DNA of 64,000 bases from Podarcis cretensis (taxonomy: Eukaryota), in the NCBI GenBank assembly GCA_951804945.1, contig OX638150.1:52762001-52826000 (forward strand), given 5' to 3'. Of the stretch, positions 1 to 64,000 are shown one piece after another (position 1 is the stretch's first letter; the number at the start of each line of letters is the position of its first letter). The notes under the pieces were generated by a model that saw nothing but the letters and a program-made list of their open reading frames with translations, did no database searches and was not told the origin of the DNA. Position numbers and translations under genes: made by a program.

Positions 1-1016
1 CCATGAAATTGGATTGGCACACCGGATAATGGTAGCACAGATAGCTCAATTAATATCTGACTGAGTGCTTGGCTGCATGTTACATTCATCACATAATAAG
101 TAATCATGCATAATGTCAGACTTTGACCACTGAAAATTTTGAAGGACCCCTTGAAACAAGCAAAGAAAGCTAGAGTTGATTGTAGGCAGGCTGGAGACAC
201 GATAATCATTCTTTTCCTCAGTGGCTATTGCCCTAAGGTCAGGGATAGAGAATCCCAGGCCCTAATAGTGGACTGTGGGACTCTCCCAAGCCACAGCCCC
301 TCTTTGGGTGATTCTGGTTAGCAGGAATATGTCATTGAACTGTGATCATGCCTCTTCCTGGCTAACTGGAATGTAGAAGCCTCTGACTTTTGTGTGGCTG
401 GAATGCAGCCCACCATACTCAGGTCACATCCATTGTTCTTCCCACCATTGCCTCTGGATCCAAGCACCACTGACTTGCAGGAGCTGAAAGCCTGTAAACG
501 TTGAGAGGGAAATGGTTACTAATGAACTAGCAACTAAAGAACTTTTTAAAAAAAATCTTTAATGTATTTTTGTCACATATACTACCCAATTAATCATGTC
601 CCTTAGGCAGTTCACAGATTTCAGATAAATAAAATATGAATACAGTCAACCAAATCAATTAATATAAAAGTTGCACCAGGAGAAAAAATAGCATAAAACC
701 ATATAATAACATGGAATGAATGGTTGGTGGATGAATTAAGATGGCCAGTAGTTCCTGGGAATGGGCCACAGACTTGTAAGCTGCCTTCTCTCTCGTGAGA
801 ATTCTCTCTTTTCCTGCCCTCCATCATTATGGTTAATAACTACATCGGCACTGAACTTAACACTGTTTCATGTTAACCAAGGTTCCCATTGTGCCTATGG
901 TTTGCAGAACTGCTTCCAAATTTTGATTGTGGTAGAAACACTGGTTAGGTTGATGCAATTTAATACCTAGCCATGATAACGAGTTATGAGAAAGGGTTGG
1001 AGAGATTACTGTATGA

Positions 1017-1123
1017 CAGGGATGGGGAACTGCTAACCCTCCAGATCTCAGCCCCATCCATGGTTGGGATGATGGGAGTTGTAATCCAACAACCACTTGG
1101 AGGCTGCCGATTTCTCATCCCTG
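1017..1123. mobile_element. hAT-type MITE with 8-bp TSD
   Basis: TIRs CAGGGATGGGGAA / TTTCTCATCCCTG; perfect TSD CTGTATGA at 1009-1016 and 1124-1131. Confidence 0.85.
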
Positions 1124-1542
1124 CTGTATGAAATGTAGATCTTGGAAAAGAGTGTGTGATTCTGTGACCTGTTCAAATCTCTTGGCTAAGATTAGAAATC
1201 AGGATTGTTACCCAAAGTTCTCGTGAGCTCTCATACATACACTCCTGTTCTCTCAAATGTGTTTGCCTAGCAAGAAGAGACAGTAGCCTACGTTCAGCTT
1301 TTAAAATGTATACCCAACTGAATAATTAAAAGCTGAAGAAAACAAAACGTGTGTAGGAAGCTGTGGTGTTGGTTCACCTTGGGGTAAGTCACTATTAAGT
1401 GATAGCTGCAAAAGGGTATGTTTTTCTGGTTATCGTAGGTGAATTTTGAAGAGCAATGAGACTACTTCCCTCTTAATTTTTTTGAGACATTGTAAGCACA
1501 ATAACCCCAGAAGACTGCAGACTTTTTTTGTCTGTATAGGGA

Positions 1543-1716
1543 AGGACCATAGCTTTGAGGTTGAGAATGTTTTGTGTGTAGAAGGTCCAGATTCAATTCA
1601 TAGCAGGTAGGGAGTACTCCCTGTCTCTTAAACCCTGGAGAGGTGCTGCCAGTTGGTGTAGACAGCACTGAGTTAGATGGATCTATAGCATGTTTTGGTA
1701 TAGGGCAGCTTCCTGT
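1543..1716 (+). mobile_element. Degenerate tRNA-derived squamate SINE (Squam2-like)
   Basis: tRNA-like head plus the tail 'accctggagag..ctgccagt..gtgtagaca..actgag.tagatgga..gcagcttcct'. Related reverse-strand copies at about 7306-7495 and 12240-12340. Confidence 0.6.
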
Positions 1717-2256
1717 ATATAGAGGGGATTTTTGTTTGGGGGTAAATGTGTATCAATAGCCTCCTAAAGAAGCATATTTGCTTGGTTTTTCTTCCTGGAC
1801 TGCACTTTTGTATTTTAGCAGAGACAGTGAGTTATACTACCCAAACAATTGTCCTCTAAACTATTGTCAAATGTTAGGGAACTTTGTTTTTGTTGACCAC
1901 CTTCCTGAATCCTCCATTATTTGCCTGCCTTGAACAGCTGTCATTTTCAGTATGATATTTATATCCACAAGAGTGTCTGCAGAAGTCTTTCTCTAGAGAC
2001 TTAATTGCATTTCCTTTATGAGAGATTTGACTTTCATGGACTGAACTTGACACAGAGAGACATGCTTCTCCTCCTCCTCCTCACTACAGTTATTTGAGAT
2101 GGCAATTTGATCATTGTCATGCTAATAATGAATCAGACGATATGCTTTCTTCCCTATAATAAAATATACTGCATAGTCTCAAATGGTCATCAGTTGCCTG
2201 GAAGTAGGGCAGGAAGAAGCTGATTAACTGAAGGAGGATAGTGGTATAATAAAAAA

Positions 2257-3340
2257 CATAAGAAGAGCCCTGGTGGATCAGATCAAGCCTTCATTTAGTT
2301 TAGCATCCTGTTTTCCAGAGTGATCAACCAGATGCCTCCAGCAAGTCATCAAACAAGGCGTGGATGCAATAGGCCTCCCATGTGTCCATCCCTCTTAATG
2401 GGTATTCAGTGGAATATTGTTTACGAAAATGAATCTTCCACTTAGCCACCCTGGCTGATAGCTACTGATAGATCTATCCTGAATGATTTTACAAAATCCT
2501 CATTTAAAGTAATCTAAAGCTGGTGTTGGTAACCACATCTTGTGGTAGTGAATCCATCAATTATGCATTGTGTAAAGATGTGCTTTATTTATCTAGTCTG
2601 TCCTGAATCTGCTGCCAGTTTCATTGGGTGACTCCCAATTTCTAGCATTATGAGAGTGGGAGGACACGTTTTCAATATACACCACCTTCATGCCATAGAC
2701 TTATTGAATTGTAGAGTAGGGAAGGAACCACAAGTGTCATCTAGTGCAACACCCTGTAATGCAGGAATCTTTTGCCAAACATGGGGCTTGATTCCATGAC
2801 CCTGAGATTAAAGGTCTAATGTTTATAAACCTGTTTCAAAAAAAACCCCCAAACCCTTTAGGTGTTACTAAACTGAAAAGTCCCAAGTGTGTTAGTCATT
2901 CCTTGTAGGGAAAGTGCCTTAACCCACTTGATCACTTTGGTTGCCCATTTTGCATTGAATCCATTTCTGTACTATGGGGTACTATGGATTTCAAATCCAG
3001 CCACACCAGAGATTTTATAGAATGACATTATGATACTGATAGTCGTCTTGTCAATGCTTTGCCTGGAATTTTCCTCTTTTTTAACACTACACACTGAGTT
3101 AATGTTTTTGTCGAGCTATCCATAATAATCTTTTTTATCTACCATAACCCTATTTTTTTTATTAAACTCTTTTAAATATTGTACTGTATTTTATATTGTT
3201 TTACCCTGCCCAGAGACCTTAGGGTGACGTATGAGTAATAAATCAAACTGTTATTAACATTAATAATGAATAATAATAACCCCACAATCTTTCCAAGTTA
3301 CTAACCGTCAGTTGATTAATATACCTGTGAATTTGGGATT
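2257..3340 (-). mobile_element. Old CR1-like LINE 3' fragment with younger insertions inside
   Basis: Starts with 'aacataagaagagcc..ggatcaga', the reverse of a squamate CR1 3' end, then decayed RT-like sequence. Plus-strand 3' ends of the same family lie at about 11500-11760, 12115-12200 and 28380-28510. Confidence 0.55.
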
Positions 3341-3494
3341 AAGTATTCAGCTCTGCTAAGCTTTCACACTGTTGTGTGAGGTTAGTTAAAAGTAACCAAA
3401 GCAAAGTCATGAAGTGCTCTTAAAATGGTGAAATACTTAGGTTAATGATGTTGAGGAAGAATAAAAAATTATCTTCCTTTTAGATGAAGTCATT

Positions 3495-3497
<3 letters not shown>

Positions 3498-3534
<37 letters not shown>
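3498..3534. repeat. (TA)n microsatellite
   Basis: Seen directly. Confidence 0.95.
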
Positions 3535-3537
<3 letters not shown>

Positions 3538-5809
3538 TTCCTGTTCCATTCTTAAAATCTATGAAGATAAAGTGGTGATAGTATTAATGAGAGCAGATTA
3601 GGTTATTGTAGGAGGTACATTAAATGTATCAAGCCCAGCTGGTTGCATCATATTAAACTGCTAAGACAACTACTGTACAGTGTTTTTATGTATGTTGATC
3701 ATTGAGGATAAGATTTCTCTAACACCTCACTTTTCTCTTCCAGTGTTAAAATAAAATGGTGCCACTTACAACTAGAATGGTGAAGTAATGGCAAACTATG
3801 GGAAAGCCCCAATATAATATGTTAAATAATAGTGGAAGCTTTCTTGAAGCAGCAAGCAAAATCTATAAATAGGAGGATGCAGAAACATTCTGCTTGTGTT
3901 TTCTTAGTCCACCTCTTATATGCAAGAAAAAGAAATTTTGGTGACAAGAAGACTGTGTCACAAAGAAGTTCAGAGCTTCAACGTGCCTTATGTCTTCTTA
4001 GTCTGTCTTTTTCAAGTTGCAAAATGCTGACTCAAAAGCTAGTTGGGTGACATTAAGTGCTGTGTGCAGCAAGCTACGGCACATTACTTTCTGCATTAAT
4101 TAGAGAGGCTGTTGCATGTATTGCAACACAGCTGCCTTGTAATAATTTTGTAATATGAAGAAATTCTAGATTTTTATGCAAACCCGATGGTTTTCTAATG
4201 TATGGAACATTGCTTTATCTGAATGTTGATAGAGTATAGTCTGTATAGTCTGGGGCAAAACCAAATTGAACAGTTTTGATGCAGCCTAGTGTCCATTTTT
4301 ATATTCTCTAAATCGGGAGCACTGTATAAGTACCCCTCCCATGACTCACTCCTTGATGTGGTTGGTTGATATAGACTCAGCTTCAAGACTTGGTTATATG
4401 TAACTGCACCTCTGTTTTTATACTGAACCTGCTCCATGTATGGTTTCATTATTGCTTGTATGGTTATGCGTTAATTTGCCCATATGTTTTTGATAAAATT
4501 TTGATACAAATTTTCAAAAGGAAAAAAAAACCCTGTTTAGATAGAGTATGAGGAGGGAAGTGAAGGAATGATTTAAACTCTCCCTTCATTTATTTCTATG
4601 ATGGGCCCATTATTTTTTCTGTAGATTTGCTGATTTTTCTGAAGTGCCTATTATGCTTGGAACACTTTCTGTGTGAAGGTTTTGTGGTTTGAGGACTTCT
4701 CTTGAGGTTGCAGTCACATGTGTCCATTTGCAGTAAAACGGCAACCACTGACTTGTTGAACATCCTTTGACGGAGCTTTCAGAAAGCCACAGCCACTAGT
4801 GTTCAAGATCAAAGGCAAATGAGTGACTTATTCAGTATTTTGGACAACTAATAAACAGCTCACTGAAACTATGCTTAAAATAAAGCCTTATTCAAGGATG
4901 TTATTCTAAAGTAAGCTGCCTCCTTCAAATAAGACATAATGCTAACTAATCACTATTTGAGCTTGTTTTTAGAGAGATGAGTAGAGCCAAGTGACCCCTT
5001 GGCTTGAAGAGGCTGTAAACCTCCCAGTGGCTTACTTAAGGTGGTAATGCCTAATAAGAAGCCAAGTTTTTAAAGTTCAAAACATAACCCGACTGGTTAC
5101 CAGCTTTGTACATTCTCAGGAGATAGGGGAGTATCAAAATCTTTATATTGGTGCTTTCTCCCGCTTCGTTGATGATACTTGAAGGATCTGTATGGAACTC
5201 GAGCCCTCTTAAGGCATATTTTATACAAGTTAAGTAAACATGCAAGGGGTGGGGCATGGAAGCAGGCATACTAATTCCACCACCACCAAACCTCCACAAA
5301 TTGGGAAATCAGGGTTTTAAAATGTGTGGGAGCCTCAGTGAGTGCAGATTTCCAGCTTCAGAAGACTGCCTCCAACCCAGAAGAACTGGTGGGGATGGGG
5401 ACATGTGCTTGTCCCCATGGCCGCCTCTTGTATGTTTACTTAACATTTATAGAGAACACCTGAAGAAGCTTTTGTGCCCTTTGTCATTGTTGTCCATTTT
5501 CATCCGTTTCAGTAGTAGGTGGGTTCTCCTGGAAAGCAAAGAGAAAGTGGGGCACTTGTGTAAAAATGCATGTAGGAGGTGCTTGTGTGGTATGGGATAA
5601 GATGAGTGCTGGACTTTCAGTAGAACAAGCTTCTGCAAAGTATGAGTAGAGAAACAAGAAAATGACAACAGAACTGTAAATAAGTTAAGTGTAGAAGGTG
5701 GGGTGGACTGGGAAGGGAGGGTAGCCTAGAACACGTGTTTGATGGGGTTAACTTTCAAAAGATTTAGGAGAATGAAGAAGTCTCTGATTGGGAAGTTGAT
5801 ACTTTTGAT

Positions 5810-5945
5810 CAGGCCTAGGCAAACACAGCCCTCCAGATGTTTTGGGACTACAACTCCCATCATCCCTGACCACTGGTCCTGTTAGCTAGCGATGATGGGA
5901 GTTGTAGTCCCAAAACATCTGGAGAGCTGAGTTTGCCTGTGCCTG
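5810..5945. mobile_element. Palindromic hAT MITE, 136 bp, with perfect 8-bp TSD
   Basis: CAGGCCTAGGCAAAC...GTTTGCCTGTGCCTG; long internal inverted repeat; TSD CTTTTGAT at 5802-5809 and 5946-5953. Confidence 0.92.
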
Positions 5946-7305
5946 CTTTTGATTCTAGCTGTTGGAAAGTAGAGGTGTAACATTTCTGGAATTTTTGAAG
6001 CCATTTAGCGTGCCTTCTAGGGGGAAAGAGAAATATATGCAATATGTTCTTCTCATACCTAAACTTAGATTGCCACCTTGAGATCGTGACATGTATTGTG
6101 TGTAATTCAGCAAATAATACCACATTGTTTACTATGAATGTCTTTAAAGTTTTAGTCAAACAATTATATACTGTGGTCAGTGCTTAAGAGCGACCTGCAA
6201 GTTGCTGGACCTAAAAGTGAAAAAAATGCATTTTGGATTTTGCTAGTTGGCAAAATAATAAAAAAATAAAAATTGACAATGGGAATGCTTGACACTGTAG
6301 TAAACAAAAGGGTTTATTATCTGGACTTAGTGCGGGTGGCTTGTATCCAGAGAACTGTGCGATTAGCTTTGCATACCAAGGAAGCTTTGGAATTGTTTTT
6401 CTCAAATAGCAGTTCCCCTTTCTCATTTATGGCAAACCTCTTTTGAACCAGAAGAATTTTATAAGCCGTCTGTGCTATGGAGTGCAGTTTCCAACTTTAA
6501 AGGAAAAAGGCCTAAGATCCCCCACCCTTGAGGTTTTAGAAGGCTGGTCTGAGGCAAAGTGCTCATTCAGCCCTTTCAATGAATACTATGTCTTCTAGGT
6601 GGGGCATCACTTTTAACTCTTAAGGTAGCATTTATGAAATGGCAGTTGGCTTTTATAATGCATTTGCTACCTGACAGTAGCATACCCCTCAGTATTTTGG
6701 ACAACTTCTTAACGAATGTTGCTATTGAATTGTCATTTGGCTCCAATCTACTTTGCGGGAGTTCAGTTAAATGTGCCTTACCTAGAGACCTCTGCATGAG
6801 AGGACATTGGAGGTGCTCTCCTTCACTTCAGTGAAACCAACAAATGTAAGCCTCATTTTTGAAAAATGACAGATCTAAAGAATGAATAGACCCAAAATAG
6901 CAGCAAGAATCCGCCAAGGTCATTGAGCAATAACCACGGTACAATAGCTTGTGAAGAAAGAAACTGCTTCTATGATGAAACCTACTTTTCCCTTCTGGTG
7001 TCTGAAGAATTTCAAAGTCTGTGCCAGAGGATGCCACTGTCACAAAGAAGAGAATTGACTGTGTAACAAACTTCATTTTGAGGTCATTAGAAATGACATA
7101 GTTAATAGATCCTTTTTTCTTAGTGTCTCTTTTTCAAAATTAATTTCTTTTATGTTTTCATGCTGGTCTGATTTACCTTTTTGGATAGTATGAAAACTAA
7201 CTGAAATAAATGCACTGATTATGTTTCTGGTTCTGGTTTCCTTATTTGGCTTGATGTCCATGTGGTGGTTGCAAGCTCCAGACTTATAAAACAACTTACA
7301 AAGAA

Positions 7306-7495
7306 ACATAGGAGGCCAACTTGTACTGAGTCAGACAACTGATCCACCTAGCTCAGTATTGCCTAGACTAACCGGCAGAAGCTTTCCATGGTTTCAGGCA
7401 TAGGGCATTCACAGCTGTACCTGGAGATGCTGAGGATAAAGCCTGAGACCTTTTGCATGCAAGGCAGATACTTTACCAGTTAGCCATTTCACTTC
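7306..7495 (-). mobile_element. Degenerate Squam2-like SINE
   Basis: Reverse-complement similarity to the copy at 1543-1716. Confidence 0.6.
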
Positions 7496-10400
7496 CCAAA
7501 GGTCTGCTGAAAAGTTCCAAAAAAAGGGGCAAGGGAGTTCTAAGTTGAAACTGAGTGAATTAGACAAAGTCATCTCAATGAGAAATACAATTTACAGAGA
7601 GCTCACAAAGCTCCCTTTATCTCAAGCTAAGTCTTTCTTCCCCAGTGCTGAGTATAGGCAGAAACAGGACTCTTGAGGGCCTTCCTTCACATGAAGCTAT
7701 TAGAGCAATGATTGTGCAGTTCTTATCTATTTGTTGCTCAGTAGCTGCAATACTTTCTTCGTGGAAAGACTTCTGTTTCAGAAGTTGTTTCCTTTTCTCG
7801 GAACGTACTCTCAATGTGATATATCATCCTTCATCAATCACACCACAGAACTGCAATTGCAATGGCCAAACGTTGCTATTGCAATGGCTGTTGCTAGTGA
7901 CATCATGAGTGACAAAGCAATAAAGGCCTACTTACATGCCAATGCCATTTTGTGGGCATTTATTTTTACAGTTTCTTATGGCTGCCGGCTGCACTGCTGT
8001 GCAACATCAGTGCTTCATTCTTATACAGCAGTATTTGAAGCTGTCTGGTGGTTCCGTATTTCCACAGAGTCATTTGAGGAACTATTAAAGTTTCTATCCC
8101 ACCTAACCTGGTATTTAGTTAGCATTCAGCTGGACAGGGCAAGTTTTAGCTGCTGTACTCACACACTTCTATCTGTGATCACACAGTTCTATCTTTCTGT
8201 GATCACACACTTCTATCTTTGGGGTCTGCCCTCCTGGGAGCGTTTGTAGAGCTGTTCTAATTAAGCTGATAACTTGTAGATAAAGACACAATCTCTCTCA
8301 TTTTCTTACAATGGAATTATCAGTGTCACTTCATTTTACAGCAAACCAAGTTCAAACTTGGAAACTCAAGAATTTTTATTTCTGAATTGAAAACTTACCT
8401 TCCCACCCTCCTTTAAGCCAAGTGTTGGATGACTGTTGACATTCAAAGCTTTAAATAATTTTCACTTCCTGCTACAAAGTTGTCTGGGTTTTTTTTTAAT
8501 TAAATAGGTATTAAGTAAAATAAAAAATATTAAATAAGCATTAGTTTATTGCACAATCATAGTATAAGCTGATTACTTGTAAAGCTGTATATTGAACATT
8601 CCATCTGAAGTTTAGTTTTGCATATAGTGAGGCTTGTTATTTAAATAAGCAAAGCATGAAGTGATTCTGGAGAGACTTGTTTGGAATATGTTCTGGGATG
8701 TTAAGACATACAGGTACATTCGGAACAGACCCATGATGAGTGCTCTACCTGGAGCTGTGACAGTGTTGCGTGAGCACAGGGCCAGTAGTGGCAACTGCAC
8801 CAGAGTGAGCAAAAGTTCTGAAGCAGAGAACTTGTGAGATAAGAGCCTCCCATCCCCTTAGCATACTGTGGTTGTCCTTTGGATTTGCTGCCACTCACCT
8901 TGTGACTCCACCTTGGTTCTCACCTGCCACATTATGCCCAGGAATTAGTGTAGGTTTGGTTGTGTACAGTGGTGACAGCGGGAACTGAAGTAGGAACAGG
9001 GAGAACTGACCTGACGAGGGGATGAGAGCACCAACCTCTTTCATGGCCTTGACCTGCTTTGTGAGGAAAAGACAAAGTGTTTTTAAAGTGCTTTTTTAAG
9101 AGTTTACGTTACGATACACCCTTGCATCATTTTGTCTCTTTTAGCACTATACAATACACCACATGATGCAGTATTTCAGAAAGTAGGAGTTTACAAGAAC
9201 ACTGCCTAAGGTGTTGGAACTTAGTGCTGAAGTACTGGATTATCCTGCAAACACCCACCAAAGAAACAATATATGCAACAAAGCCCACTGGCAGCTCTGT
9301 CCATCTGTTTATTATGGCAACACTATTGCTGGACAGTCATGTTGACTATTTACCATATCGAGTGCCATAGTATATCCTCTTCCATCACTGCCCTGCAGTG
9401 GTCTTTTGGGTTGTGGTGAGGTGGGATGAGCAAAGAAAACTGTAAATGAAACATTAATTAATATATATTTCAGTTCTTCTAGATGCCCTATTTCTGGCCA
9501 GTGTTTCAATATTCACAGCTCCTAAGTCAGAAATAACATTTTAAAGAGTTTGAGGGTGTTTCTTCTACTAGGCAGTGGACAAATGACCCCCCCTTTTGTT
9601 AAGCAGCCCTTAAACATGTTGCTCACTGCATCACTGTAATGTGCAGTTAACCTTTGTTTCACCTTAAGCTCAGTTTCCAACCATGTTTATATATACCTCA
9701 GCTCTTCAAAACTTAGCTCATCTTTATTGGAATAGGACAGCCTTCCCCAATGTGGTACCCTCCAGATATTTTTTAGTACAAACCACATTATCACAGGTCA
9801 CTGGTTGGAGCTGATGGGAATTGGAATCCAAACTGGAGTTGTTTCCTTCGAAAGGAGGTACTGTCTTAATTTGAGAGCTATAAGAAAAGGGTTGACCAAT
9901 TTGCAGCTAAAGTCTAATGAATTTCACAAGTATTAATTACATTGAGTTATTGTATCATGATGGGAAACCATATTAAAAAAAGAGCATGCACCTGTCTAAT
10001 TCAAAGACAAAGAACTAAAATTTCTAGATACCTTAAATGACAGTGCTGTAGAATAGTTGGTTATGGCAGCAACTATAGACCTGTTATTGAGTGGCTCCCA
10101 GGACCTGGTACAAGAGGTAAAATTAAATTTAAAATACCCTACATGTTTTTATTTATAATTTTAATGATAAGTACATTTATAATCTGCCCTATCCTGTTGG
10201 TTTAGTGTTCCATATATACACATTTAATCTGGTTGTTAAATGTCCCCACAAAGAGGAGAATTCTACAATTGTTTTGCAAGTATTTTATTTTGCTATTCAA
10301 CAACATTTCTTGGCTCATTTATTTTTTTTTTAAAAAGAAAAGTGACTTTTCTTTATTTTCATTTCCTGAGAATCGGCCATCTTAGAAATAAACCATTCCA

Positions 10401-13400
10401 TAATGTCTGTCTGATATTGTGAAACCTATGTAAGTTTGTATTGTGCATATGCATGTAAGATTTAATATTTTTGGTAATCTGAACAGTGTGTTTACAGCCA
10501 CCCTGAATAAAGTTACTGATTTTATAAGTAAAGTTCCCTAATCAGACTGCTACCCAGAGAAATTACAAACAGGTTGTTACTGAAAGGTTGTAACTGTGGC
10601 TGGATTTATTGTTTTTTCTTTTATAAATAATTTGGGTTCTGTTTTGTAGTATACCTCAAACTTCAGGTATTTTACAATCTAGCCCTTCCAACCGCTTTGT
10701 CATTGCTATTTCTTACATTAACTTCATGTGAGCTAATCTCACTCACATTAGCTGCACATGAGCCACTTTCTCACATTAGTGTCCCATGCATGAATTGATC
10801 TTTCTCTTCTGATGCTGTAAATGTAAGAAGGGTTTTGGACAATTTGTCATGAATGAATTTGAGGGATCGGAACTTTATTTGCTGTTCTTAAATGCTGGCC
10901 CAGGTTAAGCAAAATTTGTGTTGGATATTTTATGTTGTAGCATGTAGGTTTCTTTCACTCAGATCAGAGCAATACAGTGATGCTAGCAAATTCCTTACTG
11001 CTTGAGTTATTCTTTGTTCTCGCTAATTGTAGCTGCCCCAGGAACAATTTTGCCTACAATTGACTACAAAGTACAGAAGCTAATTCAATACTATCAAGAT
11101 TCTCAGTATTTATGGTTGATAGTTGGCTCAATCTGTAACTGGGTGATTTTCGAGTACTGTACTCAAAATTTAGTGTATAGAAGCACATTGAAAATCTTAG
11201 GTCAATATGCAACATCAGCCACCAGGAACACACACTGATTTGAACCACCTGTTGGATCCCAGTAGTTTCCTGAGCTTTAGTAAAGTGCTAATGACCTTTA
11301 GAGGCTTGGCTTTTGATACCTCTCTGCACCTGGCCTGGGGCGGGGCCTGACAGGCCTCATAAGGACTGCTCCTGTGACTGCTGCCCAGCAAGCACTGGGG
11401 TATTCCAGCTGAAGTTTGGAAGAAAAAGTTTGCTGGTAGGTTCAGAGAAACTGTTTCTTAGCACACATTTCAGCTTAGAGCATTCATCGTTTCAATATGT
11501 GATGAAGGCTCCTAGCTTAGATGGTTCTCTTGCTCTCTCTCTCTTTTAAAGGTCTAGACAAGTTAATGGAGATTAGGTACATCAATGACTATTAGCAGTA
11601 GTAACTAATGAAAAATGGGTATTCTATCTGCTTAACAAATACGGGGTAGTTGTCGTCTTCATGATCTGCTTGTAAACTTTCCTATGGCATCTGACCAGTT
11701 ACAAAGTGCTGGATTAGATGGATCATTGTTGCTGTGATCCACTTAGGCCATTCTTTTCTTGCATTCTAGTAGATCAGGTTATGCATTTTAGCTTACGTTC
11801 CCTAGTTTACAAAATTTATGAAAGTAATTACAGAATAAACTGTACAGGATTTTTTGGTTTAACGACAAATGTGTTGCCACTTTGGTATGAAAATAGTGTT
11901 GAAAAATGGAAACTTAATGGGAATCAGTAAACTGTTAGCAGGTAAATCTGAGATCCTATAGATTTGTGCTTGGTTGAATGGTTCTTGGTGGCTTTATAGT
12001 TTCATTTGTCAGTTTAGTCATCATTCCCTTGACCTCAAAACCTGCAAATCACAAGTAGCTCCACACTTTACAGAGTAATCATCTTTCCTTGGGATACACA
12101 ATGGTTTCCCATAGGCATCTGGTTGGCCACCTTGAGAACAGAATGCCAGAGTACATAAGCTTTTGATTTGACCTGGCAAGGCTGTTCTTTTGTTCTTATA
12201 GTGTGACCAGCACACATCCTTAACAGTTTGTGAACAAATGAAGCTGCCTTACGGAAGCAGAACGTTGGTCAACCTCATTTGTATTTGTCACTCCAGCAGC
12301 ACTGGATTGCTGATGTCTGAGGCAGACAGTTTCCCCACTTCTTGATATCTGGAATTCTTTTGAATTGTGTATGGTTGGGATCAAACTTGGGGACTTATGC
12401 AAGCAAAACACTTCCTCCAAATCTATTGGGGAGATGTAGCCCAGTTGGGGCTCCCTGGCATGTTTAGGCAGGTGTTGTATGCCACACGTCTTTCCTTTTA
12501 CACTTCATTTGCAGCAGGAAATATTGGTGTAACAGCATTGATGGGTGTAGTATTACATAATGTTTCAGGTAACGTTTTGGGGAAGTGAACTCCAACTGCC
12601 TATGACAGTCATCCTTGCCTTCTATCAAAGTTCTCCTTTCCGCAGAACTGCTTCTTCTGCAAAGCAGGACCATCCTACCCTCATATTTTCCTGTACTGTA
12701 CTGTCTGCTGTCACAACTATATCTCCCCCACACCCCATGTGTTGGTCAAACTGTTATCTTCTTTCATCTCTCGCCTGTCTGTTGTATCCAGAGCCCTACA
12801 AACAGGGATCGTGTCAGTTCTTCCTTCCATACAGGCCTTTAATTGTTGGTCCTAGATAAATGAAGAGTAGAAGCTGGAATGGGAGTTATCACTACTTTTG
12901 GAATGGTTAGCAGAAACATCAGTTTCTCAAATTCTATTCTAGAACTCTGTACCCATTACAGTTAATACCTGGACACAGCGATGATGACTTTCTTTTGGAA
13001 AGGCGGCTACCTTCAGATACTAACAAATATATGTCTATAAATATTCTTATAATGGTTCTGCTTCCACAGTGGGCAGATAATAAAGTGTTCTTCATTACAG
13101 AGATTCAGAGAGATGCATGAATTTTTAGCAATGAGTATAACAGGATTGCAATTTTCTGGCACAGTGAATGGGGTTGGGGATGAAGTTACAGAACTATTTC
13201 CCCAGCTGTGAGCCATTCGTAAAGTTTCAAATTAGGATTGAGGGAAATCTAGCAATGAAAGTTAGGTTTGTCAACAAAGGAAGCCGTGTAAATTGGCACT
13301 AAAATCACTTGATTTTCACCCAGACAAAATTTTTCTATAAAGGTTTTAGAAACAATCTTTCTCTGCTTTTCGGCTCCTTTGATGAAAGACATATTTTATG

Positions 13401-16077
13401 TAAAATGAACTGGGGCACTTATAAAGTAGTAGACTTCTCTCAAGTGTGTAACAAAAATACTGGAAAATGCTTCAGAAAATAGGGTGGCTATAGAACCATA
13501 GAACTGTAGAGTTGGAAGGGACCACAAGGATCATCCAGCCCAATAGTGCAGGAATCTTTTGCTAGGCTAGATCCGGAAGTGGCCCACCCACTGCTTATTA
13601 CTTTTGACAGGTAGGTGGGACCACCTGTGACACTTAGATGACATTGGGTGATATCAGATGTGTGATATCACTTTCAAAGGAAGAATTTGGCAAATACTTT
13701 GAAGTGCCCTCTTAATTCTTCCTTTGGAGCCATGGCTTGAATTTCAAGGCACGGCTTAGTTAAAATACAAGTCCCACTTTCAGCAGCGATCTGCTCTGCT
13801 CAGGGACTCTGATATGGAGCTCCTGAGTGGAGCTGATTAAAGCAGGGCTTGCTTTCAGTGCTGAGTTTAAATTCAGTGCTCAATGCAAGCCCCACTTTCA
13901 GCAGGGATGGGTCCACTCAGGAGCTTCCAAATGGAACTAATCCCATTAGGGCTTTCCTTTGGCATCAAATTTAAAGGCACTGAATGCAAACCCCTTTTAC
14001 AGAAGAACAATCGGGAGCACATTATGCGCCACAGCCCATTCAAATGGGTCTTGTGGGCTGAATTAGGACCACAGCAGGCCTAATTTGCCCTGCAGCCTGA
14101 GCTTTCCCACCCGTGTCTTAATCTGTCAAACATAAGCACCCTGTGAAGATTACCACTGGGGCAATGCACTTCAGCTCTGCCTCTAGCTGAAACTTCAGTC
14201 TGTACTTGAGTCAGAAACATCTAAAACTTTTTGAAATATATGATACAGGGATAACATCATCTTCATCTCTGGAATGTTTTGAGAATCACTATAGCGTTGC
14301 CTAGATAATATAAATGTGGATGACACAAATGTCACTGTATTTCAATACATACATGAATAGGTCTACATATATTTAAATGAGTTTTTAAAGTTGTAGTGTT
14401 TGGTTGTGGTTTCTGTGAGAAATCTTTGTTAGAGACAGCTTGGAAATCTGCAGCAGGAAAACCTACTGCAAGTCTGTATTATTTTCTTGGTACCATTTAT
14501 GTCAAAACCAGACTCTTTGTGACACATAAGTGATAGAACAGGGAGTCTGCCAATTCAGCATCACTCTCATGGGCCTCACTAGGAATTGCAGCTATGTTGA
14601 CCAGCTCGTCAGTGTACCAAACAAGGAAAGTTGTGTTGTATATTTGGTTTTGTTAGCCAGTTATAGACCACAAGCAGAATTTTATAGCTTTTTAGGCAGG
14701 GAATGCTCTGAAAACACTTGAGGCTCTGTCAGGCAAACACAAGGCAGAGTAGTGTAGCTAGATTTTTTACTTCAGTAATTACAGAAACACCCTAGGCCTT
14801 TCTGGTTTTATAAACAATGAAATACTTGATGTTTAGCAGGAATTATTGTCAAGACCTTCCTTTCCAGTATGTTGATACTGAGTGTTGAATTCTCCTGTCC
14901 ACTGTACAGTTATCACCCCTTTCTAGCTCCAGCCCCTCTGAACATGCTGCCAGTTTTACCTCATCAGACCCTATGTGACTGAGGGGTATTTTAATTTGTT
15001 TGAAAGGAGTGAAGAGAGGATATAGGCGAGAAGAGCCACTGGCAAAAGCTCTGTTCTGTGGAGAGAGTTGGTCAAGTAAACATGTTGGGAGTGGAGATAT
15101 TGGGAACAAAAGTAACAAATCTTTTAGGAAAACAAATGTTTTGCAGGGTTTATATTTTCTATTTTTTGTTGATGAAATGCCTGAACCCTCACAATACAAG
15201 TGGTTCTTAAATAGTGGGTTGTAAGCTTTGCTGTATGTTCCTAATACTAAGTGTTGAATACGATATAATGTGACATATGATGCTCTCTGCCTAATGGACT
15301 ATCCCTTGTTCTGGAAATTAGGGGGATGTAATCTTGTTTCTGGGTTTAATAGGTAAAAAAGAACGTTGCTGGTTGCTGCTCTGTGCATGAGGTGTTTGTT
15401 GATGTGTGAAGCTTTTTAACTCGAAAAGCTATAGCATAGCTGTATTTTTCTTCTTCACTGGCAGCATTGAGAAGCTAGAGTATTGGAGCAATTTATTCTC
15501 GATGGCCAAAGCTGACAAATAACAGAGGGAGTTCAATAGATGTAGGTAGAAAGCAACCAGTTTTGATGCCTCATACCTAATCTACAGAGTCCTGCATTGG
15601 TTTGTCCCAATTGATCATGTGCTTACAAGTGACTTGCTAGATGTGGGGCTAAACTGGGAGTTGTAGGCCCTTAGACATTGACCTTCCTGTGTTTGATGTC
15701 ATGGTGTTTGTATGGTCCTGTCAGTTTTTCCTGTGTAAATTTTTCACTGGGGAGGGTGGTACCTTGTAACCAAATGTCATGATATTGAGGAAACACACAG
15801 AATGCTAGAACTGAAGTCGAAAGATGCAGTGTCCTAGCAACATGAGAGAAACTAGGGTGCCCTAGTGAGCACAAAGCAGCTAAAGAGCGAGTTTTCAAAA
15901 TGAGATCTCTTTGCTAGCTTCTGTCATGTTGTTGTGTACCCAGTGACAAAAGATGTGGGTCTGCAGCGCATTAAAGCCTAAGAACCACTGAGCAATCATA
16001 AGGGAAGTGAAACAATATATATATATATATATTTAACAATGTTTGAAAGGCTGTTTTTCTTCTCATTTGACATGCAG

Positions 16078-16101
16078 CAAGGACATATGGGAGAAGGCGA
16101 G
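16078..16101 (+). CDS. CPEB4: CPEB4 24-nt neuronal microexon (exon 4), encoding (A)RTYGRRR
   Basis: tttttcttctcatttgacatgcAG|CAAGGACATATGGGAGAAGGCGAG|GTaaca. The exon is 24 nt, phase 1-1, and joins in frame to exon 5 (GQSSLFPMEDG). It matches the ARTYGRRR microexon I recall for CPEB4. Confidence 0.95.
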
Positions 16102-16681
16102 GTAACAACATTCCTCTTTAATTTTCTGATGTTTAAAATGTCTCATGGCACAGCTAATGCACAATCTGCTTCTGTAAGGAGGACTGGAAGCAGTTTTTTT
16201 TTTTAAAAAGCCAGGCTTCCTCAATTTGCATGCTGTGGTAACCTTTAGTAACTTAATGTAGTGGCTCCCAAAATTAAGACTACCTAGGCAGAATTAGGAT
16301 AGTTATACTGAGGCATGGGGATGAAGAGGCGTCAATCAGTGTTACTACAGTGTAGACTATATAATATATATAGAGGTCTGACCTTATGTGTGGGTGTGGG
16401 TGGTTGTTGCTTAGAAAAGCACCTAAGTGACTTGGGCTCCAGGTCTATTTTTCAAAGGTGACTTTGGCCATGATGCACTGTAATAGGAAAAAGACAATGG
16501 TTATCATATGTATTCTGACATGGGTGATTTAATACTGCTTCTTAAATAGTGTGCCCTTGTGGAATCAGATTGCTTTTCTGGTTCTCTCCTGTGAACAAGC
16601 TAAAAATATCTGTGTCTGAGAGGTGCCTGGAGCCTTGGAACTGTAATTGTGTGTTTTGAAGAGCTCCTCAGCTGCTGCTTC

Positions 16682-16738
<57 letters not shown>

Positions 16739-16840
16739 TATATGCCATCCATCTGACTGGATTGCCCCAGCCACTCTGGGCAGCTCCCAACAAAAAATAG
16801 TAAAAGCACAATACATCACACACTAAAAACTTCCCTAGCT
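16682..16840 (-). mobile_element. L2-like LINE 3' end with (TTA)n microsatellite tail
   Basis: An (ATA)n run followed by 'catctgactgg..ccccagccactctgggcagctcccaaca', which I recognise as a common lacertid LINE 3' end. Confidence 0.6.
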
Positions 16841-19782
16841 TGGGTTGGGGGCACTAGCAATCATAATTTGAAGTTGGGGGGAGTTTCATGTCATTTGTGA
16901 AAATGGATCCTGGCAATTAAGTCACTTAGGTGCTTTGTGGAATGAGGGAACTGCATTGCTCGGATTTCATCCTCTGAACTTGCATGTTGAGTAAATAACC
17001 ATGAATACATGCCACTTTGCTTAGCTTCTTCAACACTTTCTTGCTTGGGGTGAGGGAAGCATTTATGCAATAAGAATAGAGTAGTAAGGAGAGTTAATAC
17101 TAAAGAAAAGGAAGAGTGGCTATATGTAGTCCAGGAAAAGGGTCTGCAAATTTAGTTTTCAAAGAGAATTCATCCCTTTCAGTGGGTTTCAGATCATTAC
17201 ATTAGAAAGCAAATGTTCTAGAATGCTGGTAATGATAATGGGATTAATATTGTTGTGCTCATCTTCTAAACAGGAGTTGTATTTTTTGATAGGTTGTGGT
17301 AAACTGGTTCACTGTTTATTAGTGACTCAGATTTTATTGACATGTTTGACTTCTGGGGGCACCCCTTGATCAGAGAGGTGAGGTGTTTGAGAGGAGGAGA
17401 CAGATCTTCTTACACTGATCTGCCCTTTAGCCCTTCAGCCAAGAACCTTAGAGTTGCCACTTCCCATGTCAAAAGGAACCTATGACATTCCTGTTGCTGC
17501 CCTTGTTGAATGATCACATAGAGGAAAGCATGACAGTGCCATTGGCAATATGTGTAGCTTGCCATATTCAGTATATAAGGAACAATGTTTTCAACCATCT
17601 TGGTGTACTCTAAATAAAACTGCACTGTGATGTTTCATCAAAAAGGGATTGTAACACATTTTTTCCTTCCGTGTGAATGTTAATTTAAAAGAAACTGGAA
17701 CACTAGCCAGAAACACAAGTTTCCAGCCTGTCTTGAAATGATACAGGAAGTCAGGTGCTAAAGTGATCAGTTTTGTCTATATGAATGTTAAGCGGTATGA
17801 AACAAAGTACCACTTTCACAGTAACATATACAGTAAGTACCATAGCAAGGAGATCCCTACATAATTAATAGCAGAATGATTCTTGAAACATGGCTTTCCT
17901 AGATAAACCATTAATCTTGTATAACATCAAGGTACTGGTTACTATTAGGAAACAAAACCACCTAGAGTCTACATCTGTCTGTGGTGATACATCTGTACCT
18001 GGACTATATCACTTCAGTCTGAAAGAGTGAAGAGTCACAGAACCAAATGTTTCCTTTGCAAAACATCATTGTACATTGAAAGCTGGCATATTAGGGGTAA
18101 GGCTAGGCTATAACCTTTTCCCCTGACATGCTAATCTTATATGTGTGGGGACTTTTCTTATATGGAAAAACACACAATTGCATACGTTCTTACTTCTTGT
18201 ATGTAGTGGCACAACCAAGACTGATGAATGAGCCTCAACTTGTTTCATGTTGGCTAGGAAATAAGCTGAGAAGTAACCAGTTTATTTCTAAGCCAAGTAC
18301 CCTTTGTTTACTGGATTTTACTCATCTACTAGTGGTGTTCTGGCTCAGGCAGTAGTGGTAGCAAGCTGCAGGGAAAAGCAAAGGAGGGGCGTCTCACTCT
18401 TCCTTTCCCTCCTTCTCATAACAAAATCAGGGAAATGTAGTTTTCCCAACAACAATGTTGGTAGGCACTAGAAAAAATGATTTTCCAGGGGTTAATTGTG
18501 GCTCACGTACCTACGAAGGTAGAAGAAGGAAACCTTCTTTCCTTGCTGATACCACCATTGGGGATGAAGGGAAGGACCTCAATAATGTTTGAGGTCAATA
18601 TTCATTTTGGTGGTGTATTTCTATACTTTTGTGATGACCAGTGGTTTTTGCAAATAAACTTGGCTGGTTGCTTAGTGGAGGAAGTTTGGGAATAGGCTAG
18701 TGGGTAAGAAGGGAGTGAGTGGGTAGAAGTTTGGGAGTCTGATTGGATGGAAGAGGAATTATTCTATAGATAAGAATAAAACCTGAGCTGAAGAAGAGTT
18801 CAGGGGTGACAGTAATACTTGCTTCAAGGTTGGGGGCAAGTATTAAGTTTTTATTCTGCCTTTCCTCCTGAAGTTCAGTGAGGCATGCATTGTTATTCCT
18901 TCCCCATTTTATCCTCAAAGCAGCCTTGTGAGGTAGGTTAGGCTAAGAGAGAGAGACTGCTCCAAGGTCTTCCCAGCACTAGTCTAATAACCTAACAATT
19001 ATGTGATGCTGTATGCCAAGCATTATGAGACCTATGAAACTCATACTTCCAGGAAGAGTTACAGCATTAGTTGGTTTACTGTGTCAGTAAAAACTAGGGC
19101 TAAAGAATTTCAGATTTGGGGAGGGGAGTATTTGTTTGGTAAGATATTTTACTACTGCTGTCACATTGTGACTGTTCATGATTTCAAGTCTCTGAGATTA
19201 AAGTGTAAATTAGATATGGGATATTTCACTTCATCTGAACTATGCAGTTATATGGGGTTAGCCGAAATCTTGCAATTTGCAATGCCACAGCATTCTTCAT
19301 ACGATATTGGGGAAAGGCACCAAAATTATTCTTAATATATTTGATAAAGCATTTATTTGCAGCATATGTTTGAAAAATATTCAATTTGGTGTGTGTTGAG
19401 AAGAGAATTGGGGGATATATTGACGGTAGAGGTTAGCCATTTAATGATTTTGATTGTGCTTGTATTATATTATGGTACATTACCTTGAGCTGCCTGCATA
19501 ACAGCTGACAGAAAAATATTGAATTAATAAATAATATTAAAATGAGGTTTTCCTATTTTGTTTCATAGATAGCATTAACAGGGCATCTTCGTATACCAAG
19601 AGGTCAGGCTGTAGGAGTAAGAAAGACATGTAGTTAATGTTACTGTTAATTATGTACGCAGAAGGGAAAATGCTCTGACATGTCTGATGTAACAGTTAAT
19701 ATTAATGAAATAATTGTATCTATCCAAATAGAATTTTCTTCTGTTAGTATGTTTTGCATTTCCCTCCTCTTTTCCATTGTAG

Positions 19783-19956
19783 GTCAGTCTTCACTGTTCC
19801 CAATGGAAGATGGGTTTTTGGATGATGGACGTGGGGATCAGACGCTCCATAGTGGCTTGGGATCACCACACTGCTTTTCCCACCAGAATGGCGAGCGAGT
19901 GGAACGGTACTCCCGCAAGGTGTTTGTAGGTGGTTTGCCACCTGATATTGATGAAG
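19783..19956 (+). CDS. CPEB4: CPEB4 exon 5 (GQSSLFPMEDG...VERYSRKVFVGGLPPDIDE), start of RRM1
   Basis: AG/GT boundaries, 174 nt. The RNP2 motif KVFVGGLPPDI is typical of CPEB2-4, and the upstream GQSSLFPMEDGFLDDGRGDQ stretch is CPEB4-type. Confidence 0.97.
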
Positions 19957-21818
19957 GTATACTTGGACATCAGTATAGCCAAGAATACCCACATTAACCA
20001 TAAGGGCCAAGGCTTAATTGTGACACGTGGGAGGGGTGGACCCTCATGTCTTGGCTATGTGCAATTTTTGGGGGGCTGTGAAAATAATTACCTAAACTAT
20101 GAGCTGCCAAATATGCAAGCTGCTGGGTTATGAACTGTGAGGATAAGGAGTTATGAGCTGGACAGCTCATGCGATAGGTTTTCTTTCCATCTAGTTCCGT
20201 TAGTTGCATATTATGTTGAATGACATCATAAAACTCTTTATGAAGGTCTTTTTTTTTGGAGATGGCTGTGCTTAAGACTTTATGTTAAAGCCATTAATAC
20301 AGGCACAAATTTAGATCAGTGTCTGACTTAGAAGTGGAGTGCAGTGCTTCGATTGTTTTAAGGAGCAATACACAAGGCACTGCCTTTTTGTAACCACTGT
20401 ATATTTCACTGGGGGAATGAATTATCCCTACACCTCAAATCTGTTTTAAGCATAATTAACACTGTTGGGGGTGTGCCTAATAGGGTGAGAGTTATTGCAG
20501 TATAGGCTTTCATTTGAAAACAGGGTTTAAGTAGGTGGACAACCATGGGTGAGTTTCTTTAGCTGAATGGGTCTCTGCCATGGGTATCTATTTTGTATTG
20601 TTCATGGTTGGTTTTGGTTTTTAAAATATATATGTTGTTTTTAAATGCTTTTTGCTATTTTTATTGTGCATTGCCTTGAAACATTTGTGTAGAAGGCAGT
20701 TAGTTGATAATAAATAAATAATAGATCCCTCTAGGTAATTAGTTATAAGAACAAAATAATGCCTCATTTTAAACAATAATTTACATTACTTTCTTTGGGA
20801 TAGCTAACCCTAAAATACTATTTTCAAATTCTGTTAATTTGGAAAAACAGCAATGTCCCAATATCTCTTTAGCACCTCTGTTGCTTGCATGCACATGAAA
20901 GTATCTGGGAGGCTTGTGACTGGGTCAGAGATCATTTGCTTTTGGGAAAAGAAATCCTGACACATGTTGAAATCCAGAGGATAGTTTGAGAGGGATTTAA
21001 GGGAAATAGTAAATGAATGGAAGTGGGTAGGTCACATATATTTTATTTATTCAGAGAAAAACTAAATTTTCTTCCTTTAAATAGCTTTAATTATGAGTTT
21101 GTTTTAAAATTAGACTGACTTTAAGAATTCTCTATCTGCTGTTGTTAGCATGAGCAGTACAGTAGTTAGATTTGTGTAATATTAGCCTGTATGTAAGTCA
21201 CCTGATCTGAATTTTGAAATGGAAGGAGGCTTTGAAATGGCTGCAGCAATTGCTTTCTGTTAATGTGTTCTGTGCATACTGTCTGCATCCTCGTCTCTAT
21301 GGCTATTACATAACTGCTTTCTAGAAGCCCTGCCGAAGTTAGTCGGAGGTCAAGCTCAGATAATGTGCACAGATGTGGCATAAGCATGTGATGTGAGCAG
21401 GCATGACTAGACCGTGTGATATTCTTTTCTCTTTCTCCCAGCATTTTGCAAAGCAGCTTGCAGAGCAGACTGCTCAGCACTCTGATTCAGACTCTGCACG
21501 CTAGCTGTGGGAGAATGCCTGAAGCTAGGATCTGGTAGCTGTTTAGGTTCAGTGATTTCGCTCCTTTGAGTGGCTTGCTGCAAATCTTTATTTGTAATCT
21601 AAAACACACAGCTTCAGTATCTGAACTGTTTTCTTCATTATTAGACATATGTTTTGACTTGTCAAGCCCTCCCTTTAAACAATAAAAACATCATCAGCTC
21701 TCTGTCTCTTAGCATTACAGAAAATACTTGTAGGCTAGACCAAAGTGTTATTACCAACTTACCTGAAATCACTGTATGATGTGGTGTTTTAATACTTGCT
21801 TTTCCCTCTGACCTGCAG

Positions 21819-21908
21819 ATGAGATCACCGCTAGCTTTCGCCGCTTTGGCCCTTTGATTGTGGATTGGCCTCACAAGGCTGAAAGCAAGTCTTATTTTCC
21901 TCCTAAAG
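21819..21908 (+). CDS. CPEB4: CPEB4 exon 6 (DEITASFRRFGPLIVDWPHKAESKSYFPPK), RRM1
   Basis: ctgcAG|ATGAGATC...CCTAAAG|GTaaca; 90 nt, phase 1-1, in frame with exons 5 and 7. Confidence 0.97.
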
Positions 21909-22320
21909 GTAACACTTAGTATTTTATATGTTACATTTTGTGTCCCGTCCTTCCTCAGAAGAGCGCAGGTTAACTGTGATCTGGTGACATCTTGTTTCAC
22001 CTATTGAACTTCACAACTGAGCTGGGATTTGAACCCGGCTCTCTTGGTTCAAGCACAACACAATCCACTAAGGCACACAATATTTTCCTATTGTGTGGGT
22101 GCAGTAAGGTTGCAGATTATGGATTCTTTTTTTTTTTTAAGTATTATTCTCTGTGCCTTTTGTTTGTTTGAAATTGTTCTTCATTGCTGCTATTGCTCTA
22201 AGACCCTGCTGTACTTTGAATACTTTAGTTGGGCTGTAGATAACAATGCTCTATTTAGTCATAGTTTAAGATTATTTTTATTTCTGCTCCCATTCAGTAA
22301 ATTACTTGGTTTATTTAATC

Positions 22321-22585
22321 CAGAAACAGGGAATCTGTGGCCCTCCAAATGTTACTGGACTCCAACTGTCATTAGCCCCCCGTTAGCATAGCCAGTGGTC
22401 AGGGATAATAGAAGCTGTAGCCCAACATCTGGGGGGGGGGGTGTTCAGCTACATTTTACTCAGAGTAGATTCACTGAAATTAATCAGCTTGACTAAGTTA
22501 TGGCCATTTATTTTAATAGGCCCAGTTTGAATTAAACTTGGTTGAATACCATTCCTAGAGAGCCATAGGTTCTCCATCTTTGCTT
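22321..22585. mobile_element. Decayed hAT MITE interrupted by a palindromic MITE (about 22437-22555)
   Basis: The outer sequence resembles the 5810 family. The inner sequence ('ttttactcagagtaga...gttgaatacca') matches copies at 54018 and 55710. Confidence 0.6.
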
Positions 22586-22858
22586 TAACTTCTCTCCCCT
22601 CACCCCCTGTTCCTTGTTCTACTTAAATCTTTCACTTTGAATGACAAAAGCTTATGTTACAACATACACTGTATAGGGAGTTTGCCATTGAAGTTGTGGC
22701 CAAGAAATGTAGGAAGCTTTGGCTCTTGTAGCCTGCTCCCACTCTTATTAATAAAAACAATTTGTTTAGATCAGCGCTTTTCCAATTGCTTCTCCAAAAA
22801 AATCTTCATATTCCCTAAATATGGGCTAAGGATTTGTTCATCTCTATGAACAAATTGC

Positions 22859-23224
22859 GGGGACACGGGTGGCGCTGTGGGTAAAACCTCAGTGCCTAGG
22901 ACTTGCTGACCGTAAGGTCGACGGTTCAAATCCCCGCGGCGGGGTGAGCTCCCGTCATTCGGTCCCAGCTCCTGCCCACCTAGCAGTTCGAAAGCACCCC
23001 TAAGTGCAAGTAGATAAATAGGTACCGCTTTATAGCGGGAAGGTAAACGGCGTTTCCGTGTGCTGCGCTGGTGCTGGCTCGCCAGTTGCAGCTTCGTCAT
23101 GCTGGCCACGTGACCCGCAAGTGTCTTCAGACGGCGCCGGCTCCCGGCCTCTTGAGCGAGATGAGCGCGTAACCCTAGAGTTGGTCACGACTGGCCCGTA
23201 CGGGCAGGGATACCTTTACCTTTA
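22859..23224 (+). mobile_element. Sauria SINE, near full length, in CPEB4 intron 6
   Basis: tRNA-derived head with box A (TGGCGCTGTGG) and box B (GGTTCAAATCC); (ACCTTT)n tail; CpG-rich, so probably young. Confidence 0.92.
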
Positions 23225-23325
23225 TGGTCTTTTTCTTGGTTATGTGGAGCCTAAGTAGATAACTTCAATGCTCTGAATCTCACAGAATTTTTGCAATGCT
23301 TGCCTCTGTTTCTTTATCTACATAG

Positions 23326-23444
23326 GATATGCATTTTTGCTGTTCCAAGATGAAAGCTCTGTGCAGGCTTTGATTGATGCATGTATTGAAGAGGATGGAA
23401 AACTCTATCTGTGTGTTTCCAGTCCCACAATTAAAGACAAACCG
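23326..23444 (+). CDS. CPEB4: CPEB4 exon 7 (GYAFLLFQDESSVQALIDACIEEDGKLYLCVSSPTIKDKP), RRM1
   Basis: catAG|GATATGCA...AAACCG|GTaagt; 119 nt; contains the RNP1 motif KGYAFLLF across the junction. Confidence 0.97.
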
Positions 23445-23975
23445 GTAAGTGGAATTTTCAGGTATGTGTAATTTGGAAGAAGATGGACACAGAAATTGGG
23501 TGCATAAGTGCTACATTTTCACAAGGCATAGGTTGGCAATACATGCTTTCTTTCTACGTGAGCACATACTACCATTATTTTTCAATAAATGTGCACTATT
23601 CTTTGGGTTAGGGTCAAGATAATTATTCCAGAATATAGAATAGTAGGCATTAGGCCAAACTTGGCTAGTCTTTACTAACCTGATTTGGGGCCAAATCCCA
23701 CATGTTTCATATCTGATCTCCAGCATAGCCCCATCCCCAAAGAGACCCTCCTATTCTATGACCCACTTAATATATTTTCTCACAAGCGGAGATCTAACTC
23801 CCACTTCAGTATGAATCCAAACATGTCTTCAAATAGACTTCAATGGGCCTTGCTATAACTATCAACCAGCTGACTGGAGGTTACAGCAAGACGCTTTACA
23901 GTTGCCTGGATGTGGCTCTTTATGTGTTCTAGGGAAACGCTGAGGACTAGCCCATTTGTCACAAGTAATGCACTC

Positions 23976-24003
23976 GTGTGTGTGTGTGTGTGTGTTTGTG
24001 TGT

Positions 24004-24037
<34 letters not shown>

Positions 24038-24038
24038 A
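23976..24038. repeat. Compound (GT)n(GC)n(AC)n self-complementary microsatellite
   Basis: Seen directly. Confidence 0.95.
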
Positions 24039-24453
24039 GACACAGTACACCCCCCTCCTCTCAGTCCTTCACTTCTGAATAATTTAATGTGTGGACAGAG
24101 GTTTGTTGTGATGACTGAGCCATATCTGAGTAAAGGACATGGTGGTTCATCTTTCTTAGACAGACGTGTGGACTGTGCAAGCTGCTTCCTTGAGGAGTGC
24201 CCTTTCTCCACCCTGGTAGCCTATTTTGCTCCTGCTTCAGAAATTCCATATGTGAAACCTGGCTTTGTTATTGCTTGACTAGATAAGAATGATTGCTAGG
24301 AAAGTAGCCTCTAAAATCCCATGGATGTGACATGCAGGAAACACTGTTGTTGTAACATCTTAATGATGTGCATGCTGCAGGGCAGGGTGGTGGTGGGATA
24401 ATTTGACTGTCAACTTGAATTGTGAGTGGTAAAGTTTCATCTTCTGCTTGTAG

Positions 24454-24568
24454 GTTCAAATCCGGCCTTGGAATCTTAGCGATAGTGACTTTGTGATGGA
24501 TGGCTCACAGCCTCTAGATCCGCGGAAAACCATTTTTGTAGGAGGAGTTCCACGACCCTTACGGGCAG
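24454..24568 (+). CDS. CPEB4: CPEB4 exon 8 (VQIRPWNLSDSDFVMDGSQPLDPRKTIFVGGVPRPLRA), linker and start of RRM2
   Basis: gtAG|GTTCAAATC...CGGGCAG|GTatgg; 115 nt. Confidence 0.97.
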
Positions 24569-24816
24569 GTATGGTATGCAAAAACAAGTGCAGTGGCTCG
24601 TTGATTCTATCCAAGCTGCCTTACTGCTGTGAGAGAACATTGTGTCCTTATTTCTATTGTAGAAGTATGCCAGTGCTTGCTAAATTTAACTTTTGCTGAC
24701 ACTCCAATTATTTCCAGATACAAGAGTACAAATAAACATGCTTTTGCCCAGGGTCTAGAAAGAGAAGTATGTATATAAAATATCTGGGTAAATCGTTTGT
24801 TACTACTTTATTTTAG

Positions 24817-24998
24817 TGGAGCTTGCAATGATAATGGACCGGCTGTATGGAGGAGTTTGCTATGCTGGAATTGACACAGATCCTGAGCTGAAGTACCCAA
24901 AAGGAGCTGGGCGTGTTGCATTTTCTAATCAACAGAGTTACATAGCTGCTATCAGTGCCCGCTTTGTTCAGCTGCAACATGGAGAGATAGATAAACGG
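24817..24998 (+). CDS. CPEB4: CPEB4 exon 9 (VELAMIMDRLYGGVCYAGIDTDPELKYPKGAGRVAF...HGEIDKR), RRM2
   Basis: ttttAG|TGGAGCTT...AAACGG|GTaagg; 182 nt. Confidence 0.97.
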
Positions 24999-27900
24999 GT
25001 AAGGGCTAGAGCACATTCTGTGTATTACTCAGCATTCTTTCATGGGTTTATTTCCATATAAGTGCCCGTGTGTGGCAGGAGAAAATGTTGTATTAAATGG
25101 AAAATATTATCTTCCCTGTATTCCTAGCATACATGCATAAAAAAGCCATACCACACATAAAAAAGCTATACCACAAAGCCCCCTCCATCATCCCAGAGAT
25201 CCGGAGGTGGGGGGGATCTAGTTTAACATTGGCTTTTTAATGCCTTCTGGCACCTTCTAAAACTGTTGTTCCCTTCAGAGAAATTTCCTGTAGCACAGCA
25301 TAAGCCTGTGTTCCTAATGTTATCCTGTTACCTCTGCATGACTTGCTTTGCTGTTGGCCTCTTTTTCACCCCTGCCTATGTGCTGGAAGTAGAATGGTCA
25401 GTTGGTTTATGAAAGTAGAATGCAAACTGCTGCACTATTTGCATTCATTTCTACAGAATTTGTGTGAGTCTCTCCAAGTCCTGTTTTAATTCAGTGCAGG
25501 TTACACAGAAACAATATGCAATCATCATTTTATGTTGATGTTAGTGCTAGCTTCTTAATAATATATGTTCACAGCACATGCCAACAAAAGCAAAAATAGC
25601 TTTGCCACAAATGTCCATATTTCCCTGTATGTAGCTCATTGTCATCCTTCCTTACTTTGCCAGACCTTTATTAGCATTACAAATATAGGCCATCATAAAA
25701 CATCCACATATAAAATTTTAAAATATATACAAATAAACAGCCATGTAAAAATATGTAATAATGAGAATTTTCGTTGGAGTTTATTCCTGCTAAATAGTGC
25801 TATTCACCACCATTAGAGATACTATTGATAAAAACTCAACCACCCTTGCAGTTACTTCTGGGTTAATGTCAGACAGATATTTTCTGATAATTTCATTGTG
25901 CTGTGTCATTCACATGGTGAGGAAGAAAGAGTTAGGATTAGGGAACAGGCAGTATTTTGTTGTGGTGTAAGATCTTGTGAGCCAGCTCTGTCACTGTTGT
26001 ATTATTTTACTGTTTCTTAGCCATTTTACATGTTTTCTTCCGGGGTTTTGTGACTCAGCAATTTGAATACCATGATTTACTTGATTGGATTTTTAGGGAG
26101 GAAAAGCAACTGAGCAAATTGTGCATATTGATTTGTGGTGGCTGGTCCTTCTCCGAGTTTAGAAGAGCTGTCATGTTTCAATTTCTCATACACAGTAATG
26201 GCATACAGGTTAGATTTACTGTTGCTAGCAAAACATACCTGAAATCTGAGCAGGAAATGAAAACATTCCTGTCCATGTCCTCCAGCAGATTTAGGCATAT
26301 GCAGATCCTTTCTAGACTGAGTCCCCTTTGCATAAAAGCTGTCCCCCTTGCTGAATTTCCATGTCTAGAACCTGCATCTGTGTGTGTGTTTCCCCCTTGG
26401 GGAATGGAGCCACAGATGCAAGTCAAACATGCCACTTTTGCACAATCAGATCCCAGTTTAATAAACTAGGATATGCCCTTTGGTGTCATTTTGTACTACT
26501 CTTCAAATGAGTGGTAAAAGCAGACCATGGTTTCCTGTTACATGTGAAGCAGGGACTATGACTAATGACTTCCAAACAAGCCAGATTTGCAAGACAGCTT
26601 CCGATGCAGCCACTGTCAGTTTTAACAGCACCAGTCAGCTAAGAGGGGTTTTTTCCCTGAGGGAGGAGAGGGAGGAAATCTAAATTTAGCCCCCTCACAT
26701 TCAGTACGGGCTACCACAGTTGGTGATAACAGTGGCACCCATTTGTTTGGCAAATCCAGACAATCAGTGTGTACTGTAGTCAGTGAAGATATCTGAATCA
26801 TGTTGTGCCTCTCTTTTTGTGTGAAAATCTAGACTTTGGCATTTGTAAGCATTTAATGCTCTCTCAACCTCATACACACGTTTTTATAAAACTCAATTTA
26901 AAGCAAATATCACTACAGCCTCTGAAATATATTTCTGTCCAAAACATATTCAGTGAAATAAGGAGTTGTTTATTCACACTTCTTAACATTGGTTAGGAAT
27001 CAGGGATGTTCAACATTCAATTATTTTTAAAATCCTTGAAATGGTGCAAATAGACAAGATGACACAAGATCCATGATTGGACTGACCCCCTTTTTAGTAG
27101 TAAATTTAGTTGGGGGAAGAAACTGAATCAGGCAGTGGTGGGAGGATTTTTTTTTAAAAGCACCTCTTCCCCTCCATATTTGCATGAGTGGACTGGTGGA
27201 CATTCGTTAACTGGAGGAATTATCCTGTTAACCAAATGTCTGCCAGTCCACTCTTCAAACAGAAATTCATGGTAAGACCAATTTCTGTCCTTTCCCCCGC
27301 TTCAGATTGTCCCCCTAATACTATCATCAACCTGACATATGGTTACTGTATGTTTTGCTTTGCATGGCAAATAATTAAAATTGCTCCCCCACCCCACCCC
27401 ACCCCATAGCTATTAAGAAAATGGCATTGGGGTGTGGGTGGGGAGAATTAAAGCCTTCTCTCCCTGTGCTGTATTCCAGATCCAAATCAGGCCTTTTAGA
27501 ATAAAACCAACAATCCTGAAGAGATCCAATCACAGATATCCCTTCTTGTGTTGTTTCCATGGTCTCTTCCCAGTGCTGAGGCTTAAGCAAATATTAAATG
27601 GTTTTATTTCAGCAAAACTCCTCAATCTCTTGTTCTTATGGGGCACCTCAGTAACTTTAATTAAAAAATACTTTCACGTGATCAAAATTGACTTAACATG
27701 CTGCCAAATAGGAACAAATACTTTTTTAAGCAGCAACACAGAACTCCCCCAATATGATACTTTGATCAAACATTTCAGCACAATCAAAATACCCTTTTCT
27801 TTCTCCCTTGCCAAATTATTGCCTTACACATCACTTACTTAATGGTGTGTCTTGCATAAAACGAAACAAATTCTTAACATGTGCAAGCATCCTAAGAATT

Positions 27901-28616
27901 ATTGGGACAAAAATGGTGTCCCTTAGCATGCTTCCAAAGATATGGTGGTGACCACTAGCCTGGATTGCTTTAAAAGCGGGTTTGGCAAATTTATGGATAA
28001 CTTTAAGCATCAATTAGTAAAATATTTATTATTAATAATAGCAGCAGCAGTAGCAGTTGTATTTTCATCCTGCTCTTCCTCCAAGGATCTCAGGGCAGCA
28101 TATATTCTCACACCCTCAATTTTATCCTCACAGCATCCCTGTGAGCTAGGTTAGACTCAAAGAAGGTGACTTGTGCAGAATTATTCAGTAAGCTTTATGC
28201 CTCCGTGGGAATTTGAAACCATCTCTCTGAGGATCTAGTCCAGAACTCTGACCACTGTGTCAAACTCCACATTCAGAAACCTACAGGTATAGGACAGTAT
28301 ACAAATTTTAATAAAAGTAATAACAATAACCTTAATAAATAATAAACAACTTATGAAAACCAAATTACTGGTGGACATATAACAAGGGAAAGCTATAGCT
28401 TTCCTGCCCTGTTTGTAGGTTTCTTGGAGGCATCTGGTTGTCCATTGCTGGCAACAGGATGCCCGGCTAGTTGGATTCTTGCTCTGCTCCAATTGAGGTT
28501 TTCTTGAGGCACAGTGGAATATTCCTTGAGGCATCTGTATTAACAGTTAGATTGCAGTAATCTACCCAGAAGACACTCTAGCAGTGTAAACTTTCTCTCT
28601 CCTTCTTTTAACACAG

Positions 28617-28844
28617 GTGGAAGTTAAGCCATATGTCTTGGATGATCAGCTGTGTGATGAATGTCAGGGGGCCCGTTGTGGTGGAAAATTCGCTCCATTT
28701 TTCTGTGCTAACGTTACCTGTCTGCAGTATTACTGTGAATATTGCTGGGCTGCTATCCATTCACGCGCTGGCAGGGAATTCCACAAGCCCCTGGTGAAAG
28801 AGGGAGGAGATCGCCCGAGACATATTTCATTCCGCTGGAATTAA
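28617..28844 (+). CDS. CPEB4: CPEB4 last coding exon, ZZ-type zinc finger (VEVKPYVLDDQLCDECQG...RPRHISFRWN*)
   Basis: acacAG|GTGGAAG; the Cys/His pattern fits the CPEB ZZ domain; the HISFRWN C-terminus is CPEB4-type; TAA at 28842-28844. Confidence 0.97.
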   Translation: MEVKPYVLDDQLCDECQGARCGGKFAPFFCANVTCLQYYCEYCWAAIHSRAGREFHKPLVKEGGDRPRHISFRWN

Positions 28845-29681
28845 GTGATTCCTGCAGCGTGTTCATATGCAGGCCTCAAAATAAGTGCACTCTTCTGTTA
28901 TCCTGATTCCCATGCCCTCCCTTCCTCTTCTCTCTTATTCAAGATAGCATGTCCTACTGTTGTAGTCTGTAACTTAACAATAGTGTAACAAAAGAATGAC
29001 CTATAATCATATAGGTATTTTGTAGAATCTTGTCATTAAACTGTATTGGGAACTGCTATTCATATGGATAACACAGTGCATGGAAACCAGGTTCTCTTAC
29101 CTTTAGTTACCCGGGGGGACACTGCTTTCCTGCTATCTTTTCTTGAAGGAAGAGAGAACAATATTAAGAGAAGAGAAATGAAACAATAGAGTATTTTGTT
29201 TTTTAATTAAATTATTGCTAATAACAAAATCAATAGAATACTTTTATGAAAAGTAATCATGAGATAGGAACACTATGAATCTATTCTGACACTTTGTCCA
29301 ACCCACCCTTCCTTCTCCCCTTCCCTGCCCAAACCTCTGGGAAGCCTGTTTTCTTGCCGCCTATGATTTTATAGCAATGGAAACAGTTAGCCGTTAACCT
29401 AGTAACAGGAAAGAGCATGTTTAAAGCAACAAAAATGCATGAGCAAGGTTTAAAGCAGCATTAAGTTAAATGTTTTATTTAAGGGTTCCGAAGCTATTTT
29501 TTTAGCACAGTACGTGTTTCTCACCGTGCCTCCGACTTCCCACCACATTCAAACTTTTACTAATTGAGTAGGCAGAGCTTAGATCTGTGTTCTTCATCCA
29601 AGCAATCACATTTTAAAAGTTCCTGAATGTAAATCCTGGGTCAATTTACTACTGGGGGTGGGTGGGGAGTGCACTTATTCT

Positions 29682-29730
29682 TTGTTGTTGTTGTTGCTGT
29701 TGTTGTTGTTATATTATTATTATTATTATT
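29682..29730. repeat. (TTG)n/(TTA)n microsatellite in the CPEB4 3'UTR
   Basis: Seen directly. Confidence 0.9.
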
Positions 29731-30964
29731 TTTAAAGAAGAAACTTCATTATCAGAATACAGCCCTAGAAATCCTACCAAAGCTAAAGTAATGACAACTA
29801 GTGAACTGGCATGTCCTCTCCTGAAGAACAAATGTATAGATTTTATTTTTGATGGTTATATAGAACTCTATATCCTAATTTACTAATGTTAATCAGGGGC
29901 CAGCCTTTGCTCTCCATTTTGACGTGAAATACAAGAACCTAAAGATATACCTCAAGATTATGATTTTGATTCCCACCTCCCCTGCCTGCCTCTAAGACAC
30001 TAGTAATTCATTCTAACCACACAGATCAAAATTTGGCTACTTACTGGGCTTACTCTGGGATGTAAATGTGTTTTAATCTCCGAATGAAATTGGATCATCA
30101 AAAGCATAAGAGGGACAAAGTGAAGCTTGTTTCCAGGGATGTTATGCACTGTTGGTTGAATGAATATGCATTGCATATTGGCAAAGAAGAATATGCTTGT
30201 CTTTCAGCAGAGAGCAAGTAAGAAAATCTCAATAAATAATTCTTTTTGGAACTTAGCACAGAAAATAAAGAATTCCAGGGCTCTAATGTACCAACTTGCT
30301 GAGAAATGCATGGGTTGTTTGAACCATATAAGTGAGAACACAGTAGATGTTAAAGCTAAAGCACAGGGTGGTGTTGGTTAGTTTGATATAGTCACTTGAG
30401 CTCTGTAAAGCTGAGAAAATTGATAGGAGTGAATGAGTTCAGTTCTTAAGAAATGATTTTGTAGCAGTGTGCAAAACACCCCAGTCCATTGGCAATCTGA
30501 ACTGGCATGGTACCACCATAGACTCTTAAACCAAAGACTTGCCTTAGCACAGCTACAGACAAAAAAAAGCAAATCTCTTCTGTAAGCCCTCTCCCTCCCC
30601 TTTCCTTCCCCCTCCCCAATTATCTTTGAGAAGCAGTTTTGATTTTCAACACATAAAACATACCTTGTTATTTTCCAAAGGTCAAAATGGAGACATTTGC
30701 TGTCTACTCGTCAAGTAGAGAAAGGGAGCTGCTTTTAATGAAATCCCTGCAAATATTGACAACAGTAAATGCAAATGGAGAGTGCTCTTTTGTAGACTGT
30801 CAGGGACCTTTTTCTCTGAAGTACATAATTATAGTTGGAATATTCGTTTTAATTTTTTTAAATGCTTGTAGGTGGCTTGGGGTGTCTTATTGTGCCGATC
30901 CTACCCAGTGAACAGGTGAGATGGGTTACCATTACAAGAAATAACACTGTTTGAGAAGTAGCTT

Positions 30965-31312
30965 NNNNNNNNNNNNNNNNNNNNNNNNNNNNNNNNNNNN
31001 NNNNNNNNNNNNNNNNNNNNNNNNNNNNNNNNNNNNNNNNNNNNNNNNNNNNNNNNNNNNNNNNNNNNNNNNNNNNNNNNNNNNNNNNNNNNNNNNNNNN
31101 NNNNNNNNNNNNNNNNNNNNNNNNNNNNNNNNNNNNNNNNNNNNNNNNNNNNNNNNNNNNNNNNNNNNNNNNNNNNNNNNNNNNNNNNNNNNNNNNNNNN
31201 NNNNNNNNNNNNNNNNNNNNNNNNNNNNNNNNNNNNNNNNNNNNNNNNNNNNNNNNNNNNNNNNNNNNNNNNNNNNNNNNNNNNNNNNNNNNNNNNNNNN
31301 NNNNNNNNNNNN
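30965..31312. other. N run, 348 nt
   Basis: Seen directly. Confidence 1.
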
Positions 31313-32296
31313 GTGCACTGGCAATGCTATTTTAGAATTTGCAGAGAAAAGAAAGCATGTTGCTTAAACATCTTTAGCCCAGCACCAGGTATTTGGTGTA
31401 CATATAATTTAAAAAAAAAAATACTTATATGTAAAGTTGAGACTTAAAAAGAAATTTTTAAAAAGCATGAAAGTGACAAATGAGAGAGTTTGTCTTTAGA
31501 CCCTTGAAATTTAATGCATAAGCATAGAGTAGAAGTTAAAAGTAACATCCCAAATTGTCTACCGCTTCTTAATAGGTTTTTAAAAGTAATACACAAATGC
31601 AGATGTTTTTTGGTGAATGTTTAGCCATTTTTAATCTTAACAAATTGATGTTAGGTGTTTGCAGAGATGTGTCTGCTCTTTTAAATCATATGTAAGGAAA
31701 TAAACCCAAGCCTGCCCAGTGGTGGGCATGTAATGTTAGTATGCATGACTAATATTAAAAGAAAAATGTTATTCTACTAATATTCACTTGTGGTGATTGT
31801 GTGAAAAGCGTGTTTACAGATTATTTGGTTACACTTCAATTTACAGGGCATAAATGATTATCTATATTACTCTGTACTCTAGATAGTGCTAATATAATAT
31901 GTCCTTCTGATTACATGGGAGGGTGGAGTTGCCATGTCACTCCAAGCATAACTAACATGTAATTAGTTTTAAAATCTTAGGGTATCACTTTATTTAAAGG
32001 GGTGTAAACAAGCATGTCATTTTCTCTCACAAGCATGGCACTGGCCATGTACTTACAATGTAGTTACAGAGTAATTACATGGTTATTTTTGCAATGTAAA
32101 ATAAAGTGTTTCTGATTATTTTATATGTAAAGGAACCCCCACTGCCCCGTGCTTTTTTGGTATATAGTATCTACTTCTCCATACACAGACCTCTGCCGAA
32201 AGCAAATCTAAAACTTGCAGTGAATGACTTTAGTGTTTTATAAGGATGCTGTTGGAAAGACTTGATAATTCACCCCTTTTTTGTTTCTTGAAGAGT

Positions 32297-32976
32297 NNNN
32301 NNNNNNNNNNNNNNNNNNNNNNNNNNNNNNNNNNNNNNNNNNNNNNNNNNNNNNNNNNNNNNNNNNNNNNNNNNNNNNNNNNNNNNNNNNNNNNNNNNNN
32401 NNNNNNNNNNNNNNNNNNNNNNNNNNNNNNNNNNNNNNNNNNNNNNNNNNNNNNNNNNNNNNNNNNNNNNNNNNNNNNNNNNNNNNNNNNNNNNNNNNNN
32501 NNNNNNNNNNNNNNNNNNNNNNNNNNNNNNNNNNNNNNNNNNNNNNNNNNNNNNNNNNNNNNNNNNNNNNNNNNNNNNNNNNNNNNNNNNNNNNNNNNNN
32601 NNNNNNNNNNNNNNNNNNNNNNNNNNNNNNNNNNNNNNNNNNNNNNNNNNNNNNNNNNNNNNNNNNNNNNNNNNNNNNNNNNNNNNNNNNNNNNNNNNNN
32701 NNNNNNNNNNNNNNNNNNNNNNNNNNNNNNNNNNNNNNNNNNNNNNNNNNNNNNNNNNNNNNNNNNNNNNNNNNNNNNNNNNNNNNNNNNNNNNNNNNNN
32801 NNNNNNNNNNNNNNNNNNNNNNNNNNNNNNNNNNNNNNNNNNNNNNNNNNNNNNNNNNNNNNNNNNNNNNNNNNNNNNNNNNNNNNNNNNNNNNNNNNNN
32901 NNNNNNNNNNNNNNNNNNNNNNNNNNNNNNNNNNNNNNNNNNNNNNNNNNNNNNNNNNNNNNNNNNNNNNNNNNNN
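32297..32976. other. N run, 680 nt
   Basis: Seen directly. Confidence 1.
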
Positions 32977-33034
32977 TTTGTATGTTCTACTCTAAGTTAT
33001 AACACAAGTTTCTTTTTTAAGAGAGTTCATTTGT

Positions 33035-33166
33035 NNNNNNNNNNNNNNNNNNNNNNNNNNNNNNNNNNNNNNNNNNNNNNNNNNNNNNNNNNNNNNNNNN
33101 NNNNNNNNNNNNNNNNNNNNNNNNNNNNNNNNNNNNNNNNNNNNNNNNNNNNNNNNNNNNNNNNNN
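33035..33166. other. N run, 132 nt
   Basis: Seen directly. Confidence 1.
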
Positions 33167-36100
33167 AGCTGTTATTTTGAGCTCTTCAGCATCACGACAT
33201 AACCACTATTTCTTTTTGACTTCATTATTTTATGAAGGAACAGTGTTGCAGAGTGGAAATCATTTTGCTACACGAGTCTCTAATTCAAATCACTGGCCAG
33301 CCATGAAGTTCAGTTGTTGACCTGAAGGACAGTCATATCCCAATACTGCTCAGATTTATGTGATTACTGTTAGTGATAACAGTTGTAAACCACTTTGTAT
33401 ATTATGTTCTAGAAACAAGTAACATCTGACCTGCAGTAGTGTTTTATTCTCTGCTTCAAAAGAAGTACTAAAAATTAGACAATGATTCTTTTATTCTTTC
33501 TACTTTGGACCTTGTGAATTGAAGAGCCAGTGTAAGGGACAAAGTTTTGGACTTTGACCAAGGTGGCTAAGATCTAAATAGCTTGCTCAAGGAAGGAAAG
33601 GAGGGAGAAACAAGAAGAGAGGAGACTTGAAAGGTGCACTGGTTTTTCTTCAGCCCAATGAGTTTCACATCTTATGACTCCTGTAATGTTTTCCGTATAA
33701 TCATAAGCCAGGAAATAGTTTTAGTAAAGAACTATCTACAACAGATCTTCTCTCCTTTTGCTGCTTTCTCTCTCTGGCATCTAGCCCTGCTTCTTGCTTG
33801 GGTCAAACCTGCTAAAAAAGAAATAAGCTAAAATGCTCACATTTATCCTTACAGCTCCTGAAGGAGCCCTAGTTAACCAGAACAGTCTTCTGTACTACCT
33901 TAGATTAACGTGCTTAACATGCGATGATTATTATTATCATCTGTGAATTTTCCGAGTCATTCTTTAATTCCATAATACAGCGGGCTATTTTCCTTGGATA
34001 CTTGAGATGCAGCTTCCATGGCCTTGATATTGATAGATTTAATAAGCAAATCTGCCATCTTCAGTCAGGTCAGAACCCTTCTAGTATTTTGTCATGTTGT
34101 CCTGAGATGGTTTTGAGAGTTTGGCCTTCCAGTGGTGTCAGCTTCGATGTCTCAGTCCTAGGCATAATCAAGCCCAACAATAGGGGATAGTCCTAAAGAA
34201 CTTTCTTTTCAGACATCGCTAATCACAGAGAGTGTGCTGTTAGGATAAGCCTTCAGCTGCTGCTCAAATGTCACCCTGGGGGTAGAGCCAAATACTGACT
34301 ATTTATATTTTGTAAATTTGGTACTTGGGGAAGATCTGCTGTCTCTGGCAGGAGTCTCATGTGACTTTGGCATGAATCTTCAGCAAACTCAGCATCTTCG
34401 CATCTATTTTTAAACATCCAGCCTTCGGTATGTCAGCTAGGCCAAAAACAAACAGCCAAGTGTTCAGTCACCTGCTTCCACTTACTGGTCTTCTGCTACT
34501 TAATCATCAGGACAAAGGGAAGCCTAGTGTGTGATGCCGAAATAATGGAATGTTGGACGAGCGGTGAGACAATTGGGGTGGCAACGTGTCCGAGGAGAAG
34601 AATGCAAAGCATCAGAAACTGGAGTGACTTGGCAGGCGGGGCAGAAAAAAGCTCGGCCAGCTTTGCCAAGTCTGGGTGAGGCAGGCCCTGGGTTCTTGTG
34701 GTTTTCTCCTTCATCCCCCAAGCACACTTGGAAGCTGCTCTAGGGAGAAAGTGGAAAGCTTTTATGGAATGTTCACAGCTGAGGCTTTGAGCTACGTGGT
34801 ATTCTATATTACAATGCCAAGCCATCTGTGTTTTTATAGCCAATGCCCCTTTACAATCGAAATCCCATACATGATACATGTAAACAAAGCAACCCAAAAT
34901 TTCAAAATTCAGATCACTAAAGCTAATGTTGCAAATGTCACTTGTTTGCCAAGGCGTTGAAAGCAAAATCAATCACTGTTTTGAATTAGAAAGATGGCTC
35001 CCAATTTTCTTGCTGCTGCTTAATAGAGATACCCTTACAGGTAATCAGCGTGTTTACAGCAACATATTTAGTTCTAAAATAATCTGATTTACCTTCTAGG
35101 AAACTAAAAAGGAAAACAAAAACCCTATCCGTATGTTTTGTTATGTGAGTTACAGAAATAGCAATACAAAATACAGTGATATTGTCGACTTGGGGTGCAT
35201 ACACAAAGATTATTCTTTGCCTGTGTTTTGTTGTTGTTGTTGTTTTCTTTAAAAAAAAGGCCTGTTAGATATTATTTGGCCATTGTTTGAAATGTGAAGT
35301 GAGTAAATCCCCCCCCCACAGCAATTTCTTTTCATTTATGAAACATCCCAAAGCAAAATATAAAAACCATTTCAAATCCAGTATGGATACAGACTAAGAT
35401 AATAATCTCCCCTTAAAATACTTGTTTAAAAAGGAAAGCCTTGAATGTATTCCAAAAAGACAACCGAGATGGTGCTTGCCTAATACAGAAAGTTGCAAAG
35501 GGTAGGTGTCATTACAATAAGTGCCTGACTTTTACATCATGTGGAAGATGCCTCCTGATGGTATCTGCAAGAGGCATATGAAACTCCAGACTTTGAATTC
35601 TTCATGTATTCACCATCTATTTGGGCATCTTCTTCATGGATCTTGTGAGCAGACACATCCTGAGATTATTTTACAAGAGAATTTAAATAGCATCAAACAG
35701 TTCCCAAATTATGCCCAGCCTTCTTAATGCTGCAGATCTAAAAATTGTATTTTTAAAATAGGCATTGACATGATACTACTGGAAGTCCGCCCCCCCTCCA
35801 CCTAGTTTAGGGTGAATTATTTATGTGTCCTTTTACAGAAGGAAGAGCTGCTTCTAGGTAATGCACCAAGTAGACTATATGAGACCACAATATGCACAAA
35901 ACCAATGTGAATTGTATCAAATTTATCTCTTTTAGGACTACCGTAGATTGCTGCCCAGATACCATTTTATCAGCAAAAACATGGTTGTAGCAAACAATGA
36001 CCCTTGCTGAAATAGACTTTAGAGCCCCCAATGAATGGGCAGATGAAACTTTTATTTGGTCTAAATGGGTATGCTGTATTTTTTTCCAAAAAGCCCTAAA

Positions 36101-37384
36101 ATTTTAATTTACTGATGTTTGATTAAATGACCAAGAAACATTTATGCTGCTTATGCCTTTTGGCAAACTGCATCACTTTGGCCTTACTATAATTGATTAA
36201 AGTTTCCAAATTTGGAAAGTAGCCTTGCCATACTTGAGATAATGAGCTGTATCAGCTGCAAAAAGAAGCACTGGGATTTTTTGATCACCAATGGGGGGGG
36301 GGGGAGAGAAGAAAGCTCCTGAACTGTATCGTTTGTGCAAAGTTTAAACAGCAGGTGTTAAAATACAACCTTGCTTTACTCTCTTGATAGAAACGCTGGC
36401 AGATAGCCCACAAACCACTGCAAGTTTTCCCATCATTATTAGAATAGCATTGTATAAGAAACAATCAATCTAGCAAGGTCTTTCATTTCTGCAACCTCCA
36501 TTTCCCGAAGTTTTGGAAGATATTACTGAGACACAGCATTTTGGATTGTGAAGTTGAAATAATGTAAACTGGTTGACACGAGACCAGCCTTTCGTTTTCT
36601 GCAATAAAAAGTGTTTCCCCAAATAGCTGAATTAAGTATAATAAACATGTTAGTGTGGGTGGGTGTCATATCCACACTTTACCTATTTCGCCATACATTT
36701 AAAAGAATTGTAGGTGTACACATTTGAAACATAATGGTGAAACGGCCTTTATCCTGTCACAGCAGGAAACAGTCATTTGCTATTTTAAATGCATCTATTT
36801 TCTGCACACCTACTTCTAGTGTATAGTGAATATATCTCTTCTGAGCTGTCCGCAACCCTGTCCCTTCACAAGGAGGATGAGGACCAGTCCTGGAAAGGGC
36901 CACACCCTTTTAGTAGGTTATTGAGGGTTTTGAAACTTTATTGGCAATAGAAATTGTCAGTTTACTGAAACACATGGAATTGCTGATTTGCAACATACTA
37001 GCCATCTCTCAACAGGGTTCTCACCTCACAACCTGTTATAAATATGCACCATGTCCACATCTCAGATTTAATTCCAAAGATACGGTTGCCATCTCTCATC
37101 TTGGCCACAGTCCCCCTGATGTAGCAGGCAACGCTATGAGCCTGGTCCACTCCTCCTGGTTGTGGGGAGCAGGGTTCTGGATGTACTGTGCTGCTAGTGA
37201 AGGAGAGGCGGATGACAGGATGAGGGAGGGAAGGAATAGGGTGGGCCACTGTTTTCATCTGCATCAGGGGAGTTTAGAGCTACATGCTCTGGTTGAGAGA
37301 TGGGAACTGTCTCCCAAGTTAAATGTGAAGCATGAATCTACTTGCTTTCTGAAGTCATCTGATGAGTCCTCTTTTTTTGTACTA

Positions 37385-37624
37385 CAGTGGTACCTCGGGT
37401 TACATACACTTCAGGTTACATACGCTTCAGGTTACAGACTCCGCTAACCCAGAAATAATACCTCGGGTTAAGAACTTTGCTTCAGGATGAGAACAGAAAT
37501 TGTGCTCCGGCGGCGTGGCGGCAGCAGGAGGCCCCGTTAGCTAAAGTGGTGCTTCAGGTTAAGAAGTTTCAGGTTAAAAACAGACCTCCGGAACGAATTA
37601 AGTACTTAACCCGAGGTACCACTG
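37385..37624. mobile_element. Tc1/mariner (pogo/Tigger-like) MITE, copy 1
   Basis: TIR CAGTGGTACCTCGGGTTA / TAACCCGAGGTACCACTG; TA TSD on both sides. Confidence 0.92.
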
Positions 37625-38066
37625 TATTTCTATGTGTACTATTAAGTAGCCTGGTGGCTCCTTGGTGACACCTGGAAACAAGGATGCTGGAAGTGATCAA
37701 GTGTGGCATGACTCCAGAGTACAATCCAAAAGCACAAGATGCAGCCACTTTGCTGAAGCTAAGCAAATCTGGAGATGGTCAACACGTTGAGGGGAGACTG
37801 TTTGCAAACTCGGGGAATATAATTAACGATAATAAGAATGATGGTTCCTACTTTTATTTTTGTACTAATACTGCATTTGCTTTTATTTGGTCTCCAAAGC
37901 TGATTACCGGGTGGGGTGGAGCCCCTGTTGGTTTGGACTGCTCTAACATCCCTGCCCCTTTCCCTCTTGGTAAGCAACAGAAACTCACCTGCCAGGAACC
38001 TAGCCCAGCGGCTCTGCCCCAACCAGCCAATTAATTCTGTATCCCCTCGTAAGGTAACTTTGGGGG

Positions 38067-38387
38067 TGTTATGTACTGAGTTGAATAGGATCCAAAATGC
38101 AGCAGTCTGATTGGTCCTAGAACAATAGGGTCCAGAATGCAGCAGTCTGCTTGGTCCTAGAACAATGCAACAGTATGATTGGTCCGCAGGAGCCACCCAA
38201 TCCAGCTCCAGGTGGAAGTGAATCCGCAACCTGATTGGCCTACAGGAGAATCCCAGAATTAGCCAATCACGTGCGACCCATTGTGTAAATAATGTATATA
38301 AAGCAGATATTTTGGGGGAACTTTCCTTCCTCACTACTATGAGCTGAATAAAGAGCATGAAATCCACACTCGACTGAGTATATTTCA
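38067..38387 (+). mobile_element. Solo LTR (Gypsy/ERV-like), 321 bp
   Basis: TG...CA termini; 40-bp tandem repeat in the U3-like part; several CCAAT boxes; TATATAAA at 38295; AATAAA at 38347; imperfect TSD GGGG/GGGA. Confidence 0.75.
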
Positions 38388-39084
38388 GGGAGAAAGGAAA
38401 GTATGTCAGAAAGAGAGTGCATCAGATGGCTCTTGTTACCCTGTGAAGTATCAGGACTGGGTTGAATATGTGCAAATGCTTTCAGCAGGAGCTGTTTTTT
38501 CTGCAGGTTAAAGCTTGTCCTTTTCGTCAGCTTTGGAATGGAAGCTGAAAACTGAATTTGTTTAGACTGCCTTCCTAAAGCTAGAGTTTAGATAGCGAGG
38601 AGGCATGTGCAGCACAATGGGTTAGAACACTGGACATTTCTCTGCGTAGCACATCCCATGCTGAAAATTTTCCATCCCTTACAAACTGTTAGAACGCAAG
38701 AAAAGCATCCTCTTGTGATTTTTAGGTGACAAAATGTCCATTTTATTCCTGATTGTGTGTGCCTGCTCTCGTTTTGGGAATGGAAGCAGAATAGATCTCC
38801 CCATTGCTTCAAAACGGATTGGTTGATAGAAAATTGGCTGCCCAGCAAATGCCTATGAGGCGATTCCTCAGCTGTTCTTTATTCAGTGTCATGAAAGCCA
38901 GCTCAGACAACAGTCCAAAAGGCCCATTGCCTGCCTACAGGAAATTGGGAGACAAAAAATGGCCTCAGAAGGGAGAGCAGAGCAGAAAACATTGACATCT
39001 CTTCTTCTCAGTAAAATAAGCCAATTCAGTCCGTCAGTATGAAAAACGTCTGCAATGAAGCTCTGTATGCAGCTGCCTTTTGCA

Positions 39085-39086
<2 letters not shown>

Positions 39087-39132
<46 letters not shown>
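39087..39132. repeat. (TA)n microsatellite
   Basis: Seen directly. Confidence 0.95.
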
Positions 39133-39135
<3 letters not shown>

Positions 39136-41331
39136 ATTCAAGTGGCTTAGTTGTAAATACCTTTCATCTTAAACCACTGCAATGTGATAGAATTATCATC
39201 TGTGGGTAACCAAGGTAGTATTAACATTTATTTCATGCTAAGCAGGTTGTGGAAGTGGCCGTTTTTTGCCTATCACATTAGTGTGTTGTGTTCTCTGGCT
39301 TTTAGTACTCAAAGGAAACCACCCACCATCTCTGCGCATGAAATTAACAGTGTTGCACTCCCTCTGCTGGGCCTTCTGAATAATTCTGTTACTGCTTTTT
39401 CCAGAGGTACGTGCAGCTGCCTTACACCAGGTGACTCTTGTACATCTAGCAGATGATTGTCTACTCTGAGCTGCGGTGCTTTTCTCATCACTTTTGCTCA
39501 ATCCTTTTTAACTGGAGCTCCCAGGTGATGAATGGACTGTGCCCTGCAGGGCTCTCTGCTGTTCATAGGCAATGTCTGCATAGCAAGCTTGTAGAAAGAT
39601 TTAGTGGCCATAGAAGGAGGGTGAGGAGCTTCTTAATAACCAACAGTTTAGTTCTGGACATTCCCATGCTCTTTTGAAATCTACCACCTTTGGGGGGAAA
39701 GGTCTGCAGTTTCAAAAAGCAAAAAGATGACTCCCCCATCATCCATGTCAATTACATAACAGTACTTGTGGGTCCCGGTGGGTCATCTGGTGGGTCATCT
39801 GTTTCACAGGACTGTTGTACAATGAAGTTTCACAAGTGATTTGTGTCCTGATGATCAGGTCCATATTATATACGAGAGCTATAAACAAGCAAGCAAGCAA
39901 GCAAGCAGCAGACATGGGGGCATAACCAGGGAAGAGAAACAATTCTGTGGAGGGCAAGTTTACACATCAAATTCTTCCGCATGATTACATGTGTTGGTGC
40001 AAGACCACAAAAGGTCAGTGTGAACTCGGCTGTACATGCTGATAATTGTGGTTGCATTTCCTCCAAAATCTGTGATCGCAGAAACAGTTGCACATTCTGA
40101 TAAGTTCACACTCATCCTTTTTTAATCAAGTACTTGTGAACTGGCCCTTAGTCCCAAGCCCTAATTACAAATGCTTCTGGAACAGCATGTGCTGGATAAA
40201 TTCCAGTTGCTGATGTAAGCATTATGTCCCTTCTGGACTCATTGTGAATCTTGCTTTGCAAGGATATATATTCTCTTTGAGAGTGACACACATAACCTTT
40301 GCTGGAAATAAAATATACCTTGCTGACATGCCTGGGGCATATCCAGATGGCCCTTAAATGGGAAGTTAGTCTTTCACAAGCTGGAGAATCACCTTCTCCA
40401 AAAGTCCTCTGGAGTCTGGATCCAAGGAGCCTTTCAGGATGACCACTCATTTGTTCATGTGTGCATGAGTTTAATCTTGATTTCCTGCTCTGCTTCCAGC
40501 ATCTCACACCACATTAAAGGCTAATCCCATATATAACCTACATTTTGGGAACAGCTTGTTGAACAAGGTGGGAGCCACAGTGAGAGCAACAGAGGCTCTG
40601 AAAGTTTCCTGGAGAAGTAGGCACTCCTGTTGTGGCACTTTATTCTTGATCGGCACCTCTCAAAGATGTGCGAGAGTTTTGTCACTGCAAAGGGTAGCCT
40701 CAGTTGCCATCAAGGTGTCTCCAGATACTAGCTCTGAAGGTGGATAATCTGTTCTGTCTTTGTATTATAGCTGACTGAAGTAATTCTGCTATGACTCAAC
40801 AGCAGATTTTCCTTCCTACGCATCACAAATATCATAAACTTAAGAGCTTCGCTTGTAACTGGGTTTGAGCCATGCTTAAAAACAACAACCCAATAACCTT
40901 CACTAAGGGAATACAAAAGTTCCATGGTGGTTATGCAGGCTGAAATAACAACTTGGCTCCTGCATGCTTATTAAATACTGGATGTTGCCAGAATTCTATC
41001 AAAGCAGACAAGGCAAGTGCGCTTGTTCCAAGGCTGTTGGATTCTTAGGAGAATCTCACAGGACAATAGCATTACTTGAGGGCTTGCAAATTAATCAGTA
41101 AATTTGCAAGTGATAGTATTTCCATACTGTATGGTACCTATACAGTACTTGCATCTTTTGGTAGCAAGCTGGTGTTTGCTGTGAGTTGCTTTGGGCACAG
41201 CACATAAACTAAAACACACATTTCATTGTTCCCTCCCATTGCTATGAATGCATCACTCATCTCCTTGAAAACCTGCACTGGCTTCTTGCCACAGTCTGCA
41301 TCAACCTTAAGCTTTAGTCTTTATTCTAAAG

Positions 41332-41460
41332 CAGAGATGGGGAAATTGTGGCCCTCCAGATGTTTCTGGACTACAGCTCCCATCATCCCTGATCATTGGC
41401 TGTGCTGGCTGAGGGAGGGGGTGGGGCTTATGGGAATATCTGAAGTGTCACGCATCCTTG
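41332..41460. mobile_element. hAT MITE of the 5810 family, decayed
   Basis: CAGAGATGGGGAA start and 'ccctccagatgtt..ggactaca.ctcccatcatccctga' core; flanks TTCTAAAG / TTTTAAAG. Confidence 0.75.
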
Positions 41461-41468
41461 TTTTAAAG

Positions 41469-41672
41469 CAGACATGTCCAACAAGTAGATCACTGGTAGA
41501 TCATTGGCTCCCTCCAAAGAAGCTGAACAACTGTGGCTCCCCTAAAAAAAGCTCAACATTTTACCTGAAAAAAACTCAACAACTTTGACCTGAACCTCAA
41601 AAAAGGAGTAGATCACTGCTAGTTTTTAACTCTGTGAGTAGATCGCAGTCTCTTGGGAGTTGGCCACCCCTG
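41469..41672. mobile_element. hAT non-autonomous element
   Basis: Ends CAGACATGTCCAAC / GTTGGCCACCCCTG; perfect TSD TTTTAAAG at 41461-41468 and 41673-41680. Confidence 0.85.
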
Positions 41673-42704
41673 TTTTAAAGCATATCTTTGTTCTGCAAGC
41701 AGATGCTAACATTTGCAGTGCTTTTCACATTCTACACTAACTCATCTGATATCACCCCCTTTTCTCATTCTATTGGTTCCAGTTGTAGGGAGCAGCTTGA
41801 CAGAAACCTTCTTTCTGCCATTAATTGTCAAGGCACAATCTCTCTGTAAATCATTTCCAAGCTCTTTAAGAAATGCTTTACAAAGTCTACTGCTGACTTG
41901 ACCCCACACCTAGGCCAATGCTCATTTTCCAGCTGATTTGTTTCTTGTCCCACACATTTTGCCTACCTAACATACACTCTGAACCCTCCAGGATGCTGTT
42001 GTCATTAAGCACTGTAGTGGCCAAGCAGTATCAGTCTTGTAAAATGTAAAATGTTAGGTAACTCTCTTTTCCTCTGAGGGGGCTAAAAGGGTGTGGCTAA
42101 TGTGTGAAATTTGATTCAGTGGCCAGTTACTGGAGGCAAGAGCACCTGGAATGCAGAAGTCAACCAGGACTATAGTTTCTAGGATTGTGATACCTTTTCC
42201 ATTCATTCAGTATAATAGTCAATGAAAGAACATCCTGTAATCAGACTCACTGGCGTCTTCTCACCAGAGTGCTAAGTTTGTATTGCATAAGAGAAAATAT
42301 GGGCAACTGGTTTCTTCTATCACTTGAACTGAATTTTCATTTTGTTAATGTGCAGGCCAGTTTGCATGTCCTAACTGTTTTGTATCACATACATTTTCCT
42401 TGGAATGGCTGTTCTGAACATACTTAAAAATACTGAGAAGTAATTTTATTCTCATTCATTCATTGGTCATTATTTTCTTTTTATGGGCTCTCATTTTTGT
42501 TGAATAAGTATCTTGAGATTGTGATAGGCCTTTCTTGCTCTGTGGGGAAGCAAATTATCTATCACTCATGGCAAACCATTTTGCTTTGTGTCTGCAAGTT
42601 GTGCTTATGCCAGCATGACATTTTACCTGCAACATAAAAATACACTACTGTTCTGGAATACCTAAGGGATGGGCTTGTTACAATAATCCCCACTGTCTCA
42701 CCCG

Positions 42705-42706
<2 letters not shown>

Positions 42707-42750
<44 letters not shown>
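42707..42750. repeat. (CT)n microsatellite
   Basis: Seen directly. Confidence 0.95.
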
Positions 42751-42753
<3 letters not shown>

Positions 42754-43041
42754 TTCCCCCTCTATCTTTGTGTATATGTGTTTTGATAGCTAAGCCTGCC
42801 ATCTTATGGTTTGTCTCTGAACAACAGTTTGCATCCTTTAAGGGAGTTGCATTTTGTTATAGTGAAAACTCCACTGTATTTAAAGGAGGTCTTTAACCTG
42901 AAGAAAACCTCACACAAATATATGCAGATGCTGTAATTTTAAAAACAGTTAAATAAATAAGACATACCCCTAGTTCCAGGAAATGTTGTGATAGAGCCCA
43001 TTATCACCTTGTGAAATGCTCCATGTGATAAACAATAAATA

Positions 43042-43267
43042 CAGTGGTACCTCGGGTTACATACGCTTCAGGTTACAGACTCCGCTAACCCAGAAATAGT
43101 GCTTCAGGTTAAGATCTTTGCTTCAGGATGAGAACAGAAATTGTGCTCCGGCGGTGCGGCAGCAGCAGGAGGCCCCATTAGCTAAAGTGGTGCTTCAGGA
43201 TAAGAACAGTTTCAGGTTAAGAACAGACCTCTGGAATGAATTAAGTACTTTACCCGAGGTACCACTG
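43042..43267. mobile_element. Tc1/mariner (pogo/Tigger-like) MITE, copy 2
   Basis: Same TIRs and TA TSD as 37385-37624; the two copies are highly similar. Confidence 0.92.
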
Positions 43268-44061
43268 TATGGCTTTACAAATAGTCAAAATTGCTTAGCT
43301 GAATTCACTGCTGTAAAACACTACCTTTTACTCAACTGGCACATTTCCCCACTTTGCTCCTTTTTTACTGTCTTTCTCGGAGTACCTTTCTGTAGCCAGT
43401 GCAAGACTGACACAAAATCCAGATGAAATACTACATAGTATTTCATTTTATTTCTTGCATAGTGAGTATTAAGGAGATGTCTGATGACTTGTGCATTACA
43501 AGCACACAATTTGTAGCAGCAGCAAACTGCAATGTGCTCAAGCAAGAATGTTTTCCGTGTGATTATTAACCGGCCTCCTCCCACCAGTCTTTTGTGGCAA
43601 TTTAATAGTCATGTTGTGATTCCTCTGTGGCTCAGTGCAATGATCATTCCATTCCTGGTAATCCTCAATCATCATGTGCTTGAAGGGCAAACTAGACAGT
43701 TATAGAAAGCTGCATATAACCCTCTGCAGTTCAGGGCCCTTCACAAATCATATGGTCTCAGCACCCTGGCTGATTCTAAAGCTCACAGGCAGCAGCGTCA
43801 TTAGAGTAGGAAAACTAACGTGGCAGTGCAAGCCTGTTAGTTGGTAGAGTGGGTGTGAATGAGACGACTGCAGTTATGTTTCTGCAAGGAAGATGTGGGT
43901 TTAAAAAAAATAGTGGGATGTTCTATATCGAAAGTTTGTTTGAAGCAGTGTATGTGAAGCCCCTGTCTGACATGTGGATTTGGTGAATTATGTAATCTCT
44001 GGAGAATGAGATCCTATTTGTGTCAGGCCCCTCCTGCCTCTGCAGCAGCCATTACAGGTCC

Positions 44062-44265
44062 ATTACTGAGGTCCAGCTCCGAGGGCCTTCTGGCGGTTCC
44101 CTCACTGTGAGATTACAGGGAACCAGGCAGAGGACCTTCTCGGTGGTGGAGTCTGCCCTGTTGAACGCCCTCCCATCAGATGTCAAGGAAATAAACTTTT
44201 GTCATTTTCATTTCCAGATGTCAAGGAAATCTGAATTTTAGAAGACACCTGAAGGCAGCCCTGAT
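44062..44265 (+). mobile_element. L2-like LINE ORF2 3' fragment
   Basis: The translation GTRQRTFSVVESALLNALPSDVK resembles the L2 C-terminal motif R-AFS--AP-LWN-LP. Similar remnants at about 46640-46800 and 57950-58070. Confidence 0.65.
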
Positions 44266-44969
44266 TCCCAGTGCCAACCTGTCTCCCCTTTCCTGTAATA
44301 AATCTCAGCCCCCTGAGTACCTACAGAGGTGCTAAGGTGATTCTTACGCTGTTGTTTGCAAATTGTGCTTATCATATGGGACTGGTTAGAAAAGCAAAAG
44401 AGAAACACATTTACTGCAGTCTGAATGCTTCTACTCTAATGGACTTGGTGCAGAGCCTCTATGTTGCTCGCTCAGATAGCTTCTTCTTGACACCCTGGCT
44501 GTCAGATGATGATGAGCTAAATATAAATACGCGCTTTCTTCACTGCAAGAAGCTGGAATATTTTGACGTTCAATCCCCCCGTGGAAACAAGTTGCTTACT
44601 CACTCCTGCTGCTGCAGTATGAGTCACCCAGGAATATTCTTAGCACAGCCAGATGACAATGGGCTCCCAACAGCCAACCACCCCTGCCAGCTAGCCTGCC
44701 CAGTGGCAAGGCATGATGGGAGTTGTAGTCCAAAAAATGTTTGGAGGCCAGCTTGGGAAAAGCTGTCTTTAATATGAATATGTGTGTTCTCATTTTGTGT
44801 TCCTTGACCCCAACGCTTAAGGCTGTGCAATTTTCAGTAACCCCCCCCCATTCCAGACACATTCCCCCCCACCCTCAAAGAATTCTGGGCAATGTAGTTT
44901 TCCCTTCACAGAATTAGTCTTCCCAACAACCCTGAACAAACCACAGGGCCCAGGATTCTCTGAGGGGAC

Positions 44970-45590
44970 AGTGCGGGCGCCCCGCTTCTCCTCATTGGCT
45001 CACCCCACAACTCCTCCCCGTTTGTATTCCTGACAGGAGAAAGCCCCTTATCGAAGGCTCCGCTTCCCTCGGGATGAAGGCCAGCTCTGGCCTGGGAAGG
45101 GGCAGGTCGCGGCGGGTGGTTTATGTGAACAGTTTCGGCAGCCACCGCTGCGGCAACGTGATTCGTTATGGCGGCGGCGGCGGCGGCGGCCTGAAGGACC
45201 CGGAGGCGTCCAGCCTCTCGGGCGCGTCTCTCGCTGCCGCGCTCTCGGGCAGAAGAGGCTCTCTGGCCGCAGCCGATCCCTCCGGGGAACGAGGGAGCCC
45301 CTGCTTGGGGCTGAAAGCCCCTGGCGAGGCGAGAGCGAAGGGGGTCGGGAGAGGCTGGGAGGAAGGAGGCGAGGCGAAGAGGCCTAGAGCCGAGAGGCTG
45401 GTTAGGGTCAAGCCACCGTCGTCGCCACGCGAAGGGCGGAGCAGCAAGGCGGAGGCGGCGACGGCGGCTGCGGCGGCTGCGAACTCCACAGACTCCGACG
45501 GCCAGGAAGAAGCGGGTACGAGCAGAGCGCAGGGCAGAGGCCGCGTGTCCTCGCCGGTATTGCCTCGTGGTGTTAATGGCGAGGGTTGGC
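44970..45590. promoter_or_regulatory. CpG island and promoter of C5orf47
   Basis: GC- and CpG-rich segment in an AT-rich background; reverse CCAAT box (ATTGG) at about 44994. Confidence 0.8.
45074..45515 (+). CDS. C5orf47: C5orf47 (DUF4680) homolog exon 1
   Basis: ATG in a CpG island. RVVYVNSFGSHRCGNVIRYGG resembles the N-terminal C5orf47 motif (human, as recalled, RFVYVTRFGSHQCSGVLQLGG). The donor GG|GTACGA at 45516 gives the phase 1 needed for exon 2. Position between CPEB4 and NSG2 matches known synteny. Confidence 0.8.
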
Positions 45591-45593
45591 AAT

Positions 45594-46234
45594 CAGTGCC
45601 GGATTTACGTATAAGCTGAACAAGCTATAGCTTACAGCCCCACTCCCCCCCCCCCCCAATTTCACTATTAACATACTTCTTAATTGTATTTAAGTTCAAC
45701 AGTTACTTTGATAAATTACATATTTTGTTATGAGCAAATGGCTTTAGATACATAGTAAAGGTAAAGGGGCCCCTGACCATTAGGTCCAGTCGTGACTGAC
45801 TCTGGGGTTGCGGCGCTCATCTCGCTTTATTGGCCGAGGGAGCCAGCGTACAGCTTCCGGGTCATGTGGCGAACCAGAGCAGCGCATGGGAACACTGTTT
45901 ACCTTCCCACTGCAGTGGTACCTATTTATCTACTTGCACTTTGAGGTGCTTTCAAACTGCTAGGTTGGCAGGAGCAGGGACCGAGCAACGGGAGCTCATC
46001 CCGTTGCAGGGATTCGAACCGCCGACCTTCTGATCGGCAAGTCCTAGGCTCTATGGTTTAACCCACAGCGCCACCCGCATCCCTAGATACCTATTAGGTG
46101 CATAAATTACCATATAGCATATATTCAAGACAAAAAACAGCGGCAATTTGTAGTTAACAAAGGACAGCTGGACATATAAAGGACCGCATTACCTTCAGTA
46201 GCTTAGGGCCTCATCAAACCTAAATCTGGCCCTG
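45594..46234. mobile_element. hAT non-autonomous element carrying a nested Sauria SINE
   Basis: TIRs CAGTGCCGGATTTA / TAAATCTGGCCCTG; TSD TTGGCAAT / TTTGCAAT (7 of 8 match). Confidence 0.85.
45755..46083 (-). mobile_element. Sauria SINE nested in the hAT element
   Basis: Reverse complement of the 22859 family; (GTAAAG)n tail at the left end; TSD TAGATACATA (45745-45754) / TAGATACCTA (46084-46093). Confidence 0.92.
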
Positions 46235-47030
46235 TTTGCAATACTTGCATATCCCCTTCCATGGTAGTTCTGCCTTGGGGTGGTGAGGGTCTCGCAATAA
46301 TCCGGATGAAGGAACTGGTGGGCGGAATCATTTGTCCATTTTGAATGTGGGATTTCCCCTTGAATAGGATTGTGCTCCCTTGAGGAGTGGGAAGTAGTTC
46401 TGCTGACTAAGAAGCTGGGCCTGCCTTTTCATTTTATTTCTAACAGCTTGCAATACCAAGCCTTGCCCCGTTAAAATAAATAGAGAGACAGCAACCTCCT
46501 GGCCCTCAGGTTTTTGTTTTTTTTAAAGTTTCTTCATGTGTCAATGCAAGACTGGTTGCCAGTTTGTTGTCAGGCCCGTTTCAAGATGCATTTAAACACA
46601 TTAGTGTCTAAATGACTTAGGCCCCAAATATCTAAAAGAACACTCCATTCCTGCCAACCTGAGTTGTTAAGATCTGCAGAGGGGGCTCCTTTGGTAGTTT
46701 TACTAGCCTGTGGATAACAAGCTTTCTCTGTGACAGTCCCTAACTTGTGGAACTCACTGCAGAGGTTTTTCTCCAACATCTTCATTTTACAGCTATGAAA
46801 CCTTTTCTGTATGTTGAAGATCCATCCCCTACTCTGACTTTTGACAGGTTGTTGGTTTTTTTGGTGGGGGGCGGATCTGGCTCTGGCTGATTTTATAGAT
46901 TTCCATTTGGAATGGCTTTACATCTTTACATAAATGTAATTTTAATGGTTTTGTCTGTTTTTATAACTATATTATATTATTATAGCCTGCCTTTGGACCT
47001 CAAGGTGAAAGAAGGGGGAAAAGCTTTTAT

Positions 47031-47064
47031 AAACAAACAAACAAACAAACAAACAAACAAACAC
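47031..47064. repeat. (AAAC)n microsatellite, likely the tail of an L2-like fragment
   Basis: Seen directly. Confidence 0.85.
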
Positions 47065-47660
47065 AAGGGCCAGAAACTAGTATGACTTTCCTTGTTTACA
47101 CAATTTTTTTCAACAGGACTTTTTGTCTCCATCTGGTGCATTTAATACGTTCCTCTTGTCACCGTAACACTAGCAGGAGAACCTGCACCTGCTGAAATTC
47201 TCCCTGAGAAATACATGTATTCAATCTTACTGACTCTACACACTCCAATTCAATTTGGTTTAAATTTATTTCTAAAATCATGGATGGCATTCAGCATCAA
47301 GCTATGACGTCACTGCAAGCATATCTGCTTGCCAGATGGAACAGTCTCCCATCTCTTTCCCCGTGCATTGTTCTGAGGGTTTTCCCCGACCCTCTAGAAC
47401 AGATTTGGGGAAGACGTGATGTACTAGGCTAGTAGTCTTAGTCAATCATTTCACTATTAAGGAGTATATTGTGATTTAAATTAATTATTTTTCAGAACGT
47501 AATACAATGTCTACAAATGCTGGAAAATCATTCACTTATAAAAATTTAATTGTTTGATATATATATATATATATATCCCCTCAGAAATAGTTTCCATTAA
47601 GTTCATTGGGGCTTGCTCCAAGGTAAGCAGATATAGGATTGCAGCAACTTTATTTGCATA

Positions 47661-47993
47661 CAGGGGCATCTTGCCCATAGAGGCAAGTGGTGCGGGGTGC
47701 CAGGGTGCCAAGTTCTGGAAGGCGTCAGGGAAGAGGCAGGCTGGACGCAGCACCTCCTGGCATCAGCTCGCCGTCCTTGCCCGCCTTGTTGAAGCAGTGC
47801 CACGCCTGGAGCCTCCGCCTCTTCCCCGCTGGAGGAGCCACCCTCCAGCCGCTGCCTGCCTCCTCCAGCCCCGCAAAGTTGCTGGCAGCGCAGTAAAAAG
47901 GTTGGCAACTCTGGGAAACCGGGGGGGGGGGGGGGGGCGCGGCGCTGGAGGCATCTTTGCACCACCGCGCTGGAAATACTTAAGATGGCCCTG
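47661..47993. mobile_element. GC-rich hAT non-autonomous element, 333 bp
   Basis: TIR CAGGGGCATCTT / AAGATGGCCCTG; perfect TSD TTTGCATA at 47653-47660 and 47994-48001. Confidence 0.9.
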
Positions 47994-48520
47994 TTTGCAT
48001 AGTCCTGCAGGTAGGAGGGCAAACCCATCCACAGATTCCCTCTAGCCCCTGAAGAACAAGAACCTTAACGGTAGTTCTCATGATATTTTTTGGCACATCT
48101 AAAGACATTAGAAACCCTCCCCCCATTTGTACTGCAGTAAAAAGCCTTTCTCACAGCAGCAGCAGGAAACATATTGAATTCTTCCCCCTGCCCCCAATTC
48201 TGATTGCCATCTTGCCTTCGTTTCCAGCTACTATCTGAAGAACAAGATGAGCTTCGTAATGCAGCATTATGCTGTACCCTCTGCAAGGCTGACATTCATG
48301 CTTTGAAGTGATATGAAATATTGATCTTTCAAAGTGGTTTGTGAGAGATTGGCTCCTATACTTGCACCATGATTGCAAGGGAAGGTGGGGGAAAATAAGA
48401 TTTTAATTAGAGCTACATGATCTGATTTAAATCTGTGATGTCTCACAGCCACATGTTAGCAGTTTGATATTAGTAGCTGAAACAAACACAGTGGCAAATA
48501 AAATCCAACTCTTTTAATAG

Positions 48521-48609
48521 GTGGCTGCAAGGAAACTCAAGGAGATGCATTTGAATTTCCTCCTTCCTGGGAAGTTGATAACAGTGAGATCAGGCATCAA
48601 AAGAAAGAG
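48521..48609 (+). CDS. C5orf47: C5orf47 exon 2 (GGCKETQGDAFEFPPSWEVDNSEIRHQKKE)
   Basis: cttttaatAG|GTGG...AAAGAG|GTagaa; 89 nt, phase 1 to 0. FEFP plus the basic end parallels the human YDFPIP...KKKKK. Confidence 0.8.
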
Positions 48610-51600
48610 GTAGAACATCAGCACAATGGCACTAGAAATAAAAAATGAAGATGCTTTGCAGTCCGTTCCAGAACTGGGTAGCCATTACAGCATTCTTTGA
48701 AGCTGTCCCCTACCCAATTGGGCCCTGCTAAGGTGTAATATGGGAGTGGTTCTCTATGGAGGATGAGGCTTTATTGTTCTATACACCGAGTGTTGCTTCA
48801 GAAGAGGATAATATGTTAAGAAAGCAGATTATGTTCTCAGTTGTGGGTGAATTTAAAATACTGAAGAGAGTGATAAGATGAAGAAGAGAGTGATAAGATG
48901 TCAGGGTTTAAGATTGCCTAGAAATTATTTTGGTGAATTGGAAGTGCCTTTCTCTAATCCCAGATGTGATTAATTAGCAGTGAAGGGAAAGTACTCTGCC
49001 CATGCTCAACAGCACTCACGTCCCATTTCTCATGTTGCAGAATTACGCCCAGGCACTAAAACAGTTGGGTGGGTGGGACTAAGATCAGGCTCAAATTAAG
49101 CACATGTTTCTCTTGTCCTATTGTAGCATATTTCTTTGATTGTGGGGTGAAATGAAGGGGTGGGGTTGGGGAGAATCATGATTTTATATGCCTGTTTGAC
49201 TTGTTTTTCCCGGTCCGCCCCTACCATGTGGCCCCTTGAAGGTTGGTCTTGTGGGAATGTGACTCTTGGGTTGAAAAATGTTCCCCACCTCTGGAATAAA
49301 GGGGGGTGGAATGTGAAAGTTGGATTAAATGACAATTAAATGCAAAATGTACAGTCTGACATTTTGGTTGAGTCTAACTGTATACCAAATAAGCACAGCG
49401 ACTATTCACAGCAGCTGTAATGGCTGATTACACAATCAGTTTTATATCCATTCACCCTGACCCACAGATTCTCACATGTAGCAGTGGGATGCCTGTCATT
49501 ATGCATGATAATCTCCATATGATCATCTGATACGGTGATAGTTGGTGCAGTTTTGCTGAGGAGGGCAAGATTCTAGAAGGGCAAGTATGTTTAGAAAAGA
49601 AGGATCAGCTTTAAAAGTTTGGAAAATACAATGGTCATCCAATTTTTTAATTATAAATTTATATCCCACCTATCCTCCCAAAGGATGGGAAACAATATAT
49701 AAGGATATATTGATTGGAAAAGAGACTAGAATCTATATTAGTAGAAAGCCACATTTCATTCTGTATCATAAATGCGATTCTGTGCTCTCTGAAAAGTTCA
49801 CCTAGTGCCTGAGGATAAAACCAGACATGTTTGTTAAATTGACAACTGATTAATAGTTTTATTATGTGTAAAGTAATCAACTCAGATTTAATTTATTCAA
49901 ATGTCACTGATCCATGATTTAAAATAATGAGGAAAACTACTTCCTTCAAAGGAATATTTTAACATCTTGTTATATGGTTTATCTATTCAATATTTTGCAA
50001 GAAGGACAAGGAATTTGCCTTATAATTCAGCATTAGAAGTAAGGCTAACTCGTAGTCTCTCTTATTATCATTAGGCTTCTGCCACTTTCATTGATGTGAT
50101 TCAAATTGTGTAATTGAATGTATCAGAGTAGTAATTTTAACTGTGTTAGCATGTTTTTGAATGTACATGAATTACATTTTCAGCTTGATGTCACTGCCAG
50201 TTTCTACTTTAGTTGCATTGGTTATAAGAAGTGTTTTGTTTTACCACTATGGGCTGATTTATGAGCTGTATTCTTAACATGTCACACAATGCACATGTTA
50301 AACTGTGAAGGAGGCAAACACATTTCATTTGGAACATATACCCATGTGCCTAGAGGCACCGGGGGCTCTTTGTGAAATATACACATATGTGTGAAATAAT
50401 GTGTGTGACTGTGAGACTATATATGTATATCTGTCTATGGATGTGGCTGCTTGTTAAACAATCTGCTGCTTCATGTGAGAAGGTGCTGCACAGTCCACAC
50501 CACCTTCTGTGATCTGTATGCACAAACTTTTTTCATGCAAAATCTTCCATCTCATTAAATTCCAACCCCCCCCCCCCACTGTTAAATAAATACAAGTTCT
50601 GGCATGATTTGTCTACCTACAATATTTTTGTTGACTGCTTCCCACTGGCATGGCACATACCATTGATTATGGATCCTTTCTCTCTTATTCCATTGCTGCT
50701 CTGCAACTTGACACAGATAATTTTGTGTGACATTTTAGTAGAAGCCAAACTATGCTATGTCGTTCGGTCTGTGTATTTGCTGCCTCCAGAGAGTTCAAGG
50801 TGGTGTAAATGGGATTCTCTCTTTGTCCTTGCTACAACCTGGTAGGCTTGGTTAGTGAGAGAGTGACTAGCCCAAGTTTCTTTCCTCAATAGGGAGCTGA
50901 ACTTGAATCTCATCCTCCTAGTCAAAACTTACAGCCCACTCTCTTTTTACAGTCCTGGAGCCCTGCTATTCAAGAATTCTGTTTCGTGGTTCCCTTTCCT
51001 CTTTTTTTTTTTTTTTTTTTTGCAAACAGCATCACATGTACATGCATGCAAGGGATGCAATTGAACAACCCCAACATTTACTAAGGGGAAAAATCTTTCT
51101 GTTCAAATTCTGAAAGGGGAAGCAAATATAAATAGGAAATATGCAAAGATTGGTACTGAAACAAAAAGGAAGTGGGAGTGAAATGCAAGCAAGAATACTG
51201 ACCTGGAAGGTTAGCAGACAACACAGATACAGTCAATATTGAAATGTCAATACTGTCTGTGTTATTGCTAATCCATGATGTAAAAGCTGGTTCTAAATAG
51301 CTCTGGAAAATACTGTTAGGAAAGAGGTTTGCTTCATGGAGGGACAAAGATGAGTCTTTTATCACTCATATACTAGACTTATAACACCACCACACCAGAA
51401 GATACAATTCTTAGTGATCAGCATCTAGCTTTGACTATACCTATTGGGGGTGGGGAACCGGATTTGGAGGTGCTAGCTCAAAGTAACACCAACAAGTGAA
51501 ATAATTCATTTTTAGGGTTAGACCTTTTAAAATAAAAGACAATAATTTTTAAGGCCAGTCATTTAACAGTGTAAATAAACAGGCACTTGTGTTATTTCTT

Positions 51601-51677
51601 CTCACATTTTAAAAACTCTTATCAATAGGTAAGGCAATGTGGTTCTGTTGACATACCTCACATATCTCTATTTCTAG

Positions 51678-51780
51678 TCCACAGTCTGGCTTGGAGTGTG
51701 TAAAGTAATTTCTAAAATGATAGAAGAAAATGGACACTTTAGAAGCAGATTGCTGTCCTGTAGCGAACTTCCAAGTGAAG
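51678..51780 (+). CDS. C5orf47: C5orf47 exon 3 (STVWLGVCKVISKMIEENGHFRSRLLSCSELPSE)
   Basis: tttctAG|TCC...GAAG|GTaggt; 103 nt. Strong match to the DUF4680 core (human, as recalled, VWNRVYKVISRMLEENEKYRHRL). Confidence 0.9.
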
Positions 51781-52701
51781 GTAGGTAAGAAGTAAGCTTC
51801 TTGTGGTACTCTTGACTCCATTACTATGCCCAGAGTGGAAAGTTCTGGTGATATCCAGACATACATTTCACCAGTATCATCTGGTAAGATGGACTTTACA
51901 TTCTGTCATGCTAAATAACATCCACTCCTTTGTTTCCTTGGGATCTGAAAACTGTGGCCCTAATCTAACTAAAGTTAGTTGGGCTTAATGCCCCTGAAAT
52001 AAAAAGGAGAAGGTGGTCATGAATGATTGAGTTTCCACTGATTTGAATGAGACTTGAAGCAGAGATAAGTTTAGTTGGATAGGGTTCTAATTTGAATTGT
52101 TTCATGAGGGGCTCCCTATGAAAACTGCTGTGATGCTGCAGTGAGTTAATACAGGACACAATGGCTTTCTTCTAAGAAGGAGAGCTCACAATGAAGTACT
52201 TTGGGAGCAGATTGCACACGTGCCTCAGAATATTTCCAGGCTTCCTCTGATCTTGCAGGCAGAACTCAAACCAACAGTTTGGACAGAGAAAGCCCTAACT
52301 GCCTCAGGCTTGCATAGGCACTAGTGCCCAAAAACATCCATAAATTATATTTGAATATAAGAGATAGATACTACTTATTTTCAGTACCTATTGCACATTT
52401 ATAAAACACTTCTGGATATTTATCAGAATAATTGTCTGGAAGTAGTATTTTACATGTGTTCTGACATGTGGTGACTGAGGTTTACCTTCTGTATTCATTT
52501 TATACTGCTTTAAATAACAATGTCACTCCTTTTCTCTGGAGCCTCTGAGATGGTGTTGAGGGCAGAATTTACAGTTAAACTTCCCTAGCAAAAGAGATAC
52601 CTGCTACTTTTCCAGGATTAAACTAGCTATCACAGCTGACACCATCTACCTCTCCTTTCCATACTTTCATTTTACAACGCTATGAATGAGAGATGCACAA
52701 A

Positions 52702-52984
52702 CTTCAAGAAGGAATGGGAAAATTTTATTTAAGAAACCACTGTAAGCAGATGAAAACATTAGCAGGATTTTAATACTTGTAATGTAACAAATACTATGGA
52801 CAATATGGAGAGATACAAAATATGGATTATGAAATATTATGTAGTTGAAAATGTTGACAATAGGACCCGTGGAGGGGAGGGTGGGAAGTCTGGAGACTCA
52901 GATAAATCTCTATATATGGTTATGTATTTGGCATTGTTATAACCTTTCACTTGTAAAATCAAATAAAAATATTTTTTTTAAAAA
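52702..52984 (+). mobile_element. 5'-truncated L1-like insertion with 14-bp TSD
   Basis: TSD GAGAGATGCACAAA at 52688-52701 and 52985-52998. The insert begins with an ORF2-end-like FKKEWENFI, has a G-rich 3'UTR tract, AATAAA and an A-rich tail. Confidence 0.8.
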
Positions 52985-54017
52985 GAGAGATGCACAAAGA
53001 TGCTGCCATACTTGTTTGATACAAAATCTATCATGAAAATGAGTTTCTTCTGTAAAATTAGAAGATGACTGCCTATAATATATGAGTATTACATAAACAA
53101 GTGAGCTTCCAATGAATGCTGGCTATGACTTACCCTAATATAATATTAGAATATTTGCGGCCTAATTGAGGCCTGGATGCAAATGAATGATGAATGGATG
53201 GATGGAAATGAAGCATGAATTAAAACTGACATTCTATTGATGCAGTTTCCATTAGAGCTTTGTAGCTGCTGCACAATTCAAAGTAACACAATATTATGCT
53301 TACAATCATAATTGGAATTTCTGGCTTCACAGTTTAATTAGTTTTAGGAAACAGATTTACCAATCCATTAAGTGTTATGTGTTAAATTTAAAGTGACATA
53401 TTCTCAGTTTGTCTGCTGAGCTTACATTAATGTCAATAGAGGTCTGCAAACTATGTGAGTATAGAATATGCATTGGTATTTGGAAATAACCATTGGTAGT
53501 TTCTGTTAGCAATGTTTTGTATTTCCTTTTGTTGTTCACATTCCATATAACTCCAAATAGCCAAACTTAAATTAGCTAGAATTTCTCATTATCTATTAGG
53601 AAAGTCCAATATTGTAGACTGGTTTCAGCTATAGTAGCGTGGTTTCAATTACAGTAGCATAAACATTGACAGTACCATGACAGTGATTTTGTGCCAGTGC
53701 AGACACTTACTTCCAAGTAAAAATACATAAGATTTTACTGTAAGTCACTCTGTGTTCAATGGGGCTTTCTCCAGATAAGTGTGTATAGGATTGCTGCTTC
53801 ACTATAGGATTAGGGTATTAAACCAGTATCTAATTTCCTCCGATAAGCTCAGATAAGTAGTCAAAATTCAACAAGCCGTTTAGAATATTAGTAATAGGTA
53901 CTTGTGCCCCACTCCTAGACTGAAAGCAAATCCCATGGTTTTGAGTGGCACTTCCAATTCCCACGTGTGTTTACCACTCACTGAACTCCACAGAGTTCAC
54001 TTCTAAGTAATCGACCA

Positions 54018-54120
54018 ATTTTACTCAGAGTAGGCCTGTTGAAATGAATGGATCCAACTTAATCATGTTCATTAATTACAGTGGGTCTATTCAGAGTAAA
54101 ACTTAGTTGAATACCACCCA
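54018..54120. mobile_element. Palindromic MITE (PIF/Harbinger-like; assignment tentative)
   Basis: Inverted repeat TTTTACTCAGAGTAGGCC / GGTCTATTCAGAGTAAAA, ending GTTGAATACCACCC. Related copies at 55710-55796 and 22437-22555. Confidence 0.6.
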
Positions 54121-55165
54121 GTGGAATTTACTCCAGTTAAGTGTGTATCAAATTAAACTATGTCCAGTGGGGCTTTTTGGTGGATTTCACTCTCTGAATG
54201 TCGTATTATTTATATGTCCCCTCTCTGTTCCTGTATTCCCAAACCACTGCAATACCTGTATGCAAGCAGAGGAACTAATTTGTGGTCTTCGTGACTGAGG
54301 TTCTGTTTGCCCGGTTTACAGCTGCTGCAGCAGCTGTGATTCATAATACTTGAGGTTCCCCTACAGCCTTTTTCTGCCTTGCTTTCTCACTAAATTACAA
54401 AAAAGAGTTATAGGGTTTTCCAGAGCATTTGTGTTTTATTTAAAAACAAAAGAAAGCCCAAAGCTAACATTCTGTCTTGACAGATATGAATCACTTAAAA
54501 ATGCATCCCTCTTCCACTGGCTTTGACAGTAGTAAGCGTGGCCTAGTTGAGAGCTTTGATTGTACACCAGGAGGAAGGAATGGACATTGGTATTTTTCCC
54601 CCCTTACTTGCATTTTCTGATGCCCATTGTTGTTATCATCCATTAGAAATTACATAGTGGCAATAATCTTTGGCTATAATTTGCTTCTTTTTGAAAGGCA
54701 CCATTATGTTACCCTCAGTGCTAATTGTAGTTCATTTTTGCAGAGCTTTAATAGCGGCTCACTTATTAAACTCTATTTAGCTGAAAGCACTTGATTCGAA
54801 TGCCTTCTTTCTAATTAGCAGATTTTGCACAATATTGCACTAAGGAGATAAGTCTCCTATTGATCTGAATTCTTTATCTGATAAGTAGTAAAAATGCATT
54901 GGAGTAATCACAGTAGGACTGCAAATGCAGAACAACATGTCTGAATCAAGAAGCCTCTGTTTTGCACCAAACAGTTATTGTTTTGCACTTTTGTTTATAT
55001 AGTAAAAGCAAGATTATTAATGCCACATTTTGCTATTTCTGTAAATTGTTTTCTTTAAAGGTGATTATTGCAATTTTAATACCATAGATTGCTTCAGATG
55101 AAATGTAATGAGAGTTCCAATACAAATGAAAGCAATATATTTGTTCTCATGAAATTCTTCCACAG

Positions 55166-55215
55166 GCAGAGATGTAAATGGGAAGGTACAAAATGAGACT
55201 TCTTGCATTGACACT
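55166..55215 (+). CDS. C5orf47: C5orf47 exon 4 (GRDVNGKVQNETSCIDT)
   Basis: ttcttccacAG|GC...ACACT|GTAAGT; 50 nt, phase 1 to 0, consensus donor. Confidence 0.7.
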
Positions 55216-56418
55216 GTAAGTAAAACTCTGCTTCAGTTACATTATGGTGATAGAAAATTATTTAATAAGGGCTACACTTTCACAGAGAGGTAAGCAAAAG
55301 TTGTAGAATCAGGGATGACAATGGACCGTACACTTCATATATTTAGCATTGCAAATGTTGATGCTCTTTTTGGAATGCTTCAATTAACTGTGGTAAAATT
55401 CTGTGAGAGTTAATTTATCATTCCAAGTGACATGCATATCATCAACTTATCTCAGGTATATATATGAGAGGCATTTTGGTGAATTGTCTAGAGGTGGCCC
55501 ATGAGAAGCTTTGCTTATTGGTAGGAAGGGCTTACTGTGCAATGGCAAAAGCCATACAGAATTTACATTGTTTACTATATTTCTTTGGTCTACTGCCAAG
55601 ACAAATATTTTTTTCACCTAGATACTTTGCAGGTTTTGGAGCTAAATATTTTCAAATGTTTGTAAGCTGTGGTATCAACATGATTTAAAAACAATAGAAT
55701 TAAGTCTAAGGGCAGTATTCAGCTATGTTTTACTCAGAGTAGACCCATGTAAACTAATGAGCATGAATAAGTTAGATCCTAGTTGAATACCACCCCAAGA
55801 AATATTGGGTGGAATTCAACATATTGCTAAGGTGATTGTTCTTTCAGAACAAGGATTTGTACTTGGGTGGAGGAATGCTCTTCTGGGGAATCTTGTAACC
55901 CTCAACAGCAGGTGTGGGGAGGAGACGGGGGAAACCTTGTGTTGGCTTTTGCTAATGGAATGAGGTATTTGAATATAGTCCAAATTTTGGGGTTGATATG
56001 GGATCCAAACCAGGAGAATAGTCCCTGCTCATAGAATTCTGTGGAAGGAAAATGTTTCTGGTAGGATCCAACTCTTAACATGTAGGAAATATTGGATATG
56101 ATATTTCCCACACTTCATCTATGCATGCACTATGGTTTGACTATACTGCAGTTCTTCCTTATTGTAATTTCATCAGGAACCATCCTAAGAGCTGATGGTT
56201 GACAGAACAAAGGAGCCTTCTGTCTATTTGCCCATCTCATCTGGTCAAACTTAACTAGAAACGGCAGTACAGAAACTCCTGAAGTTGTCTAGGCATTGAG
56301 CAATTAAGCAGCTGCTTTGCAAAGCAGACTTCTTCCAAAGATAACTATTCCATAAGCCTGTTTATTGTAAACAAGAGATTCATAACCAAAGGTTTTTTTA
56401 ATCTCCCTTTTTCATTAG

Positions 56419-56445
56419 GATGAAACCATTTTTGGATGGGTGTAG
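56419..56445 (+). CDS. C5orf47: C5orf47 exon 5 coding part (DETIFGWV*)
   Basis: ccctttttcattAG|GATGAAACCATTTTTGGATGGGTGTAG; in frame with exon 4. The IFGWV end resembles bird/reptile orthologs as I recall them. AATAAA follows at 56774-56779. Confidence 0.7.
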   Translation, partial: DETIFGWV

Positions 56446-57526
56446 GAAACAAAGCAACAAGGAAATGAAGATTTACTTCAGGTTTTGCATTTTAGCTGTT
56501 TTCCAGTAATCCTTTAATTATACTGGAGAAACAGATTCTTGGTGTCAGAGGTACTGGAATACAAATACTAGACATGTTATGTGGAACGATTTATGTGTTT
56601 TTCATGTAATAGGTTAATTGTAATGTAAGTTTGATTTTGTTTAAATGTGATTAAGCAAATCAGCTTTGCACTTGGGTTTAGGTATTCATAAAGGAATACA
56701 ATGCAGTATGATTACAATATAATATTTTTAATGTTGATTTTATGTGTATGTACTGTACTAATCAGCTTCTCAGAATAAAGTATGGATCTATGAAGTAAAT
56801 GTACAGGTCTGGGAGTTTGTATCTCAAAACTGAGTTTAATTCCTGCTATCATTACACTGTAATGGTGCGCCTGAATATTACCTGAATCTCATAATGTATT
56901 TCAAAAATATACAGGGTAGTCATCCTCAAGGACAGTGGACTGTGGGTAATACTACAGGGTCATAAGAACAACACATTATGAATTGATGGTGTAGAAGTTG
57001 GGATGCAGTGTCAGTGTCTCATTAGCGCAAGCAGGAGTCCAAGAACTATTCAGCTTAATGAAGTCTACTGGGAGTTAGAGGAAGGTTTCACTTCCTTCCA
57101 GCTTTCATTTTCCTGGTACATACCAGCTCATTTCCTTCTATGTGGAATTGCCTGGAAGTCCCAAGACTCATAGCAGAGGATCATAGTTCAAGAGTCATAC
57201 AGTTTCTGAGGCCATAATAATAATAATAATAGTAATAATAAAATAAATAAATAAATAAATAAATTTTGGTCTGATCCAGCAGGGCTCTTCTTTTATTTAT
57301 ATTGCCATCTCATTAATTATCTCCAAGACCTCTCATTCTCCCCTGTCAGACTTTGATACATTTCTCAGCTTCTTACAGTCTGTCCTCTGCAAGGGTATGG
57401 GGAGAGACAGGGTGTCATCTTTAAAAATTTAAATGACAATTTAAAAAGAAATGGAAGGAGGGATTCATTGTAGCTCTCTGGAGATCATTCCATAGGCAGA
57501 AGCATCTCAGCTTGCTGGATGAAGAG

Positions 57527-57770
57527 TTTGGATTTGGATTTGATATCCCACTTTATCACTACCCGAAGGAGTCTCAAAGTGGCTAACATTCCCCTTTCCC
57601 TTCCTCCCCCACAACAAGCACTCTGTGAGGTGAGTGGGGCTGAGAGACTTCAAAGAAGTGTGACTGGCCCAAGGTCACCCAGCAGCTGCATGTGGAGGAG
57701 CGGAGACGCGAACCCAGTTCCCCAGATTACGAGTCTACCGCTCTTAACCACTACACCACACTGGCTCTCC
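57527..57770 (-). mobile_element. tRNA-derived squamate SINE (Squam3-like)
   Basis: The reverse strand reads GGAGAGCCAGTGTGGTGTAGTGGTTAAGAGCGGTAGACTCGTAATCTGGGGAACTGGGTTCG, with box A and box B, a CORE-like middle and a short repeat tail. Older relatives at about 18880-18975 and 28075-28265. Confidence 0.8.
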
Positions 57771-60700
57771 CAGTGGATGAACGATTCCCTGTATTCTCCC
57801 CCCATGTGCTTTATCGGTGTGTGTGTGTGTGTGTTTCTCCCTAAGTGACTTGACACCTGATTACTTCATTGACCATCTTCCACCAAATGTTCCCACCAAG
57901 TCTTAATATTCGCATAGGAAGCTTCAAATTTCCCCACCTATTTTGAGTGGTTACTAGGAATTTGGCCTTTTTGTTGGTGATATCCTGTCTACAGAATGCC
58001 CTTCCCAGAGGGGCTCACCTGGTGCCTATGTTATTCTCTTGGGTGCTAGGTTAAGTCTCACAGGCCTTTTAATACGCTTTTAACTGTACCCCCCCCCCAA
58101 GACTTTGGATCTTGAATTAGAATTGTCCTTGTACGTGGGCTTATGCTGGTGCAAAACTTCCAGCTGCTGTTTTCATACTGTTTTAAATGTTTTGTATGGT
58201 TGGTTTTTCATGATGGGGATTTATTGTTTTTAACATGCTCTGAACTGCCTAGGGAACACAGCTGGATAGGTGGAATGAACAAATAAATAAATAATCAATG
58301 TTCCAGCAGGGATAATTACCAACAATTCCTTAGAAAAGATAAATATATTGTAGAAACTGGGTTAGTAAGTCAGTTATGTGAAATTTTGATTTAAAATGTT
58401 GACTGGTGTATAAACAGTACTAAAGTACAAACGAATAGAATCCGAGGGTCATACTTCAGTGTACTCAAATGAGCAAAACAACCTTTGAGATTAATACAGA
58501 AAGCCAACGACATAGGAAGTATAGGTGTATTTATTTAAAATGGTAACAGTGAGTGGTGTTTTAAAATCTTAGGTTTATTTTGCCTTTTGAAAAATTTCTG
58601 GCTCAGTTCCTTGTGCTCTCTCTCTTTGTACATTCCCTCATGTGGAACCTTCCAGAGACCACATGCCTGAGGTGAATGGGGCCAAAGCCAGAAGTCAGTA
58701 AAGCAATAGGCATGACTCTTACTTTTATACAATAGGCTGCATTCCACCCCTGCAAAACTCTGAGGTTTTTGCTTCCCCCCCATCTCTCCATTCTCCAGCC
58801 AAGAAAGAAGCATTGTGTTGTTGCAAAGGCACATTCCAGACTGACAAAACCCCTTGAGGAGGATGTGGAGTGTGGCCAGTGAGGGGTATGGCCTGGGGAG
58901 GCAAGGGGGATAGTGGCAGTCCCAAGGGTCAGATAGGGAAACCTTGAGAGCTGTATTCAACCCCCAGGCACTTGGGTGTAGACAATATTGACTAAGTTAG
59001 ACCGATGGTTTGACTAGTACTAGTTGATAGAGTGAATATAGGTCTGTGGGTAGACACTGTGTGCAAGCCAAAGCCTGTGGTGAGTATAACCACCTAGCTT
59101 ATGGCTTTGGTGACTGCATGCATCTCCAGCCTGTTATGGAGAGTTAGCTTCCAGTATCACGTGTCCTTTTGAAGCAGTAGTGCTGGCATGGGAACTCATT
59201 ATAGCCACAGCAAGACTGAGCCGTCTTGTAGAACAAGGATGTGGAATCACCAGCTTGTAGGCCAAAGTGTCCCTATCCTCATAGTCCTAGAATAGTGGTG
59301 TAGCAGAAAAAAATACTGTAGTTGTGAATGCAATAATTAGTAGTTCCAGAGAGGACATAGACCCGCAGAATTCTGTCAAGATGTAGCACATCTGACCTGC
59401 TACTGATTTTGCTGGCATATGTACATGTGTAGCCATTGTAGATATACAATGTGTAATTTAAATAATGGTTTATTTTCTGTGATGTGCACGATAAGGAAAA
59501 GAGTTATTTGGAGTCCAAGACGAGAGAGAATACGCTTGCTTATTCATGTTTCAAACATGGCTGGGAAAGTTAAGGAAATAAATATTAGCAAGGTAATATA
59601 TGTGTTACCAGTGCTATTTGCAGACTTTAAAAAGCAGGCAGAAGAGATGACTTTGTTGTTTTTTCTGCCCAGACCCTTAAGCATATGGGATCATCAGAAG
59701 CGATAGTGAAAATAGCAATTCTACTATGATTTGTTTATGATTTTGTGGGTAGATATGTCAGATTACATCTAATATGCGATAACATCTTCAAGTTTTGCTT
59801 TGATTTGTTGTTTCCAACTTGCTTTGCCTTCTGCTGCCTTAATAGTGTCTCCACTGAGATTTCATTCTAAGTCTTTGGGCAGGGCTGACAGCTTTAAACA
59901 TGAAGCATCCAGTTTATACCAACTCATTAGTGCTACGTCACATAAATGTGCAAATAATTGATTTGGCAAGTTTCAAAGAGAAGGGTTTTCAACCCTAAAA
60001 TCAACCTTTAAAACTTCTAAAATTGCTATAGGGGTTTCTACAGCCTTATTAAGAAAAGCCAGAACTATTTCTTCTTCTAGAATTGTCTTGTCTTCCACCA
60101 CCTCTGAAATTATGGAAATTAGATGTTGCTACATGTGTGGCTCGGGCCTCCAAGTAATAATGCCAGTCTTTTTTTATGTTTTTAACTCATGAATTGCATT
60201 CAGGCATCATGCTGGATGGAATGGTGGTTTTGTCCTGCAATAAGTAGTCAAGAGATGCTTCCTCTGATGTCCAACAAATAATTAAATTCAATCTTGGTCT
60301 CATCTTCGCTCATTGTTACCTCTTACATGCTTTCAGATATCATGAAAATAAGAGAAAGAGCCAGGCTCATGTCCTTTTGTCACCTCTTGCTTTGCTTATT
60401 CCTTTCTCTCATTGCTCACCTCTTGCCTCTTAATTTCCAAATGTCCATAACAGGCAGGGAACCAAAGGTAGGACCACTGGGGAGTCATGTCTCTTCCAGT
60501 GTGTTTCTGGATGTGGGGTCCAGTCTGAAATATCTGGATCTTGTACCTTCAGCATAATAGCTGAAGTTATTTTCCATCAGTAGACATAAATCAGCTCACC
60601 TTAAGCTGTGTTTTCACCCCCTCTATTCCTCTCCAGGCACCTTAGACTTAGGGGCTGAATGTAATCCTCCAGGCATCTCTGTCTAACCCCTGTGGCTTGC

Positions 60701-62029
60701 ACCTTACTCATTGGTCCTGCTCTGCACCCTCCCAAGTACTTTTACCCAGCTAGAATGTGTTTATACTATGAAAACACTGCTTGCTTGTTTGCCTGGATGG
60801 AGGTGTGTATGTTTGTGTTTCATGCTCCTATGTAACAACCCAGTTTTCCCATCCAGTTTTCCCATCAAGTGTATGACCACCAGAGAACCATTACTAATCC
60901 AAGCTTTGGATGATGTTACCAGGAGGATATACCGGTACATGCATTTAAACACTTGCCTGCCACATTCACACTTTGCATTGTTAGGTGTGCACTTTAATTA
61001 AAACACACACACTTAACCGTGCTATTAAAAATGTAATGTGCAACTGAAGAGGCTCTAAGTAGGGGATGGTAAACTATATTTTTTACAACAAGCTTTAATT
61101 GCCTTTTTTCCTTTATAACATACAAATGCAATTACGAAGCATGCACTGACAAAAATGTACATGCTGTTTTTGTTCTATCTTGCATCAAGAACATTCACTC
61201 ATGGTACAAGTAGCACAGCAGAGGTACAAAGATGTTTGGTGTTTAATGTGAAAACAGCATCAGTTTTGTCAACACTATGGAATTCTCTTTTATTTGAAAT
61301 TACTTCCCACCAGAAGTGGCAAAGTGGATTGCCTCCTTTGCCACATTTTCCTCTCCAACGAAATGAATTTGGGAATCAACACGGGGGTCCAGACCAGTGG
61401 CTGAAAGTCACTGTACTAGTCACCATGTTGTTTAGTGATTAAACATAGCTGTACTTCGGGCTAGGCTGAAATGCCTGGTAGTAAGACAGATGAACAGCTG
61501 GCTAGAGCAATTAAAGTCTGAGCAGATATAGTCCTTGACATCTTCATGTCTGTGGTACTGGATATATTACTGACTTTTCCACTGGGAGGCTGAAAAGAAG
61601 CCCTTATCTTCTTCCTCATCTGATAGTCTGAGCACGTTCACTTGGAAGCAAGTCCCCAGAATTCATAGAATTAGAAGGAACTCCAAGGGTCATCAAGTCC
61701 AACCCCCTACAATGCAGAAATCTGAAAACCTGGTTTGAATCAACACGTACATTGTGCATTGTGTTGCAACTAGCCCCTTGTTCCCTTCCCGCCAGCATAC
61801 TCTTTCGAAGGTTAAACGTATTTCTTCAGATTTACCCACTGGTTCCCAGTGGCTTTTGCTTTTTATATCTGGAGGTTTGCCTCTAGTTCGCCTATTGCTC
61901 ATGATCAGCAAAATCACAAACCATCCCCCCTCTTCCCCGTTCCATTAATCCGCCAAGGACAATGCTCTCTTCCTGCCTAAGGTTCTTTGGCGACAAGGCT
62001 CGTCCTGCTAAAGCCACAGATATTGCACG

Positions 62030-62750
62030 TCGCCCTGTCTAACGCCGGAGCCGTGCCCGTTTGCAAATGACATCATACCAGGCAGACGACGATGCACGCC
62101 CACTTGTTGGAGACGCGCATGCGATGCCGGGCCAGAAACCCAGCCGCGGGTTTCTCCGAGCTGCCTGTAGGCGTCGCGGTGGGTAAATGCCTCGCTTTCC
62201 GGGCGAGCTCTTGCGGCTCCGCTCTGCAGGCGGCAGGTGGCGCCAGATCCCGCCTAGAAGCCGCCGCCCCAGCTTGCGAGCGTTTGCGTTCCCGCAGGCT
62301 CGAGCTCCTTTCTCTTGCGCACTCGGTCCCAGCTTCGCCTTCAGTAGCATTTGCAAGCAGCCGGGCTGAGGAGCGAAGCGCTGTCCGTTCAGCACCACCT
62401 AGGCGAGAGCGCGGGGGGAGAGCAGAGCCAGCCCTTTTGCGCAATCCGGACAGAACCTCCTTCTGAGAGCGCGGTGTGCCCTGCAGTAAGTAGCCAGCGC
62501 GGGAGACTGGCGGGCTCCGAGGTTGGGTGGGCTGGGCTGGGCTGGGGGTCTTGCGTGGGCGTTTGGCTCGGTCTTTCTGCTGGTGAAGCGCCCGTTCGCT
62601 TGTGCCTCTGCCGCCCAGCACTCCTGGCGCAGATTTATCAGCTCTCCGGAGAAAACGAGGGCTTTCCGATTCCCTTCCTGTTCAAAATGCAGCCCCAGAC
62701 GCAAGCGTGTCCATCCTCGAACGGCAGGCTCGGAACAGGGGGGTGGCTAA
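62030..62750 (+). promoter_or_regulatory. NSG2: CpG island, promoter and non-coding exon 1 of NSG2
   Basis: CpG-rich. CRE-like TGACATCA at 62068-62075, NRF1-type palindrome CGCATGCG at 62116-62123, RE1 half-sites at 62377-62397, and donor GCA|GTAAGT at 62486. Confidence 0.8.
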
Positions 62751-63278
62751 AATAATGGTTCTGATTAAACACCACACCCCAAGGGGTTAATGCAGCAGTC
62801 GTGATTAAAACAACAACGCACAGCGCAACACACACACGCACACACAAAAGCCCCAGGCCAGAACCACCCTTTCCTTGTGCAAGCCTCCTGGTTTCCTTGG
62901 ATTTCTAACAAAGCAGCAAGGCGGGGTTCGCTCATCTGACATGATCGTGATTTATCGCTTTGCTTATTATGTTTGGATCTAAGCAAGGGGAGGCTTGATC
63001 CGGACTCTCTTGGAAGGCGGCTCAAGAAGCATGCTTGGTAATGATGTTCTGTTGTTTTAAATGGTGCCCAGAGATTGCTACCAAATGTGAGATGCTTCCC
63101 CCGCACCCACCAGTAACTTCCTCCAGTGATCTAGCAGAGACATTCAAATGGAAAGGAAGGGGTGATAGGCAAGGTTGATGGAAGCAAGGCAAAGCAACAT
63201 CTCTCTTCCTTAATTTCCAGTTTTCTCCCTCCCTCTTAACACTAGTCGTCTCTATATGTTTTTAGGTCTGGAAAGTGA

Positions 63279-63533
<255 letters not shown>

Positions 63534-64000
63534 TAAATGCTACCTTATAAAAAGGGATTGACTGTTTCCTGTGTGTTTGTGTGTGTGTGAGAGAGATTTA
63601 AAGCCCAGCAGACACACCACCTAAACCTGGGAAATGGTTCGTGACTGAAGTCTTCAAAATGGCAGAGTCTGTTCAACAGATTATTCACTCAAATTTAGTG
63701 GGGGAAGAAATAAAGCTGCGTCTGATCCACTAAAATGATTTTATGAATCATTGTGTTCTGTGCCTGCTCTGAGATTGTGATGATTTGGGGTGTTTTATTT
63801 TACAATTCTCAGGAGTGTGGTTAATATCTGAAATCCATATTGGTTATTCAATATTACACTAACCTTCTATAGATGAGCAGGTAAAATAATGCAGAGGGTC
63901 ATTCAGTGCCTTCATCTCCTCCCTCCCCCATAAATGGGCTTCTGGGAAGTGATCGCTTTTGTGAAACTCATAATCAAACCTTGTAGCTTTCGACTAGCAT

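Follow-up and report, generated by a model that had tools for sequence, protein, structure and literature searches.

The NSG2 locus

The window, by which we mean the whole 64,000-nucleotide stretch of Podarcis cretensis DNA that was analysed, carries the first coding exon of NSG2 behind a CpG island (Table 1). The gene had been named from the letters alone, and the name is right: the reading frame at 63288-63416 belongs to the Pfam Calcyon family, and its best named matches are NSG2 of two squamates, at 98% identity. Orthology is indicated by a Calcyon-family coding exon that is closest to NSG2 together with a CPEB exon as neighbour, and the latter serves as a synteny marker on our assumption that CPEB4 lies beside NSG2. 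Contigs of another organism (run X15) break off at both ends of the exon at 63266-63416, and the loose contig end behind it resembles the next NSG2 exon, found at locus L064.

The island contains a GTAAGT splice donor that begins 88 bp after the element described below, and the element would therefore lie within a non-coding exon 1 of NSG2, with a predicted joint between 62485 and 63266 that no contig compared displays. One 57-base X15 contig, which we guess to be RNA, joins the first exon of an upstream CpG-island gene (45074-45515) to the NSG2 acceptor at 63266. This joint is likely to represent a read-through transcript, whose reading frame differs from that of the NSG2 ATG. The open reading frame of the upstream gene, which starts at 45074, had no Pfam match, and we take the gene to be C5orf47-like; PF15730 is also carried by several database NSG2 models. 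A literature search found no paper that joins NSG2, CPEB4 and C5orf47.

Table 1. Features of the NSG2 locus, in window positions, and genes found beside other divergent RE1 sites of the same genome
Feature	Position	Strand	Basis
CPEB ZZ-domain exon, synteny marker upstream of NSG2	28590..28841	+	Pfam CEBP_ZZ, E 4.5e-21
CpG island, likely NSG2 promoter	61751..63000	.	500-bp tiles: GC 0.55-0.64, CpG o/e 0.68-0.98
RE1 right half GGACAGCGCT	62377..62386	-	sequence; ZF3-5 assignment from EMSA passages of PMC8096226
1-base spacer	62387..62387	.	G in the window, T in the human oligo
RE1 left half TTCAGCACC + AC	62388..62398	+	sequence; CAGCAC core assigned to ZF7-8 from passages of PMC8096226
Right-half-like GGACAGAACC, probably outside the site	62448..62457	+	50 bp from left half
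GTAAGT splice donor, likely end of non-coding exon 1	62486..62491	+	donor word; human oligo similar
NSG2 first coding exon	63266..63416 (ATG at 63288)	+	Pfam Calcyon and database matches
KCNC1	ATG at +1035 from divergent site		Pfam/open-frame scan
KCNK3	ATG at +332 from divergent site		Pfam/open-frame scan
Kv modifier subunit	ATG at +994 from divergent site		Pfam/open-frame scan
CaMK2N	within 1.5 kb of divergent site		Pfam/open-frame scan
HRH3	within 1.5 kb of divergent site		Pfam/open-frame scan
PRLHR	within 1.5 kb; divergent site 3' of gene		Pfam/open-frame scan
bHLH gene	L036:1207-1911		gap-2 divergent word inside coding frame

A back-to-back pair of RE1 half-sites

Within the island, in a part with a GC content of 0.64 and a CpG o/e of 0.83-0.98, positions 62377-62397 read AGCGCTGTCC-G-TTCAGCACCA, as the sequence-only reading had it and as re-reading confirms. 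This is an RE1 right half on the reverse strand, one base, and an RE1 left half on the forward strand. The 9-nt left half is exact and the 10-nt right half is an accepted right-half word in the human table of PMC11025195; the two point apart with a gap of 1, where the class ranges from 0 to 49, and the element is coded identically to row 2161 of file 4 of that paper. The element is a divergent RE1 pair, a single base separating its halves, in a likely promoter island. Shuffling (100 shuffles, three mismatches allowed) gives an expectation of 0.03 such matches per window.

The other two known arrangements are not found here. Compared with the consensus quoted in the sequence-only reading, the native 21 nt match canonical RE1 (left then right half, one direction, 2-bp gap) at 14/21 positions on the better strand, so that scans with a canonical matrix miss the element, and where a canonical right half would stand, only 1 of 10 positions matches. 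For the long-gap form, which has a right half of equal orientation 7-11 bp beyond the left one, the best match to GGACAG is 4/6. A second right-half-like word had been pointed out further downstream. The word GGACAGAACC is indeed present, and its standing as part of the site finds no support: its distance from the left half is beyond every enriched same-direction spacing in the range searched (3-22), and comparison by eye saw no such word where the human oligo should have it.

Two explanations had been put forward for this arrangement, a REST site of divergent orientation or a micro-inversion that rewired a canonical RE1, and of these the first has gained support and the second has not. It is correct that, once 62388-62397 is reverse-complemented, all but one of the 21 positions agree with the consensus read on its reverse strand, and this 20/21 identity is what speaks for a lineage-specific inversion. 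However, the same result is to be had from every divergent site that has good halves and a gap of 1, and the genome holds 20 of them. The same geometry recurs 31 times at gaps of 1-2 with unrelated flanks, and the apparent human orthologue has the same form. An assembly error is opposed by contigs of two other organisms (runs X8 and X15), which span the element and for which no difference within it is listed; contigs of two further runs (X2 and X5) do not reach it. Conversion of a canonical RE1 by a recent inversion or an assembly error is therefore scarcely credible, and an inversion that predates the mammal-reptile split, though possible, is not needed. The sequence-only reading had missed the existing catalogue of this orientation class, in which the human site is listed.

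The apparent human counterpart

The start of human NSG2 is taken to lie at chr5:174.045 Mb, and this placement is backed by the layout common to a human oligo and the window. At this place, file 4 of PMC11025195 lists the peak 5:174045430-174046214 as Divergent: its right half is on minus, its left half on plus, as in the window, and the gap is 1. In human REST ChIP-seq, a check that had been called for, this peak is present in 23 of the 23 ENCODE REST sets (PMC11025195). The matching oligo in PMC9903721 holds the same element, as compared by eye, with a T as spacer and a GTAAGT donor about 90 bp later, and it has no entry in the canonical-motif table of that paper. We take the NSG2 site to be real, conserved and of REST type, and to be the reptile counterpart of the catalogued human site. 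In the lizard, the candidate site very probably binds REST.

Human divergent sites as a group show the same preference for short gaps. The 41 divergent rows of file 4 of PMC11025195 include 17 at gap 1 and 5 at gap 2. Every one of these 22 is bound in at least 18 sets, while of the 13 rows with a gap of 3 or more only 4 are (P 1e-5), in a table that was selected on ChIP peaks and in which unbound divergent sites are therefore invisible. Among the four gap-1 oligos whose sequence was read, out of the 22 rows, one (chr5:175298800) has a left half that also belongs to a canonical RE1 of score 29, and because this strong canonical site uses the same left half, the peak there needs no divergent mode. 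Neither the supplements of PMC2573930 nor the main text of PMC2883591 contain Nsg2/Hmp19, and a literature search found no paper tying HMP19 to REST and RE1.

Spacing of half-sites across the genome

The genome-wide count that had been proposed was carried out with perfect halves and gaps of 0-20. Divergent pairs number 37, of which 20 have a gap of 1, 11 a gap of 2 and 3 no gap, while the remaining three have gaps of 5, 13 and 16. The modal spacing is the one found at NSG2, and the Poisson probability of the excess is about 1e-34 at gap 1 and 6e-17 at gap 2. The control for this spacing is the gap histogram itself; genomes read backwards were not relied on, because reading backwards gains CpGs. 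Flipped pairs of perfect halves number 9 over 21 gaps and are flat. The same perfect halves give 55 canonical sites, an underestimate since canonical sites tolerate mismatches, and 13 convergent pairs, 10 of which cluster at gaps 1-4. As a positive control, the 92 same-direction pairs at gaps 3-22 include 80 at gaps 7-11, the known long-gap class.

A looser divergent pattern of 7+8 bases at gaps 0-12 had 113 matches, of which the first 30 loci were examined. Three bases of the right half that had not been searched for complete it at 14 of 15 gap-1/2 loci, at none of 6 gap-0 loci and at none of 9 loci with gaps of at least 3 (P 8e-6 for gap 1/2 against gap >=3). The left half is followed by A in 23 of 26 gap-1/2 sites, and then by C in 18 of 26; the A is found after 52 of 80 long-gap left halves, a figure counted by eye (P 0.03). 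The C at position 9 of the left half, used as a test of ZF6 engagement, did not discriminate (31/35, 80/106 and 55/77).

Several other regularities were observed. At position 9 of the left half, all 106 long-gap (7-11) sites carry C or T, whereas 7 of 77 canonical sites carry A or G, and the former sits oddly with a published statement that this position is barely conserved in long-gap sites. Same-direction pairs have a second peak at 19-21 bp (11/92; for example C3:37557325, C9:16803059 and C17:10769183), about one helical turn past the 9-10 bp peak. In about two of these pairs a half-site or a canonical site lies inside, and a repeat origin is possible, several of the spacers being alike. 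Finally, divergent sites occur in tandem, 30-55 bp apart, at three loci (C2:29773102/29773157, C14:31246089/31246141 and C11:57047830/57047860).

Origin and neighbourhood of the divergent sites

The gap-1 and gap-2 copies arose independently. Flanking sequence is common to only 2 of 406 pairs among the 29 strict loci; neither pair involves NSG2, and the sites do not behave as passengers of a repeat. Of the 26 gap-1/2 sites examined, not one is overlapped by a canonical right half (the best match is 5/10). CpG-island-like surroundings are found at 11 of 25 gap-1/2 sites, compared with 8 of 222 local tiles.

A Pfam scan of the longest open frames named a gene within 1.5 kb at 7 of 28 loci, leaving 21 unnamed (Table 1), and a second scan of 85 frames named nothing. 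The Kv modifier gene is presumably KCNS2-like, and several of the human divergent coordinates correspond, as we take them, to KCNC1, KCNK3, KCNS2 and CAMK2N2, genes found beside the reptile sites. The word in the coding frame of the bHLH gene may reflect chance or dual use, and we do not decide between these. In the mouse, ChIP-PET places REST peaks, of whichever motif class, 5' of both Kcnc1 (by 668 bp) and Kcnk3 (by 90 bp) (supplements of PMC2573930).

Does the divergent form silence?

Taken together, we consider it quite probable that the NSG2 element is a gap-1 divergent pair, one of 31 pairs at gaps of 1-2, that likely binds REST and keeps NSG2 off outside neurons, with reading by one molecule as a prediction. 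In such a scheme, REST on the divergent site would keep NSG2 off outside neurons, and on balance we think repression of NSG2 through the predicted site probable, at less strength than binding.

The main challenge comes from a reporter MPRA, in which, by the available parts of PMC9903721, 54 divergent elements had no significant repression, and from which it was concluded that only sites spaced by 8-9 bp silence. Spacers below 100 bp were pooled in the assay and 19 of the 41 human divergent rows lie outside gaps 1-2, so that dilution is possible. We guess that the element at chr16:24267322 is the divergent site of CACNG3. Its scrambled-minus-reference skews are -0.27, +1.43, -1.05, +2.38 and +1.52, none with an FDR below 0.05 (PMC9903721); its sequence being unseen, these values carry no weight here.

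The pooled MPRA result speaks for a state in which REST occupies the site without silencing, or in which the right half alone counts beside an incidental left half, and the latter draws also on passages of PMC8096226 that establish REST binding to right halves alone. Against an incidental left half stands its perfect form at 1-2 bp in 31 independent loci and its retention from squamates to human, from which we conclude that both halves and their spacing are under selection. Half-sites alone also give much weaker ChIP, with 12.7-14.1 tags as against 68.3 in the data available from PMC2532738. Occupancy without silencing, or through the right half only, is thus rather improbable.

One REST molecule or two

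In the passages of PMC8096226 that deal with recognition, ZF3-5 read the right half and ZF7-8 read the CAGCAC of the left half, and across long gaps ZF6 is modelled as flipped out, with one molecule per site. At the divergent site, one REST would place ZF3-5 on the right half and ZF7-8, reversed, on the left half, with ZF6 as a spacer or hinge that bridges the two. By geometry, at gap 1 the CAGCAC core would be inverted exactly in place, and the end at which ZF7 enters would lie 8 + gap, or 9-10 bp at gaps 1-2, from the ZF5 triplet. The corresponding span in the long-gap class would be gap + 1, or 10-11 bp at its peak in this genome (range 8-12). As the two spans are similar, a single REST with reversed ZF7-8 is favoured, though for this mode taken by itself we would put the chances at about even.

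Two REST molecules could instead cooperate, one with ZF(1-)3-5 on the right half and one with ZF6-8 on the reversed left half, with protein contact fixing the 1-2 bp. The A and C after the left half hint that ZF6 is engaged beside ZF7, which fits two molecules better, and a single spacer finger is too short for the same-direction peak at 19-21 bp. ZF1-2 support half-site binding in the relevant passages of PMC8096226, and the stoichiometry of REST is described as unsettled in those of PMC9860152. Yet the unused fingers of each molecule would lie over the half occupied by the other, long-gap sites were seen with one molecule in PMC8096226 as far as its available text goes, and the span matches that class; we hold the two-molecule arrangement to be somewhat unlikely. 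As ChIP cannot separate direct from tethered binding, another zinc-finger protein could read the composite word and tether REST. Such a protein would have to read two exact REST half-sites on opposite strands at two spacings, which makes tethering very improbable. The single, reversing REST stays our preferred reading.

Relation to known REST sites

Divergent and convergent RE1 have been catalogued since 2008 (Johnson 2008, PMC2573930) and again by Choi and Lee in 2024 (PMC11025195), in the sections of these papers at hand, and their divergent non-canonical RE1 has the same two halves pointing apart as at NSG2. The mouse sheet of PMC2573930, as far as available, has three divergent sites at spacer 1, and PMC11025195 notes in the text available that gap length varies with conformation. 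Unlike the gap-resolved count given here, both pool all spacings and, in the parts consulted, do so without conservation, mechanism or function. Long-gap RE1 (7-11 bp; Tang 2021, PMC8096226; Mouri 2022, PMC9903721) shares near-perfect halves and a narrow spacing window with the NSG2 element, and probably a similar span from ZF5 to ZF7. However, going by the available text of these papers, its halves run in the same direction, repress in MPRA and have been modelled by molecular dynamics. Canonical 21-bp RE1/NRSE (JASPAR MA0138.2) has the same half-site words and the same kind of target gene, but the left half of the NSG2 element is on the other strand. The divergent form is not treated in the portions available of PMC3431495, PMC5933800, PMC4605289, PMC2532738, PMC4055426, PMC9860152 and PMC2883591, and a search that excluded most subscription journals found no paper on gap-1/2 divergent RE1 as a class, its conservation or its mechanism.

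Implications

Rather than a local inversion, the NSG2 site is likely to represent a third mode, old and under selection, by which REST keeps neuronal genes silent. The class-level result matters more than the single site, in that dozens of divergent sites are kept at 1-2 bp, at neuronal promoters, across amniotes. This is evidence for selection on divergent sites of 1-2 bp as a class, though the form was called inactive in one functional survey; in that survey, the one functional test found, only same-direction half-sites silence, which contrasts with the divergent sites that have been kept. More tentatively, back-to-back halves at gaps of 1-2 may be a third REST silencer grammar conserved in amniotes at channel and synaptic promoters (NSG2, KCNC1, KCNK3, the Kv modifier and CaMK2N), read by one array that reverses midway, with ZF7-8 antiparallel to ZF3-5 and ZF6 as hinge, and hidden in the reporter assay by the pooling of spacers; we offer this full version as a possibility that we would not yet back. 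Should a single REST molecule read both halves, its C2H2 array would turn back along the DNA, which would be an unusual mode of recognition, and models of RE1 variant effects would overlook sites at neuronal channel genes.
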